Shown: in pieces, positions 1-64,000 of the stretch
Position numbering within the stretch: position 1 is the first letter of the stretch
How the letters are laid out: each line of letters starts with the position of its first letter
Source of the DNA: Theionarchaea archaeon
Lineage (GTDB): Archaea; Methanobacteriota_B; Thermococci; Methanofastidiosales; SZ-28-30
DNA length: 64,000 nt
Direction of reading: 5' to 3'
NCBI GenBank assembly: GCA_018992685.1
Contig: JACVGT010000011.1
Coordinates: 96,001 to 160,000, forward strand
Program-made: the position numbers and the translations under genes
Notes under the pieces: generated by a model
Told to the model about the DNA's origin: nothing
Databases searched by the model: none
The model's input: the letters and a program-made list of their open reading frames with translations, nothing else

Positions 1-653
1 CTTCCTCTTCCGGATTCAGCAGCAGCCAGAACCACAACCTCTTTTCCCTTTTTTTCATTGGCATAACTTGTAGGATTCCCGAATGCCAATGGTATGGCGG
101 GAGGCTTCAGAGTGAGTGAACATCCCCAGAGAAATGCAATGGTCTCTACGCCCTCTGTCACAGGGTGGCTAGCAAAGACCCGAATAATCGGATTGCTGTC
201 CAGTGCTCTCAGTTGATCCACAGGGTCATTCACTTCATCCTGATTAAACTGAATCCCGAACATTGTAGACACCTGGTTTATGGCCCTTGTTATTCCAAGT
301 TCACGCATCCTGTCACCGCCGTCTGAGAACATGATCAGGCCTCCTCCTTCTTCAACAAAGGTTCTGATGGTTGTTATTTCCTCATCAGAGTATTCGTTAC
401 GAGGGGCAAACAACACCAGAGCGTCATAGTTCTCCTTTGAGAGAGTGAGAGGATCTATGCGTTCTTCCAGAAGTTCAATGGAAAACCCTTCTTTTTCCAG
501 CTCCGCAACCAACTCAGAGAATTTACTTGCTTTTGCTGATGCATGGTATTCATCAATGAGCAGTCTTCGTTGCTTTTCACTCGATATTTCGGTGGGGAGA
601 AGACACACCAGGAGGCAGATGAAACAACAGACAATTGCCATTCTATTCCTCAT
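1..653 (-). CDS. Secreted/membrane protein, DUF4350/GldG-like (class I glutamine amidotransferase-like) domain; runs off the window edge
   Basis: Manual minus-strand reading from ATG at 653: hydrophobic N-terminus, then LLIDEYHA, TIRTFVEEGGGLIMFSDG; not in the ORF track because it is truncated by the edge. Confidence 0.6.
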   Translation of the reverse strand, partial: MRNRMAIVCCFICLLVCLLPTEISSEKQRRLLIDEYHASAKASKFSELVAELEKEGFSIELLEERIDPLTLSKENYDALVLFAPRNEYSDEEITTIRTFVEEGGGLIMFSDGGDRMRELGITRAINQVSTMFGIQFNQDEVNDPVDQLRALDSNPIIRVFASHPVTEGVETIAFLWGCSLTLKPPAIPLAFGNPTSYANEKKGKEVVVLAAAESGRG

Positions 654-993
654 AGCACAGCACCTCAGCTCTTGACTGAATCCAGCCATAAATACCTTTG
701 GTATTGAGGTGTTTTTTGTGGTGACGGAAATCTTGAGTTAGCAGGAAAAGACCACCGGGAATGCAGATCCTTCGATGGGCTCTGAAACCAGAATGTACCC
801 AAATGAGAAATGAGACCAGAATGTTGATATCCATATTCTTCCAGATACTCTGGATTTCAGGAGAAGAGAAATGATTGAAAGGAGTATGTAGGGAGTCAAG
901 GTGACTGTTCTTGTCAAGGATATGCCACTGAATACCTTACATCCCACTGAGATGACAAAAATCCTTTTAATAGACTACCCCCATGTCTGTGGT

Positions 994-1566
994 ATGGCTG
1001 AAGGACTGTGGACCTGGAACCAATGCGGGTCGCAAATACTCACTCTAAAGCACAGGCTCGGGTTTGGTGACACCATAGAATTCCTCAAGTATACCGTGGA
1101 AGATACTGGCATTATCCGCGACACCATGACTGACACTCACACTGAGGATATAGAGCTCATGTACTGGATTTTGGCTACCTATTCCAGAGCTACACAGATC
1201 ACACTAAATCACGAACTGGTCCCCTATGACAAACTCCCTGGTGGGTATGCCTTTTTTGGGGCATTTCGGAACCTGGCAATCAATCCTCTCTTACCTGTTT
1301 TCGGCAGTAATACTGACATATTTGAAGAATGCTGTTCGTATTTTGAAGGAGAAAGACAATCCTTTGGAGATGCGTCATTCACGATACGTGCCCTTCCCTT
1401 GGTGCCCATTACTCTTGTTTTGTGGAAAAGGAGTGACGAGTTCCCTCCCCGCTGTTCAATACTGTATGACACATCTGCCTCACAGGTTCTGGCCACCGAA
1501 GCCCTGGCCCACCTGGGGGAACTTCTGTCCCATCGGCTGATACAAGCATCTGAGGTGATCCTGTGA
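994..1566 (+). CDS. DUF3786 domain protein
   Basis: ORF 901..1566, likely start ATG 994 after a TATA-like ttttaa; motifs LVPYDKLPGG, GDASFTIRALPLVPITLVLW..DEFP..CSILYD. Confidence 0.75.
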   Translation: MAEGLWTWNQCGSQILTLKHRLGFGDTIEFLKYTVEDTGIIRDTMTDTHTEDIELMYWILATYSRATQITLNHELVPYDKLPGGYAFFGAFRNLAINPLLPVFGSNTDIFEECCSYFEGERQSFGDASFTIRALPLVPITLVLWKRSDEFPPRCSILYDTSASQVLATEALAHLGELLSHRLIQASEVIL

Positions 1567-1814
1567 TTGAAATCGAAGTGGTCAGAATCCTGGAAGGCGG
1601 GGCTTGTCCTTTTGGATTCAAGCCAGGTGATATCTTTCAGATTGACGAGAACCCACCCGCTGAATTATGCCATTGGGCATACCTGGTTATTCTGCCTTTC
1701 GCTACGGCATTGCGATTTGGTGGAGATATTCCCTGGGAAGAAAAGGGTATATGCAGTGTATGCTGCCCGGATCCCAAGAATCCTGTAGTATTTGAAATTC
1801 GAAGGGTGAAATAA
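1563..1814 (+). CDS. TIGR04076-family small Cys-rich protein
   Basis: G.CP.G.K.GD.F, LC.WA, CCPDP.NPVVFEI pattern; overlaps the upstream stop codon. Confidence 0.8.
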   Translation: MIEIEVVRILEGGACPFGFKPGDIFQIDENPPAELCHWAYLVILPFATALRFGGDIPWEEKGICSVCCPDPKNPVVFEIRRVK

Positions 1815-2518
1815 TGTTAGAAGATGTTGAGAATCTATTCCATGAGTTAATCAAGGGGAAAGAAGGAATAATTGGAGCCTGCCCCTATGATGCTGTTCTT
1901 GAAAGGTTAGTGCCTGTACAGCAGAATGTCCTGACTTCCTTGGGTACAGGGAAATCTCTGATTGTTTTCGGTGTCTTTCACTCTCCTCACGCTCTCTCCT
2001 CCATCAACCTGAAGAAAAACGGAAAGACCGATTATGCCTCCTGGAATATCTATGCACGGGAATACCGCCAGCTGAACACGCTCTTGAACAGCATCGCAGA
2101 CGCAATAGCCAAATACGTAGAAGGTGTTCCTGTTCCGGCTACCACGCAGGGTGTGGCCACCACCATTGACCGGGTGGAAGACTACTATACAGGGTGTGTC
2201 TCCCACAGGGTGGGTGCTGAACTGGCAGGACTGGGGTGGAGGGGAAAGAATGAGCTCATTGTTACACGTGACAAGGGGTGCGCTGTCCGGTTTGCTTCCG
2301 TCATCTGCCCTTCCAGTCTAGAGTACGGAAGCAGAGTGGAAAACAACTGTCATGATTGCACTTCCTGCCTGGACGTGTGCTCTATCTTGAGAAAAAAGAC
2401 TATTCTCAAAAACTACCGTGAACAATGCAGACGTTTTATTGTGAGGTTAAACCTTGAAGGAGATGTGTGCGGGAAATGTGTCAAAGCATGTTACAATCAT
2501 TGGACTCTCCAGCGCTAA
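1814..2518 (+). CDS. Epoxyqueuosine reductase (QueG)-like Fe-S/cobalamin protein
   Basis: VSHRVGAELAGLGWRGKNELIVT...G.AVRFASV, CxxCxxCxxxC and CGKCVKAC. Confidence 0.75.
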   Translation: MLEDVENLFHELIKGKEGIIGACPYDAVLERLVPVQQNVLTSLGTGKSLIVFGVFHSPHALSSINLKKNGKTDYASWNIYAREYRQLNTLLNSIADAIAKYVEGVPVPATTQGVATTIDRVEDYYTGCVSHRVGAELAGLGWRGKNELIVTRDKGCAVRFASVICPSSLEYGSRVENNCHDCTSCLDVCSILRKKTILKNYREQCRRFIVRLNLEGDVCGKCVKACYNHWTLQR

Positions 2519-2768
2519 TCGTCAACAACACTGGAATCTCTCTGTAATAAATGTAAGAAGGGGCCAGGGGAAAGTCCCCAGGCCGTTCAAAGAAGGGGGG
2601 GGTGAAAGATCGCATTCCGGACACAAATGCACTCAAGCTTTACTACAACTTTCTACTATATAAACTTTGGGCTTTTTAAAGGCCCATACTCTCCGAAGTT
2701 TCCATCTAATCTCATTCCTTTCTGTGTTTCTTAACAAAGGCAGAGACAACCCTTTCCAGGAGGGCTCT

Positions 2769-3773
2769 TCAGTCTTCCACAATGCTCTTCAGAGTCTTGA
2801 TAATGTACGTTTTCCCATGTTTAGTACGGGATATAATTCGTTTATTCTCTAGTTCACTTATGATTCGAGTAATTTTCGGTCTTGAGAATCCAGTAATATC
2901 TGGAAGTTCCTCTTGCTTAATACCTTCTCCAATGGCTTCCATCACCTTTTGCTCATCTTCATCCAGCACAAAAATGGGAATCTCCCTTCTCTGTACTTTT
3001 TTTACTCCTTTAAATAGGAAATACCCAGCTACCAATCCCACCAGTGCCCCCACAGTGAGAGGGACGGGTCTATATATGAGGGGAATAACAGGCTCTTCCC
3101 TGATTACAGGGATCTCCTTGATCTCAATATCTTTGCCCACTCTCCTGACTTCCAACCCCTTTTCCTGCAGGATGGTTTCTATTTCTCCAGAAATCTTAGG
3201 GCCTACGAGGTACGCTTTCTGCACCTGCAGAACTTCCAGAGCCTGTATGGTGGTTGCTGGCAGTTCATCTTCCTTTGTCAGAAGGATGGGGGCCTGTAAA
3301 TTGATAGAAATACTGGAGGCAATCAAGTACGACTCAGTTACATCTGCATGAGCGATGACTGCAGCTTCAGAAGAGTCCCACAACTCAATAGCCACCCTGG
3401 CAGCTGTACCGATTCTATCCCAATCCCACAGCCGATTCACCTGGAACCCCATCTCTTTGAGCTCCCCTTCCACGTCAGCAGAAATAGCTGTATCTGCTCC
3501 GCCAATAATGAGAACAGTGGCTGCACCCTGTCCCCTGTAGCCCAGAAGTTCTCTGCGTACTGTTTCTGTCAGGAAGAGAGGATCAGTTGTAATAATTGGT
3601 ATTCCTTCCTTGTGAGAATATGCCTGAGCTATAACATAATCGATGGGCAGATCTGCTCTGACAAGAATCACATCATAAGACTTCTCAATTGCGTCTGCCA
3701 GGAAAACCATGGGAATGGCTGTGACTGCAACCGCCAGTATGAGAAAACTCCGCTGAAAAAGGGTGGTTTTCAT
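2769..3773 (-). CDS. Cell-wall-binding repeat 2 (CWB2)-like ectodomain + TM helix + C-terminal winged HTH
   Basis: Signal peptide; PIITT, LIIGG..AIS..VE.EL, RLW..DR..TA, APILLT; TM VPLTVGALVGLVAGYFLF; C-terminal IKQEELPDITGFSRPKITRIISELE..IISRTKHGKT. Confidence 0.75.
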   Translation of the reverse strand: MKTTLFQRSFLILAVAVTAIPMVFLADAIEKSYDVILVRADLPIDYVIAQAYSHKEGIPIITTDPLFLTETVRRELLGYRGQGAATVLIIGGADTAISADVEGELKEMGFQVNRLWDWDRIGTAARVAIELWDSSEAAVIAHADVTESYLIASSISINLQAPILLTKEDELPATTIQALEVLQVQKAYLVGPKISGEIETILQEKGLEVRRVGKDIEIKEIPVIREEPVIPLIYRPVPLTVGALVGLVAGYFLFKGVKKVQRREIPIFVLDEDEQKVMEAIGEGIKQEELPDITGFSRPKITRIISELENKRIISRTKHGKTYIIKTLKSIVED

Positions 3774-3975
3774 GTATCTACATACAAAGCACCACAATTT
3801 AAGTGTTTCCACTATCTTTCCTTTTCTTCTACTTTCTTAGAGTTGATTTCTCCTAAAAACGATAGGAACGAAAATACAAGAAATGGGGATACTGAAGTGA
3901 GCACCTACTCGATTCACTGTGCACTGAACCATGCGTGAGTAAACCTTTTAAGCGCATCATAGACATTCTGTACAC

Positions 3976-4221
3976 ATGAGCGAGGAACCACCGAAAAAGA
4001 AGATTCAACTGGTGCTTCAGTATTATTCTGCATGTGACATCTGTCAGAGGGACAAGACCAAGCTTTGCGAGCAACGGATTCCCGAAGACGTCAGGCAGAC
4101 GTACTTCATGACCATTCTTCCTCGGTGGGAAGACGATATTACAAAACGGTGCAAGCATTTTAGACTGCACAAAGGTAGAATGGAGAAACTCCTGGAGAGG
4201 ATCAGTAGGAGTGAATGGTAA
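3976..4221 (+). CDS. Small hypothetical protein with CxxC
   Basis: 81-aa ATG ORF preceded by aaaccttttta (BRE/TATA-like). Confidence 0.5.
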   Translation: MSEEPPKKKIQLVLQYYSACDICQRDKTKLCEQRIPEDVRQTYFMTILPRWEDDITKRCKHFRLHKGRMEKLLERISRSEW

Positions 4222-4263
4222 CCTGCGAGAAAGAGGGCTTTTAAGTTCTCATATCAGAGTCTT

Positions 4264-5070
4264 TCACCGAACGCTGACATCGAACACAATGTGCCACACA
4301 CCGGGCGAATATTTCTTTATCCTTCGCATGCCCTCAATGGTTATTTCTTTTCCTATTTTTCCGGCCGTGTCTGCCAGTCTTTCCGTGGCTCTGTCGATTC
4401 TCCCCTCCGGAACAAATTCATGGTACACAAGGACCCCGCGATCCACCAGGGTAAATGCCTTTTCGAGGTATGTATGTGCCTTGGGATGGCCCATTATCAC
4501 CCTGTCTGCTGAACCTTCGTATTCATTGCAGTCTGTGAGATGCGGAGTCACCAGATGAGTTACTCTGTTCAGAGCAACGTTCTCACACAGAAAATGGTAG
4601 GCATGTTCGTTCTTCTCCAGAGCTTGAACCCGGGAATGGCAGTACTTGGCTATGGGTAGTGTAAAATATCCTATCCCTGCAAACATGTCCACCACCTCTT
4701 CATCCCGAGGGAAGGTGGATACTCGAATTCTCTCATGGATATTTCCCGAACAAAACATGACCTTTGATAGGTCCAAGTGGTACAGAATATTGTTTTCCTT
4801 GTGAATCGTCATCGTTTCAGTGCCAGCAATAATCTTGAAGTCTGGAATACGATATTCGCCATGAATTCTTCCTTTTCGCAAGACTGTCTGTACGCCAAAA
4901 GCGCGTTTGTACGCCTCTCCGATCTCGGACTCAAAGGGTGTATGGTGAGACTTCAAGTGTATGACAAGGATGTCTCCGATCTTCTCAAAGGATTCAGGAA
5001 GATCTTGGAGTACGGGGACAGGAAGAGAACTCAAGGAGTGACGGATGGTTCTCCTCGTTTCAGGCTCCAT
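4264..5070 (-). CDS. Trm5/Taw2 (TYW2)-family SAM-dependent tRNA-modifying transferase
   Basis: HKEN...Y.LDLSKVMF..GN..ER.R, VVDMFAGIGYFTLP, IKKYSPGVWHIVFD. Confidence 0.85.
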   Translation of the reverse strand: MEPETRRTIRHSLSSLPVPVLQDLPESFEKIGDILVIHLKSHHTPFESEIGEAYKRAFGVQTVLRKGRIHGEYRIPDFKIIAGTETMTIHKENNILYHLDLSKVMFCSGNIHERIRVSTFPRDEEVVDMFAGIGYFTLPIAKYCHSRVQALEKNEHAYHFLCENVALNRVTHLVTPHLTDCNEYEGSADRVIMGHPKAHTYLEKAFTLVDRGVLVYHEFVPEGRIDRATERLADTAGKIGKEITIEGMRRIKKYSPGVWHIVFDVSVR

Positions 5071-5358
5071 ACCAGACCTGAAGATTCAGTATAAAAAAGG
5101 TTTGGACATGAGCGCCAGCGGTGCATCCGCCCACCAACAGGGTGTGCACCTCTCCTGCAAACATACCAAAGAAGATATTCTTCTTCCCGTATTCTGGATT
5201 CTAAACGATTTAGAGTGAGCTGAATAGAGCCCATGACAAAAGGAGAGGCCTTGGGACGAATGGATTCGCAAGATACGATCTTAAATCCTTGCCACACTTC
5301 CACTAAAAGTATTTAAGAACCAATAAGTATAAATACGATACTGTAGCAATGAGGCCGA

Positions 5359-5432
5359 GGGCCTGTAGCTTAGTTTGGTAGAGCGCCTGGCTCATAACCA
5401 GGCGGTCAGGGGTTCAAATCCCCCCAGGCCCA
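5359..5432 (+). tRNA. tRNA with CAU anticodon, most likely tRNA-Ile2 (agmatidine type) rather than Met
   Basis: GGGCCTG/CAGGCCC acceptor stem, CCTGG-CTCATAA-CCAGG anticodon arm, GGTTCAAATCC T arm; TATA gtataaata at 5327-5335; no encoded CCA; GGGCC start resembles archaeal Ile2. Confidence 0.93.
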
Positions 5433-5929
5433 TTGAATTCTCCAGAGTTCCTCTCGGGTTTTGACTCTAGTCTTCCAGATTGGATTGTCCAGAGGGATGG
5501 CTGCGCGCTGTAGAAGGACACCTCCCCTTCTTTTCATTCCACCAATCCTCTTTCCTCTGGTTTCCAGCGTCGAGAACACGTAGCACATTCTGGAGGAATC
5601 TGTGACGCTGCCCACATTTAACCCACATGGAACCCCTCTTTGCCTTAGAACCTTCCACATTTCGTGCAAGTTTCTCTTCCTGGGTGCGAGACGACTTTCT
5701 TACCAGATCGTCAATGACGGTTATCCGATTCACTCTTCTGTCTACACATATCACGTGCTTTTTCATTTTGCTTTTCAAGATTCTGCGGATATTGGCACTC
5801 CTCCATTCCTGAGTCTCCCACGAAGAACATTCAGACATGTTGGTTACATAACCAGTCTCAAATTTTATATATATAGGAAAGAGAAGGAATCTGGAGTTAG
5901 CAGGCCATTTCTGACTGAAAGGTGAAACC

Positions 5930-8635
5930 ATGTCTGGAATGCTAGAAAGATTGGACATGAAAGAAATCATCGATATCCTGAAGAGTATGGATGTCATACC
6001 CCAGGAGTCACTGGCCACGGGAGAACACAGAAATCCCTCTTTAGACCTTGATCACGGTTTGAATGAGACACTTGGAGATCTGCACAAGAATATTTTTGGA
6101 ACGTTGGAAAATGCAAAGATTGGCATTTCTGTCATTGGGAGGGACAATCTTGTTCTGTACCAGAACGAAACGGTGAAGAGAGATTTCGGTGACGTCGTGG
6201 GGTGCATCTGTTACAGTGCTTTCGCAGATTCAAGTGAACCGTGCCCCTCATGTCCTGTATATGAGTGCATGGATGAAGGTAGAGTAAGGACTGGCTACAT
6301 GTTGACCAAGAGCCAGAAAAAAATGGAGCTGATTGCAGTTCCCTTCCCTATTGGCGGGCCTGCTGACAGAGCTATTGTCGTTATGATTGACACGGCCTAT
6401 CGATTCAAGGCTGAAGATGCAGCCCAGGAATCAGAGGAGAAATACCGCTGCCTTTTTGAAAGTTCCATAGAAGGAGTATGTGTGGCTAGGGGCTACCAGA
6501 TTGTCTCTGCCAATAGATCAGCTCTTGACATTCTGGGCTATGAGACACTGGAAGAATTGGCTAAAATATCCTTACTGGACCACGTAGCTCCAGAATGCAG
6601 ACACACAATAGAAGATAGAAGAGTAAAGAGAGCACAAGGAAAAGAGCTCTCAACTTCTCTTGATATTCGTGTTCTATGCAAGGATAGAAGAAAAAAACAT
6701 ATTGAAGTATCTACCACAACCCTCATGATCGGAAATGAAACCTATACCATGGCTTCCTTCAGGGACATTACAGAACGCACAAGAATGGAAAGAGCATTGC
6801 GAAAGAGCGAGGAAAAGTACAGGACTCTTGCAGAGAACATTAATGTGGGAGTGTACAGAAATGCAGGGTTCGATGGCAGATTCATTGAAGTGAACCCTGC
6901 CATGCTGAGAATCTTTGGCTATGAAACAAAAGAAGAGTTCATGGAACGAAATATCATAGAATTGTTCCAGTATGTGCCTGACTGCATACGATTAATCTGC
7001 CAAATGGAACAGAATGGATTTGTGAAAGATGAAGAACTGAGATTGAAAAAGAAAGATGGAACCCCCTTTTTTGCATCAATGTCTGCTGTGGCAGTAACAG
7101 ACAGCATGGGCATTTTCAAGCATTTTGATGGGATTGTTGAGGACATAACTGAACGTAAAAGGGCAGAACAGGAACTAAGAGAGTCAGAAGAGAAGTACAG
7201 GAACATCCTGGAGAGCATCGAGGATGGCTATTTTGAAGTTGATCTTGCTGGCAATTTCGTTTTTTTCAATGATTCATTGAGCCACATTCTAGGATATTCT
7301 GGGGCAGAACTGGAGGGTATGAATTACAGAGAACTCCTGGATGAGAAAACAGGAAGAGCAGTTTATGAGGGATTCAACAGAGTTCTCACAGGGAAAACCT
7401 CTGAAAGGGCACTTGATTGGGAGGTAACCAGGGGTGATGGGGAGAAGAGATCCATTGAGGCTTCCATGTCCCTCATACGTGATTCTGAAGGGGACCCTGT
7501 TGGATTTCGAGGCATAGCTCGCGATGTCACTGAACGGAAAGAAGCTGAACGAGAGTTGACCCTTCTATCCACAGCCGTGAAAATGTCAAATGAATGCATT
7601 TTGATTACCGATGCAACAGGGAAGATTGTGGATGCTAACGACGCCACTTTGAAACTGTACGGAGGGCTTCAGAAGGGGGACTTGCTGGACAAGAACGGAC
7701 TGATATTTGTCGCGCCTGAGGATCGTAGAAAAGTACAGGCCGCCTTCAATGAAATGCTGGAGGACGAATTTCAAGGAACACACGAATTCGATGTAATTCT
7801 GAGAAACGAAAACAGAATTACCCTTGAAACAAACATTACCATTCTGAAAGATGATCAAGGAGCCATAAAAGGAGTCATTATTACAGCACGAGATATTACT
7901 GAACGAAAGAAAGCCGAAAGAAACATGAAAAGGAGGCTGATGAAGTATGACCTGGAAGAAGGGAATTTGTATTCTTACCAGGAGGATGCTCCTGAAATCA
8001 CACTTGAAGCCTTCAAGGATCTGCTCAAGGTAGGTTACCATGGGCTGATCATTTCCAGAGACCCCCGTGCCAGATTTGAAAACAGAATTGAGAATGGATT
8101 CGACTACTTGTGGCTTGCAGAGAGGAATCACGAAGCTGTAATGACCCATAACCTTGAAGATATCAAGAAGAGAATTGGCTCATTAAGAACGGCCAGTACT
8201 GTTCTGATAGATAGGGTTGACTATCTCATTTTCAAGAATGGATTTGAGAAAACCTTCTCGCTTGTGTGTGATCTGAGAGAGATGGCATACCTTCACAACC
8301 ACGTCATCATATTTTCTGTTGATCCTTCAACTATGGCTGAGAAGGAATTGAAGCAATTCATGAAGGAGACCATGAAGATTGTATCCATCGAGAAGGAAGA
8401 AATCCCTGAAAATCTCTTCGAGTTCCTAAGGGCGATTCGTAGGGAAAACATTGTTGGAAAAAACCCTTCCTATACTGAGGCAGGAGAAAAGGTCGGTGTC
8501 AGCAAACCAACGGCCAGAAGGAGGATCAGAATCCTCTTGAACAGGGGGTACTTGAGGGAACTGAAAAGAGGCAGAAAGAAAGTTCTTGAACTGACAGAAA
8601 AGGCGAGAGCTACTTTGGGAATTCCAATACCATGA
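5930..8635 (+). CDS. Multi-PAS/PAC sensor with DUF835 domain and C-terminal winged HTH
   Basis: Four DIT/DVTER PAC ends with SEEKYR linkers plus an N-terminal CY..F....PC..CP PAS-like domain; VLIDRVDYLIFKNGF DUF835 motif; GVSKPTARRRI..L...GYL wHTH; no HisKA/HATPase. Confidence 0.9.
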   Translation: MSGMLERLDMKEIIDILKSMDVIPQESLATGEHRNPSLDLDHGLNETLGDLHKNIFGTLENAKIGISVIGRDNLVLYQNETVKRDFGDVVGCICYSAFADSSEPCPSCPVYECMDEGRVRTGYMLTKSQKKMELIAVPFPIGGPADRAIVVMIDTAYRFKAEDAAQESEEKYRCLFESSIEGVCVARGYQIVSANRSALDILGYETLEELAKISLLDHVAPECRHTIEDRRVKRAQGKELSTSLDIRVLCKDRRKKHIEVSTTTLMIGNETYTMASFRDITERTRMERALRKSEEKYRTLAENINVGVYRNAGFDGRFIEVNPAMLRIFGYETKEEFMERNIIELFQYVPDCIRLICQMEQNGFVKDEELRLKKKDGTPFFASMSAVAVTDSMGIFKHFDGIVEDITERKRAEQELRESEEKYRNILESIEDGYFEVDLAGNFVFFNDSLSHILGYSGAELEGMNYRELLDEKTGRAVYEGFNRVLTGKTSERALDWEVTRGDGEKRSIEASMSLIRDSEGDPVGFRGIARDVTERKEAERELTLLSTAVKMSNECILITDATGKIVDANDATLKLYGGLQKGDLLDKNGLIFVAPEDRRKVQAAFNEMLEDEFQGTHEFDVILRNENRITLETNITILKDDQGAIKGVIITARDITERKKAERNMKRRLMKYDLEEGNLYSYQEDAPEITLEAFKDLLKVGYHGLIISRDPRARFENRIENGFDYLWLAERNHEAVMTHNLEDIKKRIGSLRTASTVLIDRVDYLIFKNGFEKTFSLVCDLREMAYLHNHVIIFSVDPSTMAEKELKQFMKETMKIVSIEKEEIPENLFEFLRAIRRENIVGKNPSYTEAGEKVGVSKPTARRRIRILLNRGYLRELKRGRKKVLELTEKARATLGIPIP

Positions 8636-8785
8636 GTGAGGGATTGGGGTAGGAGAGTTGAAGTTTCTCTCAGGCTCAGAGTCCTTTTCTGGTCAACAAT
8701 GGTGAAACCCTCTTTCACTCTTTTTTTCATATACCTATTTATTCAGTGAAAACCCGGTCGAATGCAAAGTGCAGGAGGAAAAAAA

Positions 8786-9160
8786 ATGGCAGGGAAATCA
8801 AAAGTGGAGGAGCTGACCACCGTATTAAAGGATCTTGAAAGTACCACTCCCGACATTGAAGCGTTTGCTGTGGTTTCAGTAGATGGGTTGATGATTGCTT
8901 CTGCTCTACCACGAGACGTGGAAGAAGATAGAGTAGCTGCCATGTCAGCTGCCATGCTGTCACTGGGTGAGAGGACAGCCAAAGAACTGGCCAGAGGAGA
9001 CCTATCAGAGGTGTATGTCAAGGGAGAGACTGGATACATCGTGTTGATTGCTGCAGGTGAGAATGCAGTACTGACAGCTCTTGCCAGAAAAGACGCGAAA
9101 CTGGGATTGGTGTTTCTCGACATGAAAAGAGCAGCTGAAGCAGTGGCAGTTTTGGTTTAG
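8786..9160 (+). CDS. Roadblock/LC7 (MglB-like) protein, copy 1
   Basis: AVVSVDGLMIASALP..VEEDRVAAMSAAMLSLGER...EL.RG, KLGLVFLDM; RBS ggagg. Confidence 0.95.
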   Translation: MAGKSKVEELTTVLKDLESTTPDIEAFAVVSVDGLMIASALPRDVEEDRVAAMSAAMLSLGERTAKELARGDLSEVYVKGETGYIVLIAAGENAVLTALARKDAKLGLVFLDMKRAAEAVAVLV

Positions 9161-9169
9161 GTGGGCTCA

Positions 9170-9796
9170 ATGACTGAAAAGATGATTGACACCTTCCTCA
9201 TGAGAACCTACTTGGAGACCGTCGAGAACATTGTGGGACCTAATGGTCTCAAATCGGTTCTAAACTTTGCCCACCTTGAGAAGTACATTGACAATTTCCC
9301 TTCAAAAAACGGAGGATTGACAGTTCCTGTTAAGGATACCCAGGAACTGTTTCATGCTCTGAAAGAAGTATTTGGTGAAAAGGGGACCCGCAGTTTCTCA
9401 CTTCGAGTCGGTAGAGGATTTGCCCGCTTAGCAACCGAAGGGCTGTCTGACATGGCAAAAGCCCTGCAGGTGGTGGCTCGCCTCCTCCCTGAAGGTAAGA
9501 AGATGCGTGTGATGTTGGAAAAGATAATAGAACAAAATTACAAAATGTATACCGTCACCCCAGGTACTCCGACCATTACTATTGAGGAAACCGAGGATTC
9601 GTTTCTATTCATTCATAGGGATCGCTTTGAGAGCGAAGGAATGCACTCTGAAAAGCCCGTCTGCAACATCTACGTGGGTATGGTTGAGTATTTCATTGAG
9701 TGGATTACTGGACACCGTCATGAAGTCAAGGAAATCAAATGCAGGGCAATGGGACACCCTACTGATGTGTTCAGAATCTCAAAACAGAAGCAGTAG
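9170..9796 (+). CDS. V4R (4-vinyl reductase) domain protein, copy 1
   Basis: C-terminal KPVCNIYVG....IEWITG...EVKEIKCRAMGHPTDVFRI. Confidence 0.85.
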   Translation: MTEKMIDTFLMRTYLETVENIVGPNGLKSVLNFAHLEKYIDNFPSKNGGLTVPVKDTQELFHALKEVFGEKGTRSFSLRVGRGFARLATEGLSDMAKALQVVARLLPEGKKMRVMLEKIIEQNYKMYTVTPGTPTITIEETEDSFLFIHRDRFESEGMHSEKPVCNIYVGMVEYFIEWITGHRHEVKEIKCRAMGHPTDVFRISKQKQ

Positions 9797-9916
9797 TCCA
9801 TGAATGAAATCACTCTTTTTTTCTTTGAAGCAGCAATTGACGGTCCATAATGGAGCGAATCCGTTGTGCATGATCGAGGATATTGGGCAACCTACCGTCA
9901 CTAGATTGCCCAAACC

Positions 9917-9940
9917 TTTATAAAGTATAACAGTGTTATA
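9917..9940 (+). promoter_or_regulatory. iscU-iscS promoter: TATA box followed by a perfect palindrome (putative operator)
   Basis: tttataaa at 9917-9924; tataac-agt-gttata at 9926-9940. Confidence 0.55.
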
Positions 9941-9956
9941 TTTTCAGGAGATCGTC

Positions 9957-10331
9957 ATGTACTCACAACAGGTTATAGATCATTTTAACAACCCGCGTAA
10001 CCAGGGTCGCATGGAGAATCCAGACGGAGTGGGAAAAGTGGGAAACCCTGTGTGCGGAGATGTCATGTATATCTACATTAAGGTAAAGGATGATGTCATA
10101 CAGGACATTTCTTGGGAAACGATGGGGTGTGCTGCGGCTATTGCAACTTCCTCTATGATCAGTGAACTGGCCAAGGGCAAAACACTGGATGAAGCAGAGA
10201 AGATCACTAGGGGTGACGTGGCAGATGCGTTACAGGGATTGCCTTCAGTGAAGATGCACTGTTCAAACCTGGCGGCTGATGGTCTCCGGAAAGCAATTGA
10301 GGACTACCGGAACAGGAGGGGAATGGCATGA
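9957..10331 (+). CDS. iscU: Fe-S cluster scaffold IscU/NifU
   Basis: MYSQQVIDHFNNPRN.G, GNPVCGDVM, GCAAAIATSS, KMHCSNLA. Confidence 0.95.
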   Translation: MYSQQVIDHFNNPRNQGRMENPDGVGKVGNPVCGDVMYIYIKVKDDVIQDISWETMGCAAAIATSSMISELAKGKTLDEAEKITRGDVADALQGLPSVKMHCSNLAADGLRKAIEDYRNRRGMA

Positions 10332-11500
10332 GACAGGTTTATCTGGATCATTCTGCAACCAGTGCAGTAGATCCCCGGGTCATTGAAGTCATGATGCCTT
10401 TCTTCGACGTGAGATATGGGAATGCTTCGTCTCTGCACACAATGGGACAGGAAGCCAACAGAGCATTGGAGGATGCCCGAAAAACTGTGGCCCAGAAGCT
10501 GCACTGTACCCCTGAAGAGATAATTTTTACCTCAGGCGGGACAGAATCCAATAATGCAGCATTCAAAGGCGCAGCCTTCACTCGGTTGAGAAAAGGGAAG
10601 AAGGGGCACATTATCACCTCTACCATTGAGCATGATTGTGTGCTGAACACATGCCAGTGGCTGGAGAGTCTGGGGTTTTCTGTCACATATTTGCCGGTGG
10701 ATAACTATGGATTGGTTTCTCCTGAGTCTCTGGAAGATGCCATCACGGGAGACACCATCCTGGTCTCCATCATGCACGCGAACAACGAAATTGGAACCAT
10801 ACAGGATATCAGAGAACTGGCCCACATTGCTCATGAACGCGACGTCTTGTTCCATACTGATGCAGTCCAGAGTGTTACTAAGGTGCCTGTTGATGTACAG
10901 GAGATTGGTGTAGACCTGCTTTCAGTGTCCTCTCACAAGATTCATGGACCCAAGGGTGTGGGTTGCCTCTATGTTAAGAAGGGGACGACTGTTGATCCTC
11001 TACTGCACGGGGGAGGGCATGAAAAAGGGTTCAGATCTGGAACGGAAAATATCCCCGGTATTGTGGGATTTTCAGAGGCTCTTGCCATTGGTGAAGAGGA
11101 AAGACCCAGAGAGATGCCCAGAATTGAAAGATTACGCGATGAGCTGATAGATGGTGTTTCAATCATAGAGAATTCCTGGTTGAATGGACACCCGAAAAGG
11201 AGACTCCCAATCAATGCACACTTCTGCTTTAGATTCATTGAAGGGGAGAGTCTTGTTCTTCGATTGAGCGGGAAGGGTATTTATGCTTCTACAGGCTCAG
11301 CCTGTTCCTCAAAATCGCTGAAGCCCAGTCATGTACTTCTGGCCATTGGGCTCCCGCCTGAAGATGCGCACAGCTCTTTGCGGCTAACTCTGGGGAGAGA
11401 CAACACTGAGGGCGATATTCAGTATACACTGAAAGTATTGCCTGAAGTAGTAACTGATCTGAGAAAAATCAGTCCATTCAAGGCTTCATTTCAAGAGTAA
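10328..11500 (+). CDS. iscS: Cysteine desulfurase IscS/NifS
   Basis: YLDHSAT, SGGTESNN, SSHKIHGPKG (PLP Lys), STGSACSS. Confidence 0.95.
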   Translation: MRQVYLDHSATSAVDPRVIEVMMPFFDVRYGNASSLHTMGQEANRALEDARKTVAQKLHCTPEEIIFTSGGTESNNAAFKGAAFTRLRKGKKGHIITSTIEHDCVLNTCQWLESLGFSVTYLPVDNYGLVSPESLEDAITGDTILVSIMHANNEIGTIQDIRELAHIAHERDVLFHTDAVQSVTKVPVDVQEIGVDLLSVSSHKIHGPKGVGCLYVKKGTTVDPLLHGGGHEKGFRSGTENIPGIVGFSEALAIGEEERPREMPRIERLRDELIDGVSIIENSWLNGHPKRRLPINAHFCFRFIEGESLVLRLSGKGIYASTGSACSSKSLKPSHVLLAIGLPPEDAHSSLRLTLGRDNTEGDIQYTLKVLPEVVTDLRKISPFKASFQE

Positions 11501-11612
11501 CACGATCGTATTTTTGGTGAAAATCACAATTAACAATGAAAATATTACAATCAATTCGGAAAAAAATGATGACAACCGAAAAGTTTATATAGGGGTATAC
11601 CTGTAGTAGATC

Positions 11613-11800
11613 ATAGCACAGCCAACACTGCAAGCAGGAGCCAACATTTCCTCCTTGATCGTTGGTTCTTTCGCCACCCCCGAATTGGCTAACAAGAAGA
11701 GCATTTGAAAACACGATCCAGCCAATCTCTGAAGGGGTGGTGAAAGACCAAGAAGTCGTGGCTCAGAACCTCCGGGCCACGACTCAACTTCCTTTTTTTC
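11613..11800 (+). ncRNA. Candidate structured non-coding RNA (~190 nt), family unknown
   Basis: BRE/TATA ccgaaaag-tttatata at 11576-11591; stems 11667-11680/11734-11747, 11684-11690/11720-11726, 11754-11764/11774-11784; T7 tract at 11793-11799; no plus-strand ORF in the track. Confidence 0.55.
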
Positions 11801-12415
11801 TGAACGATTGAATTTTATGTGATTGATCTTTGCGAGAATAATTTTCAATACACATTGTCTTGTCTGACATGAATGGAACTCTGGAGAATTCTATGTTGCT
11901 CAAAATTCCTTTGTCAAAACTCAGACATCTCCCTAAATAGGGAAGGTGAAAGAGATTTATAAACAGAAAAAGAACGTGGGCCGTAACAGAAGGTTTAAAT
12001 GCAAAATGAGAGAAAAAGAAAACTGAATCCCATTTACCTTAACTGAATCTGTGAAATCACCATCTGAAAGTACTGGAACAACATTTCCGCTCCCTCTTCT
12101 GGAATCTTCTTACTTGGATATGGTGAAGCTCAAGAGATTGAAATAACAAGGTCATGACCTAGCGTGTCACCTTGGATACGAGAGCTGGATTGAGTGGATC
12201 GAGGTGCCGGGAAACATTATTGATGTTGATGTCCTAGAGAGAAGGGTCAAATGCCCATATAGCCACATGAAACGTGTTAAAGGACGAAAGTAGATGTAGC
12301 ATCTGGGAGATGGGTTTCTGAGACTGTGGGCCCTGCAAACAGAGATACTGGCGGCTTCATGGACATGGTTTCGGAGAGTGCAGCGGAAGATTTGCGGAAC
12401 TAGAGAAAACTGTGG

Positions 12416-14056
12416 TTAAACCATATAAGCCAGCCATTTGGCTGTTTCGGCGTCTGTAATCAGTGTTCTCACCAATCCTCCTCTAATAGCACCAAGTATT
12501 GCTTCCTTCTTTTCCTTTCCTCCTGCAATAGCGATGAGATTGACGCCAGGTCTTTCTGCAACTTCCTTCAGATCTTCAGCACTAAACGCGAAAAACTGAT
12601 CATAGTACTGTCCCAAGTACTCCCTCTGATCCTCTGATAGACTGTCTTTCATGAGGAACTGGCCGTCTTTGTTATACAGATGGAAGTTGATTTCTCCGAC
12701 AACGTCCATTTCCTTTAGCTTGTCTGGAGTTAGATTAGCCTTATCAAGAACGTAGGCAACGTTTGCACTTGTAGTAGTCGGCTGTCCAATTCCAAGGAGA
12801 AAGATGTCAGATCTCTTGGCCAATTCGAACGTCTTGCTGGCTTCCTTTCGAGCTGCATCAATGACCTTCCCACGGATTTCAGGCTCGAATACAGTAGGAT
12901 CAAGGTTAGGAAGGCGGTGAGCAAGAATGTTATCTCCAGTTATCTTTATCCTCAGCGGATCTGTCAACATATTGGCATCTATAGGTTGGGCAATATCGGA
13001 GAGGAATGCATTTAGTGGAAACACATCGATGTTATGCAATTCGCTTTTGTTCATCTGTGATATCGTATTGTACAAAGTTCTTCCGCAGCTAATCGAAATC
13101 TTGAAACAATTCTTGAGCTGCTGGTCTAAATACCTTGCTGCCTCAAATGCAAGGCTTTCAAAAGATGAGTCATTGGCAATTCTGACCACTTGAAGTCGGT
13201 AATTCGAATATTTCTTGGCAAGATCACTTTCAATTTTCTTCTTTTTTTCTTCAGTGAGAATTTCGACTCCCGAATGGGTCAAAGCAAGACTCGGTCCTCT
13301 CAGCCAACCTATCAGGACTGGATGCTGTTCATCATTGGATATTTTGGGAATTTCATTTGACAAGTAAAGCCAGAGTTCGTCTAGATCAACGGCTTCGTCG
13401 TCTCGAAGATCTGCTTTGCCCGTGAGTCCCTCAATCAAACAATGGCTTAGAATCCCATGGCCAATTCTACTGCTTTCTTTTGCCAGTTCATTGCACTCGC
13501 ATGCGGTAATAATTGCTCTTCCAACTCCAAAGGCATCCCGAAGGAATGATTCTCCAACTGGGTATCTCTCAACTTCCCTATACCCATCTTTTAGGAAAGT
13601 TCGTCCGCCAGCTGCACCACTATAACAGCAATCAAGTGTTACAATCGTCTTTTCTGATCTTATTCTGTCGAGTTGAGCTGCAAAGAACTTGAAATCTATT
13701 GCAGACGCAATGAGATTGTCAACATCTGTGTCACAGGGCGCAAGATACTTTGAAAGGCGATCATCTTGATATCCCTGAACTTCATCATGTTCATGGCAAC
13801 CGTGACCTGAAAAATGGATCAAGACTGTGTCGTTTTCTTGTACGCTACGTTGCATTTCTCTAATTTTTCTCAGTATGTTCCCCCTTGTAGCATTTTCGTC
13901 CACAAGAAGCGTAACATTTTCTGGAGAGATGCGCCAATAGCTCAAGTCATTAAGTACCTCATGGAGCATCTTGGCATCCTCTCTCGCCCAACTAAGAGAA
14001 GGAATTCTCTTATCTTTGTATTGATCTATTCCTATGATTAAAGCATATTCTCCCAT
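12416..14056 (-). CDS. Caspase-like peptidase (C14) fused to a SorC/DeoR-family sugar-binding domain
   Basis: YALIIGIDQY, FSGHG (His), LDCCYSG (Cys); C-terminal ISCGRTL, FLLGIG, VGEINFHLYNKDG, IAIAGGKEKKEAILGAIRGGLVRTLITD; RBS aaggagg. Confidence 0.85.
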   Translation of the reverse strand: MGEYALIIGIDQYKDKRIPSLSWAREDAKMLHEVLNDLSYWRISPENVTLLVDENATRGNILRKIREMQRSVQENDTVLIHFSGHGCHEHDEVQGYQDDRLSKYLAPCDTDVDNLIASAIDFKFFAAQLDRIRSEKTIVTLDCCYSGAAGGRTFLKDGYREVERYPVGESFLRDAFGVGRAIITACECNELAKESSRIGHGILSHCLIEGLTGKADLRDDEAVDLDELWLYLSNEIPKISNDEQHPVLIGWLRGPSLALTHSGVEILTEEKKKKIESDLAKKYSNYRLQVVRIANDSSFESLAFEAARYLDQQLKNCFKISISCGRTLYNTISQMNKSELHNIDVFPLNAFLSDIAQPIDANMLTDPLRIKITGDNILAHRLPNLDPTVFEPEIRGKVIDAARKEASKTFELAKRSDIFLLGIGQPTTTSANVAYVLDKANLTPDKLKEMDVVGEINFHLYNKDGQFLMKDSLSEDQREYLGQYYDQFFAFSAEDLKEVAERPGVNLIAIAGGKEKKEAILGAIRGGLVRTLITDAETAKWLAYMV

Positions 14057-14570
14057 TTCAATGCCTCCTTTGGGACCAATCTGTTCATATTTGCGTTGCT
14101 TTGTGCACTACTCTGAATTCTGGAAACAGATTTTCCCTCATACCCAACAACCTTTTCATCACTTCTCGAGTATCGAGAATTGATTTGGCGCATTCTTTGT
14201 TTTGCTCAAGATTCTACTTCTTCGTGTTTTTAGGCGTCTTTTTTGCCCTGTTCTTATTTGAATGTATTGTCTTATAAGGCTTTCTATGCACTTCCTGCAG
14301 ATTTTTTGAGTGTCTTTTTATCTATTCAATGATCTTAGATCTTACATCGATATGAAAGAATAATCCTCAGGTACCAGAAACAGCTTTAGGATATACAAAG
14401 CAGACTGAACGAATAGAAGACAAATAGAAATGACAAAAGGAAGAATTTTGATCCAGATGGTGCCAAAGAAGAAGAAAACAAACAAGTTCCTTCAGCACGA
14501 GATCTCTTGAAATTTTCGCCCCTGTCTGTTCGTCTGAACTTGCTGGGTTACCTCCCTATCTTTTCAGCTT

Positions 14571-15443
14571 TTACTTCTTGATAACCAGATATATCCCCAC
14601 AATTACCAAAGTGCCCCCGACACCAATGAGTAGTGTGGGAACTTCTTTCAAAAACATCACTGCCAACAGGGTAGCTCCCACAGGCTCTCCCAATATTGCC
14701 ACACTTACTACACCTGCCTTCAAATACTTCAGACAGTAATTGTACAGCGTATGCCCCAACCCCGAAGAGACCACTCCCAGCGCTGCAAATACGACATACT
14801 GCCACACGGAATATCCCGTCAGGGCATGTCCAAATCCCAGTGAAGTGACCAGTAGGAATCCAAAAGAAATGCAGTACACCCCGGACACGTAACTGAATGT
14901 GTCCAGATTCCTTCTCAAATCTCTTCCGATCACCAAATACCCCGCAAGCCCTACAGCGCCCACCAGAGCCAGTAGAATCCCCATCATGTTCTGTGAGACA
15001 GGGTTATTCAGTCCAATCAACACCGCACCTATCATGGAGATGATAATTCCAGCTACTGCTCTTCCGCTCAACGTTTCCTTCAAGAACACATACGATAACC
15101 CAGCCACAAATAAGGGAGAAGAATCCACAATGATGACGCTGGTGGCTACTGTCGTATAGAATAGTGAGGTGATCCAGGTGGCAAAGTGTACGTACAGAAA
15201 GAACCCTGACAGTATCAATGCAACCATATCCCTCTTGCCCAGCCCGAAAAGCTGATGGATCTGACCCCGGCCTACTGCGAGCACAACCATGCACATACTG
15301 GCAATTCCCAGTCTGTACGTAGCAATTACCAGAGGAGGCGCCTCACTCATTCTGATGAGAATAGATGCTGAGGACACAGCACAAATAGCCGTAAGTAGGG
15401 CCAGACGTGGGGACAGCATTACATACCATCTTAGAATGTCCAT
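14571..15443 (-). CDS. DMT/EamA-family transporter
   Basis: About 10 hydrophobic helices; HFATWITSLFYTTVA, GHTLYNYCLK, LGEPVGATLLA. Confidence 0.9.
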   Translation of the reverse strand: MDILRWYVMLSPRLALLTAICAVSSASILIRMSEAPPLVIATYRLGIASMCMVVLAVGRGQIHQLFGLGKRDMVALILSGFFLYVHFATWITSLFYTTVATSVIIVDSSPLFVAGLSYVFLKETLSGRAVAGIIISMIGAVLIGLNNPVSQNMMGILLALVGAVGLAGYLVIGRDLRRNLDTFSYVSGVYCISFGFLLVTSLGFGHALTGYSVWQYVVFAALGVVSSGLGHTLYNYCLKYLKAGVVSVAILGEPVGATLLAVMFLKEVPTLLIGVGGTLVIVGIYLVIKK

Positions 15444-15503
15444 AAAAAGGTGTCGCACTCCCCTTTCAGTACGCAACCATCTCCTCAAAAAAGGAAGAAG
15501 AAA

Positions 15504-16640
15504 TCATTCCTTTTTTTTCTTTTCAATAGTCACCAATTCGTACTCCAGTTCTCCAACCCCCAGATCAGCCGCCGCTGTCACATGGATATATGGATTCCGT
15601 TTTGTCACCCGTTCAAGCAGCCCTTTCCCAGGCTCCATGCCTTCTGCTGCAGAATCAGCCAGAGGGTTCTTACTCTCGATGATGTCTAATGCAGCCTTGT
15701 CAATTGCCACAGGATCATCTCCCGCCAGTATCCCCTGATCATTGATAATGGCTGTATCTGCGTGAGGATGGCAGTCACAGTGCGGCATGATATCAGTCAT
15801 AAAGGATATATAGAAGATCTTCCCCTTTTCAAAGGTTGAAATGGCAGCTTTAGCAGCCTCTGCCAGTCCTCTTTGCATTCTCTCCTCATCCTGTTCCATT
15901 CCTAACGCTTTATTCTCGCATGCTTCAACACACCGTCCGCATTTGACACACTTTGCACCGTCCAGTTCGAAAGTATCTTCAACTGTTATAGCACCGTGAT
16001 CACAGGCTTCAGCACAGTTCCCACACAGAATGCACTTATCCTGGAAGTGGATAATTGACACTCTGGCTAGGGCATGGATTTTTCCCCTCTCAGAGGTACC
16101 CTCCCTGTTCCGTGAAGATATGGCACCCATTCCCAGGTTCTTGATGGCTCCTCCAAATCCAGCCTGAATATGTCCCTTGCAATGTGTAACAACAATCATG
16201 GCCTGGGCGTCGTAGATCTCAGCAGCAATACCAATCTCATTCAATGACTCTCCTGCAGGAACCCGCACGTAATTCCTCCCGAAGAGCCCGTCAGCCAGCA
16301 CCACCGGGCACCCCACAGATAAGTGATTGTACCCCTGCATGTTGGCAATCTCCAGGTAATCCAGTCCCTTGGGTCTTACCGTATCCGTCAGAAAAGGGTT
16401 TCCACCCGCGGCTTTCACCGCCTCTACAATTTTCCTCAGGAAAATCGGCCGTAACCCTTTGTGTCCTCCCCGTGATCCAAAGTGGATTTTAATGGCGACG
16501 TAATCTCCTTCTTTGATGTAGTGAGAAAGATCTGCCTCTTTCAGGATTTGCTCCAATTTGGCCACCATAGAAACTTCATAACTAATCTCACGAGTACGTG
16601 CATCAGCAAAATACAACTTCTTCATAGGAAAGCATGGCAC
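15504..16640 (-). CDS. DUF362 family Fe-S protein with 2x[4Fe-4S] ferredoxin insert
   Basis: VAIKIHFG, THCKGH..AGFGGAIKNLGMG, two CxxCxxCxxxC, CDC, DPVAIDKA. Confidence 0.9.
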   Translation of the reverse strand: MPCFPMKKLYFADARTREISYEVSMVAKLEQILKEADLSHYIKEGDYVAIKIHFGSRGGHKGLRPIFLRKIVEAVKAAGGNPFLTDTVRPKGLDYLEIANMQGYNHLSVGCPVVLADGLFGRNYVRVPAGESLNEIGIAAEIYDAQAMIVVTHCKGHIQAGFGGAIKNLGMGAISSRNREGTSERGKIHALARVSIIHFQDKCILCGNCAEACDHGAITVEDTFELDGAKCVKCGRCVEACENKALGMEQDEERMQRGLAEAAKAAISTFEKGKIFYISFMTDIMPHCDCHPHADTAIINDQGILAGDDPVAIDKAALDIIESKNPLADSAAEGMEPGKGLLERVTKRNPYIHVTAAADLGVGELEYELVTIEKKKKE

Positions 16641-16891
16641 ATGAGTTATTTAAAAGTTGTTGTCTGAATTGCACAAGATATCCAGCAGCGTTTCATTCCC
16701 AGGATATGTCCTCCTCTTCCTTTCTCCTCTTTTATACTCTGAATACGTCTGTAGGATATCCCATAACTTTGCATTCTCTCTTCTACCTTATGATTATGCC
16801 CCATAATCATTTTCAGTGGACATCGCAGTGGTCGCCTCGTCAAGAATACCAGATCTTCATGGGCCAATGCTGAGTCCCTTCTGAAGAATTG

Positions 16892-17584
16892 TTATACTGA
16901 CAGATCTTCTGGCTTGAGATCGTCAACTTTTCTTCCCTGGGAAAGCAGCACCTGAAGCATTTGGAGCCTCTGTACTATAGTATTTCTGTGACTCATGAGA
17001 AATGTACATTTCTCGTCACCCTGTGCCTTGCACGTTACTTCTCTGGCTTCCAAGGGGACACCGAAAGACTCCGCACACCATCCTGCAGAATACCCTGCGT
17101 TGATATGGCAGATAGGTCTGTCTGTTTTCTCCTTTGAAGCCAGAAAGTGTTCCGCTTCAAACGAGCCAGGATGGTGGTATGTCAAGAGATAGGATTCATC
17201 TGAACTCGGTGCAGAAGCCGGAAGGATATTGACGAAGGCCCATCCACTATACGAGAAGTATACAGGGCCTGCTGAGAGTTTCTCTAGAGGATCCTTAATG
17301 CCGAATTTCCTGTGAAACTTCCTTGCTTCTTGTTCACCCACAGCCTTTCCGAGTTTGTAGAGGATCTGATCGGCTCCCTTCTCTCCATATACCTCTTCAA
17401 GAACATCCCTGAAAAACGCCAGGGAATCTGCACGCACCCACATATATCGATCTTTGTCTATTTCAATTCTTCCTCTCTCAGGAAGGTATGTCACATTCCC
17501 AAAGAATTCAGAAATGGTGACTTCTGCCTTTTTGAATGTGTCCACCATTTCTGGTGGGACTCCCGCCGCTTTGAATTCTGTCAT
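16892..17584 (-). CDS. V4R/XylR-N-like domain protein, copy 2
   Basis: LSAGPVYFSYSGWAFV, SFEAE, RPICHINAGYSAGWCAESFGVPLEAREVTCKAQGDEKCTF. Confidence 0.85.
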   Translation of the reverse strand: MTEFKAAGVPPEMVDTFKKAEVTISEFFGNVTYLPERGRIEIDKDRYMWVRADSLAFFRDVLEEVYGEKGADQILYKLGKAVGEQEARKFHRKFGIKDPLEKLSAGPVYFSYSGWAFVNILPASAPSSDESYLLTYHHPGSFEAEHFLASKEKTDRPICHINAGYSAGWCAESFGVPLEAREVTCKAQGDEKCTFLMSHRNTIVQRLQMLQVLLSQGRKVDDLKPEDLSV

Positions 17585-17593
17585 TTGCGCACC

Positions 17594-17965
17594 TCATACC
17601 ACGGATGCAATCTCATGAGCAGTTCGCTTCATATCCAGGAAGACCAGGCCGAGCTTTGCATCCTTTCTTGCCAGAGCAGTCAGTACTGCATTCTCGCCTG
17701 CAGCCATTAAGACAACGAATCCAGTCTCTCCCTTGACATACACCTCTGATAGGTCTCCTCTAGCCAGTTCTTTGGCTGTCCTCTCACCCAGTGAGAGCAT
17801 AGCAGCAGACATAGCAGCAACCCTATCCTCTTCCACGTCTCGAGGTAGAGCGGAGGCAATCATCAATCCATCCACAGAAACAACGGCAGACGCTTCAATA
17901 TCGGGAGTAGTCCCCTCCAAGTCCTTTAACAGAGCGTTGAGCTCTTCAGTCTTCGTTTTCGCCAT
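17594..17965 (-). CDS. Roadblock/LC7 (MglB-like) protein, copy 2
   Basis: Near-identical protein to 8786..9160; RBS gaggtg. Confidence 0.95.
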   Translation of the reverse strand: MAKTKTEELNALLKDLEGTTPDIEASAVVSVDGLMIASALPRDVEEDRVAAMSAAMLSLGERTAKELARGDLSEVYVKGETGFVVLMAAGENAVLTALARKDAKLGLVFLDMKRTAHEIASVV

Positions 17966-18450
17966 TTTCAAGACACCTCTCATCTCTATATCAAGTGCAC
18001 TGTTTTCTTCCAAAAAATGCGTGCATCCACCCTCTCTTTTAGAGCTATCAATCTATATAAAATCTGTCTTTGTTAATTGAAGCAGAATGTAGAATTACTA
18101 CTCCTGTCTGAAATCATATGAAGCTGAAATGACGGGACGTGCCTTTCCTAGAGAATGATTGTACTACGTGGCTTACCCTGTCTATCCACATACCCCGGTG
18201 TTTCGAGTACATTTTCAAAGTTTCCCCTGCTCTTCAAGCTCTTCTGCATCCTCTACGGATATCTCCTGCTCACAATTGTCTACTTCGTAAATCAATCATC
18301 ATATCCTGGGGCAATTTCGACCTCAGATCAACAAGAAAGGAGTTTTGATTCTGAAAACTAAGGACTTGCTAAGAATATTAGACAATTCTTACCGTGGATA
18401 CCCACTGCCATTAACAACACCTTTAAATGGATGGATGGCTCATTACTCCC

Positions 18451-20073
18451 ATGAACCCCATTGATTATGAAAAAGAAATGAAAGAGTTTCAATGGGATGT
18501 CCCAGAAACCTATGACATTGCATCAGTGGTTGATTCTCATGCTCGGGATCATCCCTCCCACCCTGCCATTTTGTACGAGGATGAAGAGGGGAAAACCCGC
18601 ACTCTGACATACCATGACCTTATGGTGCAGTCTAGCAAGTTTGCCAACGTGCTCACATCTCTGGGAGTCGGGACAGGGAACCCTGTTTTGATCATGCTTC
18701 CTCGAATTCCCGAAACATACATCGCACAGTTAGGCACCATAAAGACAGGGAGTATTATCACACCAGCAGTGGAAATGCTTCGGTCAAGGAATGTGGTTTA
18801 CAGGGCAAATGACTGCCAGGCTAGGGCTGTCATAACCAATGAGAGTGGATCAGACATTGTGGATGAAGTTCGTTCGCAGTTGGATAGTATTACGAGTTAT
18901 ATCCTGGTTGATGGAGAGAAAAAAGGATGGATCTCCTATGAACAGGAGATGAAGAAGGCTTCTTCGGAATTCAAGACGCATCCCAAGAAGAGCGAAGATA
19001 TCTTTTATATTTCATACACATCAGGAACTACAGGACTGCCAAAAGGAGTCGTACACCAGAACAGCTGGATGTATGCATTCAAGAAGATTAATGTGCCATA
19101 CTGGTATGGGGCTCAAAGGAACGATGTCATCTGGGCCACCACCTCCCCTGGGTGGGCAAAGTGGTTCTGGACACACCTTGGTGTCACCATGAATGTTGGG
19201 GCAACAGATCTTCTGTACAACGGACGGTTTAACCCTGAACGCTACTTCAGGCTGTTGCAGACGCATAAGGTCACTGTTTGCTGTCTGACCCCTACTGAAC
19301 TCAGAATCATGATCAAGGTGCCACATGTAACTCAGTATGATCTGGGCAGTATCCGCAGTTTCTTGTCTGCAGGTGAACCCCTGAATAAGGATGTTATTGA
19401 TTTTTTCAGGGAGAAATTCGGCATCACGATTCGCGAAGGGTATGGCCAAACGGAAACAGTCTGTCTGGTATGCAACTATGTGGGTATCACGGTAAAACCA
19501 GGGAGTATGGGAAAACCCATGCCCGGTCAGGATGTTAGAATTCTGAACGACAAGAATGAGGAGGCCAGCCCAGGAGAGGTAGGTGAGGTTACCACCAAGT
19601 TCGGATTGCCATCTCTGTTCAAGGAGTACTACAAGATGCCTGAGAAAATGAAAGAAGTGGTGAGGGATGGCAGGTACTACACGGGTGATCTCTGCAAAAT
19701 GGATGAGGAGGGATACTACTGGTTTGAGGGGCGAGCAGACGATGTGATCTTAAGTGCCGGGTACAGGATCGGTCCCTTTGAGGTGGAGGATGCACTGCTG
19801 ACTCATCCTGCGGTGCTGGAGTGCGCTGCTGTGGGATCTCCCCATCCGGATCGTGGTGAGATTGTCAAGGCATTTGTGGTCTTGAATCGAGGATGGACTC
19901 CATCTGAAGCCTTGAAAGCAGAACTGCAGAATCACACCAAACAGGTGACAGCCCCTTACAAGTACCCGAGAGAAATTGAGTTTGTGGAAGGTCTGCCCAA
20001 GACCATGAGCGGAAAGATCAAGAGAGCAGAACTGAAACGCATGGAATACGAGAGAAAGCAAGCCAAGGAATAA
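18451..20073 (+). CDS. AMP-forming acyl-CoA synthetase (medium-chain/ACSM-like)
   Basis: YTSGTTGLPKG, EGYGQTET, YYTGD, GRADDVILSAGYRIGPFEVE, LPKTMSGKI. Confidence 0.95.
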   Translation: MNPIDYEKEMKEFQWDVPETYDIASVVDSHARDHPSHPAILYEDEEGKTRTLTYHDLMVQSSKFANVLTSLGVGTGNPVLIMLPRIPETYIAQLGTIKTGSIITPAVEMLRSRNVVYRANDCQARAVITNESGSDIVDEVRSQLDSITSYILVDGEKKGWISYEQEMKKASSEFKTHPKKSEDIFYISYTSGTTGLPKGVVHQNSWMYAFKKINVPYWYGAQRNDVIWATTSPGWAKWFWTHLGVTMNVGATDLLYNGRFNPERYFRLLQTHKVTVCCLTPTELRIMIKVPHVTQYDLGSIRSFLSAGEPLNKDVIDFFREKFGITIREGYGQTETVCLVCNYVGITVKPGSMGKPMPGQDVRILNDKNEEASPGEVGEVTTKFGLPSLFKEYYKMPEKMKEVVRDGRYYTGDLCKMDEEGYYWFEGRADDVILSAGYRIGPFEVEDALLTHPAVLECAAVGSPHPDRGEIVKAFVVLNRGWTPSEALKAELQNHTKQVTAPYKYPREIEFVEGLPKTMSGKIKRAELKRMEYERKQAKE

Positions 20074-20117
20074 TCCATGTCTCCTTTTCAGAAACAGCAG
20101 AGACACGATGATCAGTG

Positions 20118-21446
20118 TCAGTAACGCCTCTCGCCCTCAGGACTGACGCTGATTGATGTGGGTTCTGTAGGGCAGTGACGTTCACAAGCACCGCATCCTG
20201 CACACAGTGACCTGTTCACCGTGGGACCCCATCTTCCACTCCCATTCCGTCCTCTCCCGCCACTCTCTATGACATCCACAGCTTGGTACGGACACACCTC
20301 CTGGCACACCAGGCACGGCTGTTCATTTCTCCATTCCAGACAGGTGTTCCTGTCGACGGTAGCAGTTCCCAGTTTCATCTCTGCAGGGTCCACCTCCACC
20401 AGGGCACCTGTGGGGCACACCTGCCAGCACAGCATACACAACTGGCACTCACCGATTCTTGGGACCAAATGGGGTGTATAAAAATCGAACAATGATCCCT
20501 CCAAGAGGACTGGTCTCAGCCCCTGGGAGGGACATACCCGCATGCATTCCCCGCACCTCACACATACAGACAGGAAGTTCTCTTCTTTCAGAGCACCTGG
20601 TGGCCTGATGACCGTATTCCTGGTAGATGTTAGCCCCCCCCGGCTCAGGAGTGGTGATAACGCCAAAGCCGCTCCTGCTGCTGCTCCTGCCTTCAGAAAG
20701 GTTCTCCGTGACTCAAACCCCACATTCTGCTGGGTTCTGCCCAGAGTAAAAGTCAGTGCTCCCCGGCGGCATCTATCCACACAGAGCATACACAGGGTAC
20801 ATTCCGTGGCTTTCACCCTAGAACTCTGGATGGCGTCCATGGGGCAGACTCTGCTGCAGAGCCCGCACTCAGTGCAGGAATCTCCTGCCCGTATCCCGAT
20901 TGGCTTGAAAAAAGAAGCAGCCCCCAGTAAGGCTCCCAAGGGACACACAACTCTGCACCAGAAACGTTCTCCAAGAACCAGAACCAATATCACAATCAGA
21001 ATGAGCATCATGGGTACTGTCCTCTGAGTAACAAATGTGAGTGAACGGGTAAAAATGACCAGAGGGTCAGATATAACGAGGACCTGAATTCCAAAGATAG
21101 CAAGGACTATTGAAAAAATCAGGAAATAATATTTGATCCTATATAGGGATACGAGTCTTTTCTTTGCTTTTGGCAAGAGATCTGAAACAGTTCCCACAGG
21201 GCACATCCAGCCGCAGAAGAACCGACCCAGGAATACCGTGGCAACCAACAGGAAGAGGGCAGGAAGAAGCCGTGTAAAGACAGATCTGGTCGTTAAGGTG
21301 TTGATGATAAGTATGAAAGGAGACAACCTCACGAATACATTGGTATGGGTGAAATCCAGCGGATAACTCGTAAAGTAGAACAACGTTACGAAGAGTGCCA
21401 GAAAGAAGATCTGGCTTGTTCTCCTCCACAGTGATAAAGAACCCAT
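20118..21446 (-). CDS. Membrane polyferredoxin (NapH/MauN-like + NapG/MauM-like)
   Basis: GRFFCGWMCPVG, RFWCRVVCPLG, SRRTFL, IRPPGA, multiple CxxCxxCxxxCP. Confidence 0.9.
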   Translation of the reverse strand: MGSLSLWRRTSQIFFLALFVTLFYFTSYPLDFTHTNVFVRLSPFILIINTLTTRSVFTRLLPALFLLVATVFLGRFFCGWMCPVGTVSDLLPKAKKRLVSLYRIKYYFLIFSIVLAIFGIQVLVISDPLVIFTRSLTFVTQRTVPMMLILIVILVLVLGERFWCRVVCPLGALLGAASFFKPIGIRAGDSCTECGLCSRVCPMDAIQSSRVKATECTLCMLCVDRCRRGALTFTLGRTQQNVGFESRRTFLKAGAAAGAALALSPLLSRGGLTSTRNTVIRPPGALKEENFLSVCVRCGECMRVCPSQGLRPVLLEGSLFDFYTPHLVPRIGECQLCMLCWQVCPTGALVEVDPAEMKLGTATVDRNTCLEWRNEQPCLVCQEVCPYQAVDVIESGGRGRNGSGRWGPTVNRSLCAGCGACERHCPTEPTSISVSPEGERRY

Positions 21447-21574
21447 AGTCTCTATCGTCTCAAATACATATAAAGTGTTCGCTGGGCGATTGATTATGCC
21501 ATTCACTGAGTGGATTTCTGCAGCTCTGGTCGGTTTAGAGGTCTTCTTATGCTGCACCCCACGAATACGACATT

Positions 21575-22536
21575 CTACTCCAATCTCGTCAGTATTTCCT
21601 CTCTATGGAAGGTGATTGTGCTCACGTAAAAGAGAACTACATCCGCAATGGCGATAACAGCTGAAATCAACAATAAATTGGTTGTAGCAAACGGAATAAT
21701 ATTCGCATTAAACAGAATAAGAATAGTCGCAAAGGGCACCAATATAACTGATGCAAGGTGGTATGCAGTCCTTAAATCATTGACCCGTGAAGATATGACC
21801 ACACTCAATTGAGTACTCAGCATACATGTAATCGGAATAATCAACAGCAGAATAACCGTCATTTTCTCATTTGGATAGTAATAATAACCAAGTATATCGT
21901 GTGTCAGTAAATCTGCAAGGGGCATAAATATTGCTGCACCAATGTATGTCGCAGCGATGGATGGTAGAAATGTTGCAAGGCTCTTTCCAAACAGGAGTTC
22001 ACTATCTGTTATGGGGGCTGCAAGAAGTGGTTCAAGGCTTTTCTCAATCTTCTCGCCCACAATACTGTGAGTTGCGAGAGCGATGGGGAGAAGGTATGAG
22101 CTATGGCAAGCTTTTGCCTCATGCCTTTGGAAAGTGTTCCTGCTGGCTGCTCTCTCTTGTCCCAGAGCCCCATCACTTTGAGGAAGTACTCGATCCTTTC
22201 ACTCCTCAGTTCTTTGGGAGTTTTATACAGTCGTCCGGAAAAATCGAAGTTCTGATAAGCGTTCAGATTGCTATATAATCCAACATTCTCAGGCAACAGC
22301 CCGATCATTCTTCTGATCTCCTGTGAATCCGGGCTGTTTCCAACTTCGTAATCACCTATCCACGCCCTGCCACTGGTTTTCGAAATCAAGCAGCTGAGCA
22401 TCCTCACTGTGGTGATTTTTCCTGAACCATTCGGTCCGAGGAACCCGAAAACCTCTCCTTCATCAATACGCAGAGTTACATCCTCTACTGCTGCAAGAGC
22501 GCCAAATTTCTTTGTTAAATTTTCAGTATCAATCAT
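21575..22536 (-). pseudogene. Deleted ABC-2 exporter: ATPase N-terminal part joined to permease C-terminal part
   Basis: 22009..22536 has GPNGSGK and LSKGMRQKLAIA but no Walker B; 21575..22060 begins mid-permease (GEKIEKSLEPLLAAP). Confidence 0.8.
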
Positions 22537-22642
22537 TGTACAGTGTCATCTCTGAAAAGTTATAAGAGTTTCGTTTCATGCAGGGCTGTCTCATGATTCT
22601 TACTCACACAAAACCTTTTTCTCTTATGTGCAATGTCAACTT

Positions 22643-22933
22643 ATGGAATTGCATGTATTTCAACGGTTGATGAAGGAGTTATATTTCCCTCGTGATGTGC
22701 AAAGAGGGGTGGAGAAGACATTCATGTGGTTAACTGAGGAAGTGGGAGAATTGGGAAGAGCTATCAGGACACAGGATGAAGAAGGAATCCGTGAGGAGAT
22801 GGCAGACATTCTGGCATGGCTGTGTTCTCTGGGGAATGTCCTGGACGTTGACATTGAGGAGGCAGCTCTGGGCAAATACAATGAGGTATGCCCTCGATGC
22901 GGGAAGATACCTTGTGAATGCTCCCTGCAGTGA
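22643..22933 (+). CDS. MazG-like nucleotide pyrophosphohydrolase with C-terminal CPxCxxxPCxC
   Basis: WLTEEVGELGRAI, EEMADILAWLCSLGN, KY...CPRCGKIPCEC. Confidence 0.9.
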   Translation: MELHVFQRLMKELYFPRDVQRGVEKTFMWLTEEVGELGRAIRTQDEEGIREEMADILAWLCSLGNVLDVDIEEAALGKYNEVCPRCGKIPCECSLQ

Positions 22934-22998
22934 GCGTGATTGGCAACTCGGGTGCTAGCCCGCAAAGATTTATAAGGGTAGAATCTGCTTTTTTGCTA

Positions 22999-23073
22999 GC
23001 TCCGATAGTGTAGACCGGTCAATCATTCCGGCCTTTCGAGCCGGCGACCCGGGTTCAAATCCCGGTCGGAGCA
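22999..23073 (+). tRNA. tRNA-Glu(TTC)
   Basis: GCTCCGA/TCGGAGC acceptor stem, CCGGC-CTTTCGA-GCCGG anticodon arm, CCGGG-TTCAAAT-CCCGG T arm; TATA tttataag at 22969-22976. Confidence 0.97.
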
Positions 23074-23490
23074 TGTTTTCCGTGGCTTTGATGCCCTTCT
23101 CTTTTTTTATGCATTTTAATGCCGTGGAGCTTTTGCAGAAAGTTTTGATCGCTTACAGAAAGTTTTACAAGCCAAAAAATGTTATAATATGATATTCTCG
23201 TATTTTTCTATTGAGAAATAGAGGGTGAAATTCACGTCGATTTTTTGATTAAGAGAAATCATATTGTCTTGATGAGATTAATTTGCTTTGATTTCATGAT
23301 CTGTTTATTATTTGAAATTCTGATATTTTTTTGACTTAATTGTCAGATACATCATTGAAAAAATAATCTTTTCTTCTTTTTATCATTCAAAATTGAAGAT
23401 GAGATCAAATTGATGGGCAGAAAAGTGGGGGGTTTGAAATTATCAACAATGCTGGGTTCGAGACAGAGAACCTGTTCGGAAAATTAATAC

Positions 23491-23784
23491 ATGAGGAGGA
23501 AATCAACCATTTCAAAGGAAGGGAGATTCATCAAACAATACGCCAAGAGAATACATGAGAAGACAGTTCTCCGCACGGAAGTATCTTCCGAAGGTGAATT
23601 TGATGATGTTGTACAAAGACTGGAAGAAAGCGTGGAAAAGGAGGAATTATGGGAAAAAATCAAATCAAAGGAGAGGATAATTGAGGAATTGAAGAAGAAC
23701 TATAGGATTTCATTGGATAGGAAACAACTGAAAAAGGAAAATCAGCAACTAGGAAAAGGGAAAGCAGAACTGAAAGGCTGTTAG
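23491..23784 (+). CDS. Charged coiled-coil hypothetical protein or gene remnant
   Basis: 97-aa K/E-rich ORF in the AT-rich stretch after tRNA-Glu. Confidence 0.35.
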   Translation: MRRKSTISKEGRFIKQYAKRIHEKTVLRTEVSSEGEFDDVVQRLEESVEKEELWEKIKSKERIIEELKKNYRISLDRKQLKKENQQLGKGKAELKGC

Positions 23785-23998
23785 AACGAGTATCGGTATA
23801 CTAGATGTATAGGAAACACATTTCAACAATCTCATCCTTGACAGAATGCATATTTCGACTTCATGTATTACCTTTTGACCCTTTTGTCAAAGTCTAAAAG
23901 CATTCAGCCGGCTTCACACCATCCCAGTTAAAGCGATCTTCTTGTCCAGAAATAAGTGGTCACTCTCCAGAATGACGCTGGCAAGTCTGTTGTCTTCA

Positions 23999-25849
23999 TT
24001 ATTGTTTTGAGGACTTCCCGGGTCTAAAGAAGATGATTGTAGAGGTGATAACTGCAAAAATGATGATTATTAACAGGAAAGTGGAAAGATATTCTGTCGA
24101 GGGAGTGGGTTCTGTCGAGGGAGTGGGTTCTGTCGAGGGAGTGGGTTCTGTCGAGCAAGTGAGCTCTTCTGTACTGAGTGAATAACAGCACCATGAAGGA
24201 CACCAATCGATTGCTGGGTTATTGGTTAGATTTTTTTGGTCAGTCCCGTCGGAATTCATTACATAGATTTCTTCATTTCCATCCCTATCTGAAGAAAAAA
24301 GAATTTTCTTCCCATCAGGTGACCACGTGGCATACATATCCTTAGCAGGGTTCGTAGTTAACTGCACCACATTACTTCCGTCTGCATCCATCACATAAAT
24401 ATCATAATCTCCTCGTCTAAGTGAACAAAAGAGGATCTTCTTCCCATCAGGTGACCAGGAAGGACCCCATTCGCCTGAAGGGTAATCTGTGAGTCTTTCT
24501 ACATTGCTTCCATCAACATTCATAACAAAGATGCCCTCAGCTGAAAAGGCAATCCGTGTCCCATCAGGTGACCATGCGGGACAATTCTCATAATCAGGGC
24601 TGTTTGTCAGGTTTACCAGGTCATTCCCATCAATATTTATGATATAAATATCAGAGTTTCCACTCATATTTGAAGAAAAAGCAATCCGTGTCCCGTCAGG
24701 TGACCATGCAGGGTTCAAGTCCGCTGCATTGCTGTTAGTCAGATTTACCAGGTTACTCCCATCGGCATTCATGACACAGATATCTGGGGTCCTGAACTCC
24801 CCGCTCGTATCCAGCTCAAGTGCAATTTTCGTTCCATCTGGAGACCACACTGGACAAAGGTGTGAAAGAGGGATATTGGATATTCTCATCTGATTTTTTC
24901 CATCACTATCCATTGTATACACCTGGTATCCCCAATCATTACACGAACAAAAGATAATCTTTTCACCATCAGGAGACCACGAAGGACCGAAATCCACTGT
25001 ATCAGTATATGTAAGCCTTGTTCGGTTTCCTCCATCACTATCCATGAGAAAAATATTACTACCATCCTCATTTGAATCAAAGGCAATCAGTGATCCGTCA
25101 GGAGACCAATTAGGACGAGAATCCATATGTTGATTATGTGTTAACCTTCTCACATTTTCCCCATTACTATTCATAGTATATATCCCCCAATTTCTATCTC
25201 TGTCTGATACAAAGGCAATCATTGATCCATCAGAAGACCAAGCAGGGTGTAAATCCAAGGCCGAGTTATTACTTACATTTTCTTGGCTACTACCATCAGC
25301 GTTCATGACATAGATTTCATCTTTCCAATCCCTATCTGAGACAAATGCAATTTTCGTTCCATCTGGCGACCATGTAGGTTCCTCATCATTAAATGGATTA
25401 TTGGTTACGTTCACTTGGTTACTGCCATCAGTGTTCATGACATAAATCTCCTCATTTCCATCCCTATCCGAGACAAATGCAATTTTCGTTCCATCTGGCG
25501 ACCATGCTGGAGACACATCTGAAGCAGGATCATAGGTAAGCCTTTTCACCTGTTCTCCATTATTATCCATGACATAAATTTCCTCATTTCCATCCCTCTC
25601 TGATACAAAGGCAATCATTGATCCGTCAGGAGACCATGAGGGATTCGAGTCATTAGTAAAATTATCAGTAAGTCCTCTTATATTACTTCCATCAGAATCC
25701 ATTATTTTGATTTCCCAATCACAATCTCTACTTGACACAAAAGCAATTCTTCCATAATTTTCTGGCCCCATAAGAAGAGGGGAGAGAACAACTAGAAAGA
25801 GGCATATCATCAAAGAGACTGCAACTACTCTACATTTTGTATTCATCAT
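23999..25849 (-). CDS. Secreted TolB-like (PD40) beta-propeller protein with STEPTP linker and C-terminal membrane anchor
   Basis: About 12 P.WSPDG.KIAF.S.RDG..EIYVM repeats, N-terminal signal, C-terminal TM. Confidence 0.9.
   Translation of the reverse strand: MMNTKCRVVAVSLMICLFLVVLSPLLMGPENYGRIAFVSSRDCDWEIKIMDSDGSNIRGLTDNFTNDSNPSWSPDGSMIAFVSERDGNEEIYVMDNNGEQVKRLTYDPASDVSPAWSPDGTKIAFVSDRDGNEEIYVMNTDGSNQVNVTNNPFNDEEPTWSPDGTKIAFVSDRDWKDEIYVMNADGSSQENVSNNSALDLHPAWSSDGSMIAFVSDRDRNWGIYTMNSNGENVRRLTHNQHMDSRPNWSPDGSLIAFDSNEDGSNIFLMDSDGGNRTRLTYTDTVDFGPSWSPDGEKIIFCSCNDWGYQVYTMDSDGKNQMRISNIPLSHLCPVWSPDGTKIALELDTSGEFRTPDICVMNADGSNLVNLTNSNAADLNPAWSPDGTRIAFSSNMSGNSDIYIINIDGNDLVNLTNSPDYENCPAWSPDGTRIAFSAEGIFVMNVDGSNVERLTDYPSGEWGPSWSPDGKKILFCSLRRGDYDIYVMDADGSNVVQLTTNPAKDMYATWSPDGKKILFSSDRDGNEEIYVMNSDGTDQKNLTNNPAIDWCPSWCCYSLSTEELTCSTEPTPSTEPTPSTEPTPSTEYLSTFLLIIIIFAVITSTIIFFRPGKSSKQ
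24092..24155. repeat. 18-bp tandem repeat (ttctgtcgagggagtggg x3.5) encoding an STEPTP linker
   Basis: Direct reading; in frame within the TolB-like CDS. Confidence 0.9.
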
Positions 25850-26363
25850 TTCATTCACCTCGAGTTCTGATTTCATCTGAATCCACCCAGTCAAAGGAGG
25901 AAATATACTCCAAAGAACTGGTCAATTCTTCCATTACGGGACTTATATGGTTATTGGTTAGACGTTAGACGAATATTGCAGCTCAATGAGAGTCCTGAAG
26001 AGCTTCATTTATGGATATATAGATACAAAGGGATTATTCTAAAGAGATTTTATCTCCCACCTATATCCAACCAGATGTTCCACCTGAACTGGCTGTATTG
26101 TAAGTGGACACTTTCTAGTAGGTCGTATGACACCTCCGCTGTGTGTTGTGATAACAATCAGTATTGCAAGTACTAGTACTTCTTTTATCAGAGAAGTACA
26201 AAAAAGAAATATTCTTCCCAAAATAGCCACGATTGGCAAATCCAATGTTGAGAGTTGAAGAATCTCCTTCCAAGCCCTCCACAATTTCATAAAACGGTTA
26301 GAGAGACCTCCACAGAACACTAACAAACGAAGACTTTATATACCCAGTTATCTTTTCCTGTAT

Positions 26364-27005
26364 GTGAAGGACGTTAATAAAGAAGGGAAAGAAGGCCTTG
26401 TAAGGGAAATACTAGAGGGAGGCGACCTCACGGAAGCAGATATAAAGGAGCAACTGAAGAGAAGGGGGATTTCCTTCGTGAAGAGGTACAACCAAAAATA
26501 TTCAGCTCTCGTATTGGTGTCCGTTGTCGTCTGGCTTCTCCCCACCCTCGCTAAAGTTTCTGGCCTGAGCGCCTTGGAGGGCCTCTCTCAGTTGACAAAG
26601 ATACGTTTTCCCGTGCCCGTATTAGTCGTCTCTGTAGCCCTGTTTGTGATAGCACTGGTTATTGAGGTCAAGGTCGTCTCCATGAGGTCGAGGCTCGGAG
26701 GATTAGATGACGCCCACGAGTCCCTTGTCATCATCAGGGAGGGACCGTACGCCGTCATAAGGCACCCAGGGTACCTTGCGGAGGTGGTTTACTTCACTCT
26801 CTTACCAGTGGTACTGAGCGAGTGGATAAGCTTTACCATACTTGCGATCGTCCACATCGCCGTAGTCTTAGTCAGTTTCTCATACCTCATTCGCGTCGAG
26901 GACAATTTTAACGTAGCGAAATGGGGCGATGAATACCGGCGTTACATGGACGAGCTACCTGCTATTAACTTTCTCAATTGGCTATGGAATTACTTTAAAA
27001 AGTGA
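26364..27005 (+). CDS. Isoprenylcysteine carboxyl methyltransferase (ICMT/PEMT)-family membrane protein
   Basis: GPYAVIRHPGY, RVED....WGDEYRRY....P. Confidence 0.85.
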   Translation: MKDVNKEGKEGLVREILEGGDLTEADIKEQLKRRGISFVKRYNQKYSALVLVSVVVWLLPTLAKVSGLSALEGLSQLTKIRFPVPVLVVSVALFVIALVIEVKVVSMRSRLGGLDDAHESLVIIREGPYAVIRHPGYLAEVVYFTLLPVVLSEWISFTILAIVHIAVVLVSFSYLIRVEDNFNVAKWGDEYRRYMDELPAINFLNWLWNYFKK

Positions 27006-27105
27006 TGAAAACCTGAATTTCTTTTCAGAGAATTTTCTGTCGAACCCACACAAAACCGTTGATGTAGAAAAATATATTAATAAGACACTATGAAGAAGAA
27101 TCACG

Positions 27106-27900
27106 ATGTTCGGTCGACTACTTCGAAATAAAACGGGAAATGTCAGAACATATTGGAATCTGTTCATACTGGCCTTCTCCGTGTTGGCAGTAATTGTCTT
27201 GAATCGCATAATCCTGATACTGATTGGTCTACTCAATGATACCACCAGCTCGCAGATAATTTCAGGTATCATGGACCTAGTAGCAGTAATAGGGTTGATA
27301 TATGTGCTTACAACCAAGTTAGACAGAAGAGATTTCAGCTGGGCTGAAATCGGCTTGTCACGGAACCTCAACATATTCATCTTTTTCGGCGGAGGCGTAA
27401 TCCTTGGCGGGTTTCTGGAACTCTTCTCCTGGGGGCTGGGCATCGCACGAGGGGCTGTTGAAATGCCCATGATGCCAAGTATTGTCCCAATTGCAGTCTT
27501 GGCAGGAACAACCGCAGCTATGTTAAATAGCTTCTGGCAGGAAATCGCATTCAGGGGGTATCTGCAAACGAGGTTCGTGGAGAGTTATGGCGCAGTAATT
27601 GGAATTCCAGTGGTCGCTGTTTCCTTCGTCCTCCTTCATCTATTGTTTCGTCCACTGTCACCACTTGAAGTATTGACTGGCATCATTCTGTTTCTTCTCG
27701 TAGGGTTACTGTACCATCTGACACGGTCTCTTTATCTAGTTGGCGCACTACATGGAACTCTGAACTATATCCCGATCCTGCTGGAAAAATGGTCACAACC
27801 ATTAGACAGAGCAATCGTGTACGGACTCGCACTGGGGTTAGTGCTCCTGTTAGCACACGTACTGCGCAGAAACAAAGATAAAGCTAGAGATCTCAAGTAG
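27106..27900 (+). CDS. CPBP/Abi (type II CAAX) intramembrane protease
   Basis: WQEIAFRGY, SFVLLH, SLY....LH...N motifs; multi-TM. Confidence 0.85.
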   Translation: MFGRLLRNKTGNVRTYWNLFILAFSVLAVIVLNRIILILIGLLNDTTSSQIISGIMDLVAVIGLIYVLTTKLDRRDFSWAEIGLSRNLNIFIFFGGGVILGGFLELFSWGLGIARGAVEMPMMPSIVPIAVLAGTTAAMLNSFWQEIAFRGYLQTRFVESYGAVIGIPVVAVSFVLLHLLFRPLSPLEVLTGIILFLLVGLLYHLTRSLYLVGALHGTLNYIPILLEKWSQPLDRAIVYGLALGLVLLLAHVLRRNKDKARDLK

Positions 27901-28155
27901 AGATCGAATTTCCTGATCTGCAGGGTTTCTTTTCTGTCTCCCGAACCAACTATTAGAGGTTTTTCTTTGGATCTTTTGTCGAGGATTCCGATCTTAAGGT
28001 AATCTCTGATCCCTGCCAATTTGATCTTCGACAGAACTTCTGGTAGGATAAACCCATACCAACCTCTTATTATTAGAGAGAGCTCAAAGATTCTGTTCTG
28101 ACGTTATTCTTCATTCCTCTGACAACTCTTAAGTGCGACCTGATCAATATAGAGC

Positions 28156-29031
28156 ATGAACCCTCTATCCGTAAGATGCATCCTTTTGGTCATTTTGGTT
28201 TTGGGTTGTGTGAGTGCGCCTCCTCCAACTCCAGAGTCTCCAGCACCTGCTACACCAACCTTGACTCCTGCTCCTGGGGTGAACCCTGAAAGAGCCCAAA
28301 ATGCGCCAGGTATCTTTTACTCACACACTGTTCAAGACAATTTCACAATCTATGTCGGACTCCCCAGTAACTATGATCCAGAGAGTTCTGACCAGTATCA
28401 TACCATATATTTGCTGGATGGGGACTGGTATTTTGATGGTTCACACTGGAGAATGCCTGATAATGGTGTCAAGGGGATTGTACGCACTTTAAGTTACCAG
28501 GGGTTGATACCTGAATCCATTGTCGTAGGAATTGGATACCCAGAAGAGAATAATCGGGGGAGGGACTTTCTCTGGGACTACAACAATTTTTATGTATTTT
28601 TGAAAAATGAACTCATTCCGTCCATAGATGAGAATTACAACACTGATGTCACGAGAAGAACATTAATAGGTCACTCAGATGGTGCATTCTTTACGTTACA
28701 TGCCCTTTTCCAGTGTGGTAAGCCAGACAATCCTTTCACGAATTTTATCGCTGTCAGCGGTGATTTCACCAAGGTAAATGGTGTATTGTCTGCTGAGGAG
28801 ATGGCGTTACACCAGCGGAATAGAAGTGTACCTGCTTCATTGTTCATGGCGGTGGGCGGGCAGGAAGAAGAACGGTTCATATCAAGCAACAGGCAAATGG
28901 CAGAGATTCTAGAAAAGAGGGATTACACAGATTTCAGGGTTATCTTTAGGGAGTACTACGGACTGAATCACGGCAACATTGTGAGTGTTGCTATTCAGGA
29001 TGGATTATTATGGATTTTTTCAGATGAATAA
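28156..29031 (+). CDS. Lipoprotein-like alpha/beta hydrolase (IroE/esterase type)
   Basis: LGC lipobox-like motif, Pro/Thr linker, YLLDGD, GHSDG nucleophile elbow, GLNH. Confidence 0.85.
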   Translation: MNPLSVRCILLVILVLGCVSAPPPTPESPAPATPTLTPAPGVNPERAQNAPGIFYSHTVQDNFTIYVGLPSNYDPESSDQYHTIYLLDGDWYFDGSHWRMPDNGVKGIVRTLSYQGLIPESIVVGIGYPEENNRGRDFLWDYNNFYVFLKNELIPSIDENYNTDVTRRTLIGHSDGAFFTLHALFQCGKPDNPFTNFIAVSGDFTKVNGVLSAEEMALHQRNRSVPASLFMAVGGQEEERFISSNRQMAEILEKRDYTDFRVIFREYYGLNHGNIVSVAIQDGLLWIFSDE

Positions 29032-29203
29032 TGACTGCCCCCTAGTTCTCAGCATCCTCCTGGTCATGAATGGGCTGATAGGTGACTATGAAATCAATGA
29101 GCCAGTTCTGTTGATAGAGAGCATATCGGGATCTTTTGCCTGCAATTGCCTGTACGATTCCCCAAAGAATTTATCAACGGTCATCATTAAACATTTGATC
29201 ATA

Positions 29204-31081
29204 TCACGAGATTAGAGAGGCTTCTCTGAGCTTCACTTCGACGTCTTCGAGACCAAGGTTGCGTAGTGTTTCTGGTTTTGGCACACCATTCTCGTTCCAG
29301 CCAGCGGCATTAAAATATTCAAGCTTTGACTTCTCAAATGCAGTTCTGTCCAGGGATCTTCCCTTGTCAGGTCCTGAGGGTAATGGCTCCCAGAACCGTG
29401 GCGGAAGCTCATCATCGAGGTTCGGTTTCCATGTGATGTCAGGTCCACCCAGGAGGAGCATAGCCCTCTGCAGCTGTAGAATTCTCAGAGCTTTTTCTTG
29501 ATACCATTCCTCTTCTGTCAGTTCCCATCCTGTTACTGCTTCGTAGAAGTTGAAGATGTCTCTATTATCAAGTGCCATTGCAGCAAAAAAGCAATAGACA
29601 GCTGAGTCTCCCATGATTGAGAACAACTCGCTATGCCTGTGGCCAATCGGGAGATCAGCCCCTGACGTGTGGTCTCCTGCCTGGACTGAACATGCATACG
29701 CAATTGGGTTCGTTGTTACATAGTCTCTTCCACTTCTAATGCCGTGTGCCCCAATAGCTACACCCTTTTCGTGAATAGCATATTTAAGCACATCAAGACC
29801 TTTCATTTCACTAATCTTCACAGCAGCTCGATAGATCCCCTCACTTAAAATATCACCAATTCCCTGTCTCGTGGCTATTCTCTCAGCCAGGGCTGCGAAG
29901 GCTTCAACATCCCCCCACTCAAGAGCTATTCCATCGAGATCCTCTCGTGTGAGTATTCCCTTTTGGTACAGTTCTGCTGCGAATCCGAGAACTGCTCCAC
30001 TCTGAATTCCGCACGAACCCAGCTCGTTACTTACGTAAGAAAGGTATATATTCTTTTCAGGAGTAAATATCCCGAGATTTGTTCCCAAGTAGGATTCAAG
30101 TTCATAATCTGGATTGTCGCATATTGCTCCTTCATACGTTCCATCTTTCAGCACAGAAACCTTGAGGCACGTTGTTGGGCAACCGAAATCTCCCCAATTT
30201 TTTTTGACCCAGTACTTGTCGAATTCTTCTCCTTTGTAACTCTGTTCTTGGTGCCATTCCTCTTGCCAGTTTCTGATGGGTTCTGAACTTGTTTCAGCTC
30301 CAAAATAGTAACCTCCTGCTCCTGTTCCCCAGCGTCTAAACCGTTCACGTTCAAAATTCTTTACTAGAAATTCCTGGACAAGATCTAGAGTCCTTTCTTT
30401 ATCATATACATCTGGTAATGGACCAAACCCTTTCGCCACAAGTGCTTTCAGGTTCTTTGCTCCCATGACCGCCCCATATCCGCCGTAACCTGCAGCATGT
30501 GCATACTTAGAAGTGACAGCGGCTATTCTCGCCTTGTTTTCTCCAGATGGTCCAATATAGAGAAATGAGGGCTCAATTACTTCTCCATACCCCGGTCTAA
30601 TATCTTTGATTTCTTTGAGTGATTCTTTAACAAGAAACCGTACGGTTTCTCTGGCTTTTTTACCCCAGATAGGTGAAGCTTCCTTAATTTCGACGTGGTT
30701 GTCGCATATGAAGAGGTAGCACGGCTGCTCTGCCTTTCCACGTATGATCAACCCATCATACCCTGCGCATTTCAAGTCGATTCCGAATTCGCCTGCTACC
30801 GTCGAGCCTATGACACCATTGCTTTGAGGTGACTTTCCAGAAACACAGATCTTTGTTCCAGGAAAGTATCCTGTCAGTGGGCCTGTGAGTACGAGAAGCA
30901 TGTTTTCTGAGCTGAGTGGATCTACACTTTCCCATGTGCTCCCCAGTATATCCCATAATATCCTTGTAGCCAACCCTCTTCCACCAATATAGTCTCTGAG
31001 AACGCTGTCTGGAACCTTCTTTTCCTTAATAGCTCTACTGGAAAGATCTATTTCCAGAAATTTTCCAGCGTAACCCCTCAT
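29204..31081 (-). CDS. aor: Tungsten-dependent aldehyde:ferredoxin oxidoreductase family
   Basis: MRGYAGKFLEIDLS, GGRGLA, GPLTG, AGYGGYGAVMGAKNLKA, PDYE, DDELPPRF, GW.ENGVP. Confidence 0.9.
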   Translation of the reverse strand: MRGYAGKFLEIDLSSRAIKEKKVPDSVLRDYIGGRGLATRILWDILGSTWESVDPLSSENMLLVLTGPLTGYFPGTKICVSGKSPQSNGVIGSTVAGEFGIDLKCAGYDGLIIRGKAEQPCYLFICDNHVEIKEASPIWGKKARETVRFLVKESLKEIKDIRPGYGEVIEPSFLYIGPSGENKARIAAVTSKYAHAAGYGGYGAVMGAKNLKALVAKGFGPLPDVYDKERTLDLVQEFLVKNFERERFRRWGTGAGGYYFGAETSSEPIRNWQEEWHQEQSYKGEEFDKYWVKKNWGDFGCPTTCLKVSVLKDGTYEGAICDNPDYELESYLGTNLGIFTPEKNIYLSYVSNELGSCGIQSGAVLGFAAELYQKGILTREDLDGIALEWGDVEAFAALAERIATRQGIGDILSEGIYRAAVKISEMKGLDVLKYAIHEKGVAIGAHGIRSGRDYVTTNPIAYACSVQAGDHTSGADLPIGHRHSELFSIMGDSAVYCFFAAMALDNRDIFNFYEAVTGWELTEEEWYQEKALRILQLQRAMLLLGGPDITWKPNLDDELPPRFWEPLPSGPDKGRSLDRTAFEKSKLEYFNAAGWNENGVPKPETLRNLGLEDVEVKLREASLIS

Positions 31082-31620
31082 CCTAAGACCTCCTTCGTGG
31101 TTTTCTCTCCAAGAATGTGGTTGGCAACTTTTCTTGTGAGTTCTTTGGGCGTTGCAGCCAGCATTTTATAGGAAATGCTTTTTTCTCTTGGCAAGAGAGT
31201 TAAAGCGTTCCATCTACCTTCCAGGCATGCTTTGACGCATTGTGGTTCCCCATCACACAAGTCGCATATGACAATGGAGCTACCATCTGGATGGAGGTGT
31301 GGAACCTTCCCTGGGCACGCTGTTATGCATAACCCGCATGCTGTACACGTCTCCACATCTACCTTAACTGCTCCAGTCTGATGGATTACAGAAAGGGCTC
31401 CTTCTGGACAGGCTTCAACGCAGGGATAATCCTCACATTGGAAGCATAAATGGGGAATCTCTATTCCCGGAACAAGCATGAAAACTCTGATTCTTGAAGC
31501 TTCAGGCCAGATTTCCTTTTCGTGGTAGAGTGAACAGGAAATCTCACATCTTCTGCATCCGCTGCAATTCTCATAGGATCGCTCGATCCTAAATTGATCA
31601 TCCTGGTCCATAATACTCAC
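31078..31620 (-). CDS. 4Fe-4S polyferredoxin subunit (DmsB/HybA-like) of the AOR
   Basis: CSGCRRCEISC, CFQCEDYPCVEACP, CTACGLCITACP, CDLCDGEPQCVKAC; overlaps the aor start. Confidence 0.9.
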   Translation of the reverse strand: MSIMDQDDQFRIERSYENCSGCRRCEISCSLYHEKEIWPEASRIRVFMLVPGIEIPHLCFQCEDYPCVEACPEGALSVIHQTGAVKVDVETCTACGLCITACPGKVPHLHPDGSSIVICDLCDGEPQCVKACLEGRWNALTLLPREKSISYKMLAATPKELTRKVANHILGEKTTKEVLG

Positions 31621-31768
31621 TTATTGGATTGAAACATGTGCATTCCACAAAGGAAGATAGGTCAGAAGTCTTTTCTCAGTTAAACCTTATAAATCTATTG
31701 CATCAGTGTCAGGGGATATCTTTAAATTGAAGCAATTCAAGTCTCATCAGAAAACATTGGTGATCTTC

Positions 31769-32623
31769 ATGATAATAGAGACAAGAGATCTGACAAAATA
31801 CTACGGGAAAATCAGAGGAGTAGAAAATCTAAACTTTTCCATTGAAAAAGGCGAAATTTTTGGATTCTTAGGTCCGAATGGTGCAGGAAAAACCACAACC
31901 ATAAGAACGCTTCTTGGATTTCTAAAACCCACGAGGGGAAAGGCTCTCATTTTTGGAGAGAATGTTGAGAAGGAAATTGTGAGGATAAAGGAGAAGACAG
32001 GATACATTCCCGGAGAGTTCGCCCTCTACGGAGATTTGACTGCTAGAGATTTGCTGAAATACTTCGGTACATTGAGGAGAAACTTCGATGAAAAAAGACT
32101 TGAAAGACTGTTGGAGATATTTGAACTCCCGCTGGATAGAAAGGTCAAGGGATATTCACGGGGAATGAAACAAAAATTGAGCATCGTGCAAGCTTTCATG
32201 CACAATCCTGAACTGATAATTATGGACGAACCGACAGCTGGGCTTGACCCTTTGCTTCAGGGGAAATTCTACGATTTCTTAAGAGAAGAAAAGAAGGAAG
32301 GCAAGACCATGTTCATCTCATCTCACATATTGACGGAAGTAGAAAAAATCTCAGACAGGGTGGGTATAATAAGAGATGGAAGTTTGATAGCGTTGGAAAA
32401 TGTAGATTCTCTGAAGAGTAAAAAAGGAAAAGTCGTGAAGGTGAAAACTGCAGAAAAACTAACAGTCAGGGGAATAAAAACCAAGTTGGAGAATGGATGG
32501 ACGACCTTCGTTGTCACAAAAGATATGGATGAAGTCATCAAAGAATTGGCGAACTACACTATCAGAGATATAGAAATAGGCGAACTCAGCCTCGAGGAAA
32601 TATTCTTGCATTATTACAGGTGA
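31769..32623 (+). CDS. ABC-2 exporter ATP-binding protein
   Basis: GPNGAGKTT, YSRGMKQK, IIMDEPT, SSH. Confidence 0.95.
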   Translation: MIIETRDLTKYYGKIRGVENLNFSIEKGEIFGFLGPNGAGKTTTIRTLLGFLKPTRGKALIFGENVEKEIVRIKEKTGYIPGEFALYGDLTARDLLKYFGTLRRNFDEKRLERLLEIFELPLDRKVKGYSRGMKQKLSIVQAFMHNPELIIMDEPTAGLDPLLQGKFYDFLREEKKEGKTMFISSHILTEVEKISDRVGIIRDGSLIALENVDSLKSKKGKVVKVKTAEKLTVRGIKTKLENGWTTFVVTKDMDEVIKELANYTIRDIEIGELSLEEIFLHYYR

Positions 32624-32627
32624 TCAT

Positions 32628-33422
32628 ATGAAAATAGCAATTCATGACGTAAAAAACAGCTGGAAGGGGACCTTGATGTTACTCCTGGCCTTTATTGGTC
32701 TTGTTGTCATGATACTATCAATATACCCTGGTATGAAAGGGTCCATTGATATGTGGAGGGATAATCTTCCTGAGGTTGCGTTAACTACGTTCGGGAGATC
32801 GGGGATTGATTTGTCAATGGTGGAAGGCTATTTGAATGTGGAGTTCTACCAGTGGGGATGGGTGCTCACTCTCGGTATCTACTTTGCATTCATTTCCTCC
32901 TCCTTGATTTCAAAAGAAATAGAAAGTAAGACGATAGATATGCTCCTCTCAAACCCTGTTTCTAGGGCAAGAGTTGTCCTTGAGAAGTTTTTTGGACTAG
33001 TGCCAGCGATAATCCTGATGAACGTTGTGATGCCTATTGCCATTCTTGGATACTTGAAATACATAAACGAGACCATAGATGTGACCTATCTGTTTTACAC
33101 TCATCTTGTATCTGTTTTCTATCTGTGTGCAGTCTGTGCCATTGGGTTGTTGTTCTCCGTCATCTTCGATGAAACGAGAAGAGCAAATGTAGTGGCAATA
33201 GGAGTCATCTCTGGTATGTATATTATGGAAGTCCTCTCATTCATTTCAGAGAAATATTCTGCAATAGGGAAGATATCTATAATCCATTACTACGACCCAG
33301 GAGAAATGCTGGTGCATCACACCGTTGAAGCTTCAGACGTAATAATCCTGTTCTTCATAACTGCAGTGATACTCGTGGCAGCTGCGATCTACTTCGAGAA
33401 GAGAGATATTGCTGTCAGTTAG
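32628..33422 (+). CDS. ABC-2 exporter permease
   Basis: 6 TM; EIESKTIDMLLSNPVSR, FEKRDI C-terminus. Confidence 0.9.
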   Translation: MKIAIHDVKNSWKGTLMLLLAFIGLVVMILSIYPGMKGSIDMWRDNLPEVALTTFGRSGIDLSMVEGYLNVEFYQWGWVLTLGIYFAFISSSLISKEIESKTIDMLLSNPVSRARVVLEKFFGLVPAIILMNVVMPIAILGYLKYINETIDVTYLFYTHLVSVFYLCAVCAIGLLFSVIFDETRRANVVAIGVISGMYIMEVLSFISEKYSAIGKISIIHYYDPGEMLVHHTVEASDVIILFFITAVILVAAAIYFEKRDIAVS

Positions 33423-33870
33423 AGTTGTATCTCCCTTTGCGTTCCATTGTCATTGAGTGAATGGATGATCTGGATCCCCGATTTATGCAGCATCTTCACC
33501 GAATTTTGAAATCCGAAAGTGAATAGAAGGACTTATACGTGAAGCCGGAAAGTGAAGGTATGGAACCTCCCACAGATGCGAACATACTACCCAAGCATTT
33601 TGCTTTTTGCATTCTTCATTCCTCGTGGAGGGACATCTTCAACATTCGATGTAGCATCACACCTATCCAGATGAGTTGGAAGAATACTACCCAATCTTTG
33701 GTAGAAAGGATGCAGAAAGAGTGGAATACATCACGGTACCAGGAGGATGATGCAGGTCAGCTGTGAAGCAGTTCTCAAAGTCCTTGGAGTTTAAGAAATG
33801 AGAGTCTTTACCATTGATTGGATACCTTCTATGATAAAGCAGTGATATACCCAACAAGATGGATGAGAAA

Positions 33871-34449
33871 CTAATCTACTAGGCTACCATACATCCATGA
33901 ATACTCGTTATCAGTCCTTTCAAACCCCACTTTTTCGGCTAATTTTATACTTGGCACATTCTCCTGACCGCAATGCCATCCAATAGAACCATGATTACTG
34001 GACAAACAGGAGTCCACGAGAGCTGCTGTTGCGATGGCGCCAAACCCTCTCTGTCGGTATTCTTTGACTGTTTGTACTGTGAACTCACACGAAGAACCAT
34101 ACCTGAATGAAAGACACCAGCTGACAGCCGCTTTATCTCTATAGACCAGGCAGTAACCTTCAAATCTCCTTCTTATGAATTCATCAACAGAAGCAATAAT
34201 GTCTTTGACTTCTCCAATAAGTGTATCAATGTTGTCTATATTGCTCTTCAACAAGTTCTCATCGACACGTCTTAAGGCAAATCCTGGAGGTATTCTGTCT
34301 TTCCAGTCGGTAACAACCTTCTGGCTAAATGCATAGTAGCAGCGAGGCATCCTCCTCGGAAACCGATCTATCAGTACCTCATTATTCAGTACCTTTTTTT
34401 CCCAGTGATGTGAGCATATTACGAAATACAGGGTTATGTTCCTCTTCAA
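33871..34449 (-). pseudogene. GNAT acetyltransferase, 5'-truncated
   Basis: VQTVKEYRQRGFG, WHC...N.PSIKLAEKVGF; no ATG start or promoter, abuts a truncated ABC gene. Confidence 0.65.
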
Positions 34450-34475
34450 TGCATCGGGGGCAATTACTCTCGTGC

Positions 34476-35228
34476 AAGACCACCACCATCAGACTCTTCC
34501 TGGACCTGATCCGCCCCACCCGAGGGAGAGCTGAAATCTTTGGACTAGAAACGCAGAAAAACTCGCTCAAAATCAAAAGCCGCATTGGTTATATCCCTGG
34601 TGATCTGAGTCTGTACGATGCAATGTCTGGAAAAAGGTTCCTGCAATTTGTCTCTTCCTTGAGAACGAAAGAACCAGTGATGGCAGATGCGCTCTGTGAA
34701 CGGTTTCAGGTAACAGTGGACAGAAAAATTAAGGAGTACTCAAAAGGCATGAAACAGAAAATTGGTATTGTCCAAGCTTTCATGCATGATCCCGAATTGG
34801 TCATCATGGATGAGCCCACGCTGGGGTTAGACCCATTAATGCAGCGAGAGTTCTACACGTTCTTGAAAGAAGAACAGGAAAAAGGGAGAACCTTCTTCAT
34901 ATCTTCTCACATCTTAAGTGAGGTTGAAAAAGTGTGCGATCGTGTGGGAATCATAAGAGAAGGGAACATCGTGGCAATAGAAGATGTGGAAACTCTGAAA
35001 AAGAAGAGTGGGAGACTCATGGAAGTCACTTTCTCGAATGACGTCACAGAGGAAGACTTTAACATTCCTCAGATTTCAGTAGTATCCATAGAGAATCGTA
35101 CGGTGCAGTTCAGGGTTACTGGTAACATGGATGATGTTATCAAGCATTTGTCTCATTTCGAAATTAAGGATCTCGTTTCAAAAGGTGTATCGGTAGAGGA
35201 TATATTCATGCACTACTATGGTGATTGA
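34476..35228 (+). pseudogene. ABC-2 ATP-binding protein, 5'-truncated within Walker A
   Basis: Homology to 31769..32623 begins abruptly at KTTTIR; GPNGAG is missing; the rest is intact. Confidence 0.8.
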
Positions 35229-35229
35229 A

Positions 35230-36027
35230 ATGAAGATTTTTGTCAAAACGCTGCGAGAGAAATCAAGAGGAATTCTCATTTTGATGGTACTATTTTTGGG
35301 ATTCGCAATATACACTGCAGCTATGTTCCCTGCCATGGGTGAAGATATGCTGAAAAACCTTGATAGAGTACTTGATTTTCCAGCTTTCAAAGCCTTCGGA
35401 AAGTCTGTATCCACGCTTACCGCTATTGAGGGTCTCTTCGTGGTTGAGATATATCAATGGATGATTGAACTTCTCTTGGCAGGATATGTTGTCCTCTTTG
35501 CTGCGAGTTTTGTGTCTGGAGAAATCGAGAAGAAAACTATAGATGTATTGCTGGCAAACCCTATTTCACGAACCCGAATACTCCTAGAGAAGTACCTAGC
35601 ATTGGTGGTGATGATTGTCATGGTGAATGTGGCGCTGTTCATAGGAGTTGTTGCAGGGATAGCATACATTGGTGAAGAAACAGATGTAACCTGGCTGGCG
35701 TACACTCACATCGTGTTGATGCCGTTCCTTCTGGCTGTGGGTTCTTATTCCACTTTCTTATCGGTATTGTTCGATGATTTTCGGAAGGTGATGTCTGTGG
35801 GACTTGGGATCTTGTTCGGTACTTTCTTCTTGGATTCAATTTCCTTGATGGCAGAAAAATATGCTTTCGTATCCAAGGTGACGCTGTTTCACTACTTTGA
35901 TCCAGGAGAAACCCTCGTTTTGCACAAGATCGAGTGGAACCACGTAGTGGTGTTATGTGTGGTAGCTGTGGCACTGCTCTTGGCTGCTGTGCAGTGGTTC
36001 AACAAGAGAGACATCAACATTACATGA
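35230..36027 (+). CDS. ABC-2 exporter permease (paralog of 32628..33422)
   Basis: GEIEKKTIDVLLANPISR, FNKRDI. Confidence 0.9.
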   Translation: MKIFVKTLREKSRGILILMVLFLGFAIYTAAMFPAMGEDMLKNLDRVLDFPAFKAFGKSVSTLTAIEGLFVVEIYQWMIELLLAGYVVLFAASFVSGEIEKKTIDVLLANPISRTRILLEKYLALVVMIVMVNVALFIGVVAGIAYIGEETDVTWLAYTHIVLMPFLLAVGSYSTFLSVLFDDFRKVMSVGLGILFGTFFLDSISLMAEKYAFVSKVTLFHYFDPGETLVLHKIEWNHVVVLCVVAVALLLAAVQWFNKRDINIT

Positions 36028-36198
36028 CGATGCTGACTTCATGACGATATTGACTTTTTTCCTTTTTATGAAGCACTTGGATGAACTTGAGGCGGGATGG
36101 GATGAGAACTCCTTGGAGGTTATTGATGTAGATATTACACGCCAGATTGAATCAGCTTCTGGAATTCAACCTCATCCGGAGCTTAATAATTCGGAAAA

Positions 36199-36387
36199 TC
36201 ATTTCATCATAGTCTTTGCAAATGTTCTCGCTTGATCCAAGTCTTCATGACTTGGTTTTCCTCGATTAGTAAGGAAAAACTTCCCCTTGCAGAAGAATTT
36301 ACCTTTGATACAAGTTTCCTTGGTACTCAGAACATCTTCCATTCCTTTAACCTCAACTCCCTCTCCTGCCGCCGAGGTCCCAGACAA
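36199..36387 (-). pseudogene. Flavodoxin C-terminal fragment
   Basis: GKFFCKG....NRGKPSHEDLDQARTFA resembles a flavodoxin C-terminus; N-terminal phosphate-binding loop absent. Confidence 0.5.
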
Positions 36388-36584
36388 GCAACAGTTCTTA
36401 ACGTGAAATCACTCTCTTCTGTTCCAATTACTGTTCTTGTGATTCTACAACCATGTTTTCCTAATGGGCCAATAGAGGAAGATGCTTGAAATGTGCGCAT
36501 CAAAAACCTAAAATCTGAAACTATTAATTGTTTAGGTCAGAAAAGCTTAAATACACAGGATGAATAAATAACAGAGGTGATAAA

Positions 36585-37136
36585 ATGGCAAAAGTAACAC
36601 GTGAAGTGGTAGAAAAAGCTGGTGTTAATGTAGATCAGCTGGTAGAGTCATTAGTTAGGAATGCTGCAGCGGAATTGACAACATACTACTATTATACTAT
36701 CCTCCGAGCAAATCTGATCGGACTGGAGGGAGAGGGAATCAAAGAGATTGCAGAGGTTGCTCGTATCGAAGATCGGAATCACTTCGAAGCTTTAGTGCCA
36801 CGGATTTATGAACTCGGAGGAGCTTTGCCCAGAGATATGAAAGAGTTCCACGATATCTCAGGATGCCCTCCTGCATACTTGCCCGAGGACACAACTGATG
36901 TCAACAAGATTTTGAAAGTCCTTGTGGAAGCTGAGAGATGTGCAGTCCGTCAATATACCAACGTTTGTAACCTTACTGCCGGAAAGGACCACAGAACCTA
37001 TGATCTTGCGCTTTCAATCCTCAACGAAGAAATAGAGCATGAATCCTGGTTCTCCGAGTTCCTGGGCGAGGGACCCTCAGGGCACTTCATGCGCAGGGGA
37101 GAAAGCTCACCATTTGTGTCCAAATTTCTGAAGTAG
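36585..37136 (+). CDS. dps: DPS-like (DpsL) ferritin-family protein
   Basis: [41 protein letters not shown]. Confidence 0.92.
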
Positions 37137-37169
37137 ATACAAGTTTATCTCCTTTCTCCATTTTATACC

Positions 37170-37412
37170 ATGAAACTATTCAGCAAAGAGGAACTTGCCA
37201 CGTATAATGGAAAAAATGGTGCTCCAGCATACCTGGCATACAAGGGGAAGGTATACGACGTTTCTGACAGTTTTCTCTGGCGAAATGGAAATCATCAGGG
37301 GTTCCACATGGCAGGCGAAGACTTGACCACGAGTCTTGACCGAGCACCTCACAATGAGGATCTCCTTGAAAGGGTTCCCGTGGTGGGAATTCTTGATGAT
37401 ACTTCTGAATAA
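37170..37412 (+). CDS. Cytochrome b5-like heme/steroid-binding protein
   Basis: FSKEELATYNGKNG.PAY.AYKGKVYDVS, H.AG.DLT, APH. Confidence 0.9.
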   Translation: MKLFSKEELATYNGKNGAPAYLAYKGKVYDVSDSFLWRNGNHQGFHMAGEDLTTSLDRAPHNEDLLERVPVVGILDDTSE

Positions 37413-37458
37413 ATACCTTCAAAAATGAGAGAAATGTTTCAGCTCGTCGGAGTTGCTT

Positions 37459-37563
37459 AATGAATCATCCCTCCCTTCAGTAATTCAATGACCTTTGCTT
37501 ATGCTTGAGATTCTGGACAACAGCCAGGAGCATCACGTGGGTCTAGCGAGTGTGACGAAGACA
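37459..37563 (-). mobile_element. Short IS5-like element end fragment (copy of 45722-45827)
   Basis: Direct nucleotide match aatgaatcatccctccc...gagattctggacaacagc.aggagcat...gaagaca. Confidence 0.75.
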
Positions 37564-38833
37564 AAGCACAAACGTATGTGAAGATTACAAAAGAGATCCA
37601 GCTCCGTTTAGTTTTGTGTGCACATTCTCTTTCTATCCAACTTCCTCCATAAGCCCCAATTGGAAATACATTGTAGGGGAATTTCTCCAATTCCACAAAT
37701 TCCCCATTCCTGTACACGTACAGGCTTTGCTTTAACTCCGTTGGATCAGGTACACCTATTTGTCTGATGAAGAGAATACCTCTCGATTTCCATTCAGGCA
37801 CCATGTTAGCATAACCAGAATCCAGGACTTGTTCCTCTTTTGTATCGACATCAACAATGACTAACTCATAGATTCCAAAGGGTTCGTTTTCCTTACCTGT
37901 CTTCAATCGCGAAAAGACAATTTGCTTATTATCAGGGCTCAAATCAGGATCAGCATCAATTCCAATTGGATACCCCCTCTGAGGCCCTTCATTGTCCGGA
38001 TTTTTCCCGCCATCAGTGATTTTTTCTAAATTTCCCCCATCTGAATCCATCAGCCAGACCTGAGACGGTTTTTCAAGCCAGGGTAAGGGAAGTCTGTTAA
38101 ACACGATCTTTGATCCATCCTCAGACCATGAACAATCAAAATCCATATACTCTGCATCATCAGTTAGTTCCACCAGATTCTTCTTAAAGTCAATTGTGTA
38201 GATATGGTGTGGATGACTAATATCTAGACCTTTTCTTGCAGAAAAAACGATTTTCTCACTTATACAGGAGTAATCCGGGTTATTTATGGCATCCAGTCCA
38301 CATTCAGAGGTAAGACAGTTCATCTCCCCTGTGGTTAAGTCCAAGAGGTACAGTTCTGTCTTGTCCCTATCAGTAACCATCCCGTCCTTGTCGGTGTCAG
38401 CGCAGGCTGCATTACACATAATCGTCGTGGTGTCCACAACCTGGCCATTGACAAAACAGCACTCTATATTTGTTATCTGGATAACATTTCCTGTCTCCAT
38501 GTCTAGAGCAAATAACTGTCTCGGGGAAGCCAATCCATCGTCTGGATTATATATTTTCTTGTTGCAGAGAGGATCATTGATGAAATTGTTCTTTAATTCG
38601 TACTTTTCATCTAGACAGGCAACATCATCCAAAACATATCGAATGGAACTGAAGATGATATCCATGGATTCTGGAATTTCATTGACGAGGATCCCTTTTG
38701 GTATTTCTGTAGGTGGTTGCTTTTCCATCTGGTCTTTCTCTTCAACACATCCACTGATCACTATAATTCCCAGTAAGAGAACTCCTACCAGGGAGAACAT
38801 TTTTCCATTCTTGCGTCTAATTTTCATCAGCAT
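37499..38833 (-). CDS. TolB-like beta-propeller lipoprotein; C-terminus reads into an IS fragment
   Basis: ISGC lipobox-like motif, WSEDGSKIVF, DPDLSPDNKQIVFSR, DTDKDGMVTDRD Ca-loop-like segment. Confidence 0.75.
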   Translation of the reverse strand: MLMKIRRKNGKMFSLVGVLLLGIIVISGCVEEKDQMEKQPPTEIPKGILVNEIPESMDIIFSSIRYVLDDVACLDEKYELKNNFINDPLCNKKIYNPDDGLASPRQLFALDMETGNVIQITNIECCFVNGQVVDTTTIMCNAACADTDKDGMVTDRDKTELYLLDLTTGEMNCLTSECGLDAINNPDYSCISEKIVFSARKGLDISHPHHIYTIDFKKNLVELTDDAEYMDFDCSWSEDGSKIVFNRLPLPWLEKPSQVWLMDSDGGNLEKITDGGKNPDNEGPQRGYPIGIDADPDLSPDNKQIVFSRLKTGKENEPFGIYELVIVDVDTKEEQVLDSGYANMVPEWKSRGILFIRQIGVPDPTELKQSLYVYRNGEFVELEKFPYNVFPIGAYGGSWIERECAHKTKRSWISFVIFTYVCALSSSHSLDPRDAPGCCPESQA

Positions 38834-39134
38834 CTCCTTGGAATTACCTAGGTTGATTCTTACTTCCCTATTCCCACATAAGTATATATTTCTTTTCTCT
38901 ATTCAGTAGTTCTGAATGTAGAAAATTACTGCACACATATCGCGAAGCCTGTAATCAAAAGAACGACAAGGGCAGCCATATCTGATACCAAGTGCTGGTT
39001 GGAAGTCCTCTGTCTACAAGCAAAGAGAAAAGATCTCAGAAGGGTTGGTGAGAGTATTTCAGCGACAGGAACGTTATTGGTGGCCACCCCATAATATATT
39101 CATTAGAGTTGTTTCGTGTATGTTCCATCATAGG

Positions 39135-40379
39135 TCATTCGTGTAGTGTTCTGGAAAAAACTGCATTTGCCACTATACCTCCAAGTGTGGTAATTGCACA
39201 GGTACATAACAGAGAACCCAGTGAAAGAACAATGAGAAGGACTTCGTTACCTAGGAGACTATCCAAACCTTGACTTTCTCTCTGGATAATTCCAAAGAGA
39301 CCGAAGACTGCATTGAATACATAGTAAGCTAAGAAAAGCACAATCCCAGTTTTCAAAGATATAAGAGTGCTTTCTTTGTAATTCAAAGGATTCTTATATA
39401 TCCTATACGTTAGAAAGACGGCTGCAAATCCTGCGCTGGCAAACAGGAAAACAGCAAAATAACTCTGAAATACAAAGACTGCCAAAACACCTGCAGCAAT
39501 TCCTGCCATAACTGCAGGACTCTTTCTATGGAACAATACTAATATGACAATTCCCGCAGCTGCAAGGGACAAGAGTGAAATTGTTACTAATTCAAAGACT
39601 ATCAAAAATCTTAAATCGATATCAAGTCCAGAAAAATAATCAATATCTTCTTTTATGTTTTCTTGATTCATGTGAATTCCATATAACAAGAACAAATCGG
39701 CACTTGCGCGTACGAGATCCTCTTCAGCCATATGTTCTTCATACGTATTGTAGAGGATTTCAGCTCTTTCTTTGGTGTAGCTATCCCATGGGGTTAAAGA
39801 TATTCTTTTGAAAAGGGACAATTCCTGTAAAGAGGAGGCAAGAATTTCTTCTTTGAGTTCTTCGGGAGTTTCCCAGTAGATTTGAGCACCTGAGAACTCC
39901 TTTTTCAAAATTTCCAGAGTTGCAATTTCATCTCTTATGGCAAGGCACCATTCTCTGTAGTGTGCAGTACCTTCCAGTTCTGCCATTGTCTCTTCGGGAA
40001 CCGTTTCAAATTCTTTCAGTTTCTCAGCCCAGTATCCAGATGCACTCGCATATGCTATAATATTATCTGAAACAACTACTATGATAGAAAAGAGCTTTCC
40101 ATAAAAACTAATGGTGGCTGTGACTGGCAGTCTCGTTCTGGGAATGTTACGAATGAATTTGATTTGAGACACTAAATTTCCCCGGCAAGCCATGATCACA
40201 GTATCCATAATATAGACCTGTGGGTCTTGTTGTGTAGAAAGAGAATTTGGAGGAGCTATTTCCTCGACGTAGTTGTCAGCCCATTCGTTCAGGACACGAG
40301 TTTTTCTGACAGACAGAATTTCCGAGAACAGCATGAAGAATAGAAAGAAACTGAATACAACCAAGAGCTTTTTCTTCAT
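39135..40379 (-). CDS. Hypothetical membrane protein (signal peptide, soluble domain, ~5 C-terminal TMs)
   Basis: 414-aa ATG ORF, hydropathy pattern. Confidence 0.7.
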   Translation of the reverse strand: MKKKLLVVFSFFLFFMLFSEILSVRKTRVLNEWADNYVEEIAPPNSLSTQQDPQVYIMDTVIMACRGNLVSQIKFIRNIPRTRLPVTATISFYGKLFSIIVVVSDNIIAYASASGYWAEKLKEFETVPEETMAELEGTAHYREWCLAIRDEIATLEILKKEFSGAQIYWETPEELKEEILASSLQELSLFKRISLTPWDSYTKERAEILYNTYEEHMAEEDLVRASADLFLLYGIHMNQENIKEDIDYFSGLDIDLRFLIVFELVTISLLSLAAAGIVILVLFHRKSPAVMAGIAAGVLAVFVFQSYFAVFLFASAGFAAVFLTYRIYKNPLNYKESTLISLKTGIVLFLAYYVFNAVFGLFGIIQRESQGLDSLLGNEVLLIVLSLGSLLCTCAITTLGGIVANAVFSRTLHE

Positions 40380-40564
40380 GAGGCGTCATGGAGTTGGACC
40401 TTTAAGAGTTTTTGCATCTTCTAGTTCTCTCGGTTAGTTCAGAAGAACAGATAGTACAAACTATCATTCGCTTGTCTGAAAAGAATTGTTCTTGCCGATA
40501 ATTCTCCCGCCATTCATGCTGGGGTTTGGTGGCGGCTGGAAGCGGGGAGTAATTCCCTCTATTC

Positions 40565-41140
40565 ATGGAACGTCAACCTGGTTAACTTGGGAATAACAGG
40601 TACCCTGGGCAGTATCAGCACCAGCAAGACACCTCTCAAGGCTCTCCCCCGCCTTGGTTATTCTCTTGAGGTTACTATTTTCAGGATTGAGACGTTCTGA
40701 CCTCTTCCTGGATAAAGGTACAATTGATGCTCCTGTCGAACCCTCAAGGCTCCTGTGCATGAAGAAATCCACCCCCCCTGGACACGGACTGGGAGTATCT
40801 TTGCCGTGGTGTTCACCGTTGTTACCTTCATTTTCCTGATGCTTTCCACACATCCAGCCGTAAAAGCTCTTAGGATTGTCGTGCCCCTGATCCCTGTTGC
40901 TGTGCTTATTGCCGCAATAAATGCGTTTAATGAAGAGTTCACCCTGCGTGCTGCTCCCCTTTCGGTACTGGTATCCACTCTGGGTAGTCAGCAGGCACTC
41001 ATGATCACCGCAATCTATACGGGCTGGGGCATTTCTACAGCGTGCCCAATGGAGTGTTGAGTGTTCTCCTGTCAGGATTCCTAGGCTGGTTCCTCGGGAA
41101 GAGCCTCCTGGAAACGGGAGGATTCTTATGGGCATAGCTG
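40565..41140 (+). pseudogene. Degenerate membrane transporter remnant (possibly ECF-type)
   Basis: Hydrophobic fragments spread over several frames (e.g. 40755..41060); family assignment is weak. Confidence 0.3.
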
Positions 41141-41249
41141 ATTCACTTCCTGCCTGATGCTATCATCTTCACCTTCTACGCAATGAATGTATAATGCGAT
41201 GGATTCAGATTCTCCGCACTGTACAAAGCATTATTAATTATGTTGCTAA

Positions 41250-41272
41250 TCAATAATGTTAATCATTATTGA
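41250..41272. promoter_or_regulatory. Perfect 9-5-9 inverted repeat resembling a Fur-family box
   Basis: tcaataatg-ttaat-cattattga, just upstream of TATA-like ggtataaa at ~41284-41291. Confidence 0.55.
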
Positions 41273-41346
41273 AGTATAGCAAAGGTATAAATTCCCAGAA
41301 TTCTTTAGAAGAAGCTGGATGTCGTTTCGAGGTATAGAGGTGTTAC

Positions 41347-41571
41347 ATGAACTGGCTTGGCAGAATTGGTCTCATCGTGTGGTCTATAAGTGTGGTAAGC
41401 TATTCAGTTCTGTTTATTCTTAATATTTATACAAGAACTGAGCCTGCCGTGAGGGCTCTCTGGATCGGGTCTATCGTGGGGACACTAGGGGGGTTCCTTC
41501 TCATGTTTATATCAGTGGTGTATGACCGATATAGGCAACTGGAAACAGAGCAGATTCATCCAAAGGTTTGA
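41347..41571 (+). CDS. Small 2-TM membrane protein
   Basis: RBS gaggtg, ATG, two hydrophobic helices. Confidence 0.65.
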   Translation: MNWLGRIGLIVWSISVVSYSVLFILNIYTRTEPAVRALWIGSIVGTLGGFLLMFISVVYDRYRQLETEQIHPKV

Positions 41572-41629
41572 AAGATGAAAGGTTCCTGAAGATCTCTCAC
41601 AAGTGGTATGGAAGATTCAACAATCTAAC

Positions 41630-41960
41630 TCAGCCCTCAGCCAGGGCTTTCGCAGCTTCTCGAGTAGCATCTGGTCTTTTCCTCCCACAATCAGAACATC
41701 ACACATTCCATAGGGTGCCGCAATATATTTCCACTCGCCAGGAGATTCTTCCCAGTTTTCCAGAGAAATGCCTTCTGTAACCAGTTCTTTGACAATTGCT
41801 TTGGCTACCGATCCACCAATCAGGATTAAATTGCGCCCGCAGGAAATCGTCCATTAGCTAAAATCCGGCTTTGTGTCCCCCTGCACAATATTAGCTTCAT
41901 CAATTACATTTTCAGGCCTGATCCGGGAAGAGTCAATGGGCGTAACGAATGCAGTGAGAT
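41630..41960 (-). pseudogene. S-layer C-terminal-domain-like remnant (frameshifted)
   Basis: Manual translation RNLILIGGSVAKAIVKELV....ENWEESPGEWKYI, then in shifted frames DVLIVGGK and ATREAAKAL; matches the archaeal S_layer_C pattern; left boundary is the stop codon, right boundary approximate. Confidence 0.55.
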
Positions 41961-42085
41961 AAGAGATCCCAACATTTAGGCGAGACTTGATCAAGAAGAT
42001 GGAAAGTGGATGAGGTGAAAGGAAAGAAATTGAGAAGAAAACAAAAGATACTTAAGGTAGGAGAGCAAAACTGATGAGATGAAAG

Positions 42086-42850
42086 ATGGAATGGAGGAAA
42101 ATATCAATTCGGGATCACAAGGGTAAGATTGCTTTCATAGTTCTGGCAGCAGTCTTGCTTGTAGGATATTTCATAGTATCTAAGCCCCTCACGTATCATC
42201 AGTATCACAGAGATATTACACGAAAAGTCGACAATGACTTTGAGGAAACCCTATTGGAAATGTCAGAAACCCTTGACTACCCCTCAATACTTGGATTTGA
42301 AGATGAGTGGGGAGAAGGAGAATTGAACCCGAAAGAAGAAATATACACACAATATATCAGCAAAGACTTTATCCAGTACTACTGGGATAGACTTGGGCAC
42401 TTGAAAAGCAGGTTGAGCAGAGGATACTGCTACATGTATTATGGAGCAGATGTTCACTATGTAGATAACCTGAGCGCTGTCGTCTACGAAAAAGACTCCG
42501 AACATTCTGAGTACAAGTATGCAATAACTCTGGAACCTCTCATATCCACACTTTACCCTGATATTGATATTCCTGCTTATGGTATGGCATCTTCTGTGTC
42601 ACACAGCTGGGTTGCATTCTGGAATGGAAAGGATTTTGACATACTGGAAGGAATTGTGATCGGCGAAGATGATAACATTCTGCTAGAACGAGATTTCACT
42701 GACTGCATTCTCGTTGAGATGGTTCTTCATTATGGGAGACAAACGTTCGTGCTATCGGGTTCTGGATTCGTTCTGTTTCAGGATGTGGTATTCGACCAGA
42801 ATGGAGACATACTGATGATCAGTATATGGAGAATTGACTGGGAGAGTTGA
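42086..42850 (+). CDS. Hypothetical membrane-anchored protein
   Basis: 254-aa ORF with N-terminal TM. Confidence 0.65.
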   Translation: MEWRKISIRDHKGKIAFIVLAAVLLVGYFIVSKPLTYHQYHRDITRKVDNDFEETLLEMSETLDYPSILGFEDEWGEGELNPKEEIYTQYISKDFIQYYWDRLGHLKSRLSRGYCYMYYGADVHYVDNLSAVVYEKDSEHSEYKYAITLEPLISTLYPDIDIPAYGMASSVSHSWVAFWNGKDFDILEGIVIGEDDNILLERDFTDCILVEMVLHYGRQTFVLSGSGFVLFQDVVFDQNGDILMISIWRIDWES

Positions 42851-42933
42851 TTAGAACTGGCAGATACTTGTACGAGGTTTCGCAGGAGATCCTGTAACTC
42901 AGAGACTATGGGGCCCAGGCAGCCCTCCAAATT

Positions 42934-43659
42934 TCAATTCTTTTTTACTATGTGCAATCTTTCTAGCGAATAAACATAATCCCTCGTTTGTATTTTCCAA
43001 TCTGATAGATAATCCGCAATGAAAGACCATATCGGAGCCATGTATCTTAGTTCACCATGCAGTAAACAGGAAAAAGTGATGTGCTCATGGTTGGATCTTT
43101 TCTTTCTCAGTTGGGAAAGCGGTCTCTCTTTCTTAAATTCTGTTGAGGAATACCACTTTGATTCATCCACTATAGACAGATGTTCTGTGGTGTAGATTGG
43201 TTCAATGAGCTCCACACGATTATTATAGACGCCAGTTTCTTTAATGTACCGTTCCACATCTTCCAGATATTCAGGTTCTCCGCGTAAGATAAGCGCAAGA
43301 TAGAATAGCTCTCGAGAGAGCCCCCTGGAGTGAAGAAGTGCCAGTATATATAGGGAGAAAATGAGTGCAATGCCAGCAAGAAGAAGAGAATGGTCATGAA
43401 GATACATGCCACAGAAAAAGACCGATAAACTCCACGTTCCAAGAGCCATAATAATGTGTTTCATTCGTGTGTAATACTCAGGCATCGGTGCACTCTGTCC
43501 TGAAGTAAACAGGGTGAGAGAAGTGAGACCTGACATCCAGGCCATTAATCTCATCCCATAGCCGTGATAGGGAGAGGGATACAGAATACAGAAAATGAGT
43601 ACAAGTGCTACATTTGCGAGGTGGAGTATTATCATGGTACGGTTTCTCGTTGTTATCAC
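42934..43659 (-). CDS. Hypothetical protein, 4 N-terminal TMs + soluble domain
   Basis: 241-aa ORF. Confidence 0.6.
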   Translation of the reverse strand: MITTRNRTMIILHLANVALVLIFCILYPSPYHGYGMRLMAWMSGLTSLTLFTSGQSAPMPEYYTRMKHIIMALGTWSLSVFFCGMYLHDHSLLLAGIALIFSLYILALLHSRGLSRELFYLALILRGEPEYLEDVERYIKETGVYNNRVELIEPIYTTEHLSIVDESKWYSSTEFKKERPLSQLRKKRSNHEHITFSCLLHGELRYMAPIWSFIADYLSDWKIQTRDYVYSLERLHIVKKN

Positions 43660-43934
43660 CTGCGATTACATCAGTCCACCGTATGCACAGTCTCTTGAAG
43701 GTTGTAAGCCTATTGATATCCCCTGGATTATCGGAAGACTGAGGATCATCAGAGCTACTATGAAAGTCTCTGGTTATAAATCTGTGGCCTTAAAGGTCGT
43801 AGATCACCTCTTTTTGGCCTCTTGAAATACATTCAAAGAGCAGTCACATAAAAAAGCTTATACATCTTGAGTCTCCCAATCAAAGGTGGAGGATCTGATG
43901 GTTCGAGAGAGTGAAGAAGAGGAGTAATGATCAC

Positions 43935-44591
43935 ATGAGTAAGGATTTTCAGACGAGTTGGATGGAGATTTTTCTCCAGCGTGTTGAGGAGATTGCGGGA
44001 CAGGAGATCAAGGAGAAAGTGCAAGAAGGGAAAGAGAAGCTGCCCCTGCCCAACACACCAAAGGCAAGAAAGGAAATCTCAACATGGATTGCCCATGCCA
44101 TTGAGAAGCTCGATAATCTGGTCGACGAGAAAAAGAGAACCGACATACTGGTGGCCACCTGTCCCCATACATACCCAAAGAAGCGTATACGTGAGATGAG
44201 AGCCCTGTTCCAACAACTGGGCAGCATTGACAGGCTCATTGAAGAAATGCTAAAGGATACATCCTGGGGAGGCGTCCCCTATTATGATTATCCAGAAAGG
44301 GTCGAAACCGTCATCCGTATTACCAAGGTTCCTTTCAATCCTAAGGCCTACAAGATTGCTCAAACTGAACAGGAAAAAAGAAATTCCTACTGTCACTGCC
44401 CTGTGGTGCGGAAAGCCAATATGGAAATATCATCCACCATATGTTGCTGCTCGGGAGGATGGGATAAACAGCTATGGGAAGGTATTCTGGGCGAACCTCT
44501 TCGTGTAGAGCTTGCAAAGTCTATACTCAAAGGGGACGAATGCTGTGTCCATACTATCGAGATTCCTGCTCACTTTGTCGAGGGCCAGTAG
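43935..44591 (+). CDS. DUF6144-like Cys-rich protein (V4R-like C-terminus)
   Basis: YCHCP, ICCCSGGW....WE..LG.PL.VEL.KSILKGDECC. Confidence 0.7.
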   Translation: MSKDFQTSWMEIFLQRVEEIAGQEIKEKVQEGKEKLPLPNTPKARKEISTWIAHAIEKLDNLVDEKKRTDILVATCPHTYPKKRIREMRALFQQLGSIDRLIEEMLKDTSWGGVPYYDYPERVETVIRITKVPFNPKAYKIAQTEQEKRNSYCHCPVVRKANMEISSTICCCSGGWDKQLWEGILGEPLRVELAKSILKGDECCVHTIEIPAHFVEGQ

Positions 44592-44633
44592 CTGCCCGCA
44601 TTTGGGCACAAATCCCATGACATCCTGGCAATT

Positions 44634-45500
44634 TCATGCCTTGAATCGTCTCCTAAGAGCTCTATATCCTTCCTCAAAAGTGCAAGGATACCCCAATAAT
44701 GCATCTTTCATGATATAGAGTGGAATTCTCTTGAAGTACAATTCCGATCGCAGGAGCATCTCTTCGTCCTTTGTACCTTTGTATGACTCGAAGACACGGG
44801 TTGCAAATGGTAAGCCATATTCTCGTAACCCAGTGAAATCGATAGCTGGATCACCAAGAGAGCGATCGCTAAAGTCAATGATGTTTATTCGCCTTTCTTG
44901 AGCGTCCCATAAGATGTGTTCGCTTCCCAAATCATTATGAGCGAGTACATGGGAATAATCGTGGCTAAGGGCAATTTCTAGTTCTTCAAAGTATTCTTCG
45001 ATGGAATGAATATATTTCTCAGGTAGACGAGGATAGAGAAGAACTCGTGTGTCTCGGACGAGCTCTTCGTACATTCTTTTCTGGTCTTCTGTTCTAACGT
45101 GACATTTCTTGAGGATGGATCTTGGTGTGGCGTGGAGAGCTGTAATGAATCCAGCGAGTTGGTTGGCAGCGCATTCCTTTTCAGAATCAGATAGGTGCTG
45201 AAAGCGAGAAGTCGTGAGTTCCAGGCCTTTCACCAGTGGATACCCGGCAAATGATTCGTCTCTGGAAATGTAAATGTAGTCAGGAATACCTACATCGACT
45301 TTTCTTTTCAGATAATGAAGGAGTTGTATCTCATTCATGAGCTCTCTCCTGTAAGAAGAATCTCGTGGAGCACGAAACACAATCATCTCATCGAGGATGA
45401 TGACTACATGATCCCACCCCTGAGTCAGGTAGCGATAGGTCTTCCATTCGAGTTCTGGAAACTCCTCTCTGATTCTCTGTAAGAAGCATTCCTCTTTCAC
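44634..45500 (-). CDS. Aminoglycoside phosphotransferase (APH)-family kinase
   Basis: GWDH, VFRAP, HNDLGSEHIL, IIDFSD...GDPAIDF; likely GTG start at 45500. Confidence 0.85.
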   Translation of the reverse strand: MKEECFLQRIREEFPELEWKTYRYLTQGWDHVVIILDEMIVFRAPRDSSYRRELMNEIQLLHYLKRKVDVGIPDYIYISRDESFAGYPLVKGLELTTSRFQHLSDSEKECAANQLAGFITALHATPRSILKKCHVRTEDQKRMYEELVRDTRVLLYPRLPEKYIHSIEEYFEELEIALSHDYSHVLAHNDLGSEHILWDAQERRINIIDFSDRSLGDPAIDFTGLREYGLPFATRVFESYKGTKDEEMLLRSELYFKRIPLYIMKDALLGYPCTFEEGYRALRRRFKA

Positions 45501-45555
45501 AAAGTCATTTTGACTACTCTCTATAAAGTTCTTCTTATAGGCATCATTCCGAACG

Positions 45556-45711
45556 CATCCTGGCATGGCTGTGTTCTCTGGGGAATATCCTGGAAGTTAA
45601 TATTGAGGAGGTAGCTCTGGGCAAGTATAATGATGTATGCCCTCAATGCAAAAAGCTACCCTGTGAATGCTCCCTGCAGTGAGCATGTTTGGCAGCTCGG
45701 GTGCTAGCCCG
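45556..45711 (+). repeat. Diverged direct copy of the MazG-like gene 3' end and downstream flank (22807-22962)
   Basis: 156 bp, colinear without indels, about 18 mismatches by eye. Confidence 0.9.
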
Positions 45712-46190
45712 TGATTTGTCCAATGAATCATCCCTCCCCTCAGTAATTCAATGACCTTTGTGTATACCTTGAGATTCTGGACAACAGCTAGGAGCATGAC
45801 ATGGGTCTTTCGGGTGTGGCGAAGACAGCGTTGTGTCCTGTTGCTGTGTCCAGTCTCCGTCCCGTCAAAGACACCTTCAATCATTCCACGAAATTGCTTA
45901 TAGAGTGTTTCACAGAAGTCTTTCCGTGCTTTCTGTCGAATGAGAGAAGCACCGCAGGATTCCCTCTGTTTGATCATGGGGATGAACCTCTCTTGTATTC
46001 AAGTCTGAGGTATTCCTCACTGTCATACCCTCTGTCACTGAGAACAATTCCATGAAAGATTTTGCGCGTCAGGAAATCATAGTAGCGTGAATTGTGGGCA
46101 GTACCATGAGAAACAGCGGCTGTAACAAGTGCAGTGACTCCATGCCCTGGAGTAAGTCCTTGTTCTTTCCAGTAGGCAAATCGAAGCTAC
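45712..46190 (-). mobile_element. IS5-family transposase remnant (frameshifted, 5'-truncated)
   Basis: Manual translation IVLSDRGYDSEE, then shifted-frame YKQFRGMIEGVF...MLLAVVQNL (DDE C-terminal motifs). Confidence 0.75.
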
Positions 46191-46197
46191 TCAACTC

Positions 46198-46593
46198 CTA
46201 CATTATGGGATAGTAAAGATAACCAGGTTCCATTGAACCTATGTCATGAGGTCTTGGAAGAATCATTGCTAGAGGTCGGTCATGAATACTGGGGTTATCA
46301 GGAATTCTTTCAATGTCACATTCTACAACGAAGATCAGTGACGCATCAATTGCGAGCATGTCTGTAATCCCCGTATTCAAGACTTTTCTCGCCTGCTCTA
46401 TAGCTTCATCTGTTGAATACTTGAGGAATCTATCTAGTCCCTCTACAATAGTGAGTTTTTGGTGAGAATTGGTCTCAATCAATCTCAATAGATTAATAAT
46501 GCTTGTCTTGTGTATTAGAGTGAAATCTTCATCATGAATATCTCCGAATTTCTGACCCTCAATAACGTGGAATCCTCGTTTCCGTAGGTCCAC
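46198..46593 (-). CDS. Small protein, possibly an inactive P-loop (BrxB-like) accessory subunit
   Basis: Start directly abuts the methylase stop; hhhhEGLD Walker-B-like strand; family uncertain. Confidence 0.6.
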   Translation of the reverse strand: MDLRKRGFHVIEGQKFGDIHDEDFTLIHKTSIINLLRLIETNSHQKLTIVEGLDRFLKYSTDEAIEQARKVLNTGITDMLAIDASLIFVVECDIERIPDNPSIHDRPLAMILPRPHDIGSMEPGYLYYPIM

Positions 46594-49206
46594 TTATTTC
46601 ACCTCCAAGCCGAAGTCCTCCAAGGTCTTGCTAGGTGAGGTTTTGAAGGTGTGATATATCCTTTTCCATGTTGTATTATTCGTCCGCTCCGCCATAAATC
46701 CCATATACTGCCCCAACCTCTCCTTGTCGAGACCTGTTCGGAGTATCATTTCGAGTGTACTACCAAAGTTTCCATTGTCTTCTCTATCTATCCATAATAG
46801 ATGAGCTGCGTCAATGTAGGTTAAAGGAATTCTCCTGGACATCTTTTTGTCGATGAAGTCTTTTCTTTCATTCGGCGGTGTAATAGTCATTATATCCTTT
46901 TTTTTGTCTCTCACCACCAGTTTCTCCTCTTCAAACGTATTTGTTTCTATGCCTCCGTGTCTAGTGAGCTTGTTAATTGTATCATTCGAGATTTTCACTT
47001 TCTTCGCAAAGATGCTAGCATATATCTTTGATATCCGATCAACATCTGGCACTCTCTCCAATACACGCCTCAATAGTGAATCAAATACAATGTCTCCCAT
47101 GATTTCCATCGAAACTTCTGAGACATCGAATACCTGACTATCTCTCGTAATGTTCCCATAGTTTCGGCTGTAAACCTGCAAGGCCTTTCCCATTGCAATT
47201 ATGAAGGCATCTTCAACTTCAAGGTCGGGATGCTTGTCGACAATAGTGCTTATGCTAATATCAACATGGCTTCTTAGCTCGCTTTCAAATATTACCCAAG
47301 GTACTTGCTGGTGCTTTCTTTCGAGAAGCTTACGACAGACTATAATTGAATTATAGTTTATTCCAAAGGCTCTTACTCCACTTGGAGTCTCACCATGCGT
47401 TGGATAAACTGCAGTAACATAAAACCCTGCTTTGAGTATTGCACTTAAAATCGCAGACCACGCTTCAGTTTTCTTGTGCTGGAATACAAAAACCAATATA
47501 CCATCTTCTCTAAGAACTCGGTGGGATTCGCTAAGCACTCTTGTCATTCCTTCAATGTAGAACCTTTCATTTTTACCCTGAGTAGCATTGACCAGTATTT
47601 CTCTGTCTTTTCTTGTGAGCGGAGATTTGAAAACATCTTTGTCTTCCAACCCTAACCTGAGCCAGACATAGAAGAAATCTGACAGTTCAGAGTACATTAT
47701 GTTGGCATAGTACGGAGGATCAGTTATTACTGCATCAACACTTTTTTCTGGGATGAAATCAAGATCCTCTGCAGTATCACATCTTAGTAGTACATCTCTA
47801 TCCCCAAGGAGATCTTCAAAGTAACTGGTGTTGTTACCATTGATTTCTTCATCTTGTATGATTAATTTACTTCTGATCTTTTTTCTTTGTCCATGTTTTC
47901 CTTTTTTCAACTTGAATCTTATCTCATATGGACTTTGTTGATATTCAAGTGCCCTGAGCGCTTTTTCAAAATATTTCCGGAATGTTCCTCTCCCGTATTT
48001 CGTTCCCCACACATTTCCTTCAATCGGAAATACTGGTGGCCAGAAATGGTGACCACCAAAGAGTGGTTCAATCTCAAGTCTTATCATGTTGTATACTGTG
48101 AACATATTATTTGAATTCAGACTATCTGAGAAGAGGATTAGAAGAAATTCCTTGATATTCTCATCTTCGGTTTTCAATATTTCTTCGAGGACTAGGCTAA
48201 GGCATACAAGCTGTCTCTTGTTAAACATTTGATACCAATAGCGGTAATTAAAGTTCCTCATTTGATTTGTGTTGAAACCAATAGGAATTTCCTGAAGAGG
48301 TATTAATTTCCCAAACAGTTGATCTCTCTTCTGGATAAATTCGCTATTTGCCCTCATGTACAGTTCAATGTCCTTTTCATCAGGCTTCTTGTAATCTCTT
48401 CGCTTCCATCCGCTTTCTTCGCACTCCTGACAGTAGTATTCTATTGCGTACATCTCATGTTCTGGTGGGTTTTTGGTGTCTTTCACTGCAGAGAGAATAT
48501 CTCCTTGGTATTTGCAGTGTTGGCACTTATATATCTTTCCAGTAGCGAATCCATTGTCAGGACTGAATCTGCTGGCACAGGCAGAACAAAGGATTACTTC
48601 AAGACTCTTTTCTGCGGAAAAGATTTCACCACATCTGGGGCACTGATAAACCCAGTGATCCCTGAGTTTGGCAACTACAAAAGACCTATACAATGGTACA
48701 TCTTTGCTGCAGTTTTCACACTTCACCTTCTTTGCCCAAAAAACATACATTACATCTGCATTGTGACCTTTGTTGCATGAAGTCCTATAATAAGATAGTA
48801 TCTGATTCTTGGTTGCTTCTTCGATTCTCTTAAGCTCTTTTCTTATTCTTGTTTTTTCCACAGGTTTAAGTTCCATTCTTGTGATATACCATGCCAGGGG
48901 ATTTATGTCAATGCCTATCATTCTGCAACCGAGTCTATGCCCTTCTATGATTGTTGTACCACCGCCCATAAAAGGATCAAGAATAATAGGGGGATTTCCT
49001 TTCTTGTTTCTTAATTTACTTCTTTTGTAATAGTGGATCATGGGATCTTCTTCAAGAAATGTGCCAAGTATGAGTGCCCGAAAAGTACTACCAACCCTGC
49101 GGGCAAACCATTTATGAATATGATATATTGGTTTTCTCGCATTGCTTTCACTCCAGGCGATTTCATCTATCTGTTCGATTGGAAAGTCTTTTTCGATATA
49201 CGGCAC
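46594..49206 (-). CDS. DUF1156-type adenine DNA methyltransferase with Zn-ribbon insert
   Basis: PIYHIHKWFARR, ILDPFMGGGTT (SAM-binding), ITDPPYY (catalytic), YSELSDFFYVWL, five CxxC pairs. Confidence 0.9.
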   Translation of the reverse strand: MPYIEKDFPIEQIDEIAWSESNARKPIYHIHKWFARRVGSTFRALILGTFLEEDPMIHYYKRSKLRNKKGNPPIILDPFMGGGTTIIEGHRLGCRMIGIDINPLAWYITRMELKPVEKTRIRKELKRIEEATKNQILSYYRTSCNKGHNADVMYVFWAKKVKCENCSKDVPLYRSFVVAKLRDHWVYQCPRCGEIFSAEKSLEVILCSACASRFSPDNGFATGKIYKCQHCKYQGDILSAVKDTKNPPEHEMYAIEYYCQECEESGWKRRDYKKPDEKDIELYMRANSEFIQKRDQLFGKLIPLQEIPIGFNTNQMRNFNYRYWYQMFNKRQLVCLSLVLEEILKTEDENIKEFLLILFSDSLNSNNMFTVYNMIRLEIEPLFGGHHFWPPVFPIEGNVWGTKYGRGTFRKYFEKALRALEYQQSPYEIRFKLKKGKHGQRKKIRSKLIIQDEEINGNNTSYFEDLLGDRDVLLRCDTAEDLDFIPEKSVDAVITDPPYYANIMYSELSDFFYVWLRLGLEDKDVFKSPLTRKDREILVNATQGKNERFYIEGMTRVLSESHRVLREDGILVFVFQHKKTEAWSAILSAILKAGFYVTAVYPTHGETPSGVRAFGINYNSIIVCRKLLERKHQQVPWVIFESELRSHVDISISTIVDKHPDLEVEDAFIIAMGKALQVYSRNYGNITRDSQVFDVSEVSMEIMGDIVFDSLLRRVLERVPDVDRISKIYASIFAKKVKISNDTINKLTRHGGIETNTFEEEKLVVRDKKKDIMTITPPNERKDFIDKKMSRRIPLTYIDAAHLLWIDREDNGNFGSTLEMILRTGLDKERLGQYMGFMAERTNNTTWKRIYHTFKTSPSKTLEDFGLEVK

Positions 49207-49207
49207 C

Positions 49208-50122
49208 CTATCTACCTCGATTCTGTTTTATTTCGATAAATGGGATGATCGTTTCAAGAAAAGATAATCCACCATGTCGCACATGGACGTATTTTCCTCT
49301 TTTTATAGTATTGTACCTTCCCACAAGTATCCAGTAGTTGTCAAACTGCCTGCAGTATCTTTTCAGAGATTCTGGAACGCTAGACGAATACCTCTTGTTA
49401 CTTGGGAAATCCGATAATCCCTTCCAGGAGAAGGTATCCACAAAATATCCATGATCTGAGGTGACAATAATCCTATCATAGAATGATAGGTGTTCTAACA
49501 ACTCAAAAAGAATGCTCTTTGTTTTACTAAGCACCTTTTTGAGATCTTGGGTTTCGAATGCACTCGTGAACTGAGAAAACATAAAGTCGGGAAACGTCGA
49601 CCAGATCAGCAACTTATTCTTGTCCACGGGAATATCACCAATGGCATCCTCTCTTTCCAAGTGGACGTAATAATACTCGTCTCCAGTTCTAATTTGTGAA
49701 GGTGACGAGGTGTTGAAGTATTGACTTGTGAAGAATTCCGTTTCGCTCGGGATTGCCGAGAGTGTGTATCCATATCTTATCTCTTTGTGTCTTTTCAAAT
49801 CTCTTGATAAGGGTATAGCCTCTCTTAGGCTCATTCCGTCCATAATTATAAGACAAAAGCAGTTTTCCAATGCTATCATTGGTATTGCATTGTTCTTGCC
49901 TACGTTCTGTAAGATAGAGTCAAATACCTCTGGAAAGATCCTGAAAACTTGTTCTTCAAATTTGGATGTTAACTTCTCCCCCAGAGGGTAGTAATTGTCT
50001 TCTTCTGACAACGCGTAGTTCCAGATTTCATTGAGAGATACGAATATCTCATCTAATGGATCTCCCTGGATAAGTTTATTAATATCAGCGATTCTAACCG
50101 AATCCTTGTCTATCTCTATCAT
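49208..50122 (-). CDS. pglZ: PglZ-like alkaline-phosphatase-superfamily protein (short, core domain only)
   Basis: IMDGMSLRE, SAIPSET, IIVTSDHGY, HGGLSFLETIIP. Confidence 0.85.
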   Translation of the reverse strand: MIEIDKDSVRIADINKLIQGDPLDEIFVSLNEIWNYALSEEDNYYPLGEKLTSKFEEQVFRIFPEVFDSILQNVGKNNAIPMIALENCFCLIIMDGMSLREAIPLSRDLKRHKEIRYGYTLSAIPSETEFFTSQYFNTSSPSQIRTGDEYYYVHLEREDAIGDIPVDKNKLLIWSTFPDFMFSQFTSAFETQDLKKVLSKTKSILFELLEHLSFYDRIIVTSDHGYFVDTFSWKGLSDFPSNKRYSSSVPESLKRYCRQFDNYWILVGRYNTIKRGKYVHVRHGGLSFLETIIPFIEIKQNRGR

Positions 50123-53118
50123 ATCTCCTTTCTCCTTGCGAGAAACCTAATGTTCAAGTCACCAGCTTTCTTAAGAAGATTCATGAGTTCCCTTGCAGTT
50201 AAGTCCTTTGCAACTTCTATCCTAACATCTTCCATGATGTCGGCATCTTCCACTTCTTTTTCAATTCTCTTCAATATCTCGCTGATCGTCCCTTCTTCTC
50301 TAAAGATGATTCTTTTCTTTGGTAGCTCTCGGGATGGACCCTTCCCCTTTGGTAATGAGAAAATACTCTTATCTTTGTCAAATACGAGCCTATTTTCATC
50401 AATTAAGGAGGCGATTGCATAATTAATGATTTTCTTTTCTGTTGGAAATATCTTGGATACTTCTTCCACAAGGGGTTCCCTTCTGAATTCACCTTCCTTT
50501 TCCACTTCAATGAATACTTTTTTCTTCACTTCTTCAGTTAATTTTTCCTCCGGAAGTTGAATTACAACAGAATCTTTTCCTCTCAAAATGTGCACTTGGG
50601 TCCCTATTTCTAAGTTGTCTCCTGCCATTAAGACAAGATCATCCGTTATGCCAGAATTCCCGTGAGTTTCTTTAAGAATTATGCTTAAATCTGTCACCTT
50701 GGTGGCAATTCTTTCATTAACGATCTTGAGAATCAGTGGCTCCAAGATTTCAGCAGCCTCTTCTACTACAACTAAGGCGCTAAGTTTTACATTCGAAGGT
50801 CTACTGATAATCCTATTCTCCTCTAAAGCAAATATTCCATCCTCTGTGTTTATTGATGAAATGTAGACTGTTTCGAGAATTTTATCATCAATGAAAGGAT
50901 AGCTCTCCGCGAATTTCCTAAAGGGTAATCTCTTCTTGTCTCTGACCATTACTGCTATATCACTTGAAGTGGGAGGTATGGCAATTTCTAGTGGTTTCTT
51001 GACAACGTCTTCATTGCCAATTGTCTGAGGCGATATAGGTTTTCTATAAAGTATTCTGCCTTGTTTCGTCTTGATAGCTACCTGGCCAATTTTCTCTGTT
51101 TCAACCAGTAATGATAATAAATCCTCATCTCTTAAGAGCATTGGTGCTCCTTCAAGCCTGTACAACCTCTCCTTTAGATCTCGTACTGATATTTCATCGT
51201 TTTCCTCTAAGATCATGTTCAAGAAGTATTCTAAGAGGTCTTTTGAGGCATAATTCCTAATAACTCGGTCAACATCTCTAAGGCTTGTTATGGTCCTTTC
51301 ATCTGGAGCGGGTTTGTCTCTTGGATTCTTCCTGAACCATCTGAATCCCCTCCACCCAGCATTATCTATCTGTCTTGTTATATGTTTCATGTATTCTTCA
51401 TGGAATTCCTTGAAGGGCTTTTCTTGCCCTTCCGTATCGGCCAATTCATCACTAGCTATTATTCGCTTAGCTAGTTTTATTGTTTCATCGCTTTTCAGGC
51501 TATAACTCGGATACAGAAGATAAAGGGTGTTTCTGTTCGTGAATTCTGGCGGATATAGATATGAAACATCTATGGGTTTTTCCAATAGTGTTAGTATTTT
51601 CAGTCTTTTATCGTTACTAATCTCAGATGGATCATGAATGAGTCTGTAACCTTTGATCTCGGATGAAGCTTTTCTTTCTACCAGTTTTTCTATGATCTGT
51701 AGAGCATCACCTGAAGACACCAACTCAGATTTTCTTTCGATTTTTACTGCAACTGGAAGCTCAGTCGTTATGACATATCTTATTGTTCCATCTTCCTCAA
51801 CTCTCTTCAATCTCGTCCATTTCTCCAAGAATGATATAGTGTCATCAATATCTTGAACCTTATACTTCGGACCGCAACCAAAGACAATGTCCTTGACGTC
51901 GGCGCCTTTTTTTGCTTCAGTGGTGCCTAGCATAGAAGTGATCAATATTGCTCTAGCAAGTTCAAATGAGATTATACCATCCTTGACTTCCTTTGTATTC
52001 TGCACAAATCCTATGTCTTCAAAATATGCATCAACAACCTTAGGATTTGCTGAATGCAAATAATCGCGTAAGATATCATCATCAAGGTCTGAGGAGATTA
52101 TCAGGTCTACTTCATCGATTTTTCTCATCACAACTTTTGCTAGCATTACAAGCATTTGCCTTACTCTAAGATGACTCAATGTTCTAAGGAACGAAGGATG
52201 GAATGGATATGCTTTTTTGAGCTCGTCCTTCAAGTATGAGTTTTCATCTAGCCCCTTCTTGCGCAATCTTTCCCCGATTGTCCTCAGATAATCTGGAATA
52301 ATAATGTCTATCTTGTTTTGATCAATGCTCTTGAACAATCTGAACCTGACAATGCCAAATATGTCATCCGATCTTTGCATGATTATCGAAGAACCACCAC
52401 GTGGGCGAGCCACAATATCCCTCAGTACTTTGACGTCAGAAGATATACCTAAGAAGGTTGTAACAAGCTTAAACTGACATCGTGAATCTTCAGAGGATTC
52501 AGAAAGACCCTGCAAGAACCCTCGAACTCTTGCTTTCTCTTGGTTGTTCTTTGCATCATACCAGTTGTCAATTTCATCAATTAGCATTAGGACGTTTTTC
52601 TCCCCTATTGCTTTCTTTATTTGATTAGATCTAGGCCAATCACCTTCTCCAAAGCCAATGTCTTTTCCCAGTGCTTGAAAAAGGGGGGACCATAGGTCTC
52701 TATAGCTAACACTCTGAAGAGGTATTGGGATAATTGCGGTTCCCCTGATTCTAGGAAAGTCTATACCCCATTCTTGAAACCATCTATCAGCATGATCTGT
52801 ATGTCTGAAGATATGATACAATGTTAGAAGAACATGAGATTTCCCTGAACCCAAATAACCATCTAAAGGAAAGACACCGGGACCGGTGCTTTCAATTTTC
52901 TCCTTTATGTCCCTCAATATCTCTCTTATGACACTGGTAGGGTATGTATGAGAAAAGAACCATTCCGGGTCACCCTCTAGTCCTCCCAGCTGAGCTGGGG
53001 CTTTTGGTCCCTCAGGAGGCCTGAAATTGTCCCATGATATTACGGGATTGATATTTCTGATAAGTTGGGATTCACTTTTGGCGTTGACTATTTCTTTACG
53101 AAGTTTGACAGCAAGCAT
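50119..53118 (-). CDS. DUF499-family large AAA+/P-loop ATPase (BrxC/PglY-related)
   Basis: FFSHTYPT, GYLGSGKSH (Walker A), LMLIDE (Walker B), IVRFRLF, YPFHP. Confidence 0.88.
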   Translation of the reverse strand: MLAVKLRKEIVNAKSESQLIRNINPVISWDNFRPPEGPKAPAQLGGLEGDPEWFFSHTYPTSVIREILRDIKEKIESTGPGVFPLDGYLGSGKSHVLLTLYHIFRHTDHADRWFQEWGIDFPRIRGTAIIPIPLQSVSYRDLWSPLFQALGKDIGFGEGDWPRSNQIKKAIGEKNVLMLIDEIDNWYDAKNNQEKARVRGFLQGLSESSEDSRCQFKLVTTFLGISSDVKVLRDIVARPRGGSSIIMQRSDDIFGIVRFRLFKSIDQNKIDIIIPDYLRTIGERLRKKGLDENSYLKDELKKAYPFHPSFLRTLSHLRVRQMLVMLAKVVMRKIDEVDLIISSDLDDDILRDYLHSANPKVVDAYFEDIGFVQNTKEVKDGIISFELARAILITSMLGTTEAKKGADVKDIVFGCGPKYKVQDIDDTISFLEKWTRLKRVEEDGTIRYVITTELPVAVKIERKSELVSSGDALQIIEKLVERKASSEIKGYRLIHDPSEISNDKRLKILTLLEKPIDVSYLYPPEFTNRNTLYLLYPSYSLKSDETIKLAKRIIASDELADTEGQEKPFKEFHEEYMKHITRQIDNAGWRGFRWFRKNPRDKPAPDERTITSLRDVDRVIRNYASKDLLEYFLNMILEENDEISVRDLKERLYRLEGAPMLLRDEDLLSLLVETEKIGQVAIKTKQGRILYRKPISPQTIGNEDVVKKPLEIAIPPTSSDIAVMVRDKKRLPFRKFAESYPFIDDKILETVYISSINTEDGIFALEENRIISRPSNVKLSALVVVEEAAEILEPLILKIVNERIATKVTDLSIILKETHGNSGITDDLVLMAGDNLEIGTQVHILRGKDSVVIQLPEEKLTEEVKKKVFIEVEKEGEFRREPLVEEVSKIFPTEKKIINYAIASLIDENRLVFDKDKSIFSLPKGKGPSRELPKKRIIFREEGTISEILKRIEKEVEDADIMEDVRIEVAKDLTARELMNLLKKAGDLNIRFLARRKEI

Positions 53119-53567
53119 TCGATTTCTCCTCCCTCACCTGTTCATATCTATCATCCTGTGTAAATGGGAAAAATGTGAAATGACTCCTGTTCTCAAAGAC
53201 CGTTTCCGTTGAGCCCATTCTTACCCATTTCAATTCGTCTGAATGAAGGATTGAAGTATTCGTCCCTCTGAGCATTTCATCACTTCGCGCATGTATGAAT
53301 ATTTAATGTTGTTTTGGTATAAAAAGCTTGTGTCTCAGTGATGTCAGATTATTCGAATTTTCTAGAAGGTTCCAGGCATTTCTTGCATTTCTCACGGCCT
53401 AGTGATAAGGTAGCTTGGATGAGATTAAAAGGAAGAGCAAAACTACCAAGATATCTGACCATAAAATCTCTTCTTAAGTCCGGCCTCTTTCTGATTCAAA
53501 CATGATTGTCACTACGTGGGAACCCATCAAGGTCCGGATTCTTGAATATCGAAATTGCATCCTGCTC

Positions 53568-53927
53568 TCAGATCCACTCCAGTTCTTCAACAGTCAGGCT
53601 GCTCTTGACGTCGCCTGTATGCTTCGTTTCCTTGGGCTCTAACAGCATCATGTGAACTTCTTCGGGGGCAACTGGCCTGTGTTCGACCCCTCTCGGGACA
53701 ACAAATATTTCTCCCTCATTCAGGGTGATGTCTGTGTCTCTCAGTTCAATTGTCAGCTGACCTCGTATGACAAGGAACAGCTCGTCTTCATTCTGGTGGC
53801 TGTGCCACACCATTTCTCCTTTCGCTTCTGCTATTTTTACATACTGTCCGTTCAGTTCTGCAATAATCTTGGGAGTCCAGAATTCATGTATGAGACTCAG
53901 CTTATCCTCCAATGTTATCTTGTCCAT
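53568..53927 (-). CDS. Cupin domain protein
   Basis: WTPKIIAELNGQYVK, WHSHQNEDELF, VPRGVEHRP; RBS ggagg. Confidence 0.9.
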   Translation of the reverse strand: MDKITLEDKLSLIHEFWTPKIIAELNGQYVKIAEAKGEMVWHSHQNEDELFLVIRGQLTIELRDTDITLNEGEIFVVPRGVEHRPVAPEEVHMMLLEPKETKHTGDVKSSLTVEELEWI

Positions 53928-54029
53928 TTTTTTTACCTCCGATAGATTCATGGTTGTCTCTTTCCACCGTGGACGGAAGGAGAGTATTTCCATAATCAGG
54001 GTTCCCATACTCTTCCAGGGAATCTCACT

Positions 54030-55052
54030 TTACGAACGAGACTTCACTCCAAGCCCTATTACCAGGATAGCACTGACTAGAATCAGACCCAGCACAACGT
54101 ACCTCTGAAATGGAGAATCTGGGACAGCTTCAGGTTCGACCGTGCCCCCTGGGCCAGAGCCAGGCTGACTCTCAAACGCTACCAGCTCGGACAGGTAAAC
54201 ACCCTCACCGATATTCATTGTAATGTGTTCACGGAATCCCCTGACGGTTTCTACAGTCTCATTCAGTAATGAAATTTTCCATATCTTATCAAAGTCACCT
54301 TCCAGAGTGAGGTAGACGTCATTATTTCCAGGATCAAACAGCATGGAACAGCGCGTTGAAGCATTCGTTCCATGACTTACAACACTTTTCAGTAGAGAAA
54401 ATCCATCTTCCAGATCGAAAGCTCCTGCATGGTCCCTTAGATATCTGCACGCAGTCTTGTATCTGTCACTGCCTGCTCCGTAGACAGTTTCATATGGCTC
54501 GCCTGCAAACTCAGCACAAGGGAAATTCGTCATAACAATAAAATCACCTTCAATTCTGGTACTGAGGTTATCCCCCTGGCCAACCTCCACAATCATGGCA
54601 TCACCATATGCATCAGCATATAGGCTGTGAAGTGACACCATCCCCGTTACCATCTCATGATCATGCAGTATACTAGCGACATCCTGACAGCTGCTTAGCA
54701 TCATTGCTGCTTCAAGCAACTCTGTCATCTCCATTTCGTCGGAATCTTCAGATATTTTTCCAGGAACCCCGGGGAACACCATCTGGACGTTACAGAACAG
54801 CCCCTGTGAGTTCATGACAGCAATAGGCACAAAAAGATCTCTTTCCCACTCAAGTTTCATACAGAAAACCTTCAGGTCTCCCATTGTTGTGACACAGAAC
54901 ATCAAGTCTTTTGAGGGATCATAATCAAAGTTCATTCCGTAGAACGTTCTGTCAGCGTATACAGCAAAACTCGTGCATGCAAGGAGAGAACTGGAGCTGA
55001 GGACAAATAATGCAGTTACAGATAACCACACGCTTGCAGCTTTCTTTTTCAT
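54030..55052 (-). CDS. Secreted Ntn-hydrolase (choloylglycine hydrolase/C45-like), C-terminal anchor
   Basis: Signal peptide, then ACTSF (N-terminal nucleophile Cys), GMNFD, MNSQGLF, MTNF, DRY. Confidence 0.8.
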   Translation of the reverse strand: MKKKAASVWLSVTALFVLSSSSLLACTSFAVYADRTFYGMNFDYDPSKDLMFCVTTMGDLKVFCMKLEWERDLFVPIAVMNSQGLFCNVQMVFPGVPGKISEDSDEMEMTELLEAAMMLSSCQDVASILHDHEMVTGMVSLHSLYADAYGDAMIVEVGQGDNLSTRIEGDFIVMTNFPCAEFAGEPYETVYGAGSDRYKTACRYLRDHAGAFDLEDGFSLLKSVVSHGTNASTRCSMLFDPGNNDVYLTLEGDFDKIWKISLLNETVETVRGFREHITMNIGEGVYLSELVAFESQPGSGPGGTVEPEAVPDSPFQRYVVLGLILVSAILVIGLGVKSRS

Positions 55053-55274
55053 CTTGACATCTCCACGTGCTGATTTTTCTCAATTGAAGAGGAGGTCCAC
55101 TCATTAATTTCAAATTGTGGTATTCAACTGCCGGATCTTTCTGCAGTTCCCGTATGAGAAGCCACTGTCAATACTGTACTTACTATAGTGAATAGTAACT
55201 CACCTTTTTAACTCTTGCGGTTGGGAACACCTCCCTCTAGGAACATTTATCAGGGTGGGAGACACAGTAGGACT

Positions 55275-56576
55275 ATGAAAAAATGGGTGGTTGTACTGTT
55301 GATGCTTTTGGTAGTTCCTGTGGATGCTGAATCTTGGCAGGAATACGAATCCAGCCACTTCATATTCAACTATCAAGAAGGTTACCTCACGAGTGATGAC
55401 GTGGCTCGCATAGCAGAAAACCAAGAAGCAATCTTTTCAACACTCGTTGACCTCCTGGATTTGAAATTTCATGGAAAAGTAGTGTACTACCTGTACGGAA
55501 ATCGTGGAGATTTCAAGTCTTTGTCTCAGGCGTACTATTCGGGGGGAGTCCACATCTTGTGTACCACATGCGAGAACCTCTGTACCAAGGGATTGAATGA
55601 AGCCCACGAAATGACCCACGCCCTGTCCGTCCAATTGAACGTCCAGCAGCAAAGACTCCTGTCAGAAGGACTGGCAGTATACTGCCAGAACTACATCAAC
55701 CAGAGATACAATCTCCACAGTATTGCCAGAACACTGCATGAAGAAACTGGGTTGTCCGTCAAAGACGTTCTGCACGGGTTTTATGAGTACATTCCCTCCA
55801 GCTATTTCATCTCGGGATCTTTTGTCACGTTCTTGCTTGAAGAATATGGAATGGCGTCATTCAAGGACTTTTATGGAAGACCTCTCACTGGTGATTCTTT
55901 TGTTCAGGTCTATGGAAAGCAAGTGGACACTCTTGAAGAGGAATGGCTGAAGGCTATTGAACAAACAGAAAGGAGCCAAGAAGAAAGAGATTTCGCTCAG
56001 CTCATGATTGCCACCACAGGAGGAGATGATACCCCCTTTTTTTTCGGGCGTGACTATCCCGAATATGCCACCCACCCTTCTAGGGCAGAAGAAATAATGT
56101 GTATCATCCATGATACAATAAAATCTGATCGAGAAAAAGCATTTTCTTACGCGAACCAATATAGAAAAGTGATGCAAGCGTGGAACCAGGGCATTGATAT
56201 CTTCAGGAAGGCTCTAGAGGAGAAGAACCTGCAGATGAAACCAGAATTGTTTGAGAAGGCTGCATTACTGTATGGGGTGGCAGGTGATGAGGACATGAAA
56301 ATACAAGCAAGAAAGTATGCTGCAGGGTATATCTCCCTGGCACAGGCCCAGACATTCTTGGAACAGAAGTGTGTGCCGGCTGCAGAAGATGAGTTAGAAA
56401 AAGCGAAGATCCTCCTCAAAGGTGCCGGAGCGGAAGAACACATCGGTCAACTTGACGAATACCTTGTTGAGTTGAAAAGGCAAAACGCGGACACACTTGA
56501 CATCTTTGTCATTCTTTTTGGAATTGTCATGGGGGGGAAAGTTCTCCAGAGGATCTATTCTCGTGTTCTGAAATAA
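55275..56576 (+). CDS. Secreted zinc metallopeptidase (MA clan) with helical C-terminus and TM anchor
   Basis: ESSHF, AHEMTHA...LSEGLAVY, SGSFVTFL...YG. Confidence 0.8.
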   Translation: MKKWVVVLLMLLVVPVDAESWQEYESSHFIFNYQEGYLTSDDVARIAENQEAIFSTLVDLLDLKFHGKVVYYLYGNRGDFKSLSQAYYSGGVHILCTTCENLCTKGLNEAHEMTHALSVQLNVQQQRLLSEGLAVYCQNYINQRYNLHSIARTLHEETGLSVKDVLHGFYEYIPSSYFISGSFVTFLLEEYGMASFKDFYGRPLTGDSFVQVYGKQVDTLEEEWLKAIEQTERSQEERDFAQLMIATTGGDDTPFFFGRDYPEYATHPSRAEEIMCIIHDTIKSDREKAFSYANQYRKVMQAWNQGIDIFRKALEEKNLQMKPELFEKAALLYGVAGDEDMKIQARKYAAGYISLAQAQTFLEQKCVPAAEDELEKAKILLKGAGAEEHIGQLDEYLVELKRQNADTLDIFVILFGIVMGGKVLQRIYSRVLK

Positions 56577-56616
56577 ATCGGAATAAAAAAGAGTGGATGT
56601 ACACGAACCTAAGAAT

Positions 56617-57615
56617 TCATGGAGATTTCTCAGCAGCCTCCACAACATCTGCGGGAAGATGAACTGCAAACTCGCACACAAGGTCTCCACTCAGAACAGA
56701 TTTCAAAACTTTAACTTCTATTGGCTGATCGAGAACGATCTCCCAGTATGCCCTGTAGTATCCTGCACTACAGTTGCAGAATATAGGAGAGACGGGTTGT
56801 GGGGATTTTACCAGAGCTTCTCTTACCCACGGGCAATGGCAATAGTAATAGCGCCTCTTCTGTTCATCCGTTTCCCTCAGGTATTCATCTGCCATACACG
56901 GGATTTTCCTCACGATAAGTACGTCTCCTTTGCGAACACCGCCTTCAATATAGGGATCATTCGCTATGAAATCAAGCACTGGAGCAGTGATTCTCTGCGT
57001 GAAATAGAAGGTTCCATCCTTGAAATGCTTCTCCAGCTCCTGGAGATACGCTGAGCGCTTGGTTTTGAGGAACTCATCAATATTCTTTGATTTGAGAAAT
57101 CTCTCTCTGTCAGGCTTCCGCCATTGCTCATAACGATCTCTCAGCCCCTGATTCAAGAATTGACAACAGCGCTCGACACCCAGGACTTTTTCAAGTCGTG
57201 GTAGAAGTTTCTTTGTGTATTCTGGTTTCTTATCAGGAGGTATTCCCAATGGAGGAAGAGATATCCCCTCAAAGACCTTGTTTCTGATATCATCACCAAA
57301 TTCCTCTATCAATCGCCTGGAAAGATTCTCCATCACCTCTCTTCCGTCAAGAACTTCCATTGCAGCGAGATAGAGGTCCGGATTTGCCACAAGTCCATAA
57401 CGAAGAATACTCAGGTAGGCCTCCAGGGTGTTCTCCCCTTGATCAACCAGATGATTGGAATACTCATAGAAATCTTTTCCTGATGCTCTGTCAACAGTGG
57501 TCCCTTTCTGTTTTAGGAAACCATCAAATTCCTTCACCAGAGCAATAGACCTTTCAATCGTTTCTTTTTCTACATTGTTTTTCTCCATGAACATTCTGAA
57601 TTTCTTCTCATCCAT
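56617..57615 (-). CDS. DUF6144-like Cys-rich protein with extra N-terminal helical domain
   Basis: YYCHCPW, FCNCSAGY....WE...QP.EV.VLKSVLSGD.VCEF. Confidence 0.7.
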   Translation of the reverse strand: MDEKKFRMFMEKNNVEKETIERSIALVKEFDGFLKQKGTTVDRASGKDFYEYSNHLVDQGENTLEAYLSILRYGLVANPDLYLAAMEVLDGREVMENLSRRLIEEFGDDIRNKVFEGISLPPLGIPPDKKPEYTKKLLPRLEKVLGVERCCQFLNQGLRDRYEQWRKPDRERFLKSKNIDEFLKTKRSAYLQELEKHFKDGTFYFTQRITAPVLDFIANDPYIEGGVRKGDVLIVRKIPCMADEYLRETDEQKRRYYYCHCPWVREALVKSPQPVSPIFCNCSAGYYRAYWEIVLDQPIEVKVLKSVLSGDLVCEFAVHLPADVVEAAEKSP

Positions 57616-57948
57616 AGGGTCACCTTCTCTTCTTCTGAAGACTTCACACTTGAACCGTCTCCACAGACTTCACCATCTTCCCATTTCCTGAGAAGATTTG
57701 TGTTCAGCCACTGGTACGGAATCACGTGCATGAACTCCGACCTCACTTTTTCTTTCTTCTATATAAATACTCATCTCTCCTTGTCAATGGCTACTCAATC
57801 CTGCAGACCAACTGTCTCTCTCCAAAGAGATTCATCATACGAGGCCGCCAATTTCAGTGATCTGTAAGCCACCATTGGGGTACTCTTCACCGCCCAGGAG
57901 AAAAAGATAAGAGCACCTGCTAATAATGGTTCAACAGGAGGAATAAGA

Positions 57949-58659
57949 ATGGGAAGAGAAGATGATATAGGCCCGGTACATATTGAATACAACGACGAAG
58001 TAGCTGTGGTAAGACTAGCCCGTGGTGTCACGAATGCGATAAATTTGGAACTTGTTCAGGAACTGCACAACAAGTTCTTTTCCATTGGGTGGGATATCCC
58101 GGAACTCTATTATTTTGACAGAAGGAATTTCACTGAGTTTTTTCGCGCATTTGCTCGATTGCAGATAGATCTGTTTACCCTGCCAATACCTACGATAGCA
58201 GCTATGACAGGACATGCAGTTGCTGGAGGGTGTATTCTGGCTCTTTGCTGCGATTACAGGTATATTGCTGAAGGGAAAAAGTTCATGGGGCTAAACGAAG
58301 TGAAGCTCGGCGTTCCTATTCCGTATCCTGTTGACTGTATCCTGCGGAGTATTGCAGGAACACGTATTGCCCGCACCATGACGGAGTTTGGTGAGTTCTA
58401 CCTACCTGAGCAGTTGCTGGAGATGGGTATCGTGGACTGTGCAGCGCCGTTGGAGGAAGTACTACCTCTTTCAGTAGAGAAGGCTCAGGTACTGGGTGCT
58501 CTGCCTCGAAACGCACGTGCTGCAATTAAGAGAGACCGTACAGAAATAGTTGAAGCACAGATTCTGCCCCACCTTGAAGAGAAAGAACGAACATTCTTGG
58601 ACTGTTGGTTTTCTCCTGAGGCTCGACACCAGCTTGAAGAACAAATGAAGAAGTTTTGA
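57949..58659 (+). CDS. Enoyl-CoA hydratase/isomerase family, apparent in-frame internal deletion
   Basis: NAIN, FFSIGWDI, GHAVAGGC.LAL.CDYR, GLNEVKLG. Confidence 0.75.
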   Translation: MGREDDIGPVHIEYNDEVAVVRLARGVTNAINLELVQELHNKFFSIGWDIPELYYFDRRNFTEFFRAFARLQIDLFTLPIPTIAAMTGHAVAGGCILALCCDYRYIAEGKKFMGLNEVKLGVPIPYPVDCILRSIAGTRIARTMTEFGEFYLPEQLLEMGIVDCAAPLEEVLPLSVEKAQVLGALPRNARAAIKRDRTEIVEAQILPHLEEKERTFLDCWFSPEARHQLEEQMKKF

Positions 58660-58746
58660 ATACGTGACGTGCTGGAGTGTCACTACAGTTGCGTATCACC
58701 AGTTTAGAAGAGAAATGTATAAGAGTAGTGCAGACCAAATACTTCT

Positions 58747-59574
58747 ATGAGAACAGTAGAACTGGGGAAAACGGGCGAGAAGATACCTGTTATAGGACAG
58801 GGCACCTGGGGTCTTGCTCGCTGGAAATCAGCAGAGTATTATCAACAATGGAAGAGGGTACTGCATCTGGGGATTTCCCTTGGGATGACGCATATTGACA
58901 CAGCTGAAGCGTATGGAATGGGGGTGGCGGAACGAATCGTTGGTGAGGTAGTCAAGGAATACCCTCGTGATGATCTTTTTATCACCAGCAAGTTGTTACC
59001 CTTTCGAGTATTCCATAACAGTATGAAGAAGGCTGCGTACAGGAGTCTTGAGAGGCTGCAGCTGGACTATTTTGATCTGTATCTGGTTCACTGGCCAAAT
59101 CCTATCATATCCATTGAAAAACACATGAAAGTCCTGGAAGAATTGGTCGAAGAGGGAAAGACACGATTCATTGGAGTGAGCAATTACTCTGTGAATCAAG
59201 TAGAGACTGCCATGAGGGCTTTGAAGAAGCATGAGCTCGCAACGAACCAGGTTAAGGCAAGCGTGGTAGCCCAGGAACACCTCAGCGATTTGCCCCTTTA
59301 TCAAAAGGAAACGGTCACATTGACAGCATACAGTCCTTTGGGTCACAAAGGGTTAACCAATATTCGAGATGATTTGCGAACAAAGCTTGTGCTCCTCGGT
59401 GAGAAGTACAACACTACCATTCAGCAGATTGCACTTTCATGGCTTGTGTCTATGGAGGGAGTCATTACCATCCCAAAGACAGTTGCTCTTGATCACGTAA
59501 GAGCCAATGCCCAGGCAGCAGAGATCGTATTGTCATCAGAGGAAATCGACATGCTATTCCAGGATGCCCGATGA
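58747..59574 (+). CDS. Aldo/keto reductase
   Basis: IGQGTW, IDTAEAYG, ITSK, DLYLVHWP, IGVSNY, AYSPL, IPK. Confidence 0.93.
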   Translation: MRTVELGKTGEKIPVIGQGTWGLARWKSAEYYQQWKRVLHLGISLGMTHIDTAEAYGMGVAERIVGEVVKEYPRDDLFITSKLLPFRVFHNSMKKAAYRSLERLQLDYFDLYLVHWPNPIISIEKHMKVLEELVEEGKTRFIGVSNYSVNQVETAMRALKKHELATNQVKASVVAQEHLSDLPLYQKETVTLTAYSPLGHKGLTNIRDDLRTKLVLLGEKYNTTIQQIALSWLVSMEGVITIPKTVALDHVRANAQAAEIVLSSEEIDMLFQDAR

Positions 59575-59722
59575 GCTGCTGAAGAGATGGAGATCTCAGA
59601 TCTAGATGCCGTGCTCCCATGACTCTGGGAGACACAAGACCGTTTTACTTTAGATTATTCAGCACTTCATTAAGAAAACCATATAAGCAAAGAATGGGGG
59701 AATTCATGTAGGGTAGATATAC

Positions 59723-61150
59723 ATGAAGACCGCTCGTACCACTGAAATTCTTGCAGTTGTCGTTGGCAACAGAGAATATTTTCCAGATCAGTTGGCTGAA
59801 GAGGGAGGAAAGGACGTGATCCGGACTCTCACGGATCTTGGGTTCACCATAATAACCAATTTCTCTGAAGAGACAGGCACTGGCAGTGTCCAGACCTGGA
59901 ATGACTCCAAAGCATGTTCTCAGATTCTTAAGGAAAATGCAGACAAGATAGACGGTGTGGTAGTAACCCTTCCGAATTTTGGTGACGAAAAAGGGATTGC
60001 TGAAACCCTGAAGCTTTCCAGCTTGCCTGTCCCCGTTCTTGTTCATGGATTCCCGGATGAATCAGAAAAAATGGATAGAGCACACCGAAGGGATTCCTTT
60101 TGTGGAAAGATCTCCGTGTGCAACAACCTGTACCAGTATGGGATACCCTTTACCAACACCCGGTTCCATGTGGAAGCTCCAGATTCCCAGGAATTTCAGG
60201 AAGATGTAATTCATTTCGGGAAGGTCTGTCGGACAGTAAAAGGACTGAGAAATGCTCGGTTGGGTGCTATTGGAGTACGGCCCAATGCATTCAAGACTGT
60301 TCGGTACAGTGAGAAACTCCTGGAGAACAATGGTATTGCCTTGGAAGTCGTGAATCTGATGGAAATCGTGGGTCGGGCAAGAGAACTGGAAGACACCTCA
60401 CCCGAAGTCAGAAAAATACTGACTCAGATGAAGCAGCTATTCGCATTGGAGAATGTTCCTCCAGGCCCTATTACCAAAACTGCCAGACTTACTGCCGTTA
60501 TCCTGGAATGGGTTCAGGAACTTGAACTCGATGCAGTTTCCTTTAACTGCTGGCCTGCAATAGAAAAATACTATGAAATAGTTCCCTGTGCTGCTATGGC
60601 CATGTGCTCCGACTTCTCCGTACCTGCTGCATGCGAGACAGATGTCATGGGATCTCTTTCCATGTACGCCCTCCAGCTCGCTTCGGGAAGGCCCGCAGCT
60701 TTGGCCGATTTCAACAACAACTACAAGAATGACCTTGACAAGTGCGTGCTCTTTCACTGCAGCGCCTTTGCACCTCATTTCTTTGAAGAACGTCCTGAAG
60801 TAGTTTGTCACGAAATGCAGGGGTGTTATGGGTCACTAAGTGGAAAAATGAAGGCAGGACCAGTAACTCTATTCAGGGTGGAAACTGATGATATCAAAGG
60901 AAAAATCAAAGGATACGTTGCTGAAGGCGTAATCACAGATGATGAAGTGGAAACGTTCGGTTCATACGGTGTTCTCGAGGTTAACGAACTGCAATCCTTG
61001 CTACATTATGTCACAGGACATGGGTTTGCTCATCACGTGGCCCTGGTACGAGATCACGTAGCTTCTGTCATACAAGAAGCTGCTTCCACGTATTTGGGCT
61101 GGGAAATCTTCACTCACGGGACCACAGGAAGGACTGGACCAGGAGATTAA
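59723..61150 (+). CDS. L-fucose/L-arabinose isomerase-family protein
   Basis: LPNFGDE, RRDSFCGKISVCNNL, CW, ACETD, HCS, GFAHH. Confidence 0.88.
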   Translation: MKTARTTEILAVVVGNREYFPDQLAEEGGKDVIRTLTDLGFTIITNFSEETGTGSVQTWNDSKACSQILKENADKIDGVVVTLPNFGDEKGIAETLKLSSLPVPVLVHGFPDESEKMDRAHRRDSFCGKISVCNNLYQYGIPFTNTRFHVEAPDSQEFQEDVIHFGKVCRTVKGLRNARLGAIGVRPNAFKTVRYSEKLLENNGIALEVVNLMEIVGRARELEDTSPEVRKILTQMKQLFALENVPPGPITKTARLTAVILEWVQELELDAVSFNCWPAIEKYYEIVPCAAMAMCSDFSVPAACETDVMGSLSMYALQLASGRPAALADFNNNYKNDLDKCVLFHCSAFAPHFFEERPEVVCHEMQGCYGSLSGKMKAGPVTLFRVETDDIKGKIKGYVAEGVITDDEVETFGSYGVLEVNELQSLLHYVTGHGFAHHVALVRDHVASVIQEAASTYLGWEIFTHGTTGRTGPGD

Positions 61151-61842
61151 CCTCTTTTTTCCAGAGTGATGGCCTCTGCGGGGCAAGTAGATACACACAA
61201 CCCACACCCTGAACACAGGTCAGGATTGAAGACCACACTTCCGGTCCCTATCTCTCTCGCGCCAAACTGACATCTCGTAACACATACTCCGCACCCCGTA
61301 CACCGGGAACTGTCAGTTGCAGCCACTGCACTGAAGCTTAGAATGTGGCGCAGAACTCCAAATCGCACTGCTGCAGACAGGACAAGACAGCAACACATGC
61401 AACAACTACAAATCTCGTTGATTCCTTCCCGATCGACAGCCAGGGCCATATGCACAAGCCCAGCCTTGTGAGACTGGTCCAGAACTGCCAGGGCTTCTTC
61501 AATGGTGACTTTTCTGGGATTCAGCTTTCTCAGTTCATCGCTGGTTAATGCCTGTTCTCCTCGTTCATTCAATCTGAGACAGGTGTGAACTGGAAAATCA
61601 CAATTCTTCCTCTCTACTCTGCACGTACAATCCATAAGCACAATCAGCCAGGCATCTTCCAGGTATTTCCTGGCTTCTTCAAGGTTGAGGACTCTGTTTT
61701 CACCTCTTATCTCAACCTCTACAGGGACAGTCACTGCAGTGTGAAGTCTCCCTTCTATATCCCCAATTTCCTCCGCAGTCCAGTCACCTGTGAGTTCGTG
61801 CCTGTGCTTACTGCTCCGGGCATAATTCGCCTCTTTTGTCAT
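61147..61842 (-). CDS. 4Fe-4S binding protein
   Basis: CTCR, GLVH, ICSCCMCCC, CTGCGVCVTRCQF, CSGCGLCVSTCP. Confidence 0.85.
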   Translation of the reverse strand: MTKEANYARSSKHRHELTGDWTAEEIGDIEGRLHTAVTVPVEVEIRGENRVLNLEEARKYLEDAWLIVLMDCTCRVERKNCDFPVHTCLRLNERGEQALTSDELRKLNPRKVTIEEALAVLDQSHKAGLVHMALAVDREGINEICSCCMCCCLVLSAAVRFGVLRHILSFSAVAATDSSRCTGCGVCVTRCQFGAREIGTGSVVFNPDLCSGCGLCVSTCPAEAITLEKRG

Positions 61843-62107
61843 GGTATTCACTCCTCTGAAGCCATCAGTCATGCATCGCGCCCATCTATTGCAATTACTT
61901 GGGACCCTTTTCTCCTGTGTGATAGCTTCAACATTGACACAACCATCACGTTCTTCAGTTAAAACTGTTTTCAACTCTCTTCATCATTTACCCATAATTT
62001 TACATAAACAGCAAAAGATCTGAAATGAGATAATCCATCATAATAAGGAGAAGCATTCTTCACATCTTTTAATGAATAGGTGCAACCCTTTTCATCCGGG
62101 AGCAGCG

Positions 62108-62995
62108 CTAGAATCCCTGCAGAATAGCCTTTTCTGGTATTGCACCTTTTACCCCAGCCACCTTTCCTGCCAGTTCAACAGCATAGTCAAGCATCCTCTC
62201 CTCGTCAACCTTCTTGATGAGAGAATGTACAATCCCTGCAGTGAAGGCGTCTCCACAGCCAGTTGTGTCTACAACATCAATTTCGGAGGCAGCTCTGTGG
62301 AGTACCGTTGTTTCAGAATACAGAGAAGCTCCTTCACTCCCTCTTGTCACAAAAACGTACTGCAGGTTGTGGTGCTGCATCAACCTGGTTATCACCATAT
62401 CATCAGACTCTTCACTCTTGTATAACATCTTGATTAATCCCAGTTCCTGTTCATTTATCTTTAAGATATCTGCCATCTCTACTGATTCTGTAAAGAGTGA
62501 TTCCCAGCTACTAATCCCCTCCCTGTAGTTGAAATCATAAATTTTCACTGCATCTGTTGATCTCAGAAGAGTTCTCAAAGTGTTCCTTGAGACACTGTGT
62601 CTCTGCGCCAGTGTTCCAAAGCAGAAGAATTTTGTGGCTGAACAGATGCGTGCCATGCCTTGATCAAAGGTAATATAATCGAAGGCCACATCATTGGCTA
62701 TGAGAAAAGCAGGATTCTTATTCTTGTCACGCGTGACTGTCACCGTGCCCGTCTTGTGCTCATTGATCTGACAGAGCAGTGGAACTTTCTCACTGGCAGC
62801 AGCCTGAAGTCTCTTCCCTTGTTCATCAGATCCCACAGCCGTTATCATGAATGTTCGTATCCCTGTGAGTGAGGCCAGGGCTGCTGCATTGAAGGGAGCT
62901 CCTCCTATCTTCTCTTCTCCATCTTCATAGATGTCCCACAGGAGTTCTCCAAAGCAGACGAGGTCAGTTGCTACAAAGTGTCTCGCGTACTTCAT
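62108..62995 (-). CDS. PfkB-family carbohydrate kinase (fructokinase-like)
   Basis: FGELLWD, GGAPFN, DFNYR, KINEQEL, VTRG..G, VDTTGCGDAF. Confidence 0.93.
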   Translation of the reverse strand: MKYARHFVATDLVCFGELLWDIYEDGEEKIGGAPFNAAALASLTGIRTFMITAVGSDEQGKRLQAAASEKVPLLCQINEHKTGTVTVTRDKNKNPAFLIANDVAFDYITFDQGMARICSATKFFCFGTLAQRHSVSRNTLRTLLRSTDAVKIYDFNYREGISSWESLFTESVEMADILKINEQELGLIKMLYKSEESDDMVITRLMQHHNLQYVFVTRGSEGASLYSETTVLHRAASEIDVVDTTGCGDAFTAGIVHSLIKKVDEERMLDYAVELAGKVAGVKGAIPEKAILQGF

Positions 62996-63338
62996 GCTAC
63001 CACCAGCTACATCTGTTCTGAGGATATTTAAATGCCTCAGTGTGGAAGCCAGGACGTGTCCTCAGGCCCTTGAAGAATTGATGTCGCTGTCCGTTCCTTA
63101 AACAAGGGTTGTCACAGGTGTGGAGAGGACATTACCAAGATGATAAGGTGGCTACTAGACAGCAGGTCCACAGAACGTGGCTTCAAGAGGGGTATCACCA
63201 GCAGATGAACCGGAACTCAAAGCTCCTCGGCTCCCCCTGTTATTTTCTGCCTTGCATGCTGCCTGACCCACTGTTCCCACGAAAGATAAAAAGAAAGAAG
63301 TGGAAAACCTTTAAAACTGAAAAGTATTCAATATAGTT

Positions 63339-63854
63339 ATGGAAAAAGTCGTCACGAACAAGCACGAGGCAGGAACAGCAGGGAAGGCCGTAATCGTGTA
63401 TGACTCATGCTATGGGAATACAGAGAAAATCGCCACATCCATGGGCGAGGCTATTGCTGGTGGCACGAGAGTTGTCCGGGCCGCTGAAGCACATCCTTCC
63501 GATTTGAAATCCGTTGAGGTTCTCATCGTTGGTTCTCCGACGCAGGGGTTCAGAGCGACAAAGCCTGTGCAGGAATTCATTAAAAGCATTCCTGAAGGTG
63601 CCCTCAAGGGGATCGCTGTGGCAGCTTTTGACACAAGGATGCCTGCCGACGATGTGGGAAAGGGGCTGCGATTCATCATGAAGGTTGGCGGCTATGCTGC
63701 TCCTCGCGTTGCAGATGAACTCAAGAAGAAAGGTGGCACCTTGGCAGGACTTCCCGAAGGGTTCTTTGTCAAAGGCAAAGAAGGTCCACTGAAAGAAGGA
63801 GAATTAGAGCGTGCTGCCACGTGGGCAGAAAGTATCATCAAGAAAGGAAAGTAG
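63339..63854 (+). CDS. Flavodoxin-family protein
   Basis: YDSCYGNTEKIA, VGSPT, AAFDTR, FFVKGKEGPL.EGELERA. Confidence 0.9.
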   Translation: MEKVVTNKHEAGTAGKAVIVYDSCYGNTEKIATSMGEAIAGGTRVVRAAEAHPSDLKSVEVLIVGSPTQGFRATKPVQEFIKSIPEGALKGIAVAAFDTRMPADDVGKGLRFIMKVGGYAAPRVADELKKKGGTLAGLPEGFFVKGKEGPLKEGELERAATWAESIIKKGK

Positions 63855-63911
63855 CTAGGACCAATCTAAATGCGTATTTCCTTCCTTACCCATAATATTG
63901 AAAGTGATTTC

Positions 63912-64000
63912 ATGCACCTGACTGCAGAGAAAGAATGGTTCAAGGATTCTGAAGGACGCTCAGTCTTACTCCGTGGAGTGAATCTCGGCGGAAGCTCCAA
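63912..64000 (+). CDS. N-terminus of a probable GH5 (endoglycoceramidase-like) glycoside hydrolase; truncated by the window
   Basis: MHLTAEKEWFKDSEGRSVLLRGVNLGGSS. Confidence 0.6.
   Translation, partial: MHLTAEKEWFKDSEGRSVLLRGVNLGGSS

Follow-up and report, generated by a model that had tools for sequence, protein, structure and literature searches.

Bacteria are already known to use small RNAs to neutralise other small RNAs, and RosA of Bacillus subtilis and RsaI of Staphylococcus aureus are two such RNA sponges (PMC8216469). In the sections of that study that bear on our comparison, they are stand-alone small RNAs with a regulated promoter and a terminator of their own, in which G-rich, Shine-Dalgarno (SD)-like regions are the complement of C-rich, anti-SD stretches in other small RNAs, and RsaI possesses a C-rich region of its own (PMC8216469). 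The small RNA A and its siblings, which we describe here from Theionarchaea, are alike in this anatomy, and A carries a C-rich region as RsaI does. They differ in being archaeal, in numbering several siblings per genome and in reaching complementarity to a 31-nt loop by different routes. Moreover, whereas the main regions of RosA are described there as single-stranded (PMC8216469), the G-rich core of A is predicted to be locked by an inverted copy of itself. The likeness that we propose is functional, with binding by the family predicted and no sequence homology claimed.

Other described RNAs resemble A in part. As presented in the relevant portions of their reports, sRNA162, sRNA154 and sRNA41 of Methanosarcina mazei are likewise intergenic, of similar size and endowed with a segment complementary to ribosome-binding sites (PMC3510493, PMC5867862), whereas no target was found for the segment of A, the common element of its family is a copy of the SD and not its complement, and A has no match in Rfam. 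RrrR(+)/RrrR(-) of Sulfolobus acidocaldarius illustrate an archaeal noncoding RNA kept in duplex by a complementary RNA, although the partner is described there as a reverse-complementary stabilising RNA (PMC5961385), in contrast with the family of A and its candidate partner, an anti-SD hairpin RNA family that we call H, which are separate genes with partial complementarity. CreT RNAs, small RNA toxins, share with the family a strong SD followed by a stem-loop (PMC8501985, PMC10097628). Our search of the full-text literature, a body that excludes most subscription papers, screened by title and by the opening of each abstract, returned no archaeal RNA sponge; neither “sponge” nor “decoy” occurs in the text of a review of archaeal small RNAs, and no small-RNA study of this lineage was found by title.

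A predicted small RNA gene downstream of iscS

The window that we analysed is a stretch of 64,000 nt of a Theionarchaea genome, hereafter G000 (contig JACVGT010000011.1). An earlier note on it had proposed an orphan promoter-terminator unit encoding a highly paired RNA, and the sequence contains each of the elements named: BRE and TATA motifs at 11576-11591, a 14-bp stem (11667-11680 with 11734-11747), a 7-bp stem (11684-11690 with 11720-11726), an 11-bp hairpin (11754-11764 with 11774-11784) and a tract of seven T (11793-11799). The stem pairs that depart from Watson-Crick pairing are G-U on the plus strand, and no plus-strand open reading frame of at least 60 aa follows the promoter. An Rfam 15 scan of the whole window at the gathering score returned two tRNAs only, leaving A unmatched, and at E ≤10 it added two weak matches, both outside A; the loci of the siblings and of H gave no match besides RNase P and tRNAs lying at other positions within them. 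The folding check was equally favourable to the note: region 11600-11800 has a z score of -4.93, with none of 200 shuffles as good, the predicted transcript (11615-11799) one of -4.71 (0 of 200 dinucleotide shuffles) and the homologue in genome G002 one of -5.36. Fold energy cannot decide the strand because the reverse strand folds lower (-74.6 versus -67.3 kcal/mol), and we assign A to the plus strand on account of its promoter, its U-tract and the point where conservation begins.

Conservation is high at the promoter, where the BRE and TATA box (11573-11591, plus strand) are nearly invariant across five aligned promoters of A and its paralogue B, low from the TATA box to position 11614, and returns at 11615. 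Since this return lies 31 nt past the first TATA base, in agreement with the TATA-to-start spacing that we take to be typical of archaeal promoters, we place the start there, giving a predicted RNA of 185 nt (11615-11799). It begins with a domain (11615-11661) in which 45 of 47 positions are invariant among four homologues and which contains a weak hairpin (11631-11657). Next comes an inverted copy of the core (11667-11690), which provides the 5' strands of both the 14-bp and the 7-bp stem and is found in none of the sibling types B, C and D. A large A-rich loop (11691-11723) follows, with two short invariant motifs (11703-11709 and 11716-11723) also present in B, then the family core (11731-11761), made of an SD-like octamer (11736-11743) and its flanks and complementary to the H loop, and finally the 3' hairpin (11754-11784) and U-tract, which, judging from the alignment, are likely a terminator (11754-11799).

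In the alignment of the four A homologues, 98.6% of 148 cells pair, against 36-54% in slid controls, and the pairing of the inverted copy is preserved through compensatory and one-sided changes. Three of the 40 pairs carry changes on both sides, and the main pairing measures are reached by 17-23 of 500 shuffles. Among five sequences, the base of the 3' hairpin is invariant and its upper part has changes on both sides. Together, these measures support the fold of A, though four related sequences underlie the test. We consider with high confidence that A is a conserved, stand-alone and uncatalogued archaeal small RNA gene, probably transcribed from the plus strand, as the note had suggested. Four RNA runs, of six on record, gave no match at 80% similarity, a blank that counts neither for nor against transcription.

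A 17-bp imperfect palindrome, likely an activator site, lies at 11545-11561, exactly 11 nt upstream of the BRE, a spacing identical in all six A and B promoters and also in C. A pattern combining palindrome and promoter, derived from the six RNA promoters of genomes G000, G001 and G002, has zero-mismatch matches only at those same six, and a matrix of the palindrome has 33 matches in the genome, among which two RNA promoters rank first and third. A shorter palindrome (11517-11527), alike by eye in the six aligned promoters, is a weaker candidate for a second site.

A is preceded by a cysteine desulfurase gene, iscS (10328-11500, plus strand; Pfam PF00266), and it sits behind iscS also in G001, in G002 and in a metagenome contig (L165). 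In G003, which belongs to the family's other genus, IscS-like matches at L049 (G003:C30:11814-12962) and C7:22768-22920 each contain one in-frame TGA, which could represent selenocysteine, a broken gene or an error. On its other side, A adjoins the left edge of an insert of ~2.8 kb (11800-14570, minus strand) that lies outside the RNA unit and carries a gene fusing caspase (Peptidase_C14, PF00656) and SorC-like sugar-binding (PF04198) domains (12416-14056, minus strand). This insert has a lower GC content (0.42), and its flanks are devoid of long frames. The note had placed the RNA on the same insert as the caspase-SorC gene, which the contiguous G002 locus contradicts: in that single contig the hairpin of A ends 54 nt from the EamA stop codon, with no caspase gene between and no counterpart of the insert, whereas ~2.8 kb including the caspase gene separate them in our window. 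G001 is uninformative because an assembly gap falls at the junction. The caspase-SorC protein was found in one of four genomes of the taxonomic family, this one. A, present behind iscS in four Theionarchaea sequences, is therefore older than the insert. Its position at the insert edge could suggest a MITE, an insertion-sequence end or a piece of the insert itself, a reading that we regard as extremely improbable given the orthologous site behind iscS in the four sequences, the insert-free G002 locus, the single close copy per genome, with no dispersed near-identical copies, and a promoter anatomy of the regulated type.

A multicopy RNA family in a single genus

Five of the 15 loci of the family are in G000. 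They comprise four A (this window, G001, G002 and L165), two B, one C and eight D-type loci. B (G000:C18 and G001:C49) is a shorter paralogue with the promoter, core and terminator of A but without the ~60-nt insert from which A derives its anti-SD hairpin and the 5' halves of its long stems. C, found in G002 with a covariance model, has three SD-like tracts. D-type units, of ~80 nt and with a different upstream element, were recovered by profile search and follow-up. G000 and G002 have three each and G001 has two; those of G000 (C6:11716-11804, C21:915-1001 and C27:76111-76199, all on the minus strand) have in common an upstream promoter element unlike the A/B/C palindrome. An archaeal RNase P RNA gene (L319:4483-4786) lies ~1.7 kb from the C6 unit. 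All 15 loci have the SD-like octamer followed by a terminator hairpin and U-tract, and in most of them a weak masking hairpin precedes the octamer. Elsewhere in G000, near-identical hairpins (C6 near 25216 and C22 near 5670) end a small duplicated gene, and each adjoins a helix-turn-helix-like gene, named by eye.

The family appears to be confined to one genus. The A/B covariance model matches three of 121 genomes of the class, all of that genus; the D-type model has clear matches only in G000, G001 and G002, all others being at E 0.016 or worse, and no family search matched G003 (91% complete). Pattern scans gave at least 120 metagenome matches, with L165 the sole true homologue among the 120 listed, so that others may exist, 52 matches in a genome collection (three true, all from G001 or G002) and five in a viral collection, none of them true. 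Sequence comparison gives us high confidence that these loci form an uncatalogued, multicopy and covarying noncoding RNA family with a candidate operator.

An SD followed by little else may recall a gene that has lost its coding part, and the loci could be leftover mini-genes or leaders, or messages for tiny peptides. In four of seven D-type RNAs an AUG lies 3 nt past the octamer, and in the G002 homologue of A one lies 5 nt past it; however, A of this window, B and the other D-type RNAs have no start codon at that position, which is variable in D, and comparisons of A, B and D-type RNAs revealed no start codon or frame common to members. Small frames on either strand of A are not conserved among homologues, since an insertion of one base in G002 or a stop codon in L165 interrupts them, and compensatory changes preserve the structure. 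This origin seems to us very unlikely. CreT-like RNA toxins, with SD, start codon and hairpin, would account for the anatomy that the family shares with CreT, A then being a self-neutralised or antitoxin form, and the inverted strand of A could bind the B core in trans (predicted -31.4 kcal/mol). We find it harder still to accept, and consider it highly improbable: the parts of the CreT literature that we compared (PMC8501985, PMC10097628) describe an efficient start codon as required, and the family has no conserved start codon or mini-ORF, no tandem rare codons common to its members and, at the loci examined, no neighbouring creA, cas genes or arrays. Even taken together, the mini-gene, CreT-like and mobile-element readings are decidedly unlikely.

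G000 does have two CRISPR-Cas loci with different repeats (C26:19254-33750 and C7:142371-146625), their cas genes identified by visual inspection, and at C22:3160-3350 a mini-array of three copies of the C7 repeat, with no cas gene evident nearby. We attribute to coincidence a hairpin common to A and to CRISPR leaders of contig C26. We also discarded A as a CreA or mini-CRISPR guide; the distance from its handle-like motif (11703-11709) to the next conserved block varies between 4 and 9 nt.

The invariant 5' domain and its anti-Shine-Dalgarno hexamer

The note had further envisaged a switch in which an alternative hairpin displays an anti-SD loop. The 8-bp pairing invoked (11638-11645 with 11661-11668) can be drawn on paper, but its predicted pair probability is at most 0.005 and it is lost in G002 and L165, so that we reject a two-state switch. 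In the preferred fold of A, the anti-SD hexamer (11650-11655), invariant in the four homologues, is instead masked by pairing with a purine tract (11636-11640) at a probability of 0.72-0.99, and opening the hexamer or the whole 5' domain is predicted to cost 3-6 kcal/mol. On the minus strand of an intergenic region upstream of the A-type ATPase operon promoter (G000:C6:95780-95900, L359), a sequence resembles this domain, differing at three of 20 positions; G001 has the region at 80% identity, and G002 gave no match to it. Two other gene-less promoter-terminator units of G000 contain anti-SD segments (C1 near 245480, plus strand, and C23 near 9189, minus strand), the first of which shows no match to the siblings.

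These properties could make A mainly a direct repressor of translation, its opened 5' domain masking the RBS and start codon of messenger RNAs, with the long stem and core as a scaffold inherited from the family. Such a mechanism has been demonstrated in archaea, according to the relevant parts of PMC3510493 and PMC5867862, and the invariance of the domain, the low cost of opening the hexamer, a matching purine-rich site at 17 called gene starts and the several other anti-SD RNA candidates in the genome all agree with it. Yet the preferred fold has the hexamer paired, this 5' domain is missing from B, C and D, and when five segments of A and B were compared with start regions, using crude gene calls of our own and no accessibility term, none exceeded shuffles; in one subsample, real duplexes reached -20.7 at best, and eight shuffles on it gave -18.6 to -23.3. 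We thus rate direct repression as the main function of A unlikely. The 5' domain was also discarded as a partner of the 5' part of B (p 0.16-0.37).

Complementarity between family cores and the H loop

H has nine copies (L396-L404) in three of 34 genomes of the order, the same three that contain the sibling family: G000 has four of them, G002 three and G001 two. Those of G000 are located at C12:61150-61480 (minus strand), C1:1-100 (plus strand) and C11:30950-31050 (minus strand), the C1 and C11 copies having a variant 3' loop end. The H loop is predicted to open at 2.1 kcal/mol. We confronted it with a 50-nt core window of each RNA, keeping the octamer fixed and shuffling the flanks 300 times. 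Contiguous complementarity was significant for A of this window (p 0.003) and low in p value for the other A (0.007, 0.010 and 0.063), for B (0 of 300 shuffles, and p 0.017) and for C (p 0.023), whereas it was not significant for any of the eight D-type RNAs (p 0.14-0.48).

Comparison with gene starts refines this picture. Thirteen gene starts contain the octamer of A of this window, and none of them pairs better with H than this A does; nine of 202 other anti-SD sites match the pairing of H with this A. The B seed is stronger against the H loop than all 63 strong-SD gene starts, and the extended B motif occurs three times in the genome, namely in B and in two H antisense strands. C and the G002 homologue of A match the 5' half of the loop with bases downstream of the SD, three D RNAs do so with bases upstream of it, and in either case none of the 63 gene starts is stronger; the other five D-type RNAs have no second arm to the loop, and the seed arm of A alone is weaker than 41-57 of the 63. 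In all, A, B, C and three of the eight D-type RNAs exceed the controls in G-rich complementarity to the H loop, and the best argument that this pairing was probably selected is that siblings reach different parts of one loop.

Several features bear on how these values are to be read. About 1% of 2738 gene starts pair with the H loop as well as A or B, because the complement of a generic start region is similar to this loop. H was taken as partner only after the sequences had been inspected, and the co-occurrence and the p values of individual homologues are not independent, since the three genomes are close kin. The H loops are nearly invariant across copies and so offer no intermolecular covariation. 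Two-strand folding with H brought a gain of -6.3 for C, -0.5 for B and none for A and D, in a calculation that cannot model closed-loop binding. C fits the variant H copies exactly, a match that we discount because the pattern was devised after the fact and a search of the genome of C yielded none of those copies. The anti-SD unit of G000:C1 near 245480 was rejected as a second partner, A ranking only in its best 20-35%.

The ribosome itself could offer another target for an SD-like core. CsrB-type RNAs titrate CsrA, and the family could similarly be decoys that titrate 30S subunits or an SD-binding repressor protein. The SD-like core is the one element common to the 15 loci, C has three such tracts, and the SD starts 33-35 nt past the predicted start in all seven D-type RNAs scored. 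Seven scored D-type cores pair with the 16S rRNA tail of the genus more strongly than 97-98% of 2268 gene starts, which puts them in the top 3% of SD strength, and those of A and B more strongly than 80-86%; the invariant loop motifs could serve as protein sites. By contrast, complementarity to the rRNA operon, the SD excepted, does not exceed shuffles, no set of messenger RNAs with the same SD hairpin was found, the core of A is locked, and the extra complementarity to H is not predicted by titration, which we therefore regard as rather unlikely. A two-segment pairing of A with the 16S 3' end was weakened and not retained, because the loop motif at 11716-11723 fails to pair at one of the genus 16S bases beside the tail and no rRNA complementarity exceeds shuffles. 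The 3' ends of all 17 16S rRNAs found in the order (L338-L354) differ from the query pattern at one and the same base, just before the anti-SD tail.

A candidate RNA sponge with a core predicted to be locked

The explanation that we tentatively favour, at somewhat less than an even chance, is that the family members are RosA/RsaI-like RNA sponges neutralising the H RNAs of the same genomes. As a sponge should be, A is a stand-alone noncoding gene with a predicted promoter and terminator of its own. Types A, B and C would be activated by a dedicated regulator at their 17-bp palindrome, the family cores would pair with the open H loop, and messages blocked by H would be translated again once H is bound. 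Type A would be a self-locked version, its inverted copy keeping the core within the long stem. Opening the octamer is predicted to cost 12-21 kcal/mol in A, against 2.5-9 in B and D, and net binding of the seed to H is predicted to be unfavourable in A (+1.8 to +7.9) and favourable in B, C and D, where the binding region is also predicted to be accessible. Because the inverted copy locks the core, A would need to be unlocked, by processing, a helper protein or strand invasion, or would act via its 5' domain. In a 3' fragment of A the predicted opening cost falls to 7-10 kcal/mol, so processing or breakdown of the 5' part could free the core. A also carries an invariant anti-SD arm, like the dual-function RsaI, and this domain may function independently, which PMC8216469 describes for the C-rich region of RsaI. 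The sponge model leaves the invariant 5' domain and the two loop motifs of A unaccounted for.

Should the sponge interpretation fail, an uncatalogued, covarying and multicopy noncoding RNA family with a candidate operator would still stand. The two RNA families, with their predicted base pairs, lend themselves to tests in vitro and in Thermococcus, with no need to culture the organism. With less confidence than the sponge function itself, we propose as a possibility that Theionarchaea possess a two-layer circuit, in which H would damp SD-led translation and SD mimics under two promoter classes would titrate H, with A held latent. If true, such a circuit would be the first RNA-sponge network in archaea, and one predicted purely from genome sequences.
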